Of a DNA stretch of 64,000 nt, positions 1-64,000 are shown in pieces (positions within the stretch are counted from its first letter, which is position 1; every line of letters begins with the position of its first letter). Location: positions 4,160,001 to 4,224,000 of the forward strand of contig OZ223209.1 in NCBI GenBank assembly GCA_965140415.1, in the 5' to 3' direction. The DNA is from Myxococcota bacterium. GTDB lineage: Bacteria > Myxococcota_A > SURF-8. The notes under the pieces are model-generated. The model saw only the letters and a program-made list of their open reading frames with translations, searched no databases and was not told the DNA's origin. A program made the translations under genes and the position numbers.

Positions 1-374
1 TGGCGCGATTCGGCTTACTCGTCCTAAGCGATGGCTACTGGGACGGCTTCCCGGTCCTCACCGACCGGGTCTACTTCCGGCGGATGCTCGACAGCTCGCA
101 GGACCTGAACCCGGCTTACGGCTATCTCTGGTGGCTGAACGGCAAGGACAGCTACCTCATCCCCAGCGAAGAAGATACGCCGGGCGAAGGGCCGATCATG
201 CCCGATGGGCGAAGGGAGGACGCGCCGACCGAGGCACGGCCGAACCCCGCCCACCTACCCACCACGCCCACGTTCCGGAGGGAACCCGAGGAGCGGAGAG
301 GTCAGAACAAACGACAGAAAGATCGGCGGGGAGTCGTGATATCGCTTTGCGATCACCCGCTCGGATACTGGTAG
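1..374 (+). pseudogene. 3' part of a serine hydrolase (beta-lactamase/AmpC-like family), apparently truncated near nt 208
   Basis: Frame 3 from the window edge reads ARFGLLVLSDGYWDG...AYGYLWWLNG, typical of this family. After GPIMPD it becomes unrelated low-complexity sequence and lacks the usual terminal G..GQ..YV.P..DLVVVR segment. Confidence 0.55.
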
Positions 375-639
375 AGCTAAAATGAAACCATAGGGGTCCC
401 AAACCGGGAGACAGAGTCGGGTCTCAAACAGGTCAGGTTAACGGTGAATCGACATCGGGAGTTCCCGGATAGAGCGTCGCGTCTGCCAGACCGATCATTT
501 TGACACTGAAGTAACCTTCCGTAATCGCCTGTTAATTCTTGATATTGGCGAGTGTTTTTAGTACAGTAAGCCCTCGATAACGGATAGATAGAGCCCTTTT
601 CCAACGTCACGCAATACTTAGCGTCAGCGGAGTCTGCAT

Positions 640-1464
640 ATGCATCGAAACCTTTCGACATCTCTTGGTTTATTGTTGCTGGTTATCTGTGTCCTGTCGT
701 CGACTTGGATATACGCCGAAGAGCGTGACGGTCTGGTGGTTTGGCGGCTGGAGGCGAAGACCGGCGTTTCCGAAAATGACATCGATTCCCTGACCGGCAT
801 CATCAGCGCCGAGGTGGAGAAGCAGTCCGGTAAAAAAGTGATCAGCGAAACTGATATCCAGACCATTTTACGTGGCGAAGAAACCAAGCAGAACTGCGGC
901 GCGGAGAGCGACAACTGCATCGCCGAGATCGGGGCGGCCTTAGGTGTTCCGGAGGTCGTGGCGGGCGACCTGGGGCGCGTGGGTGGTATTTACGTTCTGA
1001 ATCTTCGCCGCATCAACGTGCGGACGGCGGAGGTCATCAAGCGTATCAGTCGTCAGGTGGAAGGCTCGTTGACGGATCTCGTTAAAATCGTGCCCCAGGC
1101 AGCGGCGGATCTCTTTGGCAATAAAACGGATTCCGGCGTCAGCCAAGGGGAGATGAGCGTCTACGAGAAAGCCGCTTACGGAACTTTTTTCTCGGGTCTG
1201 GGGGTGACGGTCATCGGGATAGTCGGTGCAGTCCAGATGAAAGCCGCCAAGGACGACGGCGACAAGGGGGCCTTCGACGGCTGGAAGGGCGCGACGATCG
1301 CTTGCTGGACCATCGGAGGCGCAGCGATGGTGACGGGCGCAGCGCTATGGATCGTGGATGCGGTGAAAAAGAAAAGCGGCGAGCCGAATGAACCGGATCC
1401 TGTCACATTCGGTATCGCCCCACAGAAGGATGGACTATCCGCCTCCTTGTTGGTGAGGTGGTAG
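640..1464 (+). CDS. Secreted/outer-membrane hypothetical protein (TolB-N/CsgG-like alpha/beta domain, two Gly-rich hydrophobic segments, terminal beta-hairpin)
   Basis: Signal peptide; C...CIAEIGAALG...VVAGDLGRVG..YVLNLRRIN pattern; ends FGIAPQKDGLSASLLVRW; 1 nt from the next gene. Confidence 0.65.
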   Translation: MHRNLSTSLGLLLLVICVLSSTWIYAEERDGLVVWRLEAKTGVSENDIDSLTGIISAEVEKQSGKKVISETDIQTILRGEETKQNCGAESDNCIAEIGAALGVPEVVAGDLGRVGGIYVLNLRRINVRTAEVIKRISRQVEGSLTDLVKIVPQAAADLFGNKTDSGVSQGEMSVYEKAAYGTFFSGLGVTVIGIVGAVQMKAAKDDGDKGAFDGWKGATIACWTIGGAAMVTGAALWIVDAVKKKSGEPNEPDPVTFGIAPQKDGLSASLLVRW

Positions 1465-1465
1465 G

Positions 1466-4400
1466 ATGCCGCTTCGCGCCCTGTTGATTCTTCTGATTGT
1501 CTGCCTTTCTCCCGCCTGCGACTGGTTCCAATGGGAAGAGCCGGGCGGCGTCACGGATGGAGATACGGACCAGGAACTATCCGATCACGAAGTTGCTTGC
1601 ACCTGTTCCGACGTCAATGAATGCTGCGACGGCTGCCAGCCGATCGCCGAAGGTATGGCATGCAACGACGGCGTCGCCTGCACCGATACGGACCGCTGCC
1701 AGTCCGGGGTCTGCTCCGGGGATATCGGCGACGGCTGGTGTCTGATCGACGACGAGTGCGTCGAGGATTCCGCCGACAGCCCGGAGAACTTCTGCCGCTT
1801 CTGCGATGCCGCCTACAGTCAGAACCAATGGCGAAACAAGCCAAACGGCATCGGCTGCGACGATGATGACCTCTGCACCCATTCCGACGTCTGCACGGCG
1901 GGCGAATGCACGGGCGAGGTGATCGTTTGCGAAAGCACCGCCTGTCTGGAACGCGCTTGCAACGGCTCGGATAGTTGCACGGAAACCGCTATCAACGAGG
2001 GCGGCTTCTGCGACGACGGCGATTTCTGCACGGTGGACGGTCAATGCGCAAACGGCGTCTGCATCGAACAGGCGCGGGATTGCTCCGAAGTGGAAGGCCC
2101 CTGCGCCGATTCCCGTTGCGACTCGGACGAAGCCGCCTGTCTGCCCGTACCGATCAACGAAGGTCTGGACTGTGACGACAATGATAATTGCAGCACGGCG
2201 AGCGCTTGTGAAGCCGGTGTGTGCGTGGAAACCGAGCACCTCAACGATTGCCCGGCCACCTGGACCTGCGGCCCATCGCCTTCCGGCTGCGCCACCTGCG
2301 GCGACCTGGCGCCGGGCGAGATCTGCGAAAACCACAAGGCCCGCACGGTTAGCGAGGGCTTCGTACCGATCATGGCCGGAACCTTCTGGATGGGTGAGGG
2401 AGATGAAGAAGACGAGCCGCGCCACGTCGTGAGGCTGACTTATAATTTCGAACTGGCCGAAACGGAAACCACACAAGGCCAATTCGCCTCTCTGATGGGC
2501 TATAACCCCAGCTACTTTAAACATTGTGGCGACAACTGCCCGGTGGAGAGCTTGAGCTGGCATGAAACCCTGGCCTACGCCAATGTCAAATCGCGCATGA
2601 TCGGCTTGCCGGAATGCTTCGATTGCACGGGCGAAGGAGCGGAAATAAATTGCGCGCTGAAAAGCGAGTATCCAAAGCCGCAGGACTGTCCCGGCTATCG
2701 CCTGCCCACCGAGGCGGAATGGGAATGGGCGGCGAGAGCGGGCGTGCATTCGGCGCGAACATATTTGGGAGACGGTGTGTACGGCTGTGATTCACCGGAC
2801 CCAATCTTGGATGCAATCGGCTGGTATTGCGCCAATTGCTCTGTTGAATATGAAGGATGTCTTGATCTATCCGAACAAGAGGGGCCGGAATGTGCGGGAA
2901 CACAACCAGTGAGACAAAAACTGCCTAATGCATGGGGGCTTTACGACATACTGGGCAATGTCTGGGAATTCGTCTGGGATGGTTGGGACGGATCTCCCTA
3001 TCCAAACCCGGAGGAGATGATCATTGATCCCATCGGCGATGGTGTTAGTGAAAGACATTCCGTTCGCGGAAGTGCTTATTGGGCCTCACAATTCAGTTCT
3101 TCGAATAGGTTCACTAATGATACAATTCCTATTGGTGGACGTAGTGTCGGCTTCCGCCTGGCGCGGAGTTTTCCCGATGATGCAGAGGGAGCTGCTGGGA
3201 TGGTGGCGGCGGATGCGCATTACACCTGCGCCATAACGCTTGGTGGTAAAGTAAGATGCTGGGGCGCTGGATATTATGGCAACCTCGCTAATGGTATTCC
3301 ATACGACGAAAATCATCCGCGCGATAACGACGCCTTTGCTCCGGGATCTCCGCTCGATCTGCCGGGAAAAGCGGCCTCCGTTTCTCTCGGTGATCACCAC
3401 GCCTGTTCTTTGCTGATCGATGGCCGAGTGTATTGCTGGGGCTACAACGCCCAGGGCCAATGCGGGGTGGATGACTTGGATGGACAATACCGACCTGTGC
3501 AGGTACAGGGTCTGGCAGACGATATCGTAGATGTTAAAGCATCCTACAGGCACACCTGCGCCTTGGATAGCTCGGGAAATGTGTTTTGCTGGGGATACAA
3601 CAATGCCGGTCAACTGGGTTGGGGAGAATTTAATGGCGATTCACATCCCGTTCCCGACCAAGTCCTTGGGCTCGGTAGCGAAGCCGTGAGTTTGGGCTTG
3701 GGAACATATCATAGTTGCGCCATTTTGCTCGATGGCCGAGCTCAATGCTGGGGGCACAACTGGTACGGAACATTGGGGGACGGAACCACCACCCAGAGAA
3801 TAGAACCGGCCGATGTATTGAATTCAGAGGGGAGTAATTCATTGAGTGGAGTATTGAAGCTTGATAGCGGAGAATCCTATAGTTGTGCCATGGTTTCCAG
3901 TGGCAAGGTCTATTGCTGGGGGAAAGGAAGCGAAGGCAATTTAGGCCAAGCTGATTTAGTCAACGAACAAAAGTTACCAGTGCTGCTCGATAGTATCGAT
4001 CAGATAGTGATCAATATTTCCGTCTCACGAAATTCCACCTGCGCCCGGTCTCAGGATAATCTTTTTTGTTGGGGGAACAGTAATAAAGGCGAACTGGGGG
4101 CGGGCTATGGCGGGACAACTTTATTTTTACCGACAAAAGTTCTGTTGACATCTGAAATCCTTCCCGTGGATGTCACCGTGGGCGACGCCCATAGTTGCGG
4201 TCGATATGGCGATGGTTCGTTGAGCTGCTGGGGAATGAATACATATGGCGAACTCGGCCATGGCGACCAGAATGACATGTATGCCCACGCGCCAATTAAG
4301 CTGGAAGCATTGGATTCACCGGCACAATCCATCTCTGCAAATAACAGTTATGTCTGTGCCGCTTTGCAGGATGGAACCGGACATTGCTGGGGTGGTGGAG

Positions 4401-5413
4401 GTAGCGGACAGCTGGGACAGGGAGAACGAGCGAACAGCGCAAACCCGGTAGCAATTGCCACGCTGGATAACATTGCTTCCATAGCCAGCGGCTTTTACCA
4501 TGCCTGTGTCTTGACCGAGGAGAACACCGTCTATTGTTGGGGTGAAAATCATCGCGGTCAGTTAGGACAGGGTGATACCGAAGACCAGTTGACTCCTCAA
4601 CTCATTCCGGATCTGGAAAATATCACCCAGCTCGATTCCGGCTGGCATCATAGCTGTGCCTTGAATACGAACGGGAGCCTGAAGTGCTGGGGAGTCAACG
4701 GCAATTTACAGCTTGGGAATGCAAGCAGCGCACAGTCGGAAACGCCAACCCAGGTAAGCGGACTGGAATCCGGGGTTCGGCAGGTTTCAGTGAATCGCTA
4801 TCATGGCTGTGCGTTGCTCGAAACCAGTCAAGCCATGTGTTGGGGATACAACAAGCATGGCCAGCTCGGCGACAGTACGAACACACAGCGCTCGACGCCG
4901 GTTTTCGTTCTGGAATCGGAAGGTGAAAGCTTCACCCGACTGACAAGCGTCATCAAAGTGGCGACTGCCGGATTTCATAGCTGCGCACTGTTGTCGGATG
5001 AAACGATGAAATGTTGGGGTTATGGTAGATACGGCCAATTAGGCGATGGAACCAGTGAGAATATGTACACGGCCGTCAGCGTTTTGGCCGATGAAAGCGG
5101 CACTCCCTTGTCCGGCGTGGCCGATATTTTTCTCGGTGGCCATACCACCTCCTGCGCCATCATGAAGGACGGCGGCCAGGTCAAATGTTGGGGAGAACCC
5201 ATCGACAAAACCCTACCCAATCGCTATTACCCCACCGACATCGAAGGTTTAACCGATGTGGAAGAGCTGGCCATCAGCTTCAACAATGCCTGCGCACGGA
5301 AAACGGACGGCAGCGTCTGGTGCTGGGGTAGCATAGACAGCGGTCTGATGGGCGACGGACGCTCGACGGTGGCGCTGGAGCCGGTAGACGTAGTAGGCTT
5401 TGAAGCGCCATGA
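1466..5413 (+). CDS. Giant modular lipoprotein: Cys-rich repeats, FGE-sulfatase (SUMF1-like) domain, RCC1 repeats
   Basis: Lipobox LSPAC; CNDG..CT..D.C..G.C repeats; RLPTEAEWEWAARAG, NAWGLYDILGNVWE, VGFRLAR; many H[ST]CA...G...CWG.N..GQLG repeats. Confidence 0.9.
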   Translation: MPLRALLILLIVCLSPACDWFQWEEPGGVTDGDTDQELSDHEVACTCSDVNECCDGCQPIAEGMACNDGVACTDTDRCQSGVCSGDIGDGWCLIDDECVEDSADSPENFCRFCDAAYSQNQWRNKPNGIGCDDDDLCTHSDVCTAGECTGEVIVCESTACLERACNGSDSCTETAINEGGFCDDGDFCTVDGQCANGVCIEQARDCSEVEGPCADSRCDSDEAACLPVPINEGLDCDDNDNCSTASACEAGVCVETEHLNDCPATWTCGPSPSGCATCGDLAPGEICENHKARTVSEGFVPIMAGTFWMGEGDEEDEPRHVVRLTYNFELAETETTQGQFASLMGYNPSYFKHCGDNCPVESLSWHETLAYANVKSRMIGLPECFDCTGEGAEINCALKSEYPKPQDCPGYRLPTEAEWEWAARAGVHSARTYLGDGVYGCDSPDPILDAIGWYCANCSVEYEGCLDLSEQEGPECAGTQPVRQKLPNAWGLYDILGNVWEFVWDGWDGSPYPNPEEMIIDPIGDGVSERHSVRGSAYWASQFSSSNRFTNDTIPIGGRSVGFRLARSFPDDAEGAAGMVAADAHYTCAITLGGKVRCWGAGYYGNLANGIPYDENHPRDNDAFAPGSPLDLPGKAASVSLGDHHACSLLIDGRVYCWGYNAQGQCGVDDLDGQYRPVQVQGLADDIVDVKASYRHTCALDSSGNVFCWGYNNAGQLGWGEFNGDSHPVPDQVLGLGSEAVSLGLGTYHSCAILLDGRAQCWGHNWYGTLGDGTTTQRIEPADVLNSEGSNSLSGVLKLDSGESYSCAMVSSGKVYCWGKGSEGNLGQADLVNEQKLPVLLDSIDQIVINISVSRNSTCARSQDNLFCWGNSNKGELGAGYGGTTLFLPTKVLLTSEILPVDVTVGDAHSCGRYGDGSLSCWGMNTYGELGHGDQNDMYAHAPIKLEALDSPAQSISANNSYVCAALQDGTGHCWGGGGSGQLGQGERANSANPVAIATLDNIASIASGFYHACVLTEENTVYCWGENHRGQLGQGDTEDQLTPQLIPDLENITQLDSGWHHSCALNTNGSLKCWGVNGNLQLGNASSAQSETPTQVSGLESGVRQVSVNRYHGCALLETSQAMCWGYNKHGQLGDSTNTQRSTPVFVLESEGESFTRLTSVIKVATAGFHSCALLSDETMKCWGYGRYGQLGDGTSENMYTAVSVLADESGTPLSGVADIFLGGHTTSCAIMKDGGQVKCWGEPIDKTLPNRYYPTDIEGLTDVEELAISFNNACARKTDGSVWCWGSIDSGLMGDGRSTVALEPVDVVGFEAP

Positions 5414-5417
5414 GAAC

Positions 5418-5531
5418 AATGAAGAATGATGAATGCGAAATGCGGAATGCGGAATAAGGAATCGAGAGGTAATGCGACCATGACATTGAAACATCTGCTA
5501 TTCATCATTCATCTTTCAGCATTCATCATTC
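5418..5531. repeat. Heptamer tandem array with an inverted counterpart enclosing the RBS and start codon
   Basis: AATGAAG AATGATG AATGCGA AATGCGG AATGCGG AATAAGG at 5418-5459; ATTCATC ATTCATC TTTCAGC ATTCATC at 5500-5527. 5424-5436 pairs perfectly with 5519-5531. Confidence 0.85.
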
Positions 5532-8500
5532 TCCTCCTCCCCGCTTGCGACTGGTTTGAGTGGGAAGAGCCAGGGGGCATGGTTGATGGCGATATTGATT
5601 CGCCCGCCACCGATGGAGATGTCGAAATAGATTTCATCGTCGATGGGGATGACGAACCAATCTCTGACAGTGACGACGACACCGAAACCATCTGCACCTG
5701 CTTCGATATCAACGATTGCTGTGATGGTTGTTTGCCAATCAATGAATCGGCGTCTTGCAACACCGGTCTGGGTTGCACCGAAGGTACGTGTTCTTCCGGT
5801 GCCTGTGAAGCTGCACCCAAGGCGGGCGCTTGCCTGATCAATGGCGCGTGTTATGTCGAATTTGACACCGAACCTGGAAATGTTTGCCACTACTGCGACC
5901 CCTTCACCAGTCCCACCGGCTGGCGCAACGAGCGCAACGGCACCGACTGCGAGGACGGTAGCATCTGCACCATCAATGAGAAATGTGCGGCAGGAGAATG
6001 TACCGATACCGATCCCCTGCCCAACGACTGCGGCGATTACGAATGTGGATGGAGCAATTCCGGCTGCTACGAATGCGGCATCTGCGACAGTGAGACGCAG
6101 GTCTGCTGGGAAAACGAGGAGCACGGCACCAAGCGCTGCGCGCCGAACAAAGGCGGCGACTGTGGCGACATGAATGGCTTGCAGGAAGGAAGTCCCTGGC
6201 CCATGCGCGGTGGCTGCCCGACCCACCAGGGGCGAAGTCCGTATCAAGGTCCGCAGCACCCGACGATGAAGTGGGCGTTCGAAGTAGGAAGTAGCATCAT
6301 GTCAGCACCGGTGATTGCGGCGGATGGGACGGTATACTTTGGAAATCACAACAATGGTTACTATGCACTCAATGCTGATGGGACAGAGAAATGGAAGTTT
6401 TCAGTAGGCACTCCTTTGTATTCAACTTCTGCGTTATCTAGTGAGAATGTCTTATATTTCTCGTCGTCTCACGGTGTACTTCATGCCATTGATTCTACTG
6501 GCACTGAAAAATGGCAAGTTTCATTTTGTGAGTATCAGACATTTTCCTCTCCAACCATTGACGATGTGGGAAATATTTATATTGGCTCTGGTAATCCAGA
6601 CAAAGATTCATGGAGAGGGCTCACGGCAATAAGCTCTGATGGAAATATTCTTTGGACTTATGAAACAGCAGAAGTGGTTGTATCTAGTCCTTCCATTGGA
6701 AAAAATGGAGTGATCTATTTTGGTAGTGGAAGCTGGGAAGTCAACGCAGGTCACATTTACGCGATAGATTCTAGCGGTTCACTGCTATGGAGTCGTGATA
6801 TTGGAACTGGTGTGCGTTCGACCCCAACAATTGGCAGTGATGGAACTATCTACTTCGGATCGGATAGCGGTATTATCTATGCATTTAATCCTAATGGAGA
6901 TGAAAAATGGCGATTTGGTGATGAAGAACTGTTTAATGCCTCACCAAGTATCGGTCTGGATGGCACATTGTATATCGGCACGGATAACGGGGATGACCAG
7001 AATTTCCTATACGCCATTACACCGGATGGACACGAAAAATGGAAAATCCCGATGCCGGGTGTTATCTGGACCGATGTCCTCATCGACAGAGACGGTACAC
7101 TCTACTTTGGCTGCAACGATGGTAAACTATATTCGTACAGTCCTGACGGCGAGCAACTCTGGGCGTTTTTTACCGGTAAACACATTTATACCTCTCCGGT
7201 GCTTTCGGCTGACGGCACACTTTATTTCGGTGTGACAGGACAGGGAATGGCTGGAAGCACAGCTCCCTACTTCCTCTACGCCCTCGGCCACTGCGATGAA
7301 CAAGCAGGCGAATGTATCAACCACTGCGGCAACATGGCGGGCTTGCAGGCCGGGGCGGTCTGGCCGATGAGGGGCGGTTGCCCGACATATCAGGGAAGAA
7401 GTCGCTTCGCCGGGCCGAATTATCCGACCTTATTGTGGAAGTATGATGCTCCGATGGGGTTGTATGGCACGCCGAGCATCGGGAAGGATCACGACATTTA
7501 CTTCGGAACCGGCGCACCTGGTGCGACCGAAGGTCTGATGATAGCAGTTGATTTCAATGGTGTAGAAAAATGGCGCTATGATGCTCAGGGTGGTATAACA
7601 AGTTCTCCCAGCCTATCTAATGATGATCATATTTACTTTGGTTCTTACGACAACTATCTCTATAAGCTGGATTCAGATGGCAACGAAGTTTGGACCTACG
7701 ACGCCGGAGGCGATGTTTGGAAAACGAATCTGGCACCCGATGGTACAGTATTTTTTGGATCGCGCGGGAATAATCTGGTGGCCTTGAATCCCGATGGAAC
7801 GGAGAAGTGGAAGGAAAGCTTCGATAATCGAGTGGGGACTCCCTCCGTCGCTCCCGATGGAACTCTTGTTGCTCCGATTGGAGATATCAGAACGGTGGGC
7901 TCTTCAATCATTGTTGGCTACGATCAACAAGGACTAAAACTGTGGGAAACCGAAACAAGTATTAATTTGACCTACTCGGGAGTTATGTCGCCCGACAATA
8001 CATTTAACTTTGGCGGAGGATGGACCGGCTCGGATGACGGCTGGTTGTGGGCTATTGACATAAATGGGATTACCCGTTGGACGTATGAATATCAGGAGAA
8101 CCTCGGTCTTAGGCCGTTTTCCATAACTCAAACAGGAAACATTTTAGCAACAAGCCAGGATTCCATTCTTTATGAGTTCGATCAGTTAGGTAACATTGTT
8201 TACCAATCCGAAAGTAATTTCATCAATTTCACGAGCGGTAGTGCGATAGACCGGTATAGAAGCCTGTATATGTATAAAGGTGGCTATCTTTGGCGTCTTG
8301 ATGAAAATCATGAAATGGATTGGTCGTTTAATCTCGGGAATGGCACGAACAACTCCCCCGTCATCGGTCCCTACAACACCGTGTTGGCCGCCACAACCAG
8401 CGGCTCCCTCTACGCCATCGGCGGCTTCGTGAAGATCCCGGCCGGAACCTTCGTCATGGGCAGCCCGGATGGGATCAATTGCCCGCCGGATGTCCCCGAC

Positions 8501-9520
8501 TGCAACATCGCCGATTACCCGGCCGAACCGGGACGAGCCGAAGGCGAAATCGAAATCCAACGCCTCGTCACCTTGACGCATGACTTTGAGATGTCCATCT
8601 ACGAAACCACCCAGCAACAATTCGAAACCTATATGGGTTACAACCCCAGCCGCTTCATCAACTGCGGTCCGACCTGCCCGGTGGAGATGGTGAACTGGTA
8701 TGAATCGGTCGCCTACGCCAATGCGCTGTCAGAATCGGTGGGACTCACGCCCTGTTATGCCATCACGGAGATTGTTTGCAAAGATGATGTGGCAAGCGCT
8801 GATGGCGACGCCGATACCGAGCCTCAAACCTTCGACGACATCCACGCCTGCGCCGAGCGCGGCGGTATTTATGAAGCATCGGTGGAACTGAACGACGTGG
8901 ATTCTTGGTTTGATTGTGAAGGATATCGTCTGCCAAACTACAAGGAATGGGAATATGCTGCTCGCGCCGGAACGCGTACTGCCTTATACAACGGCGACAT
9001 CACATACACTGGTCGGGAGCCACTTGATCCGAATCTGGACGAGATCGGCTGGTATGGCGGAAACTCAAATGTTTCCTATGATGGTGGTGAAAATTGCACA
9101 TCGTGGTTTGAGGGTGCACACCTTTGCGGCTCTCATCCTGTTGCCGAAAAAGAGCCAAATACAATTGGACTCTATGATATGAGTGGCAATGTTTGGGAAC
9201 GAGTTGGAGACAGTACAGGATTTGGTGCCATAATAAAGGGCGGGAGTTGGCAAACCGTTGCCCTCAATGGCCGATCTGCTGCAAGAGGGGGAGCTGCATC
9301 TGGTGACAAATACAGTCACGTCGGCTTCCGCCTGGTCCGCACCCTGAACCCCGACCCGGACGCTGACGGCATCGGTTCCGACGCCGACGATTCCGGGCGC
9401 GTGCACGATCATCCCTGCTCCGGTAGCCAAACGGAAAACTGTGACGATAACTGCCCCTATGCCGCGAACCCCGATCAGGCCGATACGAATGGCAATGGGG
9501 TCGGCGATGCGTGCGAATAG
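5480..9520 (+). CDS. Giant modular lipoprotein: Cys-rich region, two PQQ/BamB-like beta-propellers, FGE-sulfatase domain, TSP3-like C-terminus
   Basis: GAGAGG RBS before ATG 5480; lipobox LLPAC; S.P.I..DGT.YFG...G.LYA...DG..KW repeats; RLPNYKEWEYAARAG, GLYDMSGNVWE; DNCPYAANPDQADTNGNGVGDAC. Confidence 0.9.
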   Translation: MTLKHLLFIIHLSAFIILLLPACDWFEWEEPGGMVDGDIDSPATDGDVEIDFIVDGDDEPISDSDDDTETICTCFDINDCCDGCLPINESASCNTGLGCTEGTCSSGACEAAPKAGACLINGACYVEFDTEPGNVCHYCDPFTSPTGWRNERNGTDCEDGSICTINEKCAAGECTDTDPLPNDCGDYECGWSNSGCYECGICDSETQVCWENEEHGTKRCAPNKGGDCGDMNGLQEGSPWPMRGGCPTHQGRSPYQGPQHPTMKWAFEVGSSIMSAPVIAADGTVYFGNHNNGYYALNADGTEKWKFSVGTPLYSTSALSSENVLYFSSSHGVLHAIDSTGTEKWQVSFCEYQTFSSPTIDDVGNIYIGSGNPDKDSWRGLTAISSDGNILWTYETAEVVVSSPSIGKNGVIYFGSGSWEVNAGHIYAIDSSGSLLWSRDIGTGVRSTPTIGSDGTIYFGSDSGIIYAFNPNGDEKWRFGDEELFNASPSIGLDGTLYIGTDNGDDQNFLYAITPDGHEKWKIPMPGVIWTDVLIDRDGTLYFGCNDGKLYSYSPDGEQLWAFFTGKHIYTSPVLSADGTLYFGVTGQGMAGSTAPYFLYALGHCDEQAGECINHCGNMAGLQAGAVWPMRGGCPTYQGRSRFAGPNYPTLLWKYDAPMGLYGTPSIGKDHDIYFGTGAPGATEGLMIAVDFNGVEKWRYDAQGGITSSPSLSNDDHIYFGSYDNYLYKLDSDGNEVWTYDAGGDVWKTNLAPDGTVFFGSRGNNLVALNPDGTEKWKESFDNRVGTPSVAPDGTLVAPIGDIRTVGSSIIVGYDQQGLKLWETETSINLTYSGVMSPDNTFNFGGGWTGSDDGWLWAIDINGITRWTYEYQENLGLRPFSITQTGNILATSQDSILYEFDQLGNIVYQSESNFINFTSGSAIDRYRSLYMYKGGYLWRLDENHEMDWSFNLGNGTNNSPVIGPYNTVLAATTSGSLYAIGGFVKIPAGTFVMGSPDGINCPPDVPDCNIADYPAEPGRAEGEIEIQRLVTLTHDFEMSIYETTQQQFETYMGYNPSRFINCGPTCPVEMVNWYESVAYANALSESVGLTPCYAITEIVCKDDVASADGDADTEPQTFDDIHACAERGGIYEASVELNDVDSWFDCEGYRLPNYKEWEYAARAGTRTALYNGDITYTGREPLDPNLDEIGWYGGNSNVSYDGGENCTSWFEGAHLCGSHPVAEKEPNTIGLYDMSGNVWERVGDSTGFGAIIKGGSWQTVALNGRSAARGGAASGDKYSHVGFRLVRTLNPDPDADGIGSDADDSGRVHDHPCSGSQTENCDDNCPYAANPDQADTNGNGVGDACE

Positions 9521-9532
9521 GAACGTCTTACG

Positions 9533-9770
9533 ATGAAGAAGTGCACGAGCAGACGCAATATGGCCAATAGCAGTGGTTGTAGTGATCTTCGTGTTTTTTT
9601 CTCCCCGCCTGCGATTGGTTCGAGTGGGAGGAGCCGGGTGAGATGGCGGATGGTGATGTGGACAGCTCCGCTACGGATGGAGACGTGGAGCAGGAGTCGT
9701 CTTCCGACGGCGACGAGGAAAATAGTTTTTGCAACCCGGCCGAATCGGTGTGTTGCGACCCGGACGGCCG
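9533..9770 (+). pseudogene. Frameshifted, truncated third paralog of the ACDWF[QE]WEEPG lipoproteins
   Basis: LPACDWFEWEEPGEMADGDVDS from 9601. The signal peptide is split over frames (extra T in a T7 run at 9594-9600). Similarity ends after CCDPDG. Confidence 0.8.
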
Positions 9771-9963
9771 GTCCGTCGGCAAGCATAAGGCACTGGAGAC
9801 CGGCTCCGCAGCCCACATCCAATCCCGAACTACCTTCCGGAAGTTCAAGAGCTTCGATCGCATCACGAAAAACCGGCTCCCGCAATTGGCTTGTAAAGAG
9901 AAGTTTTTCCAGATATGTGCTTGGCACCGGTTTTATCTCCAATTCATATTGGGTGACGGTCAA
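9770..9963 (-). pseudogene. 5' fragment of a class I SAM-dependent methyltransferase
   Basis: LELPEGSSGLDVGCGAG (motif I), after which the frame runs into the antisense strand of the lipoprotein remnant. Confidence 0.75.
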
Positions 9964-10045
9964 TGAATGAAACCTTATTTACGTGTAGTGCAGAAATTAG
10001 ATCAAATTCTATGGCTACGACTTAGATTCCTGCACAGCCGAAGGC

Positions 10046-10204
10046 TCAACCATCGCACAGGTATACCGATATCGGCACGTCATGCGTGTCCGCCAACTCC
10101 TTCCCCCTCAACCAGACCTCCCGATCGTGCTGGGCAAGGTAATAATCGCAGCTGAAACAATCCAGGCCGCAGGGGGCGGTCAGTTCTTTGTAATCCATGT
10201 CCAT
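10046..10204 (-). pseudogene. Truncated DUF3795-type Cys-rich protein
   Basis: TAPCGLDCFSC...CDG then TGA where the family has CxGC; no recognisable C-terminal half. Confidence 0.65.
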
Positions 10205-10212
10205 TTCCTTTC

Positions 10213-11052
10213 CTATTTCCGAGATGCTACGATGGCGAAAGTGTCGGATTCGGGGTCTAACGGATTTCCGCAAACATTGCCCAATAGTTCTACAACTCTG
10301 AATCCGTACTCTGAAAGTTCGGCTTCGATCATTTCGGGACGGAAGTGTTGCAACCAATTGTAAACGGTTCGTTTGCGTGACTTTTCGATGATCGTGTATT
10401 TGTCTAGGATCACTTTTTCAGGTTCATATTTGAATGTGTTTACAAAACCGAAGTAATCATCCGGCGACCAGAAGCTGTTTAACTGGTTGAGCTCATAGGT
10501 GGCGGACTCCTCTCGTTGCTCAAACAAATTTAGCGAATGCACGTCAAACAGAAACATGCCGCCCGGAACCAGTACGCCGGAAATCCTCTCTAACAGTAGT
10601 TTCCTTTGTTTCGGGCTGAGAACGCAGTAGTCACACATAATCATCATGGCTAGATCGAAGCGTTCTTCTGTTGCGAATTCGAGATAGTTTTGATGGATGT
10701 AATTGATCGCCAAGCCTTCATTTGAGGCGATCGATTTGGCGTATTCCAGCGAGTGTCTGGAAAAATCTAGGCCTGTCACTGTAGCTCCAAGCTTGGCTAA
10801 TCGTGTGGTGTACAATCCCGGCCCGCATCCAAAATCAACGATTCTGGTTTCTGCGCCTACGGAAAAACGAGTGCCTATCCAACTTACGGAGTTGTCGATG
10901 AATGCAGGATTTCTCGAAGAGAGATCGATTTCTTCATTTAAGTGATACTTCAGCATCTGTTTCGAGGTGTATTCATCGGTCCACAGGTCTTCAGCGGTGT
11001 AAATCGAGAAAGGTTCTGGTCTGCTATTGATATTTTTGAGTTGTTCAAACAT
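10213..11052 (-). CDS. Class I SAM-dependent methyltransferase
   Basis: IVDFGCGPGLY motif I; VTGLDFS; LVPGGMFLFDV. Confidence 0.9.
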   Translation of the reverse strand: MFEQLKNINSRPEPFSIYTAEDLWTDEYTSKQMLKYHLNEEIDLSSRNPAFIDNSVSWIGTRFSVGAETRIVDFGCGPGLYTTRLAKLGATVTGLDFSRHSLEYAKSIASNEGLAINYIHQNYLEFATEERFDLAMMIMCDYCVLSPKQRKLLLERISGVLVPGGMFLFDVHSLNLFEQREESATYELNQLNSFWSPDDYFGFVNTFKYEPEKVILDKYTIIEKSRKRTVYNWLQHFRPEMIEAELSEYGFRVVELLGNVCGNPLDPESDTFAIVASRK

Positions 11053-11087
11053 TCTATTTTAATCCTCTGTGTCTGAGAGCACGATTT

Positions 11088-11981
11088 TTAGTCCAACACC
11101 GTCACCGCGGCCAGACGCCGAGGGACGGTCTTTCGATACTTATATTTCGAATAACCCAGCGAAAGGCTGGCGTAAACTTCCCGGTTTTCCGGCAATCCGA
11201 TCAAATCCCTCAGTTCGCTCGACCGATTGATGACGGGGCCGATCAGACCGTTGAAAAAACCCTCGACACCGAGCGATCGAGCCAGGAGCATGGAAAACGA
11301 AGCGGCGATCCAGCAGTTGTCTTGAGCAGAAGGTTCCGACACATTCGAATGAAAGAAAATCATGAGGGGACAGTCACGCGTGATTTCATTTCCTTTGCCC
11401 TCTTTGAACCACTTGATGTACCAGCGCATACCGGGCATGACGAAATCCGTCAGCGTATTGATCCGCGCCTTTCCAACGGACATCTTCATAAGGAGACGGA
11501 TCATCGGGTTGGCCAGGTTCTTATCCAAGTCTTCGTATGCGCCGATGGCGCCATTGCCGATCTCTTTCAAAAGGTCCGGGTTACTGACAGCGATTACGCC
11601 AAGACTGTTTTTTCCGGAGCCGGTCGGTGATATGTGTGCGGCTTCGATGATCCTATCGATGGTTTCTCGCTCCACCGGCTTATTCGAATAGCGTCGTACC
11701 GAACGCCGATTTTTCATCAATTGCAGAAACTCGTTCGGATCGACATGGCTTTCTTCAACCGGACGAAAGCTTTCCATATCGAGCGCATCAATGGTTATCG
11801 AATCTGTCGGACAAACAGTAACGCATTGCCCACAGGCTGCACACAGTTCGGCGCGTTCGGCAGATACGACCGTCTCCTTCTTGCCGCTTACTTCCCGAAC
11901 TTCGGGAATATGACGCGGGCAAATGACGGAGCAAATCCCACAAGATTTACAGGTTTCCTGATTTATCGTAATCGGATTCAT
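11088..11981 (-). CDS. Nitroreductase-family protein with N-terminal 2x[4Fe-4S] domain
   Basis: CKSCGICSVICP and CAACGQCVTVCP; RRSVRRY; SPTGSG. Confidence 0.9.
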   Translation of the reverse strand: MNPITINQETCKSCGICSVICPRHIPEVREVSGKKETVVSAERAELCAACGQCVTVCPTDSITIDALDMESFRPVEESHVDPNEFLQLMKNRRSVRRYSNKPVERETIDRIIEAAHISPTGSGKNSLGVIAVSNPDLLKEIGNGAIGAYEDLDKNLANPMIRLLMKMSVGKARINTLTDFVMPGMRWYIKWFKEGKGNEITRDCPLMIFFHSNVSEPSAQDNCWIAASFSMLLARSLGVEGFFNGLIGPVINRSSELRDLIGLPENREVYASLSLGYSKYKYRKTVPRRLAAVTVLD

Positions 11982-12286
11982 GACAGAGCCTTTCTTTCTG
12001 GATATATGGCTGGCCGTTTGTGATGGCTTATCTCTACTTCAGACGGACTATTGTATGCGTGAGCATTCTTCCTGATCCTGCACGACCTACAGAAATCGAA
12101 ACACACTCCATTTGTGGATCTGCAACCATCGCAGGTCATGCCTTTTCGGGTTTCATCAGAGCCGAATGTTTCCTTGAAAAACGCGACGGCCTTCTCCCTG
12201 TCCTTTCCGTGACTCGTGCGACTATGACGATAAGCGGGGCATTTTCCGCAATCCACGCCGCAGTATCCAATGTGCTGCGCGCTCAT
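11978..12286 (-). CDS. DUF3795-type Cys-rich protein (C-terminus possibly degenerate)
   Basis: IGYCGVDCGKCPAY...CDGCRS...C..FC..C.IR; ATG at 12286 overlaps the upstream stop. Confidence 0.7.
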   Translation of the reverse strand: MSAQHIGYCGVDCGKCPAYRHSRTSHGKDREKAVAFFKETFGSDETRKGMTCDGCRSTNGVCFDFCRSCRIRKNAHAYNSPSEVEISHHKRPAIYPERKALS

Positions 12287-13179
12287 ATCTGCTCCATTTC
12301 TGCTCTTCCTTCTGAAGACCATTCGTTGGATAGTTGCTCGTAGTGATCGAAAAGTTTGTGTTTGCCATGTTTAGGTGCGACAACATCGTTCAGCATCATT
12401 GTTGTAAAAAACGCCAGCAATTCACCCTGGTGCCGATTGAAGAGGCGAGTAATCGCCACGATGGCCTTCATCAGCCAAGCAGGAGTAGAGCTGATTTTGG
12501 GTTTGGTGTCCAGAGCCTTGAATGCTGTCTCCGCCATTTGCCGGTATGTCATGATCTCCGGCCCTCCAACGTTGATCTCGACGTCAGTGCTATCCACTGC
12601 GTCGACACAGACTTTTGCCAAATCGGCTCCGTGGATCGGGTTCATGCGATTCTCTCCCGAGCCAACCAGCCAAACCCGGCCTTTCTTCGCCATATCGAGA
12701 AACTCCCCCATGTCGGAGAAATACCCGGTGGGTCGAACGATGGTGTAATCGAGGCCGGATTTTTCAAGCTCGGCCACGAAATCCTCATGTGCCTTTACGA
12801 TATCCAGATGGAGTAGGTTGGGACCGTTGAGCACGGACACGTAGATGAACTTCCTAACTCCCGCTCGTTTAGCTTCAATGAGTAAATTCAGGTTACCCTG
12901 GTAGTCGACATCTTGAAAGGTCAGTCCGTCTTTTTGGCGTGTGATACCAAGGGAAGAAAACACCACATCGATTCCTTTGCATACGCCAAACAATGACTCC
13001 GGTTCGGTGACTTTAGCCTGGAATATCTCATCGGGCTGGGTGCTGAGCGCCGCCAGCTTCTCCGCCGAACGTGCCAGGGCGCGGACGTAATTACCGCGCC
13101 TCTTAAATTCTTCGACAGCATGTCCACCGAGATAGCCGGTAGCTCCAGCGACCAGGATGTGATTTGTGTTGGGGTTCAT
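12283..13179 (-). CDS. Atypical SDR / NAD(P)H-binding (NmrA-like) oxidoreductase
   Basis: ILVAGATGYLG; VDYQGNLNL; YTIVRPTGYF. Confidence 0.9.
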   Translation of the reverse strand: MNPNTNHILVAGATGYLGGHAVEEFKRRGNYVRALARSAEKLAALSTQPDEIFQAKVTEPESLFGVCKGIDVVFSSLGITRQKDGLTFQDVDYQGNLNLLIEAKRAGVRKFIYVSVLNGPNLLHLDIVKAHEDFVAELEKSGLDYTIVRPTGYFSDMGEFLDMAKKGRVWLVGSGENRMNPIHGADLAKVCVDAVDSTDVEINVGGPEIMTYRQMAETAFKALDTKPKISSTPAWLMKAIVAITRLFNRHQGELLAFFTTMMLNDVVAPKHGKHKLFDHYEQLSNEWSSEGRAEMEQI

Positions 13180-13222
13180 CGATTTTTCCTAAGCATAGTG
13201 ACTCGGCAATAAGGAATCGCTG

Positions 13223-13765
13223 TCATCTTTTGACACCGGGATTGATTTTCAAGTCACGAAGATTTTTAAGATACTTGGTTATCTCGGTATTTGGCAGAAT
13301 CTCATAAGATACCGTGCCAGGTGCGGCGCGCTTGGTCATGAGTTTGAATATAAAGCTGTCCGGATATCGCTCGGCTGCCTCTCGTGAAGACCACTGGTAA
13401 ATCCCTTGGAACTCATTTGTGCTTTCGTTGATTGTCCAATCCTTCTGCCGGAATCCTTCCATGCCCATCAGAAACGGCGCTGGAATGATCGAGAGCCGCT
13501 GGTTTGCCCCGGAACTGAGATCCTTGAATTTGAACCTGACCTTGAAAACCGCAAGGTTGTCCGGGTTGTCACCCGAACCATCGACTTTCAGCGTCCGAAA
13601 CACGGTAAACGTCTGCCCGTCTTCCATGGTCAATACTTTGCCCACGTATTGTTCGGGGAAATGGATGTTCCCGCTCAATAGATTCCATATGGAGGTTCTT
13701 CCGATGATCAATCCGGCTATCAGCAAAACGCCCCCGACGATAAGTATTACTTTCCTGTATTTCAT
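13223..13765 (-). CDS. Membrane-anchored YdhR-like (dimeric alpha/beta barrel) protein
   Basis: N-terminal TM segment; GFRQKDW......FQGIYQWSSREAAERY pattern. Confidence 0.55.
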   Translation of the reverse strand: MKYRKVILIVGGVLLIAGLIIGRTSIWNLLSGNIHFPEQYVGKVLTMEDGQTFTVFRTLKVDGSGDNPDNLAVFKVRFKFKDLSSGANQRLSIIPAPFLMGMEGFRQKDWTINESTNEFQGIYQWSSREAAERYPDSFIFKLMTKRAAPGTVSYEILPNTEITKYLKNLRDLKINPGVKR

Positions 13766-13856
13766 TTTTCACACCTTGTCAGTTCAAGGTTGTTGAGGTA
13801 ACCGGTAGCTCCAGTCACCAGAATGTGATTTGTGCTGGAATTCATCGGTTTATCCT
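13762..13856 (-). repeat. Diverged duplicate of the SDR gene 5' end, encoding a 27-aa ORF
   Basis: 13795-13856 matches 13129-13190 at 52/62 nt. ORF 13845-13762 reads MNSSTNHILVTGATGYLNNLELTRCEK. Confidence 0.85.
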
Positions 13857-13857
13857 T

Positions 13858-14805
13858 TCAGCCGGAAAAGCAGGCAAGCAAACCATCCATGTTTGGAGTT
13901 TCCACGCCCGACATCTTTTTGATCGCCGAAAACTCTTCATTCAAGGCTCTGAATTCGTCACCGATAACTTTAACATGGAGCCCGAATCCCACTTCAGCGA
14001 AACGCGAGGAAAACATCTTCCGAAACACTTTCGGGGCAATCCAGAGTGGCAGCCAGTAGAACAGATTGAAAACGGGCGGCTGGCGTTTTGTGTAACCGAC
14101 TTTTGCAAGCACATTTCCGGCTTCACGACAGGCCAGGACATACTTGCGGAGTCCATCATTATCCTCTGCAGCCTTTTTAAGGTCACCATTGTGTTTGAAA
14201 ATCAGGCCTACGGTCGGACCCATGAAGGCGAAATGGTATTTCAGCCAGCCGTCCATGTTTTGCTCAAGGCTTACAGGCAGACAGGCGCTCTCGAAAAACT
14301 TTTGGAGAACTTGCATCCGATCCGTAATGCCGACTTCAAGCTCACCTAAAAAAAGCTTGCCTCTTTTACCTTCTGGCTTCTCCTTGTCCACGAAGACCAG
14401 GTCATCACCGTCCCATCCTCCACCGCCACCGGGGAATCCCAGCAGCACCTTGTCTTTGGGCAGTTGCTCGCAATATCGTTCAAACCCCGATACATCATTA
14501 CCCATGACAAGAACCATTTTGAGATGCTTGTTCGCAGACAGGATGGGACAGATTTTCTCTCGATTGATTTTGTTCATGGTGACAATAATGAGATCGTAGC
14601 GATCTTCCGGAGCCAAGTGATCTGTCAGTTTCACCTGGGCAGTTTCTTTTTCTCCGGTGAATCCATCTGTGAGCGTAATCCCATGTCTTTGAAGGTTATT
14701 ATAGGTTTCATTTCTGGCAAGCAGCGTCACATCCTTGCCGCCTTGCTGCAGGCGTAGTGCCAGCCATTGTCCAATCGGTCCTGAGCCGTAAATCAAAGTA
14801 TTCAT
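13858..14805 (-). CDS. Ketopantoate reductase (PanE/ApbA) family protein
   Basis: MNTLIYGSGPIG Rossmann motif; VTLLAR; YDLIIVT; start overlaps the upstream stop. Confidence 0.8.
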   Translation of the reverse strand: MNTLIYGSGPIGQWLALRLQQGGKDVTLLARNETYNNLQRHGITLTDGFTGEKETAQVKLTDHLAPEDRYDLIIVTMNKINREKICPILSANKHLKMVLVMGNDVSGFERYCEQLPKDKVLLGFPGGGGGWDGDDLVFVDKEKPEGKRGKLFLGELEVGITDRMQVLQKFFESACLPVSLEQNMDGWLKYHFAFMGPTVGLIFKHNGDLKKAAEDNDGLRKYVLACREAGNVLAKVGYTKRQPPVFNLFYWLPLWIAPKVFRKMFSSRFAEVGFGLHVKVIGDEFRALNEEFSAIKKMSGVETPNMDGLLACFSG

Positions 14806-15425
14806 GATTGTTCTCTTTCTTTTTTGATGTAGCCCCAGGCTTTGGCAACAACTGGATTCCGCCTGAAGAACAGCTCGCGTTTTGACTCTGGCACATGGTT
14901 CAGCGGGCAAGCGAAATTCATGCATTGGGAGCAAAGGAACATTTTCAGGGTAGTAAAGAAACCTGTGGCTAGAAGAACGTATATTCCAAGCATGAACCAA
15001 AGTTCACTCATGACGAGGAATACTAGCGGGTAGCCCCACACAACTGCAAAACCGGCCAAGAATACTGTTTTTTCGATAAACGACATGGGACCGGGTCGAT
15101 ATTTCCACAGTTTGGGTGAACCATGATTGGCCCAGCACGATAGCGTCTTGCCTTCTTCTGCGTAGTGCGGACAGTGGGAACACATCACACGGATTTCGAT
15201 GAAATTAAAGTACAGGATAATTATCCCAATCCAAACAACCAGCGGAACCCAGCCGATACTGAAGATACCCCACCCTCCTAAAAGGAATGCCGGAAAACTT
15301 ATCAAGTAGAAATGCAAAAGTTCCTTTTTACTGAAATGACAATGCACTGAATCGGCTGTGGGACAGCTATTGCAATTCGATGCCTTGCAGGTCGAGATAG
15401 GTTTCGTTTCTTCTAAAAATGCCAT
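14802..15425 (-). CDS. Membrane protein with Cys motifs
   Basis: Four TM segments; CSHCPHY and CSQCMNFACPLN. Confidence 0.75.
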   Translation of the reverse strand: MAFLEETKPISTCKASNCNSCPTADSVHCHFSKKELLHFYLISFPAFLLGGWGIFSIGWVPLVVWIGIIILYFNFIEIRVMCSHCPHYAEEGKTLSCWANHGSPKLWKYRPGPMSFIEKTVFLAGFAVVWGYPLVFLVMSELWFMLGIYVLLATGFFTTLKMFLCSQCMNFACPLNHVPESKRELFFRRNPVVAKAWGYIKKEREQS

Positions 15426-15427
15426 GA

Positions 15428-15733
15428 TTAGCCTCTCTTTCCACTGTTAGAAACGAGTTCGTTGATATTTTCACTGTCAAACTCGACCCACACCGAATGG
15501 TTGACCAATCCCAGCTCTTTTAAAAGCGTCGCCAGGGTTTTGCCTTTTTCAGACACTTTCAGGATTGATGTTTGATGATGCAGGTGAATGGTCATGTCTG
15601 TCTCAACTGAGTAATGTCTGTAGATACTGAAATTCTCCAGTCCCAGATTGTTTGCATATTCATGGATCTGCGAAACAATCTCTTTGTTTGGTTCCTGCGA
15701 AAGCCGTATTCGGATGACTTCAACGATGTTCAT
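15428..15733 (-). CDS. Hypothetical protein
   Basis: 101-aa ORF packed tightly into the operon, with GAGG upstream. Confidence 0.7.
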   Translation of the reverse strand: MNIVEVIRIRLSQEPNKEIVSQIHEYANNLGLENFSIYRHYSVETDMTIHLHHQTSILKVSEKGKTLATLLKELGLVNHSVWVEFDSENINELVSNSGKRG

Positions 15734-15750
15734 ATCTCATTTCCTCTCTT

Positions 15751-16449
15751 TCACCAGTTGCCAATCACGCGGCGGATTTCTTTGATCTCGGATTTCATTG
15801 ATTTTTGTGTCGTGCGATTCATGATGAATGTCGGGACGTGCATTACCAGCTCGATGCTGGTACGTTGAATCAACAAGGTTCGTGTCCCGTTTTCGATGGA
15901 GAACAGTTTGTAGTATCCTGACAATTCTTCGAAATCTCCGCCCACTAATTCCCATTCAATGAACTTGTCTTGATAGTGAAGATAGTTCAGATCTACTGAT
16001 ACGGTTTTCACGCCATAGTTGAAAATCTCGCTGACTTTTGCCATGTTTCTATCCCACTCGGCATGAATGGATTCGAGGTTGGAATTGATTTGAGTTCGAA
16101 GCGGATAATCTTTAAGAACGGCCATTACCTGTTGACGCGGGGCATTGATGACGGCCACACACTCATAGTGTCGTGACCCATCTAATTCAGGTAAGGTTCC
16201 GGTACGGATCTCTCCATTTAGAAGGGCTCTCCATGCTTCCTCGCTGAACTCGGGCATTGATCCGAGCTTTTCCGGGGCTAAAGAAATTTCGTCAGTTAGA
16301 GGGAGGGGGGCAAATTGCGGATTGGGGAGGGAAGCATGGCACGTTTGCGAGTGAAGCATGGAGAGTATAAGAATTATGGAAAGTAAAAGGACTGCGATCA
16401 TCAAGTCCTTCATTGAATCCCTGTTGTGCAAGCTATTATTTTTCATCAT
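15751..16449 (-). CDS. Secreted SRPBCC/START-like protein
   Basis: Signal segment; INAPRQQVMAVLKDY...IEWELVGGDF..LSGYYKL; first gene after a sigma54 promoter. Confidence 0.7.
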   Translation of the reverse strand: MMKNNSLHNRDSMKDLMIAVLLLSIILILSMLHSQTCHASLPNPQFAPLPLTDEISLAPEKLGSMPEFSEEAWRALLNGEIRTGTLPELDGSRHYECVAVINAPRQQVMAVLKDYPLRTQINSNLESIHAEWDRNMAKVSEIFNYGVKTVSVDLNYLHYQDKFIEWELVGGDFEELSGYYKLFSIENGTRTLLIQRTSIELVMHVPTFIMNRTTQKSMKSEIKEIRRVIGNW

Positions 16450-16493
16450 CTCACCTCATTATTTTGTCAGCATCGTAACTGAGTGAGAGACTC

Positions 16494-16509
16494 TGCTTAG
16501 ATCGTGCCA
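16494..16509 (-). promoter_or_regulatory. sigma54 (-24/-12) promoter
   Basis: Minus strand TGGCACGATCTAAGCA (GG-N10-GC), divergent from an enhancer-binding protein gene. Confidence 0.8.
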
Positions 16510-16561
16510 AAACTTAAAGCTCCGTGATTTCATGTAGATACAATTTCACCCCAGGCAAACA

Positions 16562-16627
16562 TTCCAAATACGGCAGATAATTGCCTGTCAAATACGGCAT
16601 GATCGTGCTATGGTGCCAAATACGGCA
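16562..16627. promoter_or_regulatory. Three putative enhancer (UAS) sites
   Basis: CAAATACGGCA exact at 16565, 16589 and 16617; the third is TGCC-N6-GGCA. Confidence 0.7.
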
Positions 16628-16657
16628 CCAATTCAATTCTGGAAAAGGCAGGCCACG

Positions 16658-18757
16658 ATGATCAATGAAAACGACTTCTTCCGGCAGGCGACACTGAAGA
16701 TTTGCGGAAACCTGGCAATCGAACAAGCGCTCCATGAGGCTTTGCTCTACATTGGCCGATATATCCCAATAGACGTCTTTTTCTTGGAATACTTCGATCC
16801 TGAATCAAACTCCGCCCGAACCATCGCGAGAGCCGACGGTAACGGCGGTGTTCCACTTGATCTGGTCACCCCAATTCCAGCCGATGCACGTGAGCATCGT
16901 GACTTTAAAGCAACGGCTGTGCTTGGCAAAGCCATGATTCTTAATCACTGTGAAGAGAATCACATGGCGACGACGATGCTTCGTTTTCATAACTATGATG
17001 AAAAAAGCACCTCTTTAATCACCATGCAATTGATAGGTGAAGGTGAGGTATTCGGTGGCTTGGTGGCTATTGCCGAAAAGCGAGATGCATTCACAGATGA
17101 ACATGCTCAGCTAATTTCATCTCTTTCGAAACCTTTTTCCATTGCCATGGCGAATGCCCTTCACCACCGAGATGTTCTACTAACCAAAGATCGCCTGGTC
17201 GATGAAAACGAGTTTTTCCGTAACATGACCATGCACATCTGCGGAAATCTCGTTCTGGAAGATGGGCTTCATGCATGTATGGAATACCTGACGAACCACA
17301 TTCCCGGATATGCCATCTATCTACAGCAATATGACCCGGGGTTGGGAGCGATGCGTCTCGTGTCCCGCGCCACGATGAACAAGGGGGAGCGGCTGGACCG
17401 GCTGGTGCCGATGTCCGATACGGCAAAGGCAGCCATGACACGGATTTGGGAGGGCTACCTTGCCGGAAACATGCCGCCCGTGTTCGTGGTCAACGATCCG
17501 AAACAGCAACCGGTGACCATGAGCATGCTGGAAGCGCTGGACCTGCCGCTGTCCTCAGCCTTGAGCCTGCCGCTGCTTGTCAACGATCAGCCAGTAGGGG
17601 CTTTGGTGCTGCTGGCCGAGGGCGAGAACCGGTTCAGTGAGGAACATATCCGGCTCTATAGCACTCTCAAAGTTCCGTTTTTCATCGCCATGTCCAATAC
17701 GCTTAAACATATGGAAGTACTGAAGCTAAAAGATATGCTGGCGGATGATAACCGCTTCTTACAACGCGAAATACACAGGATGACCGGTGATGATATCATC
17801 GGAAGTGACTTTGGTTTGAAGCATGTTATGGACATGGTACGACAGGTTGCTCCTTTGGATAGTCCGGTTCTTCTTATGGGAGAAACAGGTGTCGGCAAAG
17901 ACGTAATCGCTAATGCGATCCATTTCTCTTCACCCCGCAATGACAAACCCTTTATCGCGGTTAACAGTGGAGCCATACCGGATTCATTGCTGGACAGCGA
18001 GCTATTCGGTCATGAAAAAGGAGCATTCACCGGAGCACTCAAACAGAAGCGTGGCCGTTTCGAACGTGCAGATAAGGGAACGATCTTTCTAGATGAAATC
18101 GGCGAGCTACCGCCCCAGGCGCAGATACGGCTGCTTCGAGTGGTGCAAAACCGGGAAATTGAACGCGTGGGTGGGACGGATACGATTCCCATAGATGTCC
18201 GTATCATCGCAGCCACCCACAGAAGCCTGGAGGATATGGTCGCCGCTGGTCAGTTTCGTGAAGATCTTTGGTTCAGGCTAAACGTATTTCCGATAACCAT
18301 CCCACCGTTACGCGAGCGCACAGAAGATATTCCCGCGCTGGTCCACCACTTCATCGAAAGCAAATCGAACCAGCTCAGGCTTCCACCTGGAATGAAGTGT
18401 GCATCAGGTGAAATGAATCGCCTGATGGCCTACCACTGGCCGGGAAACGTGCGAGAACTGGAAAATGTTGTCGAGCGAGCATTGATTTTGCACCCACAAG
18501 GACCATTATCATTCAATCTGCAAACAGAACAGAAGAGAGAATCTGAAGTTCCGAAAAAGGTGTCCATTACAACTGATGCATATTCTGGTTTGACGAAATT
18601 GGACGATGTTATTTCGCATCACATCAAGCATATCTTGGGAAACACCAATGGTAAGGTCCAAGGGAAAGATGGCGCAGCCGCATTGCTTGGCGTGAATCCG
18701 AGTACACTTCGAAATAAAATGAAGAAACTTGGGATACCGTATGGTATAAATCAGTAG
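16658..18757 (+). CDS. sigma54-dependent transcriptional activator with two GAF-like domains (FhlA-like)
   Basis: GETGVGKD, ELFGHEKGAFTGA, FLDEIGE, WPGNVRELEN and a Fis-type HTH; duplicated N-terminal ENxFFR...ICGNL unit. Confidence 0.95.
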   Translation: MINENDFFRQATLKICGNLAIEQALHEALLYIGRYIPIDVFFLEYFDPESNSARTIARADGNGGVPLDLVTPIPADAREHRDFKATAVLGKAMILNHCEENHMATTMLRFHNYDEKSTSLITMQLIGEGEVFGGLVAIAEKRDAFTDEHAQLISSLSKPFSIAMANALHHRDVLLTKDRLVDENEFFRNMTMHICGNLVLEDGLHACMEYLTNHIPGYAIYLQQYDPGLGAMRLVSRATMNKGERLDRLVPMSDTAKAAMTRIWEGYLAGNMPPVFVVNDPKQQPVTMSMLEALDLPLSSALSLPLLVNDQPVGALVLLAEGENRFSEEHIRLYSTLKVPFFIAMSNTLKHMEVLKLKDMLADDNRFLQREIHRMTGDDIIGSDFGLKHVMDMVRQVAPLDSPVLLMGETGVGKDVIANAIHFSSPRNDKPFIAVNSGAIPDSLLDSELFGHEKGAFTGALKQKRGRFERADKGTIFLDEIGELPPQAQIRLLRVVQNREIERVGGTDTIPIDVRIIAATHRSLEDMVAAGQFREDLWFRLNVFPITIPPLRERTEDIPALVHHFIESKSNQLRLPPGMKCASGEMNRLMAYHWPGNVRELENVVERALILHPQGPLSFNLQTEQKRESEVPKKVSITTDAYSGLTKLDDVISHHIKHILGNTNGKVQGKDGAAALLGVNPSTLRNKMKKLGIPYGINQ

Positions 18758-18859
18758 ATTTTGTATTATCAGGTCGCGTTTCAATTCTGTGAGCTAAAAG
18801 AAGAGGCTCGCACCTCTTCCTGGGAACATTGTTCACTCAGCCAATCGCATGATTTACAC

Positions 18860-18975
18860 CATTCACAAAGCCGCTCTTGGGCTAGACGGTGAATGCGGTC
18901 TTTCAGTTCAGCTGCCGCCTTTTCCGTAAATGTGAATGCAACGATGTTAGCCGGCGATGATCGAGCAGATGACCA
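18860..18975 (-). pseudogene. Remnant of a UvrD/REP helicase gene
   Basis: PANIVAFTFTEKAAAELKDRI (motif Ia) in isolation. Confidence 0.7.
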
Positions 18976-19219
18976 CAACGCCGATCATCGTCTGCATCGG
19001 TCAGGGCCATAACGAACATTATCAGATACGCAGTACGTTTCATTTGCTTCTGCCGATAGTTTCGGATGATGAAAACAGTATTTTCCAGTGGTGCAGAATT
19101 ACCACAAGGTTCTAATTTACTCAAATGTTATCACGAAACGGTATCGGACACCGAATGTCAAGACAGCGAAAAACAGCAACTACAAATCCCGTTCTCATCC
19201 CTCCCGAAACATGCTTTTC

Positions 19220-19509
19220 TGCAACTTTGTCAATATTTGTCAACGAGGCACAAAAAAAGGTTACGCCGAGCTGACGTAACCTACTGAAATCATGGAGCCA
19301 ACGAGCGGATTCGAACCGCTGACCTGCTGATTACGAATCGTATATGACCCCATTATTTAGGCAAAGAGTAAGTTCTTGTAATTACTAATTTTACACGTAA
19401 TATCAGTCAGTTAAAATAAAATTAGTCTGACCTGTAGGTATGAAATGTTCAGTCAAAACCTGCCAATTCCAGCCATTTTCTTTGCAGTTTTGTCAAGATT
19501 TGTCAACGA
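19220..19509 (-). mobile_element. attP-like integration site: tRNA-Thr(CGT) 3' half with arm-type repeats on both sides
   Basis: Core 19293-19339 reads GATTCGTAATCAGCAGGTCAGCGGTTCGAATCCGCTCGTTGGCTCCA on the minus strand, with no 5' half. 27-nt direct repeats at 19220-19246 and 19483-19509 (24/27). IHF-like TATCAGTCAGTTA at 19401-19413. Confidence 0.8.
19252..19281 (-). terminator. Intrinsic terminator downstream of the tRNA fragment
   Basis: GGTTACG/CGTAACC stem followed by T7 on the minus strand. Confidence 0.7.
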
Positions 19510-20034
19510 ATCTGGATGGTGAGCGAGTATCTGAGGGAGGCGTAAAATCAAGGTGTTTCTCTCTTTAGGATCTTGGTGGATTATCACGGATCGGGAATTT
19601 TCCTGGTTCGATGGGAGTATAACGAAATCAATTATGAAGGATTTCTGCTGTTAGGATGCGCTATTATACTGCTCAGGCATTTTTGAGATGGCTTCTAGTG
19701 ATTATCATTAAACTCCATGGGCCAGCTCAGTTAAGTCCCTGTTGACAGGTATAATTCAAGGTTTTAACATTCCTTTCGTTAAGTACCTACTATACAGCAT
19801 AGCACTTACTTTATAGTGTGTTATGAACTGATGGAGGGTGCCTATAATAATCGCATGCGACCTAAAAAAAGCTGGAGGCGTCGAGTTTTTCTGCTATTTT
19901 CAGCTTGCCATACATGTCATTGGAGGAAATTTGATTGCGTTTCCTCTATAAGGTCTGCAATCATTTCCCGATGACCTTATACAGTCATAAAGGGATGCCA
20001 CCTACTTGTATGATAACGGCAAGGTTGATTTCCG

Positions 20035-20712
20035 ATGTCTGAGAAAACGACTGAAGTTAAAGATAGCCACCTCCAACCCACACCAATCATCGACAGTGGA
20101 CATGAAAGAGTGCGTGCTTTTGCACTTGAACATGCCGGCAAATCCAACGATAAGGTTGAACAGGCCGTTGGGTTGTATTATGCGGTTCGCGATCTGATCC
20201 GCTACAATCCTTACACCTTTTCCCTAACCGTCGAAACGCTCAAGGCCTCCAGTAGTCTTACTACAGGCGAAGCATGGTGTGTGCCCAAGGCAGCCTTGCT
20301 TGCCGCCTGTTGCCGCGCAATGGGTATCCCGTCTCGTGTGGGATTCGCAGATGTCCGCAATCATCTGTCTACCAAACGTATGCGTGAAATGATGAAAACC
20401 GACGTGTTTCACTGGCACGGCTACACCCTGCTGTATCTTGAAGGCAAATGGGTGAAAGCGACTCCGGCATTCAACCGGGAACTGTGTGAACGATTCAACT
20501 TCAAGACGCTGGACTTCGATGGCACGCACGACTCTTTGTACCATCCTTTCGATCTTGATGGAAAGAAGCATATGGAGTATCTACACTTCAGGGGCGAGTA
20601 TGACGACGTGCCAATAGACGAAATGAAAGCGAGTATACAAGAGCTATACGGTAGCGAAACATTCGACGCAGACAACGCAGATTTTGACAAAGAAACGGAA
20701 AGGCTGGACTGA
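20035..20712 (+). CDS. Transglutaminase-like protein
   Basis: WCVPKAALLAACCRAMGIPSR; WHGY; WVKATP. Confidence 0.9.
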   Translation: MSEKTTEVKDSHLQPTPIIDSGHERVRAFALEHAGKSNDKVEQAVGLYYAVRDLIRYNPYTFSLTVETLKASSSLTTGEAWCVPKAALLAACCRAMGIPSRVGFADVRNHLSTKRMREMMKTDVFHWHGYTLLYLEGKWVKATPAFNRELCERFNFKTLDFDGTHDSLYHPFDLDGKKHMEYLHFRGEYDDVPIDEMKASIQELYGSETFDADNADFDKETERLD

Positions 20713-21359
20713 TGACTCATCGGACGCTTTGGTACTTTACGGATTGTGTGTGCGCCTGGTGCTACAGCATGGCACCGAACATGGAACGCTTAATGGATGA
20801 ATTCGGAGATCGGATCAAGCTGCGCCTGGTTAGTTATGGTCTGTGTCCGGCAGAGCGGGCGATCGTTTTGAGACCGGAAAGTCGGGAGGGGTTTAAAAAG
20901 GAACTGAATCGCATCGAGACCCGCACCGGTGTGGCTTTCGGCCAAGCTTTTCGTAACTTGATCGAACAGGACGGTCTGGTTTTCGATAGTCATCCCGCCT
21001 CTAAAGCCTTGGCTCTATTGCGCCGTACTCAGTCCGATGACACACTCTCTTTTCTCCATGCTATCCAGCGTTCCGTATATGAGGACGGCCATCTTCCCGG
21101 TGATGAAGCCATGTTGAAAGAGCATTTGCTTCGCTTCGGTATCACTGAAGAAGTTTTCAAACGGGATTGGAATTCTGAAGAATTAGAAGACGACACCTAT
21201 GATGATTATGACCTGACCATGGAACGAGATATCAACATTGTTCCCAGCCTTTTAGTTCCCGATGAACCGAACGCACCGCGTTTCTGTTCGGGATTCATTC
21301 GCTATGATCTGCTCAAACAGCGGGTATCGGATTGGCTGGACCGACAAGCAATCGTGTAG
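20712..21359 (+). CDS. DsbA/FrnE-family thioredoxin-fold protein
   Basis: YFTDCVCAWCY (CxxC); INIVPSL. Confidence 0.8.
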   Translation: MTHRTLWYFTDCVCAWCYSMAPNMERLMDEFGDRIKLRLVSYGLCPAERAIVLRPESREGFKKELNRIETRTGVAFGQAFRNLIEQDGLVFDSHPASKALALLRRTQSDDTLSFLHAIQRSVYEDGHLPGDEAMLKEHLLRFGITEEVFKRDWNSEELEDDTYDDYDLTMERDINIVPSLLVPDEPNAPRFCSGFIRYDLLKQRVSDWLDRQAIV

Positions 21360-21364
21360 CTTTA

Positions 21365-21670
21365 TCATTCCATCCAGAGGAAACGTTTCAGGTTTATCCG
21401 ATCGTTCTCATCGAAATGAACGCCCTCGCTCTGTAAAAGAGCTTTCTGTTCCTCATAACCTCTGGACCTGGGTAGGCTGATTGCACCCTTGGCATTGATG
21501 ACCCGTTGCCAGGGAAGATTATACTTGCGACTCATGGAATGGATGATTCGGGTCACCTGTCTGGCACCGTTGGGGTGTCCGGCCATGATTGCGATGGTTC
21601 CATATGTACAGACCTTCCCCTCTGGGATGCTTCTCATTATTTCGATCACTCTCCTGGTAAAGTCATTCAT
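21365..21670 (-). CDS. Alkyltransferase-like (MGMT/ATL) protein
   Basis: IPEGKVCTYG...ARQV...LPWQRVINAKG; W replaces the catalytic Cys. Confidence 0.9.
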   Translation of the reverse strand: MNDFTRRVIEIMRSIPEGKVCTYGTIAIMAGHPNGARQVTRIIHSMSRKYNLPWQRVINAKGAISLPRSRGYEEQKALLQSEGVHFDENDRINLKRFLWME

Positions 21671-21858
21671 GATATTCTTGTATGGTCCGTACCTGAATCC
21701 CAGTTTCTTCAACTGAAAACGCTGGATACCGGGAGTTATTCTCAGCAGTTCCATAACTACTCCGAAAAGAACGTCAGTATCCGGTTGAAGTTCATACCAC
21801 ACCTGTCAATAAGCACCAACACGTAAAAAACAATCTGAGAAGTCCATTCCGATTATAC

Positions 21859-21887
21859 TTGACTATTTGGCAAACTATCAAAACAAT
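21859..21887 (+). promoter_or_regulatory. Putative sigma70 promoter with an overlapping ArsR-type operator
   Basis: TTGACT-N17-AACAAT containing TTTG-N9-CAAA. Confidence 0.45.
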
Positions 21888-21893
21888 GTCTCC

Positions 21894-22205
21894 ATGACAT
21901 GTTGCACGACGAAAAAAACGAAGGAAGACTTCAAACGTCAGGCGAGAATCCACAAGGCACTGGCCAATGAGGCACGGCTGCTCATCGTAGACCGCTTGAA
22001 AAACTGCGAGTGTTCGGTGAGTGAGTTGGCATCAGCAGTGGAACTGGACATATCCACCGTGTCCAACCATCTTTCCGTACTTCTCTCCGCCGGGATTGTG
22101 GACAATCGCAAAGCAGGCACCACGGTCTATTACCGTCTGCTAACACCTTGTGTGCTTGACATGTTCGCATGCACCGAAAAGGTGTTGAAAAACCGCGACG
22201 GATAG
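21894..22205 (+). CDS. ArsR/SmtB family transcriptional regulator
   Basis: KALANEARLLIV...SVSELA...STVSNHLSVL..AGIV...G..VYYRL; Cys at both ends. Confidence 0.9.
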   Translation: MTCCTTKKTKEDFKRQARIHKALANEARLLIVDRLKNCECSVSELASAVELDISTVSNHLSVLLSAGIVDNRKAGTTVYYRLLTPCVLDMFACTEKVLKNRDG

Positions 22206-22229
22206 ATTTTCCCTATTGGAGAACACTCT

Positions 22230-22355
22230 ATGACCGAACAATCAACTGTATTACATACAATCATTCAAGCCGGACACGGCAAAGCTAAAACAATGGGTCT
22301 TCACTTGGATGAATTGACTATACTATTGAAAACCTTACTGGATTACGAGTTATAA
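22230..22355 (+). CDS. Possible 41-aa ORF or gene remnant
   Basis: GGAG then ATG in an AT-rich spacer; no motif recognised. Confidence 0.2.
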   Translation: MTEQSTVLHTIIQAGHGKAKTMGLHLDELTILLKTLLDYEL

Positions 22356-22398
22356 GCTTTTCTTCATTCTCTTTATGAGTAAGTTGTAGGGGTATCTA

Positions 22399-23607
22399 AT
22401 GTCCGAAAACCATTCATGGAAAGGTTGGGCGCTCTTCGGCGTCCTGTTTCTCGTCGCCACGCTGTCGGCGGCGCTCGTTACGAAACTATTGGTTCTGACC
22501 GCACTGCCGGTAGGCTTTCTGTTCGGGTTCTTTTTGCAAAAAGGCGACCTCTGCGGCTCAAGCGCCTTCAGCGAAGTGTTATTGATGAAGTCCTGGTCCA
22601 AGGTCTTCGGCATCTGGACGGTGATCGTCGTCTCAATGCTGGGCTTCGCTTTGCTGCATGGCTTCGATCTCATTACACTTACCATCAAACCGATGTGGTG
22701 GCTGAATTACCTGATCGGCGGCGCAGTCTTCGGTGTTGGTATGGTGCTGGCTGGAGGCTGCGTGTCGGGCTGCCTGTATAAAGCTGGGACAGGCAATCTC
22801 AACTCCATCGTGGCGTTGATCGGTATTCCGTTGGGCGTCTCGCTTGTGGAGTACGGACCTTTGAAGGGACTCTACAACGGCATGAAATCCGTGACGACGA
22901 CCGCACCGGATGGTGGCCCGCTGAGTCTTTTCGCGCTGCTCGGTGTTCCTTACTGGACGCTGGCGATCTTTTTCGCTGTGGCAACGATTATTGCTCTGGT
23001 TTTCTGGAAGAGAAAGTCTAGCAAAACCAACCCCCAACCCAAAACAGTAAAAGGATTCAAAGACTGGTTGATGCACCCATGGAAACCCTGGCAGGCGGGG
23101 GTGGCCATCGGATTGCTTGCCATGGCGGCCTATATGTCCTCCGCTGCCAGCGGACGAAACTATCCCCTCGGCGTCACCCACGGCGTGCTGTTCACTCAGG
23201 TGCTGATTACCGACTCCAGCATCCAGCACGTTTACGAGAAACCCGATCCCAAACCGGTGGTTTCAGATGCAAAACCGTTAGCCCCAAAACCAGAGAAAAA
23301 GGTTGTCTGGTGGCTGGTGTTGCTGGTCGGCGCTCTTGTGCTCGGCTCACACACCTCGGCGAGACTGTCAGGGCAAGCAAAGCTTCTTCCTAAACCACCT
23401 GATCAGGTACTGATCGCCCTGCTTGGCGGCTTCCTTGTCGGCACAGGTGCCGCGCTGGCCAAAGGATGCGTGGTCGGCAATATCATGAGCGGCTGGGCAC
23501 TGATGAGCCTTGGCACGGTATTTTTCGGTGTGGTGGCGATTCTGGCCAACTGGGCGACGACATATGTCTATCTGATGGGCGGGAACCCATTCTCCGGTAG
23601 GAAATGA
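22399..23607 (+). CDS. YeeE/YedE family sulfur-compound (thiosulfate) transporter
   Basis: Multi-TM; GFLFGFFLQKGDLC, GMVLAGGCVSG, GAALAKGCVVG (three conserved Cys). Confidence 0.88.
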   Translation: MSENHSWKGWALFGVLFLVATLSAALVTKLLVLTALPVGFLFGFFLQKGDLCGSSAFSEVLLMKSWSKVFGIWTVIVVSMLGFALLHGFDLITLTIKPMWWLNYLIGGAVFGVGMVLAGGCVSGCLYKAGTGNLNSIVALIGIPLGVSLVEYGPLKGLYNGMKSVTTTAPDGGPLSLFALLGVPYWTLAIFFAVATIIALVFWKRKSSKTNPQPKTVKGFKDWLMHPWKPWQAGVAIGLLAMAAYMSSAASGRNYPLGVTHGVLFTQVLITDSSIQHVYEKPDPKPVVSDAKPLAPKPEKKVVWWLVLLVGALVLGSHTSARLSGQAKLLPKPPDQVLIALLGGFLVGTGAALAKGCVVGNIMSGWALMSLGTVFFGVVAILANWATTYVYLMGGNPFSGRK

Positions 23608-23699
23608 TTGCACCGGAGGCGATCAGAAGATAGCGAATCGAAAGGATGAAAAAAGAGAAGCGGGCATCATGTCCCACTTCTCTGTCAGAGACCAAGATT

Positions 23700-25103
23700 C
23701 TAGGGTTCCTCTTCTTCCTGTTCACCGCAGAGGCAGGGGTCATCGGACTCGTTTACATCGCAACCGCCGCTTGTGTAAGAAGGATCAACAGCGGTGCAGA
23801 TGTCATCGCAGGATTGCATGGTCCAGTATCCGTAGTAGTAATCCTCACCTTCGCAGACAGACAGCATCCCGTTTTCCTCACAGTACATCTCGCCGGGGAA
23901 GCACTCCGGCATGACGCCGTCCATTGCACCATATTCACAGTTGCACAGTTCCGTTCCGCCTTCGTAACAACCCAGTGAATAGTAGTCGTAGCCATAGTTT
24001 TCATAACACCAATCATTGCAACTCATCGACTGGTAATAGCCCGGCTCGCCCTGGTGATCGGCTGGATCTGAATCGTCGTAGGGAGTGCAGCGGTTCAGGT
24101 TGTAATCATCCGCACACTGATCCTCGCCCACGAAACACTCAATGGGCTCGCCTTCGATTATGCCATATTCACACTGGCAGGGATTCTGCGTATCTTCCGC
24201 ATCGCAACCATAGGAGACATAATCCGCACCAAATTCCTCTACGCAGTAATCTTCGCAAAGGTACATTGTGAACCATTCACTGGGATTCTCACAGACGAAC
24301 AACTTCGATCCGTCCTCGCAATACATTTCCCCCGAAGTACAATAGGCAAGATCTCCGTCGGGAATGTCTTCGCCATCTCCATCCACATCTCCATCGATAT
24401 CACCATCCGGCAACTGACAGTCGCACAGATTACCGCTCTGATCTTCATCGCAGATCGAACTTGGCTGGTACTCTTCCCCGAACTGGCTTTCGCAATATTC
24501 CTCACAGGTCTTGTACTGGAACATGCTGGTATCGTCGCACACCTGCACGGTCTCGTTATCCAGGCAATACACCTCCCCCGGTGTACATTCCACCATGACA
24601 CCTAGCAACATGTCGTACTCGCATTCGCAGCCACTGGGATCGTCCGACGAGCACTGGATGCTGAAGATTTCCTCGTCCGGCGGTCGATGCTCCGCGCAGT
24701 AATCGTTGCAGTTAACCGTAACGATTTCCCCATCGCGGCATAAAGTCGCCTCGAAGTTTTCGCTACAGGCCAAAAGCTGATCCGCGCCACAGGAACTGTC
24801 GCCATCGATTTCGTAATCCACATCCCCCACCGGCACTCCGGCCAGGGCGTTGTCGCTGTCCGTTTCCACCGCATCCTGATCCCCTTGCCCGATAATGATG
24901 GTGTCTGAGTCCGAGCACGATGGGCTTCCCAGCGCCAGTCCTGCCGCCAGTAGCAACGTTACCGCCGCACGTGCGACTTTTTGCGGGAAGAACCAGGAAA
25001 GCCACAGCGCCCGCGCAGTTAGACTCTGAGCGCTTTCACTGCCGTACCGGGCCTGCCGATACCGTTTGATGGGCTGCACCTTAAAGGGGGATTTCTTGTT
25101 CAT
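23700..25103 (-). CDS. Cys-rich repeat lipoprotein with an extended N-terminal leader; probable radical SAM substrate
   Basis: Leader FKVQPIKRYRQARY; late hydrophobic segment ending LGSPSC; five 8-Cys repeats; 29 nt downstream of the rSAM gene. Confidence 0.8.
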   Translation of the reverse strand: MNKKSPFKVQPIKRYRQARYGSESAQSLTARALWLSWFFPQKVARAAVTLLLAAGLALGSPSCSDSDTIIIGQGDQDAVETDSDNALAGVPVGDVDYEIDGDSSCGADQLLACSENFEATLCRDGEIVTVNCNDYCAEHRPPDEEIFSIQCSSDDPSGCECEYDMLLGVMVECTPGEVYCLDNETVQVCDDTSMFQYKTCEEYCESQFGEEYQPSSICDEDQSGNLCDCQLPDGDIDGDVDGDGEDIPDGDLAYCTSGEMYCEDGSKLFVCENPSEWFTMYLCEDYCVEEFGADYVSYGCDAEDTQNPCQCEYGIIEGEPIECFVGEDQCADDYNLNRCTPYDDSDPADHQGEPGYYQSMSCNDWCYENYGYDYYSLGCYEGGTELCNCEYGAMDGVMPECFPGEMYCEENGMLSVCEGEDYYYGYWTMQSCDDICTAVDPSYTSGGCDVNESDDPCLCGEQEEEEP

Positions 25104-25132
25104 AATGACACCTTTATTTTATTCGTCGGTTT

Positions 25133-26254
25133 TCAATCGTAACCGTATTCCAACTGGTCCTGCTGATAACGATATTGTTTTTTCAGAAAATGCCGGTCCT
25201 TTTCCGCCCATAGAATGTTGCCGATTTCATCCGAAATGGGAATCAGCATGCGTTCGTGTTCGCATAGAATCGGGGCTACCTGGGTCAGTTCACCGGTAAG
25301 CTGCCAGTTCATACAACCGCAGTAGTTGGCACAACGTCCCTGCATGGCACAACCCTCACACTGGGGCCGGGGTTGCTTGTTGCGTTGAATCAACATCTGC
25401 CAGCGCTCGTTCAAGCCGGTGTCGGCGTGCCCGATCTGATACTCCTGCGCGTCGGGTCGGTCGCTGACGAACTGCACGCAGGGGAAAATACGACCATCCG
25501 GTGCCATGGAAATCTTCCGCTTACCGAAATCACATATTTCACCCAACTGAATCGGTGAACGGGCATGGCTTTTCAGTTTCTCATCGAACAGGCTCATATA
25601 GAAATATTCGCCGCTGCAGGTAGTCTCGATGTACCACCTGGCCAGCTTCTTGTAACTTTCCCGCAACGCCTCGAATGATTCCAGATCCCAGTCCGGATCG
25701 CTGAAGGCGGGTTGATGCACCATATAGCGAATTCCGCGCGACCACATGTACAGAATCGACTCGTAGAGGCGGTCGGCGGATTTGGGAGTAATGACGCTGG
25801 TAAAAATGCTGCGCGGATTGTAGCGCAGGATCATATCCAGTTTGCTGTCGATCAAATCGAAACTGCCACGCCCATCGGGTAAAATGCGTTGGCCGTCGTG
25901 AGCTTGACGATCACCATCTAACGAGATTGCATACAGGATGTTGTTATCGCGGCAAAACGCCAGACGTTCTTCGTTAAACAGCGTTCCATTGGTGCTTAGC
26001 CTGAAATGCATGGATTTTCCGACTTCACGCCCGCGCTGTAAGGAATACTCTGTCAATCGTTGCAGTAAATCGAACTGTAACAACGGCTCGCCACCGAAAT
26101 AGGAAACACAGGCGGAATTCTGACCGAGTTTCACTGCCAGATCGATCCCTTTTCGAGCGGTCTGCTCACTCATGTCTTCCTGAACTTTGCCGGGTGCATA
26201 GCAATAGGTACAGCGCAAGTTGCAGTTTTTCGTGAGATGTAAAATAATCTTCAT
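25133..26254 (-). CDS. Radical SAM/SPASM domain protein
   Basis: CNLRCTYC, FGGEPLL, ISLDG; SPASM C...DGRIFPC...CEGC.....C...CGC..........C. Confidence 0.95.
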   Translation of the reverse strand: MKIILHLTKNCNLRCTYCYAPGKVQEDMSEQTARKGIDLAVKLGQNSACVSYFGGEPLLQFDLLQRLTEYSLQRGREVGKSMHFRLSTNGTLFNEERLAFCRDNNILYAISLDGDRQAHDGQRILPDGRGSFDLIDSKLDMILRYNPRSIFTSVITPKSADRLYESILYMWSRGIRYMVHQPAFSDPDWDLESFEALRESYKKLARWYIETTCSGEYFYMSLFDEKLKSHARSPIQLGEICDFGKRKISMAPDGRIFPCVQFVSDRPDAQEYQIGHADTGLNERWQMLIQRNKQPRPQCEGCAMQGRCANYCGCMNWQLTGELTQVAPILCEHERMLIPISDEIGNILWAEKDRHFLKKQYRYQQDQLEYGYD

Positions 26255-26297
26255 AAACTCGGCACCCTTTCGAATCTCAGTGGCGGACAACTTGAAA

Positions 26298-26313
26298 AGC
26301 AAGTTTCAGGCCA
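26298..26313 (-). promoter_or_regulatory. sigma54 (-24/-12) promoter of the rSAM operon
   Basis: Minus strand TGGCCTGAAACTTGCT, ending 43 nt upstream of ATG 26254. Confidence 0.75.
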
Positions 26314-26572
26314 AATGATAGCAGCCGAACTTCAATAGCACAACTGACTTAACTATCTATTTTCACTAATTTATTATTACCCTTACCAATCAAACAGATC
26401 GATTCGCTTCCGTAAAGTGTCAAGCCAGCCTGTCATGTCCGCCATTGTTGACATCGTTAGCACTTTCTTCCCCTCCCCTTTTCCCCTGATTTCCATCACC
26501 ACACTTGACAGAAACCAGGGAAATTGTTTTGATATCGTTCAAGATCTCAAACCGTATCAAGGAAAATCGCAC

Positions 26573-27232
26573 ATGCAAACCATCAAGTTCAATGGCGAGA
26601 CAATCACCTCCAGCAAAGTGATTTGCGTCGGCCAGAATTATCTGACCCACATTCGCGAAATGGGCGGAAACGAGATTCCGGAAGAACCGGTGCTGTTTTT
26701 AAAACCCAACTCTGCGATTCGCTATAACCCACAGGAAATCACCATTCCCGCCTCACTCGGATTATTACATCACGAGGTGGAACTCTGTTTTCTAATCGGT
26801 AAAAAGGGATGTAATATTCCGGTTGAACAGGCGCAGGAATACATCGCCGCCTATTGCATCGGCATCGACTTCACCCTGCGCGATCGCCAAAACGTCGCCC
26901 GCAAATCCGGCCTACCCTGGGATCTGGCCAAAGGCTTCGATGCTTCCGGCATATACGGAGAGCTGGTTGCTTGTGACAAACTTTCGAATATCAACAACTT
27001 GGATGTCTCACTTACTCTGAATGGGAAATTGCGACAACAGGGACACACCTCGGATCTGCTTCGAAAACCCAATGAATTGCTTAGTTACGCCAGCCGCTTT
27101 GTGACACTGGAAGTGGGTGATCTGTTCATGACCGGTACCCCGAAAGGTGTTGGAGCCGTGGAAGATGGCGACCGCATCCTGGCGGAAATCAGCACCCTAC
27201 CCAGCCTGGAATTTATAGTTCACCGCTCCTAA
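26573..27232 (+). CDS. Fumarylacetoacetate hydrolase family protein
   Basis: KVICVGQNY..H..E, FLKP, HHEVEL, GDLFMTGTPKGVG. Confidence 0.93.
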   Translation: MQTIKFNGETITSSKVICVGQNYLTHIREMGGNEIPEEPVLFLKPNSAIRYNPQEITIPASLGLLHHEVELCFLIGKKGCNIPVEQAQEYIAAYCIGIDFTLRDRQNVARKSGLPWDLAKGFDASGIYGELVACDKLSNINNLDVSLTLNGKLRQQGHTSDLLRKPNELLSYASRFVTLEVGDLFMTGTPKGVGAVEDGDRILAEISTLPSLEFIVHRS

Positions 27233-27292
27233 ATCAGGTTATATTGTTATTTCTGGTTCATTTTAACTTTTAATTACAAACAGTTAACCAAC

Positions 27293-27334
27293 TAGGAAAA
27301 TTTTTCCTAAAGCTTTTTGCTCATTTGCCGAATA
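27293..27334 (+). promoter_or_regulatory. sigma28 (FliA-type) promoter with an overlapping palindrome
   Basis: TAAA(27308)-N15-GCCGAATA(27327); TAGGAAAA-T-TTTTCCTA at 27293-27309. Confidence 0.7.
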
Positions 27335-27379
27335 CACATACAGGAGTGTTTTATTACGGGTCTGGACAAGGATGCCACC

Positions 27380-27589
27380 ATGATTTCATCACTCGCTTCC
27401 ACAATTCTCAATTCCCAAGCCGCCTCTCAGCAGCAGGAAATCGCAGTTGCCGTAGCCAAGATGGCGCTGGATTCTCAAAAAAGCGAAGGAGCGGCATTAG
27501 TTGAGATGCTGCAACAGAACGTCGCAGCGGCACAAATGGCCAACGCCATCGATTCTCAACTTGGCCAGATGGTCGACGTCTACGCCTAA
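27380..27589 (+). CDS. YjfB-like putative motility protein
   Basis: AVAVAKMALDSQKSEGAALVEML...LGQMVDVYA. Confidence 0.8.
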   Translation: MISSLASTILNSQAASQQQEIAVAVAKMALDSQKSEGAALVEMLQQNVAAAQMANAIDSQLGQMVDVYA

Positions 27590-27702
27590 GTTAATTTAGC
27601 TCTGCCCACCCACGAATTCTTGTAGGATTCTCTTCCAATCAGGATGCAGGCAGTCACATGATCTGCACGTTGCGGTTCTGATCCCAGAATCTACGAAAAC
27701 AC

Positions 27703-27728
27703 AAAAAACGGCGGGATCGACCCGCCGC
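27703..27728 (-). terminator. Intrinsic terminator
   Basis: CGGCGGG/CCCGCCG stem followed by T6 on the minus strand. Confidence 0.8.
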
Positions 27729-27756
27729 TATAAGTAACTTTTCCTTGTACTACTCT

Positions 27757-28899
27757 TTATTTTCCGAATAGAGCCTTGCCGCCGGCTCTGCGTTCACCGG
27801 CTTTAATCTGTCGGATCACCTCCAGGATTTCCGCTTTGATCGACAACATTTCATGCGTCATGGGAGGATTGGCTTTCATCGTTTTGTAAAGTTTGACGAA
27901 AGTGGCTAGCGCATCTTCGGTGAGATCGGGAGAAAGGTATTGTGACCATCCCAGCTTGTACAGAATTCGATAATAGGTTTTACCGGGTTTGTAATGCTCC
28001 AGCGCCTGTTCATAGAGCGTAGCCGCCTTCGAATAGTGATCAAAGGCAGTCGGCGTATCGAATTCATACTCCGCCATACGGAAATAGGCATCGCCTAGAT
28101 ATTTGCTACTCGGGTATTTCTTAACGAAAGACCGCCACAGGGCAATCGCCTGTTTCTGCATGCCGACTTCCATCTTCACCGCCGCCAGCAGACGATGAAC
28201 GCTGTCCATCGCTTTGAAGCCGGGAAAGCGCTTTCCGATTTCTTCGCAGGCTGCGATGATACGCTCATAATTGCTGTTGTATTCACGCGAAATCATGATG
28301 GAAGGCTGCCCATTCAGAATCGACCTCGGTTTGACAGGAGCGACTTCCACATCCTTGTCGCCATCGGCAACGGGTTGCGGTTCTGCGACAGGCTTGGTTT
28401 CCTGCTGCAACGCTTGCGGTGCCTGGCTTCGCACGGCGTAAAGCTCCTGGGCGAAAAAGAGCAAAATGTAAGGATCGGCATCCAGCTTCAATCGCTCAGT
28501 CGCTAAAAATGCAAAAGCCTTACGAAGTTCGTCCAGTTCCTTGTTCATTTCGCTGACTTTGACATTCAACTCGGCGTGAATACCTTCAATTTTCTCTTTG
28601 CTGCTGACCGCATCCAAACTACTATCGGAGTAAATTGCGTTCAGTTGTTTATCGCGATCGGCTTCCAACTGCGCCAACTGCTTCGGATACTGCAACAACT
28701 TCAAATGGATCTGGTACAGTCCCTGATCTGTCTCGTTGAATACCTCTGGAAATTCAACAAGTTGGGGACGAAACTCCAAACTAAACTGTAGTCCGGGCGA
28801 GGAAATCGCCTGAGCGCTTAAAGGAATCAACAACATCAAGATTGCGAGCAAACAACCCGTAATCCGGCTTTTTGTTTGAATCATGCGAGCTTGCGGCAT
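27757..28899 (-). CDS. Secreted tetratricopeptide-repeat protein (start uncertain)
   Basis: Signal peptide; FVKKYPSSKYLGDAYFRMAE, ILYKLGWSQY TPR-like helices. Confidence 0.8.
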   Translation of the reverse strand: MPQARMIQTKSRITGCLLAILMLLIPLSAQAISSPGLQFSLEFRPQLVEFPEVFNETDQGLYQIHLKLLQYPKQLAQLEADRDKQLNAIYSDSSLDAVSSKEKIEGIHAELNVKVSEMNKELDELRKAFAFLATERLKLDADPYILLFFAQELYAVRSQAPQALQQETKPVAEPQPVADGDKDVEVAPVKPRSILNGQPSIMISREYNSNYERIIAACEEIGKRFPGFKAMDSVHRLLAAVKMEVGMQKQAIALWRSFVKKYPSSKYLGDAYFRMAEYEFDTPTAFDHYSKAATLYEQALEHYKPGKTYYRILYKLGWSQYLSPDLTEDALATFVKLYKTMKANPPMTHEMLSIKAEILEVIRQIKAGERRAGGKALFGK

Positions 28900-29019
28900 A
28901 GTGATTTTTCTCCTTGCCAGTAGCGTTGCGATTTTATCTATGTACATTCCAAATGATCGAGTATTGTTGCTGACTCGTGAAGTCATTAAACGAAAGCCTT
29001 TTTCTCCGACATCAAGCAG

Positions 29020-29183
29020 GAAAAAAGCCCCACGCCCCCAGTAGAACGAGTTCGGTAGAGGGCTCAAATCATTTTGTTTGTCTGTTCGAACGTTATTCGA
29101 TTCGATTGGCTACACCCGACTTCAGGCAGGTTTGCCGCACGTTTCGTTTAAGTAGCGTACCACTCGCTTCTTTTCAGTGTCAA
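29020..29183 (-). ncRNA. Candidate ~125-nt sRNA or structured leader (promoter to terminator)
   Basis: TTGACA-N18-TACGCT promoter; two predicted hairpins; ends GGGGC + T6. Confidence 0.35.
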
Positions 29184-29285
29184 GCTTTTTACCCGAGACT
29201 CAAACAGTCATTTTCGTAGAAAATCCTTGACCTTACCGCGACAGAACAGCTACCCTTCCATGGGTGACGCAAAAGGAGGAATCGG

Positions 29286-29660
29286 ATGAAACGTTTTGTA
29301 ATCAGCATGCTGGTTCTGTTTTTTTTATGCTGTGGGTTAGTCCTTCCGGCTCAAGCCAAAGTACGTGAATCTATTAGTGAAAACTATGATAACATCTGGA
29401 GTGCAGCGGTACGCTTTATCCGGGTGGATAAAGACTGGAAAATTCTGGACAAGGATAAAGATGCCGGATTTATTGTGTTTATGTATACCTCAGAGCAGGG
29501 AGAAGCCTCTCGCGCCTCCATCGAACTGATGAAAGACGCCGACAACCCAGATAAAGCCAAAGCCGCTTTCGTAATTCAGGTTTCCATTCCCAAATCCAGC
29601 AGTATCCAGGAACGGATGCTCATCACCGATTTGCGTGCAAAGATACGCGAAGAATTTTAA
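29286..29660 (+). CDS. Secreted hypothetical protein
   Basis: AGGAGG RBS; AQA cleavage motif; WSAAVRFIRVD...ILDKDKDAGFIVF. Confidence 0.8.
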   Translation: MKRFVISMLVLFFLCCGLVLPAQAKVRESISENYDNIWSAAVRFIRVDKDWKILDKDKDAGFIVFMYTSEQGEASRASIELMKDADNPDKAKAAFVIQVSIPKSSSIQERMLITDLRAKIREEF

Positions 29661-29669
29661 ACTCTCCGG

Positions 29670-30242
29670 TTATTCCTCAAATTCAGGGATGGGATGATCG
29701 CTCTTCCAGGAAACATCTTTTCGATTTTCCACCGCATTGGCATATCGGGCTGCGGCAAAGAGGAAATCGCTGCCCCGGTTGATGAACGCGCGCACATTCG
29801 TGTCGATTGTCTCTATACGCCCTAAAGCGATTATACGCCGCTCGGCTCGGCGGCAGACCGTGCGAGCGATGTGCAACGCCCCCGCCGCCTGGCATCCTCC
29901 CGGTAGAATGAACTGAGACAGAGGTCCGGTGCGCTGCTCGAAAACGTCGACAGCTCGCTCCAACGCCTGAATATCAGCTTCACTCACACTCATAGGTGCA
30001 AAGTCGCCATCCGGTGGCGTAGCAAGATTGCTTGAACAGTTGAACAAGCGATGCTGGAAGAAATCCAGTGAGCGGTCCAGTAGTGCATCTGAAACCAGCG
30101 AACGAGCCCAGCCAATCGTCGAATTGGTCTCATCCACCGCACCATACGCTTCAACGCGAATAGCATCTTTCGGCACCCGGCGACCGTCTACCAACGATGT
30201 TTCGCCCTTATCCCCTTTGCGCGTGTAGATATTGGACCCCAT
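29670..30242 (-). CDS. ATP:cob(I)alamin adenosyltransferase, PduO type
   Basis: IYTRKGDKGETSL, EAYGAVDETNS, FILPGG, ARTVCRRAER, NRGSDFLF. Confidence 0.95.
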   Translation of the reverse strand: MGSNIYTRKGDKGETSLVDGRRVPKDAIRVEAYGAVDETNSTIGWARSLVSDALLDRSLDFFQHRLFNCSSNLATPPDGDFAPMSVSEADIQALERAVDVFEQRTGPLSQFILPGGCQAAGALHIARTVCRRAERRIIALGRIETIDTNVRAFINRGSDFLFAAARYANAVENRKDVSWKSDHPIPEFEE

Positions 30243-30529
30243 TATCACCTCTCTTCGTTCGACTGAAAGTGTATCGCTTGTGCTAACTTCACCATAGCGC
30301 CGCCAACAAATGGCTGTCAAGCAGTGCATTCCTGCAAAACTGCGGTCACAATCCAACGACAACCTGCAAGAAATTCATAAAAAGCTTAAATCCCTAATCG
30401 AATTGGAGTAGAATACTCAAAGCCATTCAGGCTGATATCCAATTTGTTCGCAGTATATTTTTTAGCGGTGCAAACCGAATTCGCTCCGCAATCGAAATAA
30501 AGCAATAACGAATCGTGTACTTATAACCC

Positions 30530-32371
30530 ATGCGTAAAGGAAAAACCATGTTTAGAGTCATGCCAAGCGTAGCGGCCCTGCTGCTGATCGCTGTCATGGG
30601 CCTGTGTATGCAGTGCGCAGACGTCGATCTGGAGGAAAAAGCCTCCTACAATTATTTCTCTGAATTGATTGCGGTAAACAATGCCGATTGGAACGTCATC
30701 CCCTTACCGAATAATCTGCTGAATCCGGCTTTACAGGCTCAAATCGGGATTTCAATCCCCGGTGTCCCCGAAGCAGAGGAAACTCCGAGCACGATTTCGC
30801 TGCCGACACTCTCTCAGCAAGCTGCCGATTATATTGGTTGCTTGGGATTTAACAGCAACTTCGGTTTCGACGATCCCGTCGCCGATACCTCGTTGACTGG
30901 CGACCTGCTGGCCGGACAGAACCGACTGAGCGGATTCATTCAGGGCTTCATTCCGAAGATCCCGGTCAGTATGCCCCTGGATATGACCAGCATCAAGCGC
31001 TACACCGGCGCGGAAAGCGGACCGGGTAGCGCTGCGGAAGCCAACCTCTTTTTCCTGGACGTAACCGACTGTGTGGGCGATTTGGAAAGCTGCATGGATA
31101 TCTCCAAAGCAGTCCCCTTCCCAACCGAAGATTACAGCGGCGACTACATGGCCTTCAATATCGAAGGGCGCGACAAACCGCCTTATTTTCTGACCCTTCG
31201 CAACCAGCCGCCAGCAGGAGTCATCGGGGGCACGCCACAGGATTTCGAAGATGGCCACACTTACCTGCTGGTATTGACCGGCTACGATGAAAAGGGCATC
31301 AAGAGCCTGCCAGACGAAAATGCGGGCGATGTCGTACATTCACTAAAGCCCGATCCCTATTTCACTCTTATGGCAACCGACCAGCCCTTCCTCATCAACA
31401 CCAGTGCCGAGGGAGAAGAAGAAAACATTGCCATCCTGAACAATCTTATCACCGATCTGACCGATTCCTACGTCAACGATGACGGTGAGACGGTGTATTA
31501 CGTTGAAAACGAAGACGGCGAACGTTGCGTGCCGACTCCGCAGAAAACACGCATGGAACGCGTAATCGAGTTGGAAGGCGCACGACAGATCATCAACTGG
31601 GGTCTGCAAGTCTGGGAAGGTTTGGTTGGCGAGTCACGCAACCGCAACGAAGTGGCAATTGCCTATCACTTCACTATTGCCCAAAATCCGATGGTTCCCT
31701 TGCTGGATGCCGTCGGTATGCTCTACGGCAATAACCCGATGCTGGTCAGTCCAGCCGATTATTTCACTAAAAACAGCTCGGATATCACCAAGGCGGACAC
31801 CGCCACCGATGCCGTCGCCAGTTTCACCATCTCCGATGACGTCGATCTGGACAGCATCAATGGCGACACCGTACAGTTGTTCACGCTTGATAATGGCAGC
31901 GTAAAAACAGTGGCGGCTACCGTTGGCACAAACGTTGCTGATGATGGCACGGTCACGGTTACGGTTACACCGACTTCGGCGCTTTCCAATAACACAACCT
32001 ACTGGGTTGCCGCCAATAGCGGCATTGTGGATGAAGACGGCTTCCCGGCGGTGGACTCGGTGTACTTCGGTCTGACCCGCGTTGTCAATCCGCTGGTTGA
32101 TGACAACAGTTGGTTGTCCCCTTATCTAGACAGCCGCCTGGATACCGTGCTGGCCGATCCCTCGATTCGACCGACAGAAGATCCGGAAGGAGTGTTGAAC
32201 ATTACGCAAGATCACATGGATAAAGCAGGCAAATCGCTTTACACGATTCTATCCGTAGCGGAACTGTTCAGACAGGCCAATCAGGATACGATCGACGCCT
32301 TATTGGAAACGGATTTCATTTCCGAGCGCGAAGACCTGGTTCTTCTCTGGCGCTTCACTACCGGACAATAG
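30530..32371 (+). CDS. Lipoprotein with lipase-N-terminal-like and Ig-like (Big_5) regions
   Basis: Lipobox-like LCMQC; IPLPNNLL, LSGF; VTVTPTSALSNNTTYWV; ends LWRFTTGQ. Confidence 0.6.
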   Translation: MRKGKTMFRVMPSVAALLLIAVMGLCMQCADVDLEEKASYNYFSELIAVNNADWNVIPLPNNLLNPALQAQIGISIPGVPEAEETPSTISLPTLSQQAADYIGCLGFNSNFGFDDPVADTSLTGDLLAGQNRLSGFIQGFIPKIPVSMPLDMTSIKRYTGAESGPGSAAEANLFFLDVTDCVGDLESCMDISKAVPFPTEDYSGDYMAFNIEGRDKPPYFLTLRNQPPAGVIGGTPQDFEDGHTYLLVLTGYDEKGIKSLPDENAGDVVHSLKPDPYFTLMATDQPFLINTSAEGEEENIAILNNLITDLTDSYVNDDGETVYYVENEDGERCVPTPQKTRMERVIELEGARQIINWGLQVWEGLVGESRNRNEVAIAYHFTIAQNPMVPLLDAVGMLYGNNPMLVSPADYFTKNSSDITKADTATDAVASFTISDDVDLDSINGDTVQLFTLDNGSVKTVAATVGTNVADDGTVTVTVTPTSALSNNTTYWVAANSGIVDEDGFPAVDSVYFGLTRVVNPLVDDNSWLSPYLDSRLDTVLADPSIRPTEDPEGVLNITQDHMDKAGKSLYTILSVAELFRQANQDTIDALLETDFISEREDLVLLWRFTTGQ

Positions 32372-32380
32372 GAGGGCGTC

Positions 32381-33889
32381 ATGGAAAAATATTTTAGGAC
32401 AAGCAAGCAGATTGGAAATCCTGTCATGAAATCCACTTTTTCGCTGCGAATTGCGATTCTAGGACTGTTAGCCCTTTCCGCACTGGCTCTCTGGATGCCG
32501 AGCACGGCGCACGCCAATGCCTTTTTCATTCAGGAAATGAGCGGTGATGGCATGGCGCAAGGTAGTGCGGTCGTGGCAGCCGGAAGCAAACCGAGCAACA
32601 TGTTCCAGAACGCCGCAAACATTTCTTTTCTGGAAGGCCTGGATCTGGAATTCGCCTCTACGCTGTATATCGGCAAAGGTTACTTCGAAACAGCAGCAGG
32701 TGATCGCACCTACTTGGACAATCCCGTGCTCTACGTTCCGCACATTTTCGCTTCATACAAAGTGAACGATTGGCTGGCAATCGGTCTGGGTGGTTTCATC
32801 GATTTCGGTCTTTCGGTCAAATGGCCCGATGAATGGGTCGGCAGCCACCTGGTGCAGTTCGCCGGAATGCAAAGCTTCACCATCAATCCCAACATCTCTT
32901 TCGGCCCCTTTAAAGGTTTTGCCTTTGCAATCGGTTTCGACGCCAAGTACGGATCGGTCGAAATCAAGCGCCGCCTGACTACCGGGCTGCCTTCACCTAT
33001 CGATGACAGTAAAAGCCAGATTCACCTGGCGGGCGACACCTGGGGATATGGCGCCAATATCGGCGTGATGTACCAACCTGCCGACTGGGTACGGCTGGGC
33101 TTGGGATATCGCAGCATGCTTAAAATGGCGATGAAGGGCGGCAAGGCTCATTTCGATGTTCCCGTGGCCTTTGCAGACAACTTCCCGGATCAGAAATTCG
33201 ACGCCACCATCAACCTGCCCCACCTTCTTTCCGGTGGCATCCGTTTCTGGCCGGTGGAAAACGCTTCGATTGAATTAGACGTATGGGGGACCTTCTGGTC
33301 TTCCTACGATGACCTGAAATTCACCTTCGATCAGGGTCTGGGACTGGGACCGAACGCCCGGGCGAAAACCCAGATCGAAAAGCAGAATTTCCGGGATTAC
33401 ATTCAGGTACGGCTGGGTTCGGAATGGTGGGCGCACGAATACTTCGCACTGCGACTGGGCATCATGCTAGACGGTGGTGTGGTACCGGACGAAACCGTCA
33501 ACCCCATGCTGCCTGACAATCATCGTATCAATGGTTGTATCGGAATCGGCACCAAGTACAAGGGCTTCTATCTTGACGTTGCCTACATGCTGGTCTGGAT
33601 GCTGGAACGCGACGTTTCCGACGTAAAGGAAAACCCGCTACCAGGAAAATACCACTGGATCGTGCATGACGTCTCCTTCTCTATCGGATATCATCATGAT
33701 TTCCTGGCGGCGAAAGAACCGGACCCGAACACTCCGGATGCATCTGATCTGGAAGACTGGGTGGAACCGGAAGAAGAAGTTCAGCAACAACCTCAAACAG
33801 AACCGGAACAAGAAGCTCAGCAGCAGCCTCAAACAGAACAGGAAACAACTCCTGAAACCGAATCAACCAGCGACGCTTCTCAACGATAA
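32381..33889 (+). CDS. OmpP1/FadL family outer-membrane transporter with an acidic C-terminal tail
   Basis: AHANAFFIQEMS plug start; DFGLSVKWP, TINPNISF, GYGANIGVMYQP, LPDNHR. Confidence 0.88.
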   Translation: MEKYFRTSKQIGNPVMKSTFSLRIAILGLLALSALALWMPSTAHANAFFIQEMSGDGMAQGSAVVAAGSKPSNMFQNAANISFLEGLDLEFASTLYIGKGYFETAAGDRTYLDNPVLYVPHIFASYKVNDWLAIGLGGFIDFGLSVKWPDEWVGSHLVQFAGMQSFTINPNISFGPFKGFAFAIGFDAKYGSVEIKRRLTTGLPSPIDDSKSQIHLAGDTWGYGANIGVMYQPADWVRLGLGYRSMLKMAMKGGKAHFDVPVAFADNFPDQKFDATINLPHLLSGGIRFWPVENASIELDVWGTFWSSYDDLKFTFDQGLGLGPNARAKTQIEKQNFRDYIQVRLGSEWWAHEYFALRLGIMLDGGVVPDETVNPMLPDNHRINGCIGIGTKYKGFYLDVAYMLVWMLERDVSDVKENPLPGKYHWIVHDVSFSIGYHHDFLAAKEPDPNTPDASDLEDWVEPEEEVQQQPQTEPEQEAQQQPQTEQETTPETESTSDASQR

Positions 33890-33922
33890 CAACCAGCAGT
33901 ACAGCAGAGAAAAGAGAAAAAC

Positions 33923-34576
33923 ATGAAACGCACACTAATCATCATCACACTTTTACTATTTGCCATCACTTTACCAATTGCATGTGATGAAGACAGCAAC
34001 ACCACCAAATTGGATATCTGTCGCGATCTGGTGGAAGGCTTCTGCAACAAATCGGATTCTCTGGATTGCGATGTCAGTGAATGTCGTAGCGAGGGCAATG
34101 CCGACTGCGAACAGTTGTTCGACGGCACCTGCATCGCCACAGATGGTCAGATCTGGATGGTACGCGAGGAAATGATCCCTGGTTGGATCGACAGCAAGGA
34201 AAGTTGTAACGGGCTGTATAGTATTGAAGATGATTTGCAACGTGAAATGGCTGGAATTAAAACAGCTGCCTGCGCCAATGACAGCAGCAGCACAGATGGT
34301 GATGACGCAGTAGACGGCGACAGCACTGTGGATGGTGACACCACGGCTGATGGAGATGACGGTGTGGATCCGGGCTTGGCGGCTTGTGCAGAGCAGTATT
34401 GCCCTAGTGAGACAGAAGCCTGCACCGATCCTTGCCAGAATATGTTGGATTGCTTGAATGCGTGCGGTGACGAAACCTGCGAATCCAATTGCGCCGTAAC
34501 GTATCCCGATGGCGTACAACCCTTGACGCTGCTTCTCTCCTGCATGGGTACAAACTGCGCGGAATACCTCTACTAG
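33923..34576 (+). CDS. Cys-rich lipoprotein with DGD linker
   Basis: Lipobox LPIAC; repeated DGD; C..C...C....C helical module. Confidence 0.85.
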   Translation: MKRTLIIITLLLFAITLPIACDEDSNTTKLDICRDLVEGFCNKSDSLDCDVSECRSEGNADCEQLFDGTCIATDGQIWMVREEMIPGWIDSKESCNGLYSIEDDLQREMAGIKTAACANDSSSTDGDDAVDGDSTVDGDTTADGDDGVDPGLAACAEQYCPSETEACTDPCQNMLDCLNACGDETCESNCAVTYPDGVQPLTLLLSCMGTNCAEYLY

Positions 34577-34602
34577 TAACGATCGAACAATCGTGAATCA
34601 CG

Positions 34603-34649
34603 AAACCGGGTAGCCAACGACAAACAGGTCGCTACCCGGTTTTTATTTT
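34603..34649 (+). terminator. Intrinsic terminator (possibly bidirectional)
   Basis: AAACCGGGTAGC...GCTACCCGGTTT followed by a T-rich tract. Confidence 0.8.
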
Positions 34650-34737
34650 CCATTCTTTCTTCTGAAACAAGCAAGGGCGTGTAGATCACTACACGCCCTT
34701 GATACGTTCAATATGTCTCACCGAATTCGAATATCGA

Positions 34738-35031
34738 CTACAGATTATCGATGCACTCCGCCAAAGGAACACAGTTTCCTTTGAATTCCAAGGCACAGTC
34801 ACGCACATCCTGGGTGTACTCATTGTAATCCCAGTAGTTGGAAGCGAGTGTGCAGGCGGCATCGCAGGCAGATTCGGTATCCGGAATGTAATCGCTGTAA
34901 TCAGCCACGATATCCAAATACTCGCATTCATCCAATGCGCTGCACACATCTTTGCATTCGCTGGAATCCCCACACGCGCTAACCGCGAACACCATGACCA
35001 AAAGCGTTAACCCTATAATAACTTTCTTCAT
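34738..35031 (-). CDS. Small Cys-rich lipoprotein
   Basis: AGGAG RBS; VSAC lipobox; CxxxCxxxxxC module also seen twice in the 41929 protein. Confidence 0.8.
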   Translation of the reverse strand: MKKVIIGLTLLVMVFAVSACGDSSECKDVCSALDECEYLDIVADYSDYIPDTESACDAACTLASNYWDYNEYTQDVRDCALEFKGNCVPLAECIDNL

Positions 35032-35411
35032 TTTCCCTCTCCTTTAAAAAATGGTGCGGACAAATATTTCCTGCAACCCAATGACAAGTAAAGCTCTTCC
35101 CCAAACCCTTTTCCTACTGCACAAGCAGGAGTTAATTTATATCATTCCAAGATGAAAATCGTCAAGATCCATGCGGCTAATCAATACGTTTTCCTTAGAA
35201 TCGAAGCAGAGACTATTTAAATTTGGATTCAATTTATTTCGAGTCTTAACCAATTATTCATATTAGAATTGCGCCCTTGTAACAGGTTGTCTATAATGCG
35301 CGCGGAATTTCAGAGAAGGGACTTCGTCTGTATTCGTTCAATTTCTACAGGCGAAGGTTATCTTGGTATCTTTTAAGTAGGGGTCGTTGTCACCCAAAGG
35401 AGCAGGTTATC

Positions 35412-37055
35412 ATGAAACGGAATCGTTTACTTATTATGTTATTGGCGTTTGGAGTTGCTCTAGGAATATCTGCCTGCGATTCAGACAGCGACCCGGTCGT
35501 CGATGGCGACACGGATACAACGATCGATGGCGACCAGGATGCCGATCTGGACACCGAACTTTCGGAATTGGAAGGCGAAATAGAAGCGGAAAGCGAACAA
35601 GGAATCCCGGAAGCACTGCCTTTTACTCTGACGCGGGAGGATGTCGGCGAAGCGCTGACCGAGGCGGAAATCACCGCTTTCACGAAGAAAATCACCGGCT
35701 TTATGAAAAACGTCGACTACTTCGGCTGGATTCTGTGGACCAGCCATGGCATGGATAAATCCTACGATGAAAACATGCCGGACTATAAACTCTACTGGCA
35801 GGATACCCGCGCTACCAAAGCCGGTGACACTGTCACCTTTTCCCATACCGGTGGCGCAGACAACCTGATGATCCGTACCTCCAAGATTCTGAACCAGGCG
35901 ATTGCCGGTTATTTCATGAGTGGCGACGAGCGTTTCGCACGCATCATCGAACAATATAGTAAAGGCATGGTAGCGCTGTTCCAGGGCATGATGTTCGGCG
36001 GCGATGACAACGTCACCAGTGTAATGGCGCGTGCCATTTTCACGCTCAATCACTCCTATGAAGAAGAAGGCCGCAAGGTCGTCGTGGATTACGATCCGGT
36101 CAAGCAGGAAGAAAAATACGACTGGAATGCCCACACCATTCCCAATGTCAATAATCCATACTGGGGTGAGATCTGGGTGCGCAACATGCGCTCGAAAGAT
36201 GATGTGCCGCACATGTTCCGCACGATGCCATTATTGAAACGAGTTGCAGCATATGCTAAAGATGACTACGTTAGGGAAGCGGCGCAAAACGCCTACGACC
36301 ACATGGTGGCTTTCGCAAAAGATATCGTGGATACCGGGTATTATATCCGCACCAAGGAAAAAGACGGTGTGGCTTACATTCCGCACGAAGAGGATATGCC
36401 CGGCGTTGTTAAGGATCTGGCCAGTTTCGTGAATTTCGAAGAATTCATTCCCAATGCGGAATGCAATTCCAAACTCAATGCGGCTCTATTGGCATACGGC
36501 GAGCCACTGGAAAACGACTGCGAGCAGGGGTTCGGCGGCAACTACGAAGGCATCGCCACGGCGGGTCATTATTTCAATTTTGCCATTATCCGCTATTTCC
36601 ATCTGGCGGCGATCACCAATTCATTGATGGCGCACGAAAACGCCATGGCGCAGAAATTGCTGGAAGGCTTGGTCGTCCGCGCGGATGAAATGGTTCACGA
36701 CGATTACCGACGTGGCGAAATCAAGGAATGGGACGCCGACGGCGCACCGTGGCTATTGGCTGCCGCCGCAAGTGGCCTTCCACTGACTAGTGAAGAAGCA
36801 CGCCTGATCATCCAACAGTATTCCGACTCCGTTGATTTCTTCGAAGCCTGGCCGAACTGGGACTTGTGGGACGAATCGGTTCCGGATGGTGTGGTAGACT
36901 ATGCCCCAAGTCGCAGCACCGCCGAGCGTGACTACATCCGCCCGGAGGAAATGGCTTACATCATGGAATACTGTTTCTCCCCCTTCCGCAATCCTGCCGG
37001 TGTAAAGCTGGTCGACTGCGATATCGTGGGCGACAGTTCCCGCTGGGGTGAGTAA
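35412..37055 (+). CDS. Lipoprotein of unknown function
   Basis: ISAC lipobox; DGD linker; ~490-aa globular region with consistent codon bias. Confidence 0.85.
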   Translation: MKRNRLLIMLLAFGVALGISACDSDSDPVVDGDTDTTIDGDQDADLDTELSELEGEIEAESEQGIPEALPFTLTREDVGEALTEAEITAFTKKITGFMKNVDYFGWILWTSHGMDKSYDENMPDYKLYWQDTRATKAGDTVTFSHTGGADNLMIRTSKILNQAIAGYFMSGDERFARIIEQYSKGMVALFQGMMFGGDDNVTSVMARAIFTLNHSYEEEGRKVVVDYDPVKQEEKYDWNAHTIPNVNNPYWGEIWVRNMRSKDDVPHMFRTMPLLKRVAAYAKDDYVREAAQNAYDHMVAFAKDIVDTGYYIRTKEKDGVAYIPHEEDMPGVVKDLASFVNFEEFIPNAECNSKLNAALLAYGEPLENDCEQGFGGNYEGIATAGHYFNFAIIRYFHLAAITNSLMAHENAMAQKLLEGLVVRADEMVHDDYRRGEIKEWDADGAPWLLAAAASGLPLTSEEARLIIQQYSDSVDFFEAWPNWDLWDESVPDGVVDYAPSRSTAERDYIRPEEMAYIMEYCFSPFRNPAGVKLVDCDIVGDSSRWGE

Positions 37056-37089
37056 AAACCTCCTAACGAATTGAATCTTTCTTACATTG

Positions 37090-37123
37090 GGCCGCCTTTC
37101 CAACAGGATTGGCGGCCTTTTTT
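37090..37123 (+). terminator. Intrinsic terminator
   Basis: GGCCGCC/GGCGGCC stem followed by T6. Confidence 0.75.
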
Positions 37124-37206
37124 ATTGTGTCGACGTTTGAGGCAGGCTACACTTCCTCATGGTATAGTAGTATATGCAGTGAATTTTCTGCACAAAGGAA
37201 GCCGTA

Positions 37207-37956
37207 ATGCCCAGTAAATTGCGAAACGATCCGGAACAACCGTTGCGCGTGTTTGTGGCGGGAGCCACCGGGTATACCGGTCAGGCTGTCGTAACCGAAT
37301 CCTTGCAACGCGGGCTACAGGTATACGCCCACATTCGCCCGGACTCAGCGCGTGTGGACCGTCATCGCAGCCGCTTTGCCGAGCAAGGTGCGACGGTAGA
37401 GGTTTGCAGTTGGGATCTGGACACACTTACTGCGGCGCTACGTAAAATTCAACCAGATGTGCTGTTCTGTCTGATCGGTACAACACGTTCACGCATGCTA
37501 CAAATCAAGAAAGGCGGCGGCGACCCGCAAGAGGGCTCTTATCAGGCAATCGATTTCGGTCTGACGAAACGGCTGGTGGATGCTGCAAAACTGGCTGGCA
37601 TTCATCCGCGTTTCGTGTATTTGTCCTCACTGGGTGTCGGTCCCAAAGCAAAAGGAGCCTATTTACGAGCGCGAACGCAGGCGGAACAGGCCGTGCAACA
37701 TAGTGGACTACCTTACGTCATCGTGCGTCCGTCCTTCATCTCCGGTCCTGACCGGGAGGAAGCGCGCCCGTTGGAGCGCATCGGTGCAAATCTGGCCGAC
37801 AGCCTGCTCGGAGTGGCACAGGCCATGGGCATGAAAAGCCTTTCGAGTCGCTATCGCTCCATCGACGCCTACAAACTGGCCGCCGCACTTGTGGACTATG
37901 CACAAGACCCACAAAATGAAAATCGAATTATCCTTTCCGATCAACTCGCACGCTAA
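37207..37956 (+). CDS. NAD(P)H-binding (TIP30/YraR-like) protein
   Basis: VFVAGATGYTG; FCLIGTT; IVRPSFISG.DR.E.RPLE. Confidence 0.85.
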   Translation: MPSKLRNDPEQPLRVFVAGATGYTGQAVVTESLQRGLQVYAHIRPDSARVDRHRSRFAEQGATVEVCSWDLDTLTAALRKIQPDVLFCLIGTTRSRMLQIKKGGGDPQEGSYQAIDFGLTKRLVDAAKLAGIHPRFVYLSSLGVGPKAKGAYLRARTQAEQAVQHSGLPYVIVRPSFISGPDREEARPLERIGANLADSLLGVAQAMGMKSLSSRYRSIDAYKLAAALVDYAQDPQNENRIILSDQLAR

Positions 37957-37967
37957 GGGAGAAACGG

Positions 37968-39269
37968 ATGTCTCATCAAATCGACTCGCAGAATACGACT
38001 AAAACCTGGATGGAATTGATGAATAAGGGTGTAACCAGCGCCCATGCGGCGGCTCGAATCGCCGCCCATCTGGAAGCCAGCGGTTTCACCGAATTGAAAG
38101 AAGCAGATGACTGGAAGCTGAAACCGGGCCAGTGCGCTTTCATACGCCGGGGAGACTCTTCGATCATCGCGTTTCGCGTAGGCGAGCAAGCACCCGAGCA
38201 GAGCGGCTTTCGCATCATCGGTGCTCATACCGACGTTCCCGGCCTGCGCCTGAAGCCCAATGGGGCCTATACCCAGGCTGGTTATCGCATGCTGGGCGTG
38301 GAAGTCTACGGCGGTCCGATTCTGGCGAGTTGGACGGATCGCGATCTGACCTTAGCCGGGCGCGTCTACCTGCGACCCTCGAAGCAGAACGAAGCGCCCA
38401 AAGTCAAACTCGTTCAGATGCAACGTCCGCTCTGCCGCATTCCACAGGTGGCCATCCATTTGAATCGCACCGTCAATGACGAGGGACTGAAACTGAACAA
38501 ACAGACACAGTTGCCACCACTGATCGGCTTGGATCAAGGCGAACCCTTCGATATGGCGACGATTAAAAGCTTATTGGCAGACGAACTGGGTGTGAACCAG
38601 GATGCTATTCTGGAAACCATCCTGGAAGTGGTGGACACGCAACCGGCGACCTTGTACGGGCTGAAACAGGAACTCGTCGCCTCTGGCCGTATCGACAATC
38701 TGGCGGGTTGCCATGCCTGCCTGATGGCTTTACAGAAAGTTGAAGCGGGTAAGGCAACCCAGGTAGCGGCTTTCTTCGACAGCGAAGAGATCGGCAGTGC
38801 AACCTACAATGGAGCCGGCTCGAATCTGCTGGACGTCGTACTGGAGCGCATCAGCGGCAATCGCCCGGCTTTGTTGCGCGCACTGGCAAATACGATCATG
38901 ATCAGTAACGACGGCGCTCACGCAGTGCATCCCAATTATGCGGACCTGCACGAGCCGCGCCACAAACCGGTGCTGAACAAGGGACCGGTACTGAAAATCA
39001 ACGCCAACGAACGCTACGTCACCCATGGCGTGGGACGCGCACATTTCGCATTGCTATGCGAAGAAGCGCAGGTGACTTATCAGAAAATCGTCGTGCGCAC
39101 CGACATGCCCTGCGGTTCGACCATCGGTCCGGCGCTGGCGACACGCCTGGGCATTGTAGGCTTGGATGTCGGTATTCCGATGCTTTCGATGCACTCCATC
39201 CGCGAAACGGCGGGAACGAGCGATCAGACGGATATGATTCACGTTCTGGCTCACCACCTGCAAGGCTGA
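37968..39269 (+). CDS. M18 family (aspartyl) aminopeptidase
   Basis: GAHTD, VEVYGGP...W.DRDL, RIDNL, DSEEIGS, AHAVHPNY, CGSTIGP, LSMHSIRE. Confidence 0.95.
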   Translation: MSHQIDSQNTTKTWMELMNKGVTSAHAAARIAAHLEASGFTELKEADDWKLKPGQCAFIRRGDSSIIAFRVGEQAPEQSGFRIIGAHTDVPGLRLKPNGAYTQAGYRMLGVEVYGGPILASWTDRDLTLAGRVYLRPSKQNEAPKVKLVQMQRPLCRIPQVAIHLNRTVNDEGLKLNKQTQLPPLIGLDQGEPFDMATIKSLLADELGVNQDAILETILEVVDTQPATLYGLKQELVASGRIDNLAGCHACLMALQKVEAGKATQVAAFFDSEEIGSATYNGAGSNLLDVVLERISGNRPALLRALANTIMISNDGAHAVHPNYADLHEPRHKPVLNKGPVLKINANERYVTHGVGRAHFALLCEEAQVTYQKIVVRTDMPCGSTIGPALATRLGIVGLDVGIPMLSMHSIRETAGTSDQTDMIHVLAHHLQG

Positions 39270-39292
39270 ACGCCTGCGGACAACAACACGGA

Positions 39293-40273
39293 TTAGGGGT
39301 AGAGCGGGTTGCCCGTCGTTCCCAGCGAGATGCGCCAGATTTTGCTGCCGATCAATTCGGTGACGTACAACGAGCAGGGGTCAAAGCCCTCCCCTGCTCC
39401 GAATGCACCGCTGGCGGGCAGCATCAAGCCTTCGGCCACGATCTCCTGATCGCCTTCGGGGGTCACACGCACGATTTTGCCAAGTCCGTTGGCCATCACG
39501 TAAACGTTGCCGTCTTTGTCCATCGCCAAACCATCGAGCAACCCATTTTCGGGCAGGTTGACGAACACACTGGCCGTTCCGGCGCTCTGACCTTCAATTG
39601 GAATCACGTAGAGCGGGCTGTCGTTTTCGAATGTGCTGGCCACGTATAACAGGTTGCCATCGGGCGAGAAGACCATGCCGTTTGGCGAGGGAATCTGCTC
39701 GGTCCACAAGCTGGTTTCCCCGTTGTCGGTCAGCTCCCAGATTTCCGGGATCATGTCATCGCTGATCAACCAGCTTCCCCAGGGTGTGCGCGTAACGAAA
39801 TTGGCGTTGGCGATTACACCCGCATCGACCAGCACCGATAATTGCCCGTTGCTGTATTTGTACATCCCACCGTCACGGGTGTCGTCGTTTAAAGGGCCAA
39901 AAGAGCAGACCAGCAAATCGCCGTTCCCACCGAAAGTCGCGCCGACGCCGTCTGCCGCATCGGCCACTTCCGTCATTGTTGCATCGGCAGTGAATTTAAT
40001 CAGCTTATTGGAAGAAGTCACGAACATGGAGTCGATGCCGTCGAAGGCGATGCCTTCCGAACCGACCAGGCCACGATAAAAGATTTCTTTTTCTCCCACC
40101 GCAAGGTCCGTAAAGCAGACGCCATTGCCGTCGCCGTCCGCAGCCGTTTCCGTTTCGGCAAGATCGCTATCGCCATCGGTTACAATCTCATCATTGTCGT
40201 CTGAACCGCAGGCAGCCAAAAGCAATACGGCTATCACAGACACCCCAATAAAAAGCCATCCCCATCGTGACAT
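39293..40273 (-). CDS. SMP-30/gluconolactonase-family lipoprotein
   Basis: LAAC lipobox; EGIAFD, PNGMVFSPDG, DGLAMDKDGNVYV. Confidence 0.88.
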   Translation of the reverse strand: MSRWGWLFIGVSVIAVLLLAACGSDDNDEIVTDGDSDLAETETAADGDGNGVCFTDLAVGEKEIFYRGLVGSEGIAFDGIDSMFVTSSNKLIKFTADATMTEVADAADGVGATFGGNGDLLVCSFGPLNDDTRDGGMYKYSNGQLSVLVDAGVIANANFVTRTPWGSWLISDDMIPEIWELTDNGETSLWTEQIPSPNGMVFSPDGNLLYVASTFENDSPLYVIPIEGQSAGTASVFVNLPENGLLDGLAMDKDGNVYVMANGLGKIVRVTPEGDQEIVAEGLMLPASGAFGAGEGFDPCSLYVTELIGSKIWRISLGTTGNPLYP

Positions 40274-40456
40274 CGATTTCTCCCTCTTTCCGATATGATC
40301 GCCCGTTGCTGCATGAAGCAAGCGCAGGCTTCCCGTTCCCTCTTACAAATCTCCCCTTACTATGCCCACCGCCTTAAATCTGTCAAGTTTGGAGTTGATT
40401 TTCCTTGGTAAAAGCTTCGCTCAAATGTGAACTGGCATTTTTGTACTATCGAATTA

Positions 40457-41929
40457 TTATTGCTCAAGCATGCAGCAGCGAACACCTTTATATTTACTTG
40501 TATTATTCTTTGATGATTTTCTTGAGACAGAACTTTCACATGTAGTATACTAACCAATTAGCCACTCCCCCCCCGAGTCATAAGCCTGCGAACTTGTTGT
40601 TTCATTACCAATCCACTCACTAACGTTCCCCAATAAATCAAAAGCTCCGTAATCTGAAAGGCAATTAAGCTTGGAGCCTGTAAGCGTAGGGCCAGAAGGA
40701 TACCCTCCATTGTCACTGGTATTATCCCAACAGGCATTCTTGACATATTCATTTCCATATGGATAGTTCTTCCCGTTCGGCCCCTCACATGATTGAACCC
40801 AATCCGTCTCTTCGCAAAGTAATTTACCTACATTCATGCAAGCCTTACGGGCCTGAAACCAGGTAATAAATCGACTAGGAATGACACCTTTCGATGAACA
40901 AGCGTAAACAGGGACGGTTTCCAGATAATCTTCCTCTGAATCACTACAAAACCAATCTTCAGCGGAAATTGGGCAATCGACTTCATCCGGGAATCCGGCA
41001 GGATAGTTATCCTCCTGCTGCCCGTAGCTGTTGCCTGTGCAATCAGCATGTTCCATCAGCACCGATTCGAATTTATCGATACAGAAACGGCCATCAACCG
41101 GCACCATTTCCGGGTGATGCCAGCAGTTAGAAACCGAAGGTTCCCCTGCGCCATCGTACTCGTATTCAATTGCATCACGCGAGAATTCATCATCTTCATC
41201 ACCCGGCCAACCATGCAAACAGGCATCCAGCGTTTGACAATCCGTATAGCCCAGGCAATCTTCTACCCTGCCATTCGTCCAATCCACCCATTGCCAATCG
41301 CAATTGATATCACAAGCCTCCTTCGTGAATTCCACTTCGATGTTACACCCCATATAAAGATCACAAAGATCCATGCACTCGGATTGATAGGGTTCAGTGA
41401 CCATTGTTACCCTTGCACAATCAAGAAATGCATCACAACTTTCCTTCTGGATACAGGTTCCCATCAGGTAATGATTCAATTCATCTGATTCGCAGGTCGG
41501 GGTGCAAGGGTAATAGACAATCCAGTTGTCGTGAATGTTTTTTCCGCATTCCAGGAAACGATCGCAAAGCTGTTCACAGGCAGAATCGTCCTTGGAATCG
41601 GCTTCCAGATCCGGGTCTGGGTCAAAGTCTACATCTACATCACCATCCACACTGATTTCTACACAGCTTGTCTTATCTTGTTGGATATACCCTTGGGGGC
41701 AGTCACAGACCGCATAGCCATTGACAGCCTTACAGGTTCCAGGTGAACAGTCGATGCCTTGGCAAACGGAAGGAATGAGATTTGTTTCCTTTTCAGATTT
41801 ATCCTGATCGGCGATTTCCAGATCACCGTCAATATCTGCCGGATCTGTAGAATCGGAAGAATTGGAGGAACAGGCACCGATAAACACGAAAATGATTCCA
41901 AGTGTCCAGACCCAAGACTTGCCAGACAT
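40457..41929 (-). pseudogene. Cys-rich/EGF-like + FGE-sulfatase lipoprotein interrupted by an in-frame TAG (40550-40552)
   Basis: IGAC lipobox; FCIDKFE, GAFDLLGNVSEW, GGEW. The frame continues 30 codons past TAG to KGVRCCMLEQ-TAA. Confidence 0.8.
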
Positions 41930-42008
41930 ATTCCACTCCCGGCTGTACGTAGTTGTGACCCTGCCATTGTATACGAAGCAGCGGATTTTACGCAAAAATC
42001 AAACGCAA

Positions 42009-42042
42009 TAAAAAACGGGCTCCCCCGATCTGGAGGAACCCG
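42009..42042 (-). terminator. Probable intrinsic terminator
   Basis: CGGG..CTCC/GGAG.CCCG stem followed by T6 on the minus strand. Confidence 0.55.
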
Positions 42043-42073
42043 CATGTTGCATCCATCAACTTTCAAATCAGTT

Positions 42074-45000
42074 TCACAGCAACGAAAGACGGCGGCGGAA
42101 GCACAGACCTAAAAGCAACAGTCCGGCCAGCCAGCCCGAGGAATTCCCCGCGTTCCGGCAGCCACCTCCGCTTCCGTCGTCTTCAATTACCGTATCTTTG
42201 TCCGTCTCGATGCTCTCGCCGTCGCCGTCGATGAGTTCATCGCCATCCAAGACCATCGGCAAGTCGCCGTCCGTACCCGTTTCATCACCATCAGGAAGAA
42301 TCTCATCTCCATCGGAGACAATCTCCTCCCCGTCTCCATCCACCGAAGATTCATCGTCGCCATCAACGACAACGTCATCTCCATCGACAACCTCTGCATC
42401 ACCATCCACTAACGGCTCGTCCCCATCGACCATTTCATCACCATCGATGAGTTCATCGCCGTCGGCAACCAGATCTCCATCAGCCGGATCGTCGCCATCG
42501 GGCGGCAAATCGCCGTCGGGAACGAAATCGTCCACATCGCCATCGGGCCAGTCGATATCGCCATCCGGCGCATCCAGCATCTCGTACAAACACACGTCGT
42601 CGATATTCCAGCCACCGAATTCCAGACCGCCGTCACTTTCGATCTCCCAGCGAATCCGGACTTCGCTTTGACCCGCCGCTTGCTCGCTGATGTCCAGATC
42701 GAACAGAATCCACTCTTTGTCCTCATGATGCACCGAACCGGAAGCATCCGCCGAGTTGCGCCAGACAAGCACATCATTCACGTAAATGCTGGCGTGATCG
42801 TAAGTGGCGTCTTCCACCGTCAACCAGCGACGGAATTGCAAACGCACGCTGCCAGCTTCGGACAGATCGTAGGCGGGGCTGGTCAAGGCATTGACGCGAT
42901 TCGATTGATACAGGCCGTTCCAGCGATCGGTCAGCGCCAGGTCGTTTCCCCAAACCATGTTTCCGCTATAGGCTCCCAACGGATCGCCGCCTTTGCCGGT
43001 AGGCGCTCCCCACTGCCAATCGTCTGCGCCTTCCTGGTTTTCACCGCTGATCAGTTCATGGGTAAAACCTTGCGCCGACTCCAGGTTGTCGCAGGATATT
43101 TCCTGCAAATCGCCCACGTACAGATAATACGCGGGGTCGCCGGGATTCTCAGGCCGTATAATCGTCGACTGTCCGGCCAGATCCTCGATTTCGATACGAT
43201 AGCGAATTTGCACCCCGTAGCGCAAGGGCGGAATTTCGGTAGAAAACGACTCCCCATCCTCGCTCGTCATCACGCGCATACGCCAGCGATCTTCCGAATC
43301 CAGCTTGTACATCAGGCGAACTTCGCCCAAGGCATTTTCACTGCACTGCGGATGAATGGCGTGAATGCCAACGGTAACCGGAATCGGCTCGCCCCAATTC
43401 GTTACCGCTTCAATGGGCTGATGCTCGATATCGAAACTGCCGCCGCCACCTTCGATAAGACCATGCAACCCGAACGCGGAATCGATTTCGCAGATATGCG
43501 GGCTGCCGTCGGTCAAGTCGCCGTTGTCGTCATCGGCCAGTAACGCCGCTTCGTAAACCGAAGGAATGTTCCCGGCATAACGCACCATACCCGCGTAAAT
43601 CGTATCGCAGATCAGCGCGCCCTGCTCTTGTCCGTATTCGGAAATAAGTGCTTGGCGCAGATCCCAGAGAGCGCCACCGACGATCAAGCCCGACATGTGC
43701 GGGTCTTCATCCTGATCCTCGGGCCAGCGCTTGTCCGGTTCTAAATCCCGCAGATGGCTTCCTGTAGTAATAAAATAGGGGGCCAGTTTGTTGTCGTTGG
43801 TAATCGAAGCGGACATGTAGTCGGCAAAGCCTTCGCTCACCGCCTCGTTGAACTCTCCCGTTCCTAATTGAGAACTGTAATAATGAAATCCGTGACCGAA
43901 CTCGTGATAAATCACATCGGCGATCATTCCAGTGTTGTTACAGCTATAGCCATAGCCACTTGGTCCCGCTTTGTAAAAGGTAAAGCCGCCATCGAAAAAG
44001 GCGTTACAGGTTTCGTTGTAATTCACGTTAACGGTAACGACTTGCGTGAGCCAGCTCAGATCTTCGGCCAGACTTAAAGCATGCTGGCGCACATCGGCGA
44101 ACGACCGGAACGCATCCAACTGAACCTGGTTAAATTCACCGCTGGTTTCCCAAGTGTAGCTCGCACCATCACTCATGTCATCGGCACTGGCGGAGATATT
44201 GTCGCCCTGTAGGTTATCCAGCGTGGTATACAACCCCTGCATGTTCAAGCCGATATTCGCCGTGTCTCCTGTGGTTGTAAAGTGGCCATCGGCATCTGCA
44301 TAGCGAAAACCGTTCGGCGTATACAGGCGTAAACGCGAGGCCGGAGATGCAATCAGATCGCCGCTCGGGTTTCGCTGGTGATGACTAAGCAGAATGGTTC
44401 CGTTCATGAACAGGCGCTCATCGCGCAGGGCGAGCAGTTCGCCCTTCTGTGCGTCGATATAGGCGGTCCAGCGCCCTTCCCCCGATCTTCCCAACGACAC
44501 CTGTTGGACCAGTTGCAAGCGTAGCGAATCACCCTCGATCAAGGGAAAGATTGCCAGTTCAACCCCTTGCACAACCAGATGTTTCCCGTGTGTTTGCAGG
44601 TAATTAACGGCAATAGTTTGTGCATGTGTGTTATCTGCGAAAACGGAAGAATCAAATGCGAGAGCAGGGAACAAACGACAGCCGAACATGACCAGGCGAC
44701 CATATTTAATCGCAACAAAACAACCCGTTCCTAAAACCGGAATGCCCTTGATCTGCTGCTCGAACGCCACCATCCTTACTCCTGCAAAGACGTGGTTCGT
44801 CCGCACAACAAGCTGTTCAAGTGTCACATCCGAAGGGAGCAAGTCGCTGTTTTCTTTGATGAACCGCAAAGCGACTTTCCGTGCCGCCTCTTCGTCCGTC
44901 ATCACCTGCGAATCGACCTCAATGCCCTCTCCCCAGATTCGGAAGAATTCACCGGTAGGACCGCTTTTACGCATACTCCAGTTATTTCCATAGCGACTGC

Positions 45001-45184
45001 GAAAGGATTTCGGAGCTTCATCTGTTCGATATACCGGCGAAATGCCGCTGTGACCGGCCAGCCAGGCAGTACTTTCCGGTACGAATTCAATTCGCTGCGA
45101 AGGCTGCTGAAAAGCAAAGCCAGTGAGACTCCATAAGGTAGCAAGTAGGAACACGAAGACTAGAGTCGGTACATGATGTCGCAT
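42074..45184 (-). CDS. Secreted M4/M36-like zinc metallopeptidase with DGD-repeat stalk and MYXO-CTERM-like anchor
   Basis: CNAFFDG, VIYHEFGH, SEGFADY; many DGD repeats; GGGC...GWLAGLLLLGLCFRRR. Confidence 0.88.
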   Translation of the reverse strand: MRHHVPTLVFVFLLATLWSLTGFAFQQPSQRIEFVPESTAWLAGHSGISPVYRTDEAPKSFRSRYGNNWSMRKSGPTGEFFRIWGEGIEVDSQVMTDEEAARKVALRFIKENSDLLPSDVTLEQLVVRTNHVFAGVRMVAFEQQIKGIPVLGTGCFVAIKYGRLVMFGCRLFPALAFDSSVFADNTHAQTIAVNYLQTHGKHLVVQGVELAIFPLIEGDSLRLQLVQQVSLGRSGEGRWTAYIDAQKGELLALRDERLFMNGTILLSHHQRNPSGDLIASPASRLRLYTPNGFRYADADGHFTTTGDTANIGLNMQGLYTTLDNLQGDNISASADDMSDGASYTWETSGEFNQVQLDAFRSFADVRQHALSLAEDLSWLTQVVTVNVNYNETCNAFFDGGFTFYKAGPSGYGYSCNNTGMIADVIYHEFGHGFHYYSSQLGTGEFNEAVSEGFADYMSASITNDNKLAPYFITTGSHLRDLEPDKRWPEDQDEDPHMSGLIVGGALWDLRQALISEYGQEQGALICDTIYAGMVRYAGNIPSVYEAALLADDDNGDLTDGSPHICEIDSAFGLHGLIEGGGGSFDIEHQPIEAVTNWGEPIPVTVGIHAIHPQCSENALGEVRLMYKLDSEDRWRMRVMTSEDGESFSTEIPPLRYGVQIRYRIEIEDLAGQSTIIRPENPGDPAYYLYVGDLQEISCDNLESAQGFTHELISGENQEGADDWQWGAPTGKGGDPLGAYSGNMVWGNDLALTDRWNGLYQSNRVNALTSPAYDLSEAGSVRLQFRRWLTVEDATYDHASIYVNDVLVWRNSADASGSVHHEDKEWILFDLDISEQAAGQSEVRIRWEIESDGGLEFGGWNIDDVCLYEMLDAPDGDIDWPDGDVDDFVPDGDLPPDGDDPADGDLVADGDELIDGDEMVDGDEPLVDGDAEVVDGDDVVVDGDDESSVDGDGEEIVSDGDEILPDGDETGTDGDLPMVLDGDELIDGDGESIETDKDTVIEDDGSGGGCRNAGNSSGWLAGLLLLGLCFRRRLSLL

Positions 45185-45438
45185 TGTCACTCCTGAAATT
45201 TCTTCCGACGATTTTGTATAACCAGGTGGAAACAACAAATGAATCGATGCGCTTGCAGAATTCGGCAAAACAGCAAGCGACCGTAGATCAGCTGCAAAAG
45301 ACTAGCAAAAAAACTTCCGGCAATCAAAAACAATTGTCATATTTCTTGATATTACTCGCTTTTCGTTCAAGATCGGCTTTCTTGATGTTCCGAAGTGGAG
45401 AGCGATTGTTTTGTAATTTTGTAAGGTTAATCCGCTTC

Positions 45439-47256
45439 TTACCATTGATCGCGATAAAGCGACCGCAGTCGGGTTGCGCGGTAAAATTCCAATTTACTGA
45501 ATTCCTGCTTCCAAACCAGCTCGGCATTGGCATCACCCGTTACTTCCAAAATCTGGTTGGGATTTGCATTCTCCTTTACTCCCCCGGCGCAGATCAGGAC
45601 ATTTCCGTTCGGCAGGAAGTCTGCATCTCCATATTTTCCGTTGTAATAAGGGGTTACGCTCTGCCAGACGCGCTCGGCTAACATGTTCTGCTCATCCAGA
45701 AGGTAAATTACCGCCCGGCTTTTATTGTTTTCCCAATCGTCGTTTCCGGGATTGCCATTGTCAAATATGATCATTTGGCCGCCTTGATTCATGTCCGGCG
45801 AATGCTGCCCGAAAAACCAATCGACGGAATCATCGCCAGTGGCGTTCGTCAGGGTAAAGTCGCCCTGCCAGCCCATGCGCCAGATCACATTCCCGCTTGC
45901 ATGATCGATTTTGAGAATCCAGTTTTGGTTGCGGATAGAAAGCAGGATGCTGTCGTCCTGCTCCTGATATATTAGGGAGTTGCAATGAGTCCAATCATAA
46001 CCGCCGCCGCTTTCAAGTTTCTGGGAAGCCGGTGTTGGAAAACGCGAGGTATCCAGGTGATCGAAAGCGGACCAACGCCAGACGATCTCGGCATCCGGCG
46101 TCACTTCCAGGATCTCGTCACCACGCAACAAAACAGGATCTTCATCGAAAGGAACGGAAAACGTGTCATACTGCTTCGTCAGGGTCAGAAAATGACCGTT
46201 AGGAAGTGCAATGGTTTCATGGTGAATGCGGCTGAGTTCCAACTGCCGAGCGGTGATATTCAGCAGGTTGTCACCCCCGATCGTAATTACACGGAAACCG
46301 TTTTCCTGCTGCAATAACAGGTTACCATTCGGCAGCGGTTTCAAGTCGCGGTCGAAAGTTGAATAATTGTTATTCGAAATACGATAGTACCAAACAACAT
46401 CCCCTACTTCATCGACACCGGTGTAATACATCGGAACGAGCGTCCCGCTTCCGTCACGTCCACCCGGACACGTAATTGTCACTCCCGGTTGTACCTGCTG
46501 AGGCAACGATGCTTCAACGGTAAACGGCACCGGCAGATCTTCCGGCAATGCACCGGTAGTAAAGGTTTGATCCTCGCCATACACGAACTTGTCATGCTCG
46601 TTTACCAATACAGGTCGAAGGTGATATTCCCGCTCGGCTTTCATCTGCACGACGGTCAAGACATGGCTCGCGGTCTCCTCGGCAATATCCGTGTGATATC
46701 CATAATTGGAATCCAGGCCATACTCGATGTACGCCCGGCAAGGTCGGTTCGTATCCAGATAAACAATGGCGGACAGAACCGAATTGACGTTTTCGATCAC
46801 AACGACCGATTCAATGACCAATGGCTCCGTCTCTTCCTCTTCCTCTTCCTCTTCCTCCTCTGCCTCAGAGCAGAACTCGCAATCTAACTCCGTTTCAATA
46901 TCGAACCCGTCCGCTTCATCTTCCTCACGATCACCATCGACAACGGAATCGATCCAGTCGCCCTCTTCGTCCATATCCACCGAATCACCGTCTGTCATCT
47001 CGTTATCGACATCCGCATCACCTTCAGCATCGTTCTCGATATCTACCCAATCCTGATCACCGATGAACGAATCATCTTCATTCTCCAATTCAATGTCTCC
47101 ATCTACTGGAGATTCCACTGTTTCTTGCTCGGAAATCTCTGAATCTCCATCCGGCAACGTTTCGGAATCGTCGCTGCAAGCAAATAAACCACACAATGCA
47201 AGAATCAGAATGAAGAAAGCAATTCGATCTTTGGGTTGCATGGGAACTCCTGTCAT
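45439..47256 (-). CDS. Arylsulfotransferase (ASST)-like lipoprotein
   Basis: LFAC lipobox; acidic linker; IHHE, DWTHCNSL, SIRNQ, GQHSP, FDNG. Confidence 0.85.
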   Translation of the reverse strand: MTGVPMQPKDRIAFFILILALCGLFACSDDSETLPDGDSEISEQETVESPVDGDIELENEDDSFIGDQDWVDIENDAEGDADVDNEMTDGDSVDMDEEGDWIDSVVDGDREEDEADGFDIETELDCEFCSEAEEEEEEEEEETEPLVIESVVVIENVNSVLSAIVYLDTNRPCRAYIEYGLDSNYGYHTDIAEETASHVLTVVQMKAEREYHLRPVLVNEHDKFVYGEDQTFTTGALPEDLPVPFTVEASLPQQVQPGVTITCPGGRDGSGTLVPMYYTGVDEVGDVVWYYRISNNNYSTFDRDLKPLPNGNLLLQQENGFRVITIGGDNLLNITARQLELSRIHHETIALPNGHFLTLTKQYDTFSVPFDEDPVLLRGDEILEVTPDAEIVWRWSAFDHLDTSRFPTPASQKLESGGGYDWTHCNSLIYQEQDDSILLSIRNQNWILKIDHASGNVIWRMGWQGDFTLTNATGDDSVDWFFGQHSPDMNQGGQMIIFDNGNPGNDDWENNKSRAVIYLLDEQNMLAERVWQSVTPYYNGKYGDADFLPNGNVLICAGGVKENANPNQILEVTGDANAELVWKQEFSKLEFYRATRLRSLYRDQW

Positions 47257-47258
47257 AC

Positions 47259-49028
47259 TTATCGGTTACTGCCAGAATCTAAAACGTATCCCTTTGTTGG
47301 TTCGAGAATTCGCTCGGAGCGATACACTCCCCACTTCAGTGGCAGCGAAAGATCCCAAATCTTCCGCCCCGGACTTTCATTGGATATTTCAATCAAGTGC
47401 GAATGCTGGCTTGTACTGCGAAGCCCGAAAGTCGCCAATGTATTGCCATTGGGTAAACGGTCGGCATCACCCCAGATCGGAGCGAAGATCGGAGGATCGG
47501 GAACAAAGGACCAGACGATTTCCGCAGTGCGGCTTTCATCTGTATCCGTGTAAGCCAATTCAATTACCCGGCTGTAAGATCGATAGGTGTAGTGGCCGTT
47601 GTCGAATAACAGGATGTTACCATTCGGTTGAATTTCCGGGGCATGTTGGCGATAGAATTGATCTTCCGGGTCGATCTCGAAATCCCCTTCAACGCCCATT
47701 TTCCACACGATCTGCTCGGTGTCCATGTTGATTTTGAACAGGGCATACTGCTCGCGAGAGGAAAGCAGCAAAGCATTTTCTCTCGGAAACCAGACGAGCG
47801 CATTCAGGTGCGACCAGTCCAGGCGAGGGTCGGGCGGACTGTAATAATGGCACAATACCCAGGAATAGACGACTTCGGCCCGTTCTACATCCCAGATATA
47901 AATTCCACCGGAGTTCCACTCGCTTATGGCTGGATCTTCACAGCTTTTCTCGCCATTCAAAAACAGATACTGCCCTTCCCCATATACTTGCATCTCGTGA
48001 TGCATGCGGAAACGCTCACTCCACAAGATGTTGCCTTCCCAGTCGATGCGGTGCGGATATTTATTGTCGGTATTGCCACCGATCAGAATACCATCGGGCA
48101 CCGTGCGTACGTCGTTATCTTCACCAAACCAAGCATTATTTACGGTGTAATACCAGCGGTAACGCCCCTGCTCATCCACCATTGCCAGTGACAACGGGAT
48201 GCGATCGTAGTGGTTATTCAAGTTGAAGAGAGTCCAACCGGATTGCAGCAGTTCCTGCTCACTGTAATCAAGCGAAAATTCAGGCAGGTTTTCAGGAATC
48301 TCACCAACCGAGAAGGAAATGGAATCCGTGCTTTCGGCATCCTCACCATTGACGGCGCTTGCGGTCGCCGTACATTCAGCGAGTTGCAACAATCCCATGA
48401 CAAACACACTGTGAGCCGCTGTCAAATCCGTACCAGCAAAGCTTTCATGATAATCCGAGCCACAATCCACCGTAAGTGCGGTCAGGCAAGGGCGGTCGGT
48501 TTCCCATTCGATATAATACGAAAGTAGATTGCGAGGATTGGCAAAGGCAGCCAGTCGGTCGATCACGATCAGAGGCTCCGGCTCGGGATCGGGTTCCGTT
48601 TCGAGTTCCGGCTCGATATCGGCTTCGAGTTCAAATTCAAATTCTAGTTCACCTTCCAGCTCCCATTCACTTTCCTCGTCTCTCTCACACTCCTCTTCAA
48701 TCTCAATTTCGATCTCCGGTACGTCGTTTTCCGCTAACTCCATGACATCAAGATCGAAATCCGTATCAGTGGATTCCACCTGCTCTGTTTCATCGAGATC
48801 CCCATCCAAAAACCGATCCTCATCGACGCGATCCTTGTCTCCATCGCTCGGAAGCTCATCCTCCAAGTCGATATCACCGATACCGGGCGTTTCCAGATCT
48901 CCATCTGATACAGGATCGCCCGTATTTATGATACCGGGATCGGAACCGCTGCAAGACAGCAGTATCGCCACCACAATGAGTATCACAACACATTTATAGA
49001 CTCGCCAAGGATGAAACCACGTACTCAT
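47259..49028 (-). CDS. Arylsulfotransferase (ASST)-like lipoprotein
   Basis: LLSC lipobox; MHHE, DWSHLNAL, SSREQ, RQHAP, LFDNG, GDADRLPNGN. Confidence 0.85.
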   Translation of the reverse strand: MSTWFHPWRVYKCVVILIVVAILLSCSGSDPGIINTGDPVSDGDLETPGIGDIDLEDELPSDGDKDRVDEDRFLDGDLDETEQVESTDTDFDLDVMELAENDVPEIEIEIEEECERDEESEWELEGELEFEFELEADIEPELETEPDPEPEPLIVIDRLAAFANPRNLLSYYIEWETDRPCLTALTVDCGSDYHESFAGTDLTAAHSVFVMGLLQLAECTATASAVNGEDAESTDSISFSVGEIPENLPEFSLDYSEQELLQSGWTLFNLNNHYDRIPLSLAMVDEQGRYRWYYTVNNAWFGEDNDVRTVPDGILIGGNTDNKYPHRIDWEGNILWSERFRMHHEMQVYGEGQYLFLNGEKSCEDPAISEWNSGGIYIWDVERAEVVYSWVLCHYYSPPDPRLDWSHLNALVWFPRENALLLSSREQYALFKINMDTEQIVWKMGVEGDFEIDPEDQFYRQHAPEIQPNGNILLFDNGHYTYRSYSRVIELAYTDTDESRTAEIVWSFVPDPPIFAPIWGDADRLPNGNTLATFGLRSTSQHSHLIEISNESPGRKIWDLSLPLKWGVYRSERILEPTKGYVLDSGSNR

Positions 49029-49072
49029 CCGCCTCCTCGTTTCACCTACTACAATCGAAATAGCAACACCTC

Positions 49073-49465
49073 TTAAAGTAACAATTCCACTGTAACCATC
49101 AGATCATCATCGCTCTTCGGCTCACCGTCGGGGCCATCGCTGATAATCGACCAGAAGTTTCCTTCCCACCCTACGCGATAGGAATTACCGAAGTGATCCA
49201 AACCACAGCGTTCCCCGCTGCAATTGAAGTTGATCTCATACCAACTTTTAAATGTATCCCGATTCGGTGCGGCTTTGCCAACCGCATTCTCCGCCAGAAC
49301 TTTCTTTGCGATTTCGCGGAGATCCTGCTCTACCTTCCACGATGTCACCGTGTGCAGAACCTTCATCGCCGGACTGGGACTGCTCACCCGCCCCGAAGAG
49401 AGGTAGCCGAAAAACCATAAACCTCCCAGCACGAGCAATCCGATCCAAAACAGTTTCTTCACCAT
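49073..49465 (-). CDS. Membrane-anchored protein with a GspG-like C-terminal motif
   Basis: N-terminal TM; DHFGNSY...IISDGPDGEPKSDDDL; no prepilin cleavage motif. Confidence 0.55.
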   Translation of the reverse strand: MVKKLFWIGLLVLGGLWFFGYLSSGRVSSPSPAMKVLHTVTSWKVEQDLREIAKKVLAENAVGKAAPNRDTFKSWYEINFNCSGERCGLDHFGNSYRVGWEGNFWSIISDGPDGEPKSDDDLMVTVELLL

Positions 49466-49731
49466 GGCAAGCCCCCATGACCCCGTTTTAACGAACTGCT
49501 ATAATAGCTCACGATTGTAGCATGGCGACCGTTCTTCTCCAAATCATTGATGCCAATAACGAAATCCCATTTTTCCAGGGAGCCGCTTTTTTCCTTGATA
49601 ATCCACAAGAGGTTTGCTAGCTTGCCTACCGGCGTGGAAGTGTGGCGCGCCTTTCCAAGAAAAGGCATTGGATTCAACTAGTTGTAGTTGATCCTTCATG
49701 AAGCGATTCTATTATGCAAGGATATACGAGT

Positions 49732-49998
49732 ATGACCGATTTTGAACGTGAGATACGCGACAAGCTCATTGAAAGACTCAATCTGGAAGACATCGACCCG
49801 GAAACGATCACCCGCGACTCGGCGTTGTTTGGAGAAGAAGGACTGGGACTGGACTCGATCGACGCTTTGGAAATCGAGGTCATGATCGAAGAAGATTACA
49901 ACATCAAAGTGATGGCCTCCGAGCGTACCAAATCGACATTCGGCTCCCTGGGCGAACTGGCTGCGTTTATTGAGAAAAATAAAAATCGGGACGCTTGA
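49732..49998 (+). CDS. Acyl carrier protein
   Basis: LFGEEGLGLDSIDALE, the aryl polyene/DarC-type ACP signature. Confidence 0.92.
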   Translation: MTDFEREIRDKLIERLNLEDIDPETITRDSALFGEEGLGLDSIDALEIEVMIEEDYNIKVMASERTKSTFGSLGELAAFIEKNKNRDA

Positions 49999-50032
49999 TC
50001 CGTTCGATCACAATTCGTATGACGAGGAAATT

Positions 50033-50518
50033 ATGATCGTTAACGAAAAAAGAGAAACCTATGACGGCGCCTGGCGGGTAGTGATGTTCAAACCCGATGA
50101 ACATGGCCGTTGCCACCCCGAACTGGCCAAAACCGAGTTGGATGAAAACATCGATGAATTTTTCATCCAGCGGGCGGAAATGTTCGATCGGTTACGCCAG
50201 CAACTGATCGCAGGCGAAATCAGCCCGATTCATTTCTTCATGGAATACCAGGCCATGACCGCTCGCGACCTGGCCTCCCGTATGAAGATAAGCCCTCGGC
50301 AAATCAACAAACACATGACCCCCAAAGGTTTTGAAGGAATTTCCGTAGGTTTGTTGCGGCAGTATGCAAAAATCTTCGATATCTGCCTGAGTGATTTCTT
50401 CCAGTTTCTCTATGTACCGGATCAGCTTTCCATTACCGTGTCCCGGCATAATGGCCGTCTTCTCGAACAGATCGAGATTCAACCAGAGACCAACAACGAA
50501 GAAACGGTCAAGCTGTGA
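50033..50518 (+). CDS. XRE-like HTH protein of dialkylresorcinol-type clusters
   Basis: GEISPIHFFME...M...DLA.......I.KHM.P..F......L..YA..F. Confidence 0.65.
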   Translation: MIVNEKRETYDGAWRVVMFKPDEHGRCHPELAKTELDENIDEFFIQRAEMFDRLRQQLIAGEISPIHFFMEYQAMTARDLASRMKISPRQINKHMTPKGFEGISVGLLRQYAKIFDICLSDFFQFLYVPDQLSITVSRHNGRLLEQIEIQPETNNEETVKL

Positions 50519-51594
50519 AAACCATACCGAATTATACACATCAAGTCGCTTCCCACTGCGAAAGCGGCAGTTTGCGCAACCTGCTGCATCATTCCGGATT
50601 GTCGCTTTTCGAGCCGATGATCTTCGGTCTGGGCAGCGGTCCGGCTTTCTTTTACCTGTTCTTCGCTAAAGGACCAAGCTCCTTTCCGTTGATCGGGATT
50701 CGAAACCAGCCGGGGAAAATATTCAAGAATATCGGTCAACTGTTAAACATACGGATGACATTCACTTCCGGCAAGAAAACGCAGCAGGCAAGACAGGCCG
50801 TCGATGAACTACTGGCCAAGGGCGTTCCCGTGGCGGTGTGGGTGGATATGTTCTACATGAAATACCTGCCCTCGTTTCTGCGCGTACATGCCCCGTTCCA
50901 CTTCATTCTACTGGTCGGCAAGCAGGGCGATTACTACGCGGTCAGCGATCCCTATTTCGAAAAAATCGGCAAGTTGCACGCAGACGACCTGGAGGCAGCC
51001 TGGGCGACCCACGCACCGCTAACCAAGGATAACTTTTACGCGACCATCGAAGAAATTCCCCAGCAGTTGGATATCAAAGGCGCAGCGAAGAAAGCCATCG
51101 AAGCCACCTGCAAAAACATGATCCTGCCGCCAGTGATCAATCGCCTGTTCTTTTTCGTCGGTATCCAAGGAATGCGTACTTACGCCGCCAAAATCCTGGA
51201 ATGGTCCAAAACCTACCATGGAGCCGTGCTGCGCGATGGCATGATGTTCAACGCCATCGGCTTTGAAGACCAGGGAACCGGTGGCGGCGCCTTTAGGCTG
51301 ATGTACGGAGAATTTCTACACGAAATCGGCGACCTGTATGATTCCCAGAAGTTACATGAACTGGCAACCCGCATGGTCGAGCATGGCAAATGCTGGCGTA
51401 CGGCTTCGCGGCAGATCGTAAAAACGGCGAAACCGATTCCAATCCATGACACCGACTTCGACGACTGGTTTTCCCAGAATCGAACGGAACTGGAAAACGG
51501 TCTACAGGAAATCAGCCGCTTGTTTTTGGAACGGGCGGAATTTGAAGAAGGCTTCTTCAAAGAATTGCGGCAAGTCGCCAAAGAACTGAAATAA
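50515..51594 (+). CDS. BtrH N-terminal / DUF4872 papain-like protein
   Basis: HCESG...LL, MIFGLGSG, HFILLVG...VSDP, EDQGTGGGAFRLMY. Confidence 0.85.
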   Translation: MKTIPNYTHQVASHCESGSLRNLLHHSGLSLFEPMIFGLGSGPAFFYLFFAKGPSSFPLIGIRNQPGKIFKNIGQLLNIRMTFTSGKKTQQARQAVDELLAKGVPVAVWVDMFYMKYLPSFLRVHAPFHFILLVGKQGDYYAVSDPYFEKIGKLHADDLEAAWATHAPLTKDNFYATIEEIPQQLDIKGAAKKAIEATCKNMILPPVINRLFFFVGIQGMRTYAAKILEWSKTYHGAVLRDGMMFNAIGFEDQGTGGGAFRLMYGEFLHEIGDLYDSQKLHELATRMVEHGKCWRTASRQIVKTAKPIPIHDTDFDDWFSQNRTELENGLQEISRLFLERAEFEEGFFKELRQVAKELK

Positions 51595-51648
51595 GCTCGT
51601 AGGTTGTAACTCGAAACAGAACCCGTAACACAGGAACCAGATCGAATC

Positions 51649-53481
51649 ATGCCGAATTACCAAGAGTGGTGGAGTGCCTGGGCTCCCTACTGGGATCAGA
51701 TTGAAAATCGCCATTTCAGCCTTCGTTCCATCGAACAAATGCTGGACGGCGTAGTCAGTCCCGTTTTGGTCGTCGGCGCGGGTCAGGGCTTGATCGTAGA
51801 TTTCCTGCAACAAAAAGGACATGACGTCAAGGGCTTGGATGTCGATGCCGAAATGGTCGAACTGGCTCGCGAGCGTCGCGGTCTGGACATGTTTCTGGCA
51901 GACGCCAAAGACCTGCCGATCGACGACAACCAGTACAAAACCGTCATCCTTTCTTCCGGTGTGGTCGATTATCAGAATGACCCGGAAGTGATCCGCCAGA
52001 TTTTAACCGAAGCGATTCGTGTAACCATGCCCTTCGGCAACATTTTCATGGCTTTCTATCAATTGTCTCCGGTGATGGAAAGCGTGTACCGCAATCTGGG
52101 TGTGATCAAATCCGGCGTGTACCACATGAATCGAATTTTCGAGTTGAACGATCTGATCCCCAAAGGGCCGCTTGCCTGCGTCAAGCAGATCCAGCAATGG
52201 ACCGGCGGTGGATTTCTACCGACAATGCTGTACTGGGCGCGACTCGGCATTGCGCTGCCCAAAGAATTGAAGCAGGAAAACGACCTGATGTCGGGCATCT
52301 TTCGTCAAGCCGAGGCGGAAGGCAAGGATCTGAGCCTGCTGACGAAGCACGCTCCTCGCGACGTTCCCTATCGCAAGGAAACCGAAATCTACGAGTTGCT
52401 GCGAAGTATCGACATAGCGCACCATGAAACCCTACGCAGCCTCGACTGTCTGACCCTGCGACATTACAAGTCCAGCCTGACGCAAAGCTCGCAGGGACAA
52501 GCACCTACAAAGGAGCAAGGGGAAAGCGACTGGATCATCCGAACGTCGAACCTGTCTAAATCCTACGCGGGTGCAAAAAAAAAAGCGGTTGACGGCGTAA
52601 GCCTGACCGTAGCGCGAGGCAGCATTCAAGGCATTCTCGGCCCCAACGGCGCAGGAAAAACGACTACGCTTTCCATGCTATGCGGTCTGCTCTCTCCCGA
52701 TGCAGGTAGCGTTGAGTTCGCCGACGGATTACGTCGTCGACAGATGCGCCGTATGCTGGGCTTCGTTCCGCAAGATCTGGCGCTGTACCCCGGCCTGACC
52801 GGGCAGGAGAATTTGCAGTTCTTTGGCCGCCTGTACCAAATTACAGGAAAAGCACTTGCCGCACGCATTGAGGAATTACTGGCGATGGTCGGTCTTAGCG
52901 ACCGGGCACACGATCCGGTGCGACGCTATTCCACCGGCATGATGCGCCGTTTGAACCTGGCAGCGGGATTGATTCACGATCCACAGCTTCTACTGCTCGA
53001 CGAGCCGACCGTCGGCATCGACCCGCAATCGCGCAACTGCATTTACGAAGCGGTGCTGGAGTTGAAGCGAGCCGGAGTTACGGTGCTTTACACTACGCAC
53101 TATATGGAAGAAGCCACAAAGCTCTGTGACCGCATCGCCATCATGGATCATGGTCGAATCGTATTCGAAGGCGATCCCCGGCAATCGGTACGCGACTATG
53201 GCCGCCTGTGCATCGATTTCGATGCGAAACAGGACGTTCAGCCGCTGCAAAAGCACCTGATCGAACAGGGATTGGTTTTACATGCAGAAATCATAGACGG
53301 CGGACTTTCGGTGTACACCGGAGCGGATACACCCGCTTTAGACGTCATTCATCGCATCACGCAGATCGCAGACGAGTTCGACAGTCCACTTTCCTTGCGC
53401 AAGATTACGGAACCAAGCCTGGAGGGGCTCTTTTTGGATATCACCGGTCGGCGCCTGCGCGACCGAACGGACGAGGCATAA
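51649..53481 (+). CDS. Fusion of a class I methyltransferase and an ABC ATPase
   Basis: VLVVGAGQG...GLDVD in the N-terminal part; GPNGAGKTT, YSTGM, LLLDEPT in the C-terminal part; one open frame. Confidence 0.88.
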   Translation: MPNYQEWWSAWAPYWDQIENRHFSLRSIEQMLDGVVSPVLVVGAGQGLIVDFLQQKGHDVKGLDVDAEMVELARERRGLDMFLADAKDLPIDDNQYKTVILSSGVVDYQNDPEVIRQILTEAIRVTMPFGNIFMAFYQLSPVMESVYRNLGVIKSGVYHMNRIFELNDLIPKGPLACVKQIQQWTGGGFLPTMLYWARLGIALPKELKQENDLMSGIFRQAEAEGKDLSLLTKHAPRDVPYRKETEIYELLRSIDIAHHETLRSLDCLTLRHYKSSLTQSSQGQAPTKEQGESDWIIRTSNLSKSYAGAKKKAVDGVSLTVARGSIQGILGPNGAGKTTTLSMLCGLLSPDAGSVEFADGLRRRQMRRMLGFVPQDLALYPGLTGQENLQFFGRLYQITGKALAARIEELLAMVGLSDRAHDPVRRYSTGMMRRLNLAAGLIHDPQLLLLDEPTVGIDPQSRNCIYEAVLELKRAGVTVLYTTHYMEEATKLCDRIAIMDHGRIVFEGDPRQSVRDYGRLCIDFDAKQDVQPLQKHLIEQGLVLHAEIIDGGLSVYTGADTPALDVIHRITQIADEFDSPLSLRKITEPSLEGLFLDITGRRLRDRTDEA

Positions 53482-53488
53482 GCACAGC

Positions 53489-54694
53489 ATGACGCAGATT
53501 CTGGCAATCGCAATCAAGGAACTGAAACTGCTCATCCGCGATCCGGGTGGCTTGTTGATGCTGTTCGTGCTACCCGCGATCTTTATCCTCGTATTGTCCA
53601 TTGCATTGCAAGGCGCGTTTTCCTCGCTCAGTTCCAGCGAACGGCTGGACGTGCTGGTCGTAAATCAGGACGAAGACGGCATCGGCGAGAAGATCATCGA
53701 AGCCCTGGATAGGACCGGCTACTTTCGCCTGCTTACCGAAGTAGACGGCAAAGCCTTGACTCGCGAAAGTGCAAAAGAGAAGCTGTCTCACGGACATTAT
53801 CAAATCGCCGTGTTCATTCCTGCGGAAGCCACAGAGGCATTGGCTTTTAAAAAAGAAGCCTATATCGAAATTCTAGTGGACCCGGTACTGAGCGCCGAAT
53901 TCGCCACCGCCGTACAAAAAACGGTGCAGAGCATCGTGTATGTCTCCATGATCGGCTTAACCCGCTCGGGCGGCATGCCGATTTCGGTGAAAGAAGCCAG
54001 CGAAGAATACGTCACCACCCACGGACTGATCGTCGAACAACGCTACACCTCGGCGCAAGGCAAGGAAATCACGCCTAATTCGGTACAGCAGAACGTCCCA
54101 GGCTGGACCGTCTTCGCCCTTTTCTGGATCGCGCAGATCCTGGCCATAAACCTGATTACGGAACGACTTACCGGAGCTTATGCCCGTATTCTCGTCGCGC
54201 CGATGAGCCTGCTGCAATACCTGCTTGGAAAGATTCTGCCCTTTTTCCTGATCAACCTGCTTCAAGCCGCGCTGATGTTCGCCATCGGTATTTACGTACT
54301 GCCCTGGCTGGGCGCACCCAGGCTTGAAATTCAAAATCCGGGCGGCGTGATGCTGCTCACGGTCGCCATTTCCTTCGTTTCCATCAGCTTCGGTCTTTTT
54401 CTGGCAGCCATCAGCCGATCCAGCTTCATGGTTGCCTCTATTTCCGCCGCCGCGCTGATTATTATGACGGTCATCGGTGGCATCATGGTGCCAAAATTCG
54501 TAATGCCTGCCTTCATGCAGCAGATGAGCCTGGTCGTTCCTCATGGCTGGGCTTTAGACGGCTACCTGAATCTGCTGGTTCGCCATTATGCCACGGAAGA
54601 TATTCTGCCTATTGTTGGGGTTCTGTGCCTGTATGCACTCGGCTTTTTCCTAGTGGCGCTCTTACGTTTCATGACCATGAAACCGGTACGCTGA
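53489..54694 (+). CDS. ABC-2 type exporter permease
   Basis: KELKLLIRDPGGL..LFVLP; PNSVQQNVPGW; six TM segments. Confidence 0.92.
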   Translation: MTQILAIAIKELKLLIRDPGGLLMLFVLPAIFILVLSIALQGAFSSLSSSERLDVLVVNQDEDGIGEKIIEALDRTGYFRLLTEVDGKALTRESAKEKLSHGHYQIAVFIPAEATEALAFKKEAYIEILVDPVLSAEFATAVQKTVQSIVYVSMIGLTRSGGMPISVKEASEEYVTTHGLIVEQRYTSAQGKEITPNSVQQNVPGWTVFALFWIAQILAINLITERLTGAYARILVAPMSLLQYLLGKILPFFLINLLQAALMFAIGIYVLPWLGAPRLEIQNPGGVMLLTVAISFVSISFGLFLAAISRSSFMVASISAAALIIMTVIGGIMVPKFVMPAFMQQMSLVVPHGWALDGYLNLLVRHYATEDILPIVGVLCLYALGFFLVALLRFMTMKPVR

Positions 54695-54708
54695 TCCCTA
54701 ATAATTCT

Positions 54709-55320
54709 CTAAACTGGTATCGCCTGCATCAATTCTTCCGGATCCGGTAAAACGTGTCGCCGCAAGGCAATCAACAACAAAACAGGCAACAAAATGGGAG
54801 CCGCTACCGAAGAGAAAAGCAACTCAAAACCGAGTTGGCCTTTATCGGGAGTCAGTCCGGTGAGACGCGCCAACAGGGCGTCGAAGGTATTTCCCGCCAG
54901 GTTGGCAACATAAATCATGCGTAAAAAGGCTTGAATTGCTTCGGCTTTGGGCTGGCCGTACATGGCGATAAGTTCCTGGATTCTCTGCTCATCGGGTTGA
55001 CCGCCGCTCCTGGCGAAATGTCGAGCAAATTCCACTGCGGAGATTTCCTCTTCTGGCAAGCCTGCATACAGGTCACCACGCAATAATGCTTTGATGGTCT
55101 CGGTTTCGACACCAGCGCAGCGCGCCCAATGCGCGTGAACGAACGCGCAATAACGGCAATCATTCACCCCGGTTTCGGCCAGCATGATCTTTTCCCGGAA
55201 ATCCGCAGGAAGCGTCTTCGAAACCACCGCTTTCAGTATTCCGGGGACAGTCCGAGCCAGGCGGCTTCCATCGCTTGCAAAACTTGCCAGCGTATACATC
55301 GGCTTTTTGTAGCGTCCCAT
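54709..55320 (-). CDS. AhpD/carboxymuconolactone decarboxylase family protein
   Basis: REKIMLA.TGVNDCRYCAFVH. Confidence 0.85.
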   Translation of the reverse strand: MGRYKKPMYTLASFASDGSRLARTVPGILKAVVSKTLPADFREKIMLAETGVNDCRYCAFVHAHWARCAGVETETIKALLRGDLYAGLPEEEISAVEFARHFARSGGQPDEQRIQELIAMYGQPKAEAIQAFLRMIYVANLAGNTFDALLARLTGLTPDKGQLGFELLFSSVAAPILLPVLLLIALRRHVLPDPEELMQAIPV

Positions 55321-55532
55321 ACCAGTCCCCTTTCACGTTCAAATCAACCCATATTCGAACTATCCTAAAAGCAATGCTCGATACGGTCAAGGACGTAAAA
55401 CAAGATCATGACATTTTCAAGTCATTTCATCATGTTCGACGAGTGGGAATAGGACGCAGGCGAAAGCTCTCTATGCATACAACAACGACAGTCCATGTGT
55501 GACAGGTCGAAAACAGCGCATCAAGGAGGCTT

Positions 55533-55943
55533 ATGATGAGCTTACAACAATATTTTTCAACGACTGAAGGTTTGGGAATCCTATCCACTGCGGATGAAAA
55601 TGGGCAACCCAATGCAGCGGTCTTTTCCAGACCGCACGTCATCGACGAGCAGACCGTGGCGTTTATCATGGCGCCCAGAAAAAGCAAGGAAAACGTAAGC
55701 CGTACGAACAAGGCCTGCTTCCTGTTCAAGGAAGACAGCCAGGGATACAAAGGCAAACGGCTTTATCTGACGAAAGTCTCCGAAGTAACGGATACTGCAC
55801 AGGTCGATGAATTCCGCAGGCTGCACAGCAAGAGAAATTACGAGCGTTACAAGGATCTAAAATCTTCGGTCGTGACCTTCCACGTAGACCGGGTATTACC
55901 CTTAATTGGAGACGGCGTCCGCGATGCCGAGCATCACGGCTGA
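55533..55943 (+). CDS. Pyridoxamine 5'-phosphate oxidase-like protein
   Basis: GILSTADENGQPNAAVFSRP; YKGKRLYL. Confidence 0.85.
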   Translation: MMSLQQYFSTTEGLGILSTADENGQPNAAVFSRPHVIDEQTVAFIMAPRKSKENVSRTNKACFLFKEDSQGYKGKRLYLTKVSEVTDTAQVDEFRRLHSKRNYERYKDLKSSVVTFHVDRVLPLIGDGVRDAEHHG

Positions 55944-56902
55944 TTCCGAGCGCAGCGCAGACCGACCGTACCGGGAACGGGGGGTTGGCTCCAAGTGCGA
56001 TTGCTGACACGTAATTTGTCGCGGTAGCCGTCCCAGCAACCGCCCCTCAAGCCGGGATGGCTGCAATCGCCACCGCTCCATACCTCCCCATTTGAGGGGG
56101 CGCCGGTATAGGAATCGTGGCGGCAATCCTGTACCCACTCGAACACATTGCCCAGCATATCGAACAAACCGAAATCGTTGGCCTGTTTCTGTCCAACCGG
56201 TTGACTGCTACCTTGCGCGGTGTCGAAGTACCAGGCGATACCATCCAGACAGGTGTTATCGTTTCCGCAGTAATACTTATCCGTGCTGCCCGCTCGGGCG
56301 GCATATTCCCACTCCGCCTCGCTGGGCAATCGCGCATCAAGCAACAGGCAAAAATCTTGTGCCTGCTGCCAATCCACACCCTCAACGGGACAGTTCGGGC
56401 AATTCAAGAAATTACTGGGATTCTCTCCGGTCAATGCGACATATTGCGCCTGGGTCACTTCCGTGCGTAAAAGCTCAAATGCATTGACAGAAACCGTGTG
56501 ACGCGGGTATTCATCCGAGGGACAATCGAAATCCGTGATCGAACACCCCATCTCGAAATCACCTGTCGGAATCGGCACCCAATCGAAAACCGGCGCTTCG
56601 CCTTCTTCTACTTCCTTCTCCGACTCTCGCTCGGCATATTCCTCTTCCAGTTCGACTGCTTCCATGAGGTCTGCATCCTCCACGGAATCCAGGATATCCT
56701 CATCCCCACCGGATTCACTCCGGTCAAGATCCGCCACTTCCTCCAACTCGGAATCTCCCTGTTGCGCAACCGATTCTCCCTCGGCATCAAAATCACCAGC
56801 CAAGGGATCGGAATCACTCGAACATCCAACCATTGCAATCAGCAACAACAGCAGTCCCGGAAACAGCACATAATTCATCGATTTCATCCGATTGACTCCC
56901 AT
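55934..56902 (-). CDS. FGE-sulfatase domain lipoprotein
   Basis: MVGC lipobox; TEVTQAQY, RLPSEAEWEYAARAG, FGLFDMLGNVFEW, VGLRCAR. Confidence 0.9.
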   Translation of the reverse strand: MGVNRMKSMNYVLFPGLLLLLIAMVGCSSDSDPLAGDFDAEGESVAQQGDSELEEVADLDRSESGGDEDILDSVEDADLMEAVELEEEYAERESEKEVEEGEAPVFDWVPIPTGDFEMGCSITDFDCPSDEYPRHTVSVNAFELLRTEVTQAQYVALTGENPSNFLNCPNCPVEGVDWQQAQDFCLLLDARLPSEAEWEYAARAGSTDKYYCGNDNTCLDGIAWYFDTAQGSSQPVGQKQANDFGLFDMLGNVFEWVQDCRHDSYTGAPSNGEVWSGGDCSHPGLRGGCWDGYRDKLRVSNRTWSQPPVPGTVGLRCARNQP

Positions 56903-57048
56903 GATTCACCACACCTCAGCATGTCTCGCCGATATAAGAAAACGCAGTATAGCACAATCCCCAAAACCTTCTTATTGCTTTGCCTACTTGCGATAAATAC
57001 AACAAGTCGCTATGCTTTATCGGCAGACAATGCAAAGGAGCAGTCGCC

Positions 57049-57537
57049 ATGACGCCAAAACCATTTCTGTTTTGTCCACTTTGTACCACCGAACTGCAAA
57101 TGCTCTCCATTCACGGAGAGATGCGCCTGGCCTGCCCTGCCCCCGACTGCGAATTCGTACATTGGGACAATCCGACTCCTATCGTGGCCGCCATCGTAGA
57201 ACACAACAAGCACATCATTCTCGCACGCAACAAACAGTGGCCGGAAAAAATGTTCGGCCTGATCACAGGCTTTCTGGAAAAAAATGAAGATCCGAAAATC
57301 GGCGTGCTGCGAGAAGTCAAGGAAGAACTCGGGCTGGATGGCGACATCGTAGACTTGGTCGGCCTGTACATCTCCAGGCGCATGAACCAGTTGATTATCG
57401 CCTATCATGTAAAAGCATGGGGAGAGATCGTTCTTGGCGAGGAACTAGTGGAAGCCAAAGCCATTTCACCAGAAAAGCTGAAGCCCTGGCCGTTTGGAAC
57501 CGGTCGCGCGGTTGCAGACTGGCTGAGCCGGCGATAA
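57049..57537 (+). CDS. NUDIX hydrolase with zinc ribbon
   Basis: FCPLC...CPAPDC; GFLEKNEDPKIGVLREVKEELG. Confidence 0.92.
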   Translation: MTPKPFLFCPLCTTELQMLSIHGEMRLACPAPDCEFVHWDNPTPIVAAIVEHNKHIILARNKQWPEKMFGLITGFLEKNEDPKIGVLREVKEELGLDGDIVDLVGLYISRRMNQLIIAYHVKAWGEIVLGEELVEAKAISPEKLKPWPFGTGRAVADWLSRR

Positions 57538-57588
57538 CCACACATGACAAACGATATCAACGAGTCATCTCCTTCTGAGGTGACTCTC

Positions 57589-58674
57589 CTATAACCGATA
57601 GCGCACGGCCAACCCAAGTGCCGCTATCCACGCCAATAAGGGAGCCAACAGCGCACCAAAAACCGCCGACCAAAGCCCCGCTTCGGCTCCTTGCTTTCCA
57701 ATCGACACAATCAGGAAAAACAGCACTCCCAGTACGGCAGCCAAAGCCACCGTCATCAGCCGAGCCCGGCTTCGGTTCACAAGATCCGCCCGTCGTTCCC
57801 CAAGCGCCAATGCCAATAACACCAACCCAAACGATAAGAAGGGATAACTCATGCGCAGCCAGAACGCCGTCTGGTACGTCAAGCCATCCATCCCCTGTTT
57901 TCGCTTTAATGAAATAGCCTGCCGCAGTTTTGAGAGAGTCATCGTTTCCGCTGCGTCCCAGAGCACCGTGAAGTGATCTTGTGTTTCCTGAAACTCTCGC
58001 AAAACCGCTTTAGCGCGTTCGGCTTCGCTTACGCTGACCAACCACTCAAGCTGCGGGGAATCCATCTTCCAGCCGTTGCGCTCCCATTCCATCGTTTGCG
58101 CCGACCAATGTGCCTGGGAACTCCCTTGGTCATCCATCTCGTACAATTCAACGCCAACCAAGCGCTGCCCGTCGCGACTGTCAATGCGCCATATTCCGCT
58201 TGGTCCGACAAACCACTTGCGATCCATGCGCGTGGAACTCGTCCGGCCCCTACTGTGCTTGATTTGATGATCCATCACGTATCGTGCCTGTCGCTCCGCT
58301 TGCGGAACGACACGTTCTCCCCAACCGAATTGCAATAACGCTGCAAAAAATGCCACAGCAAGAAACGGCAACCAGCGTCGTGCCCTATTCTGTCCCGATG
58401 CACACAGCAACAGCAGTTCCCCGTCTCTGGCCAGTTCCATCCACAACGACAGGACCGCCAGCAAACACGCCAAAGGCAGCAGTTGATAGATTGCCGTTGG
58501 CACACGCGCGCCGATCAATTGCCACAGGGTCGAAAACGGCGCATCATAAGCAAGCAGCAACCGCACACTCTCGATGCAATCGAACAGCAGGTATACGCCC
58601 ACCAAAGCCAACAGGCTCAGCAGCAACTGCAATGAAAAACGCCTGATAATGGCAGTGAAATAAATCAAGACCAT
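57589..58674 (-). CDS. lptG: LptF/LptG family LPS export permease (LptG-like)
   Basis: LLPLACLL, GELLLLCASG; 3+3 TM; second of the pair. Confidence 0.75.
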   Translation of the reverse strand: MVLIYFTAIIRRFSLQLLLSLLALVGVYLLFDCIESVRLLLAYDAPFSTLWQLIGARVPTAIYQLLPLACLLAVLSLWMELARDGELLLLCASGQNRARRWLPFLAVAFFAALLQFGWGERVVPQAERQARYVMDHQIKHSRGRTSSTRMDRKWFVGPSGIWRIDSRDGQRLVGVELYEMDDQGSSQAHWSAQTMEWERNGWKMDSPQLEWLVSVSEAERAKAVLREFQETQDHFTVLWDAAETMTLSKLRQAISLKRKQGMDGLTYQTAFWLRMSYPFLSFGLVLLALALGERRADLVNRSRARLMTVALAAVLGVLFFLIVSIGKQGAEAGLWSAVFGALLAPLLAWIAALGLAVRYRL

Positions 58675-59789
58675 TTCCTTTTGCGCAACCCACCGGCGAG
58701 CAAGATCACCAATAGCAACATTACGGGAACCCAGGAACCGATCTGAGGCGGCAAGACGGCCTTCTCCGCCAGAATCATCCCGAAACGTTCAAGAAGATAG
58801 TAGGCCAGTGCAATCACAGCCGCCAACGCATAAACACCGGTCGATCCAAGATGCCACAGGACGCTTGAAAACAACAAGGAGAGCACGGCAAACAGCGCGA
58901 TTGAAACCGCCGTTGCGTTTCGATGACCGACTTCCCCGGCCATTTTCATGCAAACCGCCATAGAATCCCTCCCGGCCTCATCCGACGTTGCCGCCATGCA
59001 TACTTGCAACCGCTGCCGCAACCGGGACGTGCTGTTTGCCTGCCACTCCGGAAACAGCAAAGGCTGATTCGTACGCCCTGTAAATGACATCAAATCAAGA
59101 TGCAGGCGCTTAAAAGTCGCCGTGCGCGATTCCTTTTCATTACGCCACTGCCAACCGCCCTCGTGCAACCCCAGCACCGGCTCTCCCCGCTCCAGCGTCA
59201 CCCGTGCCTGCTCTGCCCATAGTACCTGGCGCAGACCAGGTCGGCTTTTCGGTTCATAAATCAGAAACGGATGAGACAGCCTCCCATCCTGCTCGACTTG
59301 CCGAACGAAGAGATGCACGTCCTCTCCCAGATCCGTCATTCCCTCCATCGACAGATCCGCAACCACCGAACGCAGCCCTTCGTTGTGTAACAGGGTTTCA
59401 AGTTGCTTCAATGTGCCTGGAACAACCCAATGAGACAACAGCAGGTGGCAGCCAATCGCAAGCAGAGCCGTTATCGACACCGGAACCAGCAAACGCCGCA
59501 ACCCCACACCACTGGCCTGCAAGAAGATCCACTCCCCGTCACGCCGATAGCGCGCAAAAACCGACAGCCAGCCGATCAAGGCCGCCAACGGCAAGGCGGT
59601 TGCAATAAACGCAGGCAACGCCATTATCAGCACTTCAGCCAGGATGGATACCTTTGCCCCACCATGCAACGCCAGCGAATTCAGGCGTCCCAATTGCAGA
59701 ACAAGAATCAACAGGGTAACGATCACGATCGCCAGCGTCGTCACCATACCCCACTCTGCAATAAATGTTCGATTCAGTCGCTTCAACAT
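58665..59789 (-). CDS. lptF: LptF/LptG family LPS export permease (LptF-like)
   Basis: LPAFIATALP, RDGEWIFLQASGVG; 3+3 TM; first of the pair. Confidence 0.78.
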   Translation of the reverse strand: MLKRLNRTFIAEWGMVTTLAIVIVTLLILVLQLGRLNSLALHGGAKVSILAEVLIMALPAFIATALPLAALIGWLSVFARYRRDGEWIFLQASGVGLRRLLVPVSITALLAIGCHLLLSHWVVPGTLKQLETLLHNEGLRSVVADLSMEGMTDLGEDVHLFVRQVEQDGRLSHPFLIYEPKSRPGLRQVLWAEQARVTLERGEPVLGLHEGGWQWRNEKESRTATFKRLHLDLMSFTGRTNQPLLFPEWQANSTSRLRQRLQVCMAATSDEAGRDSMAVCMKMAGEVGHRNATAVSIALFAVLSLLFSSVLWHLGSTGVYALAAVIALAYYLLERFGMILAEKAVLPPQIGSWVPVMLLLVILLAGGLRKRKWS

Positions 59790-59952
59790 GAAAGCACGCT
59801 AGCACGCGCCATTATTTTTTGCAAAACGCCTAAGCTCTCTTTCTTTACGGATTGTCCAAACCGGAAAAAAGATGGACAATCGCCAATTAATTCGGTATGT
59901 TGTGTGCAGCCTAAACAGGGTGCCTTTGAGAATATTCAGGCAAGGGGTCACC

Positions 59953-60840
59953 ATGATCGTCAACCTTCTTGGTGTTCGCGGTTCCAGACCCGTATCCATG
60001 CTCGATATGTTGCGATACGGCGGAAACACGACCTCCTTCAAGATCGAAATTCACGGCATGCCACCGATTTTCATCGATGGCGGAACCGGCTTGTACGAAG
60101 AAGGCATCCGACTCGTTCAAAACGGCATTCCAGAAAAGATCTACTTCTTTATCACCCACACGCATTGGGATCACATCCTGGCCTTTCCCTTTTTCCGTCC
60201 CTTATACGAAGAAGGCTGTCACGTGGTCTTTTATGCCCCGGTATCGCACAATCAGCGGTTTATCGAGTTGATCCAAGGTCAGCATAACCCCAAAGCGTTT
60301 CCGGTTCCTTACGAGCAGCTGAAAGCGCGACAGACCTTTATCGACGTACTGCCTAACGACCGCTTCGACCTGGGAATGGCGCAGGTAAGCACCTATCAAC
60401 TCAACCATGCAGGAACGACACTGGGATATCGATTCGAAGCGGAAAAACGTTCGGTTGCGATTATTACGGACAATGCCCCCATCGAAAACAACTATCTAGG
60501 CGAAGGCATTGCGGAAAAGGCATTGTTAGACAGTTCCACATTCGAAAACGAATGGACCGAAGGGCTGATCCAATTCATGGATAGTGCGGATCTGGTGATA
60601 TTCGATACGCACTTTACCAACGAAACGATTAAAAACCGCCGCCATTGGGGGCACTCCTCCCCGGATATGGCGATTGATCTTTGCCTGCGAGCTGGTGTAA
60701 AACGCCTGATTCTTCACCATCACGCGCCGGAAGACAGCGATAAACTGGTCGACGCCAAAGCGGAAGCCGCCTGGGAGCGGGTTCAGGGCATGAACCTTCA
60801 GGTGGAACCGGGAACGGAAGGAATGAAGATATGGCTATGA
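59953..60840 (+). CDS. MBL-fold metallo-hydrolase
   Basis: GVRGSRP...YGGNT, DGGTG, THTHWDH, GHS, HHAP. Confidence 0.9.
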   Translation: MIVNLLGVRGSRPVSMLDMLRYGGNTTSFKIEIHGMPPIFIDGGTGLYEEGIRLVQNGIPEKIYFFITHTHWDHILAFPFFRPLYEEGCHVVFYAPVSHNQRFIELIQGQHNPKAFPVPYEQLKARQTFIDVLPNDRFDLGMAQVSTYQLNHAGTTLGYRFEAEKRSVAIITDNAPIENNYLGEGIAEKALLDSSTFENEWTEGLIQFMDSADLVIFDTHFTNETIKNRRHWGHSSPDMAIDLCLRAGVKRLILHHHAPEDSDKLVDAKAEAAWERVQGMNLQVEPGTEGMKIWL

Positions 60841-61670
60841 CCGTCACCTTTTATGGTACGCGCGGCGGTATCATGTCGGTCTCACGCGATCGTTTGATCT
60901 ACGGTGGCCATACGACCTGTTTGTCAATCGCTTCACAAAAAGAACTGCTGATCATCGACGCCGGATTCGGCATCGCCAATCTGGGTGCCAAGTTGATGCA
61001 GGAATATGACATCACCAAAGGTGGATATTCCTTCCATTTACTGCTGACCCATTTTCACTGGGATCACATCCAGGGCTTGCAGTATTTTACACCAATCTAT
61101 TTTCCTAATAATCACATCTATCTGCATTCGCCGTTTCCGGAAAAGGAAGTGCGAGAAGTATTCGACCTGCTGCTCGACGATTCCTATTCGCCATTTAACG
61201 GGCTAAACAGCCTGCCCTGCACCTGGCACCTGGAACAACTGAAAGAGGAAACAGAGATCGGGATCTTCACGATTTCCCACCACCCCACAGTACATCTGGG
61301 TGAAAGCTATGCCTACCGCATTAAAAACGGCGGTAAAACACTTGTATTCTCGGGAGATCATGACGCAGCGGAAAGCAAACGAAACGATGACTTCGTAAAC
61401 TGGGCCACAGGTTGCGACCTGCTGATCCACGAAGCGATGTACACACCGGCAGAGTATCAGCGCTCGCCCGGATTCGGTCATAGTTCCTTTATCACCGCCA
61501 TGGCCAACGCCAAACGCATCAATGCACCATTGACCCTGTTGACGCACCATGAACCCTTACGGAGCGACTCGGAGCTCGGCGAGCACGAACGGTACATGGA
61601 AAGACTCTACAACAAGAAAGATCGCCGCTTGGCCTTCGCCAGAGAAGACATCGAGTACCAAATCAAGTAA
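60831..61670 (+). CDS. MBL-fold metallo-hydrolase (tandem paralog)
   Basis: GTRGG...YGGHT, DAGFG, THFHWDH, GHS, HHEP. Confidence 0.9.
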   Translation: MAMTVTFYGTRGGIMSVSRDRLIYGGHTTCLSIASQKELLIIDAGFGIANLGAKLMQEYDITKGGYSFHLLLTHFHWDHIQGLQYFTPIYFPNNHIYLHSPFPEKEVREVFDLLLDDSYSPFNGLNSLPCTWHLEQLKEETEIGIFTISHHPTVHLGESYAYRIKNGGKTLVFSGDHDAAESKRNDDFVNWATGCDLLIHEAMYTPAEYQRSPGFGHSSFITAMANAKRINAPLTLLTHHEPLRSDSELGEHERYMERLYNKKDRRLAFAREDIEYQIK

Positions 61671-61717
61671 TCGCCGCCCCCATTACCGCTTTTTTTTTGA
61701 GATTGGCCCTCTAGTTC

Positions 61718-62542
61718 TTATGCGAGGAACCAGTTGAAGTAGTAATAAAGTACGGGAGATGCAAAGAGCACCGCATCGAAGCGGTCCAATACGCCGCCAT
61801 GACCGGGAATGATCGTACCGCTGTCTTTGATGCCGAAACTGCGTTTCAATAACGATTCGCATAAATCGCCGACCTGACCCACATAACCCATGATGAGTGA
61901 CAGCACAATCAGGTGCAAAGCCGGCCAGTTCAAGGACAACATGGCATCGAAAGCAAAGGCTCCGCCAATCCCTGCCAATGCGCCGCCGACCGATCCTTCC
62001 CAGGTTTTCTTGGGGCTGACCGCTTCGTAAAATTTATGCTTTCCTAAATAACGTCCGGCAAAATAGCCGCCGGTATCGTTCATCCAAACCACTGCCAATA
62101 AAAAGAGCACCAGCTTCCATCCCGCAGGATCGGGAGTTACCTGCAACATAAATGGGAAGAAGAACAGCACGTCGATGTAGATCAATCCCAAAACCCCAAT
62201 CGCCGTTCTCGACGCCGCCGTCTGTATTTCGCCGTAGTTGAAAAGGAAGAAAATGAAGAGAGCAAGGAATCCGAACACCAGCGGTGCGTGGAAAATCGAA
62301 TCGGGCAACTCGAAGACGACGCCCATTCCCCATAGCAAGTAAACCAAAGCTCCGATGGCGATACAAAAACGCCGGATATTGGTATTCTCCGGGAAAGCCA
62401 TTCCGTAATACTCGGAAAGTGCGATACCGGCAATCGCCATCAATAGCAGAAACACCACGAAATGGGGAGCGAAAATCAGAATCGGTAACGCAACAGGAAT
62501 GCCGATCACCGCGACGAGCACTCGTTTATAAAGCATATTCAC
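61718..62542 (-). CDS. cdsA: Phosphatidate cytidylyltransferase
   Basis: DTGGYFAG, SPKKTWEG, GDLCESLLKR..GIKDSG..IPGHGGVLDRFD. Confidence 0.97.
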   Translation of the reverse strand: MNMLYKRVLVAVIGIPVALPILIFAPHFVVFLLLMAIAGIALSEYYGMAFPENTNIRRFCIAIGALVYLLWGMGVVFELPDSIFHAPLVFGFLALFIFFLFNYGEIQTAASRTAIGVLGLIYIDVLFFFPFMLQVTPDPAGWKLVLFLLAVVWMNDTGGYFAGRYLGKHKFYEAVSPKKTWEGSVGGALAGIGGAFAFDAMLSLNWPALHLIVLSLIMGYVGQVGDLCESLLKRSFGIKDSGTIIPGHGGVLDRFDAVLFASPVLYYYFNWFLA

Positions 62543-62560
62543 AGACCCTTTCGAATGGGG

Positions 62561-63295
62561 TTATTTCGTTAACTGTTCAGAGATATGGCCGAAGCGCCGC
62601 TCCCTATTCTGATAGGCGTAGATCGCTTCGTACAGGCGCTCTTTGTTGAACTCCGGCCAGAAATAGTCGGGGAAGAGCATTTCGGCATAAGCAATCTGCC
62701 AGGGCAGAAATCCACTGGTGCGCTGCTCTCCCGAAGTTCGGATCATCAAGTCCACCGGCGGCAACTGCGGCACATACAAATGCTGCTCGAAAATTTCTTT
62801 CGTAATGGATTCCGGCTGCAACTCACCCTGCTGAACTTTCTTCGCGATCTGCACACAGGCGTCCACCAGTTCCTGCTTGCCGCCATAGGCCAGGCACAGA
62901 TTCAGGAACATGCCATTGTTGGAAGAGGATTCCTCCATTAACGGAAGCAGCTTTTCCTTTACGAAATCGGGCAGTTCATGGACATGACCACTGCAAACGA
63001 GACGAATATTGTTATTCAGAATTTCGTCCCGTTCTTCGATCAAATAGCGTTCCAGCAAGCGCATCAAAGCATCGACTTCACGCTTGGGTCTGGCCCAGTT
63101 TTCCTCTGAAAAAGCATAGAGCGACAGTGCGTCGATACCAAGTTCGCGACAGGCCGTAACCGTCACTTTGACTGCTCCAGCGCCTTTTTCGTGTCCTTTT
63201 ACCCGTTCCAGTATTCGTTTTTTCGCCCAGCGCCCATTGCCGTCCATAATAATGGCGACATGACGTGGCAGCCGGGAAAGATCCAAGTTCTTCAT
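62561..63295 (-). CDS. uppS: Undecaprenyl diphosphate synthase
   Basis: HVAIIMDGNGRWA, YAFSEENWARP, IRTSGEQR.SGFL.WQ.AYAE. Confidence 0.97.
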   Translation of the reverse strand: MKNLDLSRLPRHVAIIMDGNGRWAKKRILERVKGHEKGAGAVKVTVTACRELGIDALSLYAFSEENWARPKREVDALMRLLERYLIEERDEILNNNIRLVCSGHVHELPDFVKEKLLPLMEESSSNNGMFLNLCLAYGGKQELVDACVQIAKKVQQGELQPESITKEIFEQHLYVPQLPPVDLMIRTSGEQRTSGFLPWQIAYAEMLFPDYFWPEFNKERLYEAIYAYQNRERRFGHISEQLTK

Positions 63296-63507
63296 TCCAA
63301 ATTCCTCCGCTTCAATCGCGCGCAGCATAGCATAGCCCTTTGTAGGTCGCAACAAGAAAGGCGGCTCACATCGTCCCGATTTTAGTCGCTTTATCCGTAT
63401 TTTTGCATTGGCATCACAGGTCGCTTTTGCTAGACTGCCCCCACAAGTAACAGATCGTCGTAACAACACCGCCTTGTCTATCGGGCGTAGCAACGAAGGA
63501 GCAGAAA

Positions 63508-63912
63508 ATGATCAAGAAAATCGACCATATCGCAATCGGCGTCAACGACCTGGACAAAGCCATCGCTTTCTATCGCGACGTGCTTGGCCTGCCGGCTTCC
63601 GAACCGGAAGTGGTCGAATCGCAGAAAGTGCGTGTGGTAATGGTGCCGGTCGGTGAAGTGAAAGTGGAACTGATGGAACCGATCAGCGAAGAATCCCCGC
63701 TGTTTAAAAGCATGGCCAAACGCGGCGAAGGCATCCAGCACATCTGCTTCGGAGTGGACGATGTTCACGCTGAAATGAAAAAGCTGAAGGATTCCGATGT
63801 CAAGACCTTACAGGACGCTCCCATCGAAGGCGCACACAACACCTTGGCCTTCTTCCTGCATCCGAAAGCCGCAAACAGCGTCTTGTTGGAGTTCAATCAG
63901 AAAAAAGGCTGA
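63508..63912 (+). CDS. mce: Methylmalonyl-CoA epimerase
   Basis: KIDHIAIGV.DL, VELMEP, GEGIQHI, FLHPK...VLLE. Confidence 0.9.
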   Translation: MIKKIDHIAIGVNDLDKAIAFYRDVLGLPASEPEVVESQKVRVVMVPVGEVKVELMEPISEESPLFKSMAKRGEGIQHICFGVDDVHAEMKKLKDSDVKTLQDAPIEGAHNTLAFFLHPKAANSVLLEFNQKKG

Positions 63913-63923
63913 TACCGAACATG

Positions 63924-63951
63924 GGGCGACTCGGCAAAGTCCGGGTCGCCT
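63924..63951. terminator. Hairpin, possible terminator
   Basis: GGCGACTCGG/CCGGGTCGCC inverted repeat just after mce; no T tract. Confidence 0.4.
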
Positions 63952-64000
63952 ACCAACGCATCAGTAAAGAAATCCAGGACAATCCCCCGCCATGCGCGAA

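Follow-up and report, generated by a model that had tools for sequence, protein, structure and literature searches.

A radical SAM/SPASM enzyme paired with an N-terminally tagged putative pre-lipoprotein: a probable route of protein modification before export

The window analysed here is a stretch of 64,000 nucleotides from a Myxococcota bacterium, whose minus strand carries, in this order, a sigma54-type element, a radical SAM/SPASM gene, a short intergenic gap, a gene for a predicted pre-lipoprotein (the partner) and a terminator-like hairpin (Table 1). A first-pass annotation of this DNA had proposed a two-gene operon, and all of its anatomical features are indeed present on this strand. 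The stop codon of the enzyme gene occupies 25133-25135 and the partner ATG lies at 25103. The enzyme ATG at 26254 (MKIILHL...) is the start common to all orthologs; translation from the in-frame TTG at 26302, a codon that overlaps the promoter element, would lengthen the enzyme by 16 aa. The genes flanking the pair (DsbA-like, MGMT-like, ArsR, sulphur transporter, FAH hydrolase and TPR protein) are unrelated and not conserved, which rules out an overlooked third gene in the unit. An Rfam search of the window gave no match.

Table 1. Positions of the features of the enzyme-partner unit within the window.
Feature	Coordinates	Strand	Basis
Sigma54-type -24/-12 element TGGCCTGAAACTTGCT	26298..26313	-	GG-N10-GC spacing
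Radical SAM/SPASM enzyme, 373 aa from ATG	25133..26254	-	Pfam, NCBIfam and structure-profile matches, ortholog alignment
CX3CX2C radical SAM cluster motif CNLRCTYC, residues 11-18	26201..26224	-	Invariant in 8/8 aligned enzymes
SPASM region, eight invariant Cys (C241, C259, C299, C302, C308, C312, C314, C331)	25262..25534	-	Ortholog alignment
Intergenic gap, 29 nt, AAAGGTG before partner ATG	25104..25132	-	Read from sequence
Partner gene, 467-aa acidic Cys-rich pre-lipoprotein	23700..25103	-	Sequence
N-terminal tag, residues 1-45, before signal peptide (core residues 7-22, 25038-25085; Tyr20 codon, 25044-25046)	24969..25103	-	Conservation
Signal-peptide hydrophobic core (residues 46-62) and lipobox-like Cys63	24915..24968	-	Sequence
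Acidic spacer past Cys63, residues 64-103	24795..24914	-	Sequence
8-Cys module 1, residues 104-161	24621..24794	-	Sequence
8-Cys module 2, residues 173-229	24417..24587	-	Sequence, module alignment
8-Cys module 3, residues 255-311	24171..24341	-	Sequence, module alignment
8-Cys module 4, residues 323-389	23937..24137	-	Sequence, module alignment
8-Cys module 5, residues 401-459, then tail GEQEEEEP	23727..23903	-	Sequence, module alignment
Span with four Gly-centred inter-module linkers (24588-24620, 24342-24416, 24138-24170, 23904-23936)	23904..24620	-	Sequence
Terminator-like hairpin, 11 pairs, T tail, from 17 nt past partner stop	23654..23683	-	Sequence

The promoter element matches the consensus TGGCAC-N5-TTGCW, with its GG and GC 10 nt apart. 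Note that one promoter match taken alone is weak evidence, and that TGGC-N7-TTGCW occurs 6 times in the 64-kb window against 1.58 expected. In 6 of the 9 loci examined, a TGG-N9-TGC element precedes the start by 58-82 nt, and the genome contains a single rpoN match (223.6 bits) together with many genes for enhancer-binding proteins. The sigma54 control suggested at the outset is supported by this retention in orthologous loci and by the presence of rpoN.

The enzyme matches the Pfam Radical_SAM model at 56.3 bits (cut-off 29.5; E 5.8e-15). Since its cluster motif already stands at residues 11-18, there is no room for an N-terminal RRE, in line with the earlier remark that the protein opens directly at the radical SAM domain. 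The Pfam SPASM model by itself is sub-threshold (13.6 vs 21.5 bits); the SPASM signature string CANYCGCMNWQLTG reported earlier is present, and the C-terminal Cys set predicted to hold two auxiliary clusters is complete, with C241...G254xxxxC259, C299xxC302xxxxxC308xxxC312 and C331 all invariant and C314 as an extra. The top NCBIfam match is the PapB family (NF047865) at 213 bits, below its cut-off of 340, and nine related tag-linked enzymes score 198-249 bits against the same model. Among the best 25 of 74 NCBIfam matches, every one of the nearest families consists of peptide or protein maturases. By profile, CteB is the closest solved structure (5wgg; E 1.1e-53), followed by anSME (E 1.3e-27). 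Thioether-forming enzymes head both the family and the structure matches: PapB, CcpM, the CXXX-repeat family, SCIFF/CteB and QhpD. A sulfatase maturase was rejected, the enzyme scoring 96 bits against a cut-off of 349.45 (TIGR03942) and the partner having no C/S-x-P/A-x-R motif. In a tree built with LG+G4 by quick search, with SH-aLRT support only and omitting a split gene (L019), two short matches (L074 and L095) and L001-L012 as duplicates of L013-L020, all tag-linked enzymes fall within one 51-row clade (SH-aLRT 95), apart from the clade with a genuine PapB-family member from Paenibacillus (L072). Family scores and tree together place the enzyme neither with the sulfatase maturases nor with any named maturase family.

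The partner contains 41 Cys, 105 Asp+Glu and 33 Tyr. Its described layout, a leader ahead of a hydrophobic segment, Cys63 and five 8-Cys repeats, was found again in the 467-aa product, as were the linkers ALAGVPV, MLLGVMV, IPDGDLA, IIEGEPI and AMDGVMP, three of them directly after CxCEY[DG]. The 41 Cys correspond to 1 + 5 x 8, with the module pattern C..C..C..CxxxC..C..CxC. The eight module Cys are invariant in 35/35 aligned modules from 8 orthologous partners, these 35 having been picked from 38 for exactly eight Cys, the other three having nine; module 1 is absent from the alignment, its extracted stretch having included Cys63 and therefore nine Cys. Within this genome the Cys-rich module is confined to tag-bearing proteins, and spacers like residues 64-103 are present in many of its ordinary lipoproteins. 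An AlphaFold2 model of module 3 has a mean pLDDT of 80.7, with low values (51 and 54) for the residues flanking the folded module. When the 8-Cys module model was compared with the PDB by Foldseek, nothing matched at E <= 0.001 (best E 1.8); weak pacifastin-like matches span only ~30 residues. Five relatives of the partner were found, 30-69% identical, and it belongs to no Pfam or NCBIfam family; the top matches in the ESM Atlas (scores 0.80-0.81), all named "hypothetical protein", are too weak to use. The partner may be lipidated. The residues before and at Cys63 read S-P-S-C and do not match the canonical lipobox [LVI][ASTVI][GAS]C; in 22 of 25 aligned partners, the hydrophobic stretch ends right before a Cys, in many cases within a canonical box (e.g. 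V-S-A-C, V-A-A-C), and LspA and Lgt are encoded in the genome.

Recurrence of leader-bearing neighbours beside homologs of the enzyme had been set beforehand as a refutation test, and they do recur, in related genomes and in other phyla. A tag-bearing ORF lies directly downstream of the enzyme in 9/9 relatives' loci where the enzyme match is strong (E no higher than 2.1e-82; the nine include the second copy in this genome). The genome itself has 2 tags among 45,945 ORFs, each adjoining one enzyme paralog; the paralogous enzyme is 54% identical, and its partner keeps the tag, has no Cys modules and is only 1% Cys. Across 41 related genomes, 15 tag ORFs occur in 8, exactly the 8 with a strong enzyme match, and the other 33 have neither; 11 of these ORFs adjoin the enzyme, and the remaining four lie away from it, yet in enzyme-holding genomes. 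By motif profile, the tag stands beside the enzyme in 7 of 80 genome-contig loci (L021-L026, L028), and a shorter x-P-x-Y-P before the signal peptide was recognized by eye in L027, L029, L030, L033, L036, L038, L039 and L044; in the Fibrobacter branch of the enzyme clade, some neighbouring lipoproteins are without the Tyr. Metagenome contigs were scanned with a degenerate DNA pattern that covers only the P-V-K-R-Y-x-x-[AP]-K-Y-P subset. Six of the loci it returned proved spurious, one being matched out of frame and the other five being near-identical ORFs of 63 aa. Of the 7 true tag genes, 5 adjoin the enzyme, the other 2 being on contigs of 2,220 and 1,537 bases. What is observed directly here is how the genes are arranged, that the pairing of enzyme and tag is conserved and specific, and to which families the enzyme is related; as judged from these comparisons, enzyme and tagged partner are a conserved unit.

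The tag, of which FKVQPIKRYRQARY forms residues 7-20 in the partner, has the consensus [LF]xVxP[VL][RK][RK]Yxx[PA][RK]-Y-[PG]-S, its basic and aromatic residues being conserved at fixed spacing. A profile of it retrieves 147 protein-cluster representatives at E <= 0.001, of which 146 match at the protein start (the exception is P0137). Tyr20 is the sole invariant residue, both in 25 aligned partners and in these 147 representatives (Tyr 100%), with Pro or Ala at -2 in 98%, Pro at +1 in 88% and Ser at +2 in 78%. This conservation crosses phyla: the tagged proteins come from Myxococcota-like lineages, Bacteroidota, Planctomycetota, Verrucomicrobiota, Krumholzibacteriota and others. The tag precedes Sec or lipoprotein signals, and Tat-like signals in some members. 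The mature domains behind it are mutually unrelated, comprising Cys-rich modules, Cys-free acidic repeats and larger Cys-poor domains, and no modifiable site common to the exported parts was found. Ten tag proteins in public records are either named "hypothetical protein" or unnamed, and a literature search on radical SAM/SPASM enzymes with lipoproteins, signal peptides or lipobox returned no described match. In these and the family searches no characterised system matched the pair, in line with the first impression.

We infer that the partner is the substrate and the tag its recognition element, and that events follow the order given below; the reading we favour, with somewhat better than even confidence, is that tag recognition by the enzyme leads to modification of the pre-protein while it is still in the cytoplasm. 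An RRE-less radical SAM/SPASM enzyme, by its family cytoplasmic and oxygen-sensitive, would bind the conserved N-terminal tag of the presumably co-transcribed pre-lipoprotein; being upstream of the signal peptide, the tag should stay cytoplasmic. Radical (5'-deoxyadenosyl) modification of the pre-protein would precede Sec export, after which signal peptidase II would cut at Cys63 and so remove the tag as well. Whole Cys-rich proteins with a common N-terminal leader have a precedent as radical SAM/SPASM substrates in CrpC/CrpA (PMC13692751). Docking of the leader on the enzyme is suggested by their co-occurrence; a complex prediction from the enzyme alignment and tag residues 1-45 scored 0.02, which speaks neither for nor against it. 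Several observations count against this explanation. The mature domains are unrelated and share no modifiable site that we could find; a modification of the tag only would be lost with the signal peptide and has no known purpose. The S-P-S-C sequence is non-canonical, four of the tag genes do not adjoin the enzyme, and the Tyr is absent from some of the neighbours in the Fibrobacter branch.

That no site common to the mature domains was found, and that four tag genes lie apart, would also suit an arrangement without any enzyme-substrate relation. In it, the tag would extend the signal peptide for targeting, membrane retention or regulation, and the enzyme would act on something else, such as a small molecule or an unseen peptide, with the lipoprotein as an accessory in the same pathway. 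We consider this very unlikely, given that tag and enzyme strictly co-occur across genomes and phyla, that each enzyme paralog in this genome has one tag-bearing gene, that the unit contains no further conserved gene and that the nearest enzyme families all modify peptides or proteins.

Where, then, would pre-export modification occur? The first-pass annotation had placed it at the Gly-centred linkers or at Cys residues. Such linker motifs occur genome-wide in acidic lipoprotein spacers, and in a ranking of 7160 ORFs by motif density the partner comes 88th and the paralog's partner 100th; linker-specific modification is rejected because the motif is common in untagged lipoproteins of the genome. 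Cys as the general target is likewise unsupported, given the 1% Cys of the paralog's partner and the composition of the tag family: of 133 tag-bearing cluster representatives, only 20 reach 5% Cys and another 20 have none. Because of the latter, a lipobox-Cys thioether was also rejected as the reaction shared by all. For these reasons, it appears rather unlikely to us that the tag serves for docking alone and that the docked enzyme works repeatedly on the exported part, forming Cys-to-Asp/Glu thioethers in the five 8-Cys modules or acting at the linkers. Such a scheme would agree with thioether-forming enzymes being the best family and structure matches, with Asp/Glu at +4 (C-X3-D/E spacing) from 16 of the 41 partner Cys and with the restriction of the module to tag-bearing proteins in this genome; the linkers at both module ends, of low confidence in the model, may be accessible, and ranthionine formation by CrpC on CrpA, as far as described in the part of PMC13692751 used here, offers a precedent. 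However, no Asp/Glu is invariant across the aligned modules; as all eight Cys are, four disulfides fit better than fixed thioethers. Overall, we give a reaction in the mature chain a little less than an even chance; for the Cys-rich partner, it would most plausibly consist of PapB/CteB/CrpC-type Cys-to-Asp/Glu thioethers.

Sites in the tag have to be weighed in the same manner. Splicease (tyramine excision) systems have a conserved X-Y-G target motif, and such sites exist in the partner, as R-Y-G at residues 19-21 and, in two of the linkers, as E-Y-G; a splicease acting on X-Y-G was ruled out, the residue after the invariant Tyr being Pro in 88% and Gly in only 7% of the tag family, and no splicease family appears among the best 25 of 74 NCBIfam matches of the enzyme. 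Streptococcal radical SAM peptides are known to carry Arg-Tyr and Lys-Trp cross-links. By analogy, the tag itself could be the substrate: the active site would bind [PA][RK]-Y-[PG]-S directly, in the way that RRE-less anSME binds its sulfatase motif, and modify or cross-link the Tyr, for instance to one of the conserved Arg/Lys, and the modified tag would gate export or sorting or be a product in its own right. That Tyr20 is the sole invariant residue while all parts past the signal peptide vary, the fixed spacing of basic and aromatic residues, the lack of an RRE and the paralogous pair that retains the tag and not the Cys modules all point this way. Yet we regard it as somewhat unlikely, since a change in a segment that is cleaved off with the signal peptide would be missing from the mature protein, we know of no precedent for a modified signal-peptide extension, and the Tyr is missing in some Fibrobacter-branch neighbours. 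In addition, the nearest enzyme relatives act on cores downstream of leaders, according to the portion of PMC9413430 drawn on here. A reaction at or adjoining the invariant Tyr motif is for us about as likely as one in the mature chain; something else, or no direct substrate relation, is unlikely. Quite improbable, finally, is a checkpoint on the signal peptide, in which the enzyme alters or cross-links the invariant Tyr and thereby licenses export of dedicated surface (lipo)proteins.

The enzyme-tag pairing is probably an unstudied route of pre-export protein modification. Radical SAM/SPASM maturases are known chiefly from short peptides and, to our knowledge, their action on whole proteins is documented in few cases: sulfatases, QhpC and CrpA (2026). 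In the present case, enzymes of a separate clade that has no name go together with a portable N-terminal tag ahead of export signals, and two genes with one invariant Tyr offer a simple test bed for substrate finding by an RRE-less maturase, its chemistry and its coordination with export. Modification of the mature protein would make these a new class of enzyme-stapled surface proteins, whereas modification of the tag would give signal-peptide extensions a new role. Were the checkpoint true, export in several phyla would hinge on an oxygen-sensitive SAM- and FeS-dependent step.

Among known systems, the best-scoring named family is PapB, whose model is matched over positions 5-329 of 330, radical SAM core and SPASM being common to both. 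PapB, the freyrasin ranthipeptide maturase, is leader-dependent and joins Cys to the Asp beta-carbon in CX3D motifs, as reported in the part of PMC9413430 consulted. The enzyme described here differs from PapB in its sub-cut-off score, where the Paenibacillus control reaches 429.7, in having no N-terminal leader-binding domain, and in its partner, a 467-aa pre-lipoprotein instead of a short CX3D precursor peptide; the control enzyme has 474 aa, with ~100 residues before the cluster motif, and a gene for a 51-aa Cys/Asp peptide lies upstream of it. For the SCIFF thioether maturase CteB (PDB 5WGG/5WHY), residues 3-336 of our enzyme align to 99-440, leaving without counterpart the first 98 residues of CteB, which contain its RRE; the NCBIfam SCIFF model gives 140.7 against a cut-off of 425. 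The anSME enzymes (PDB 4K36-4K39) resemble it as RRE-less radical SAM/SPASM proteins of similar length (370 aa). They work on secreted proteins ahead of export and bind the sulfatase motif directly in the active site; in the present system, by contrast, the conserved motif stands before the signal peptide and not in a mature enzyme domain. QhpD makes Cys-Asp/Glu thioethers in QhpC, the leader-bearing subunit of periplasmic quinohemoprotein amine dehydrogenase, and thus likewise combines a radical SAM/SPASM enzyme with a leader-bearing substrate from a periplasmic protein. The enzyme here scores 138.9 bits against the QhpD cut-off of 453 and aligns from model position 94, so QhpD has an extra N-terminal part, and no amine dehydrogenase genes lie near the locus. 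With CrpC, the TIGR04463 match amounts to 63.6 bits over residues 10-191 only (cut-off 525). CrpC has an RRE and the enzyme here none, and the passages of PMC13692751 cited here mention no signal peptide after the leader, where our partner has one. Those passages describe, in Methanococcus voltae (2026), a radical SAM/SPASM enzyme that cross-links a whole Cys-rich repeat protein, CrpC forming ranthionines on CrpA at the protein level, and two neighbouring proteins that share a leader-like 47-residue N-terminus and differ downstream (PMC13692751).

The operon is read from the minus strand of the window and consists of the radical SAM/SPASM enzyme gene followed by that of its pre-lipoprotein partner (see table). 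Every element that the first-pass annotation had described, i.e. the operon, the tag, the modules and the enzyme motifs, was borne out by reading the sequence. The partner starts with a basic, Tyr-containing tag (residues 1-45, including FKVQPIKRYRQARY), followed by the hydrophobic core of a signal peptide (residues 46-62), Cys63, an acidic spacer and five modules, each with exactly eight Cys, between which lie Gly-centred acidic linkers; its composition is 41 Cys, 105 Asp+Glu and 33 Tyr. Note that an in-frame TTG at 26302 (minus strand), an alternative enzyme start, overlaps the promoter element.

Features of the enzyme-partner operon in the window and of the paralogous pair in the same genome (G000)
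Feature	Position	Strand	Remark
Sigma54-type element TGGCCTGAAACTTGCT	26298-26313	minus	upstream of enzyme gene
Radical SAM/SPASM gene, 373 aa	26254-25133	minus	ATG start common to orthologs
Intergenic gap, 29 nt	between enzyme and partner	minus	AAAGGTG before partner ATG
Partner gene, 467 aa	25103 to 23700	minus	
Terminator-like hairpin with T tail	23683-23654	minus	
Paralog pair	G000:C1:3710154-3711953 (= L013 4155-5954)		second enzyme copy, 54% identical to window enzyme; partner with same tag

By sequence comparison, the conserved unit is the enzyme together with the tag. Strong enzyme matches (E 2.1e-82 or better) were found in seven of 41 related genomes besides G000, and in all nine strong-match loci the next downstream gene encodes the same tag, then a signal peptide, then a Cys. 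Conversely, the tag profile matches two of the 45,945 ORFs of G000 (E 5e-32 and 5.5e-28; next best 0.0055), each adjoining one of the enzyme paralogs. The 15 tag ORFs of the 41 related genomes lie in 8 genomes, the same 8 that contain a strong match to the enzyme; 11 are enzyme-adjacent and the remaining four are Cys-rich module proteins at other sites of genomes holding the enzyme, while two more weak profile matches align solely with the hydrophobic part of the profile. The proteins carrying the tag differ: partners at six orthologous loci are Cys-rich module proteins (two in tandem at one locus), and those of the paralog (200 aa, 1% Cys) and of the related genome G007 (230 aa, 0.4% Cys) have acidic repeats and lack modules. 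In the related genome G009, the reading frame of the enzyme ortholog (G009:C33:17300-18405, L019) is broken into two parts that overlap, covering query residues 1-244 and 236-369, owing either to a frameshift or to faulty assembly; the tagged partner there is intact.

A search with a profile of 25 tags through 1.84 billion cluster representatives brought up a family of 147 proteins (E no higher than 0.001; for 54 of them, no higher than 1e-10), in which the match sits at the protein start in all members except P0137. The Tyr-aligned consensus is [LF]-x-V-x-P-[VL]-[RK]-[RK]-Y-x-x-[PA]-[RK]-Y-P-S, with Tyr conserved at 100%, Pro/Ala -2 at 98%, Pro +1 at 88% and Ser +2 at 78%; the Y-G-S of the window tag is a minority form, and Tyr20 is the sole invariant column of the 25-partner alignment. 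Cys content is at least 5% in 20 of the 133 representatives of at least 150 aa, lower in 93 and zero in 20; a lipobox-like Cys is present in 68. The partners tested against Pfam and NCBIfam gave no family match, and the public names of the tag proteins looked up are ‘hypothetical protein’ or absent. When a single tag variant was searched for as a degenerate DNA pattern, 13 metagenomic loci came up, six of them spurious; five of the seven real tag genes adjoin the enzyme, and the other two are on contigs 2,220 and 1,537 bases long, whose ends are too near to judge adjacency. The 2,220-base contig (L110) carries three tandem tag-bearing genes of the Cys-poor class, and tandem pairs of tag genes occur in L016, L021, L025, L026 and L029.

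Genes flanking the pair are unrelated and not conserved between loci. Those just downstream in the window (20712-23607, opposite strand), encoding a DsbA-like thioredoxin-fold protein, an MGMT-type DNA-binding protein, an ArsR regulator and a YeeE/YedE-type sulphur transporter, are not kept beside the pair in other genomes. At six of the nine loci (the window and five orthologous ones), a TGG-N9-TGC element precedes the enzyme start by 58-82 nt; it was not found at the paralog locus or in G007 and G009. G000 encodes rpoN, and the sigma54-activator domain is matched 32 times in it. One of these matches, in a 715-aa ORF of the window (16610-18757, plus strand; PF00158, 234 bits at G000:C1:4177795-4178295), lies 7.5 kb off and could be the activator of the operon, or be unrelated. 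TGGC-N7-TTGCW has six exact matches in the window, for 1.58 expected: the promoter element of the operon and five more at 23102, 31924, 36646, 42114 and 61952.

The enzyme contains a Radical_SAM domain (Pfam search) and eight C-terminal Cys forming a SPASM pattern, and lacks an N-terminal RRE since its CX3CX2C motif is already reached at residues 11-18. In NCBIfam it scores highest against the PapB ranthipeptide maturases: the match extends over the whole model, but its 213 bits fall short of the 340-bit cut-off. Other thioether-type maturases come next (nif11-type, CcpM, the CXXX-repeat family, SCIFF and QhpD); the same PapB model gives 198-249 bits for nine related tag-linked enzymes of other genomes. 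A true PapB member from Paenibacillus (L072), in contrast, scores 429.7 bits, is 474 aa long with ~100 residues ahead of the cluster motif, and has upstream a gene for a 51-aa Cys/Asp peptide. Among solved structures the nearest is CteB (E 1.1e-53), aligned from its residue 99 onward, so that the N-terminal domain of CteB is absent from the enzyme; anSME is second (1.3e-27). In a tree of 86 rows (LG+G4, quick search, SH-aLRT support), all 18 tag-linked enzymes fall in one 51-row clade (support 95), and L072 and the Firmicutes enzymes in the other, of 35 rows. From the NCBIfam scores, the CteB alignment and the tree, the enzyme therefore belongs to an unnamed branch adjoining the thioether-forming maturases and is a member of no named family. 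It is not a sulfatase maturase, the anSME model giving only 96 bits; TIGR04463 gives only 63.6 bits.

A one-genome-per-species scan extended the comparison to the best 80 loci out of 491 confirmed relatives. Among these, the motif was picked up next to the enzyme by the tag profile at L021-L026 and L028, loci of a Deltaproteobacteria-labelled MAG, of Krumholzibacteriia and of Saprospiraceae; the tagged neighbour that the first-pass annotation had proposed to look for beside rSAM homologs is present at these loci as at all nine strong-match ones. Inspection by eye also showed a shorter x-P-x-Y-P ahead of a Sec, lipoprotein or Tat-like signal in L027, L029, L030, L033, L036, L038, L039 and L044. 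Neighbours were viewed in this way at 24 of the 33 unlabelled loci in the 51-row clade; in Fibrobacter, some of them are lipoproteins rich in Lys that lack the Tyr. In L027, L030 and L033, the short tag x-P-x-Y-P-T leads directly into a twin-arginine-like R-R-x-F-L signal, and some tagged partners may thus use Tat rather than Sec. A Planctomycetota/Verrucomicrobiota sister branch (L059-L061, L064, L081, L082) has the order enzyme, small membrane protein, signal-peptidase-I-like gene, with no tag partner, and is a different cassette, likewise unnamed. Its small membrane protein ends in a G-A-T-R-S-x-K-L-like motif, and its signal-peptidase-I-like gene carries S-M-x-P-T-L.

Eight orthologous partners provided 38 regularly built modules. 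In an alignment of those with exactly eight Cys (35 modules), every one of these Cys is invariant (35/35), and no Asp or Glu is. AlphaFold2 run on this alignment gave a confident small beta/alpha domain (mean pLDDT 80.7), with low values for the flanking linker residues (51 and 54). The even number of invariant Cys and the modelled fold fit four disulfides per module. A PDB fold search with this model returned no significant match, and no other ORF of G000 carries the module type. Our guess is that the acidic, Tyr-rich surface partner binds cations or minerals.

Which site would be modified? The linkers, one of two targets put forward in the first-pass annotation, are not supported: among 7160 ORFs ordered by density of the Gly-centred motif, the partner comes 88th and that of the paralog 100th, and nearly all of the leading places go to ordinary untagged lipoproteins with D-G-D-type acidic spacers. 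Many ordinary G000 lipoproteins start their mature part with such long spacers, e.g. CDSDSDPVVDGDTDT, some with dozens of units; the window ORF 35412-37055 (plus strand) is an example. Cys, the other proposed target, is excluded as a common one because the paralog's partner is Cys-poor and some tag family members are Cys-free.

We lean towards a scheme in which the enzyme would recognise the tag in the cytoplasm and modify the pre-protein ahead of export. As the unit holds no protease, transporter or RRE protein, cleavage by signal peptidase II would then take the tag off; G000 encodes LspA and Lgt, with LspA and one Lgt copy ~9-10 kb upstream of the paralog pair (3699603-3701027). Within this tag-recognition scheme, the chances are about even between a reaction at the Tyr motif of the tag, to which the invariant Tyr, an enzyme devoid of RRE and the variability of everything downstream point, and one in the mature chain, as suggested by RiPP logic, the kinship to thioether-forming maturases and the loss of the tag together with the signal peptide.

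For the mature chain, a report on CrpC/CrpA (PMC13692751) offers a precedent: ranthionines are formed at the protein level, two proteins have a common 47-residue N-terminus, and processing drops but persists when the leader is removed. With this precedent and the C-X3-D/E spacing found at 16 of the 41 Cys, a clade-specific thioether reaction in the partner is possible by analogy. Searches of the literature on radical SAM/SPASM enzymes with lipoproteins, signal peptides or lipobox yielded no such enzyme-tag pairing. Overall, maturation of leader-bearing proteins by radical SAM/SPASM enzymes is already known, and what is notable here is that the leader precedes a signal peptide.
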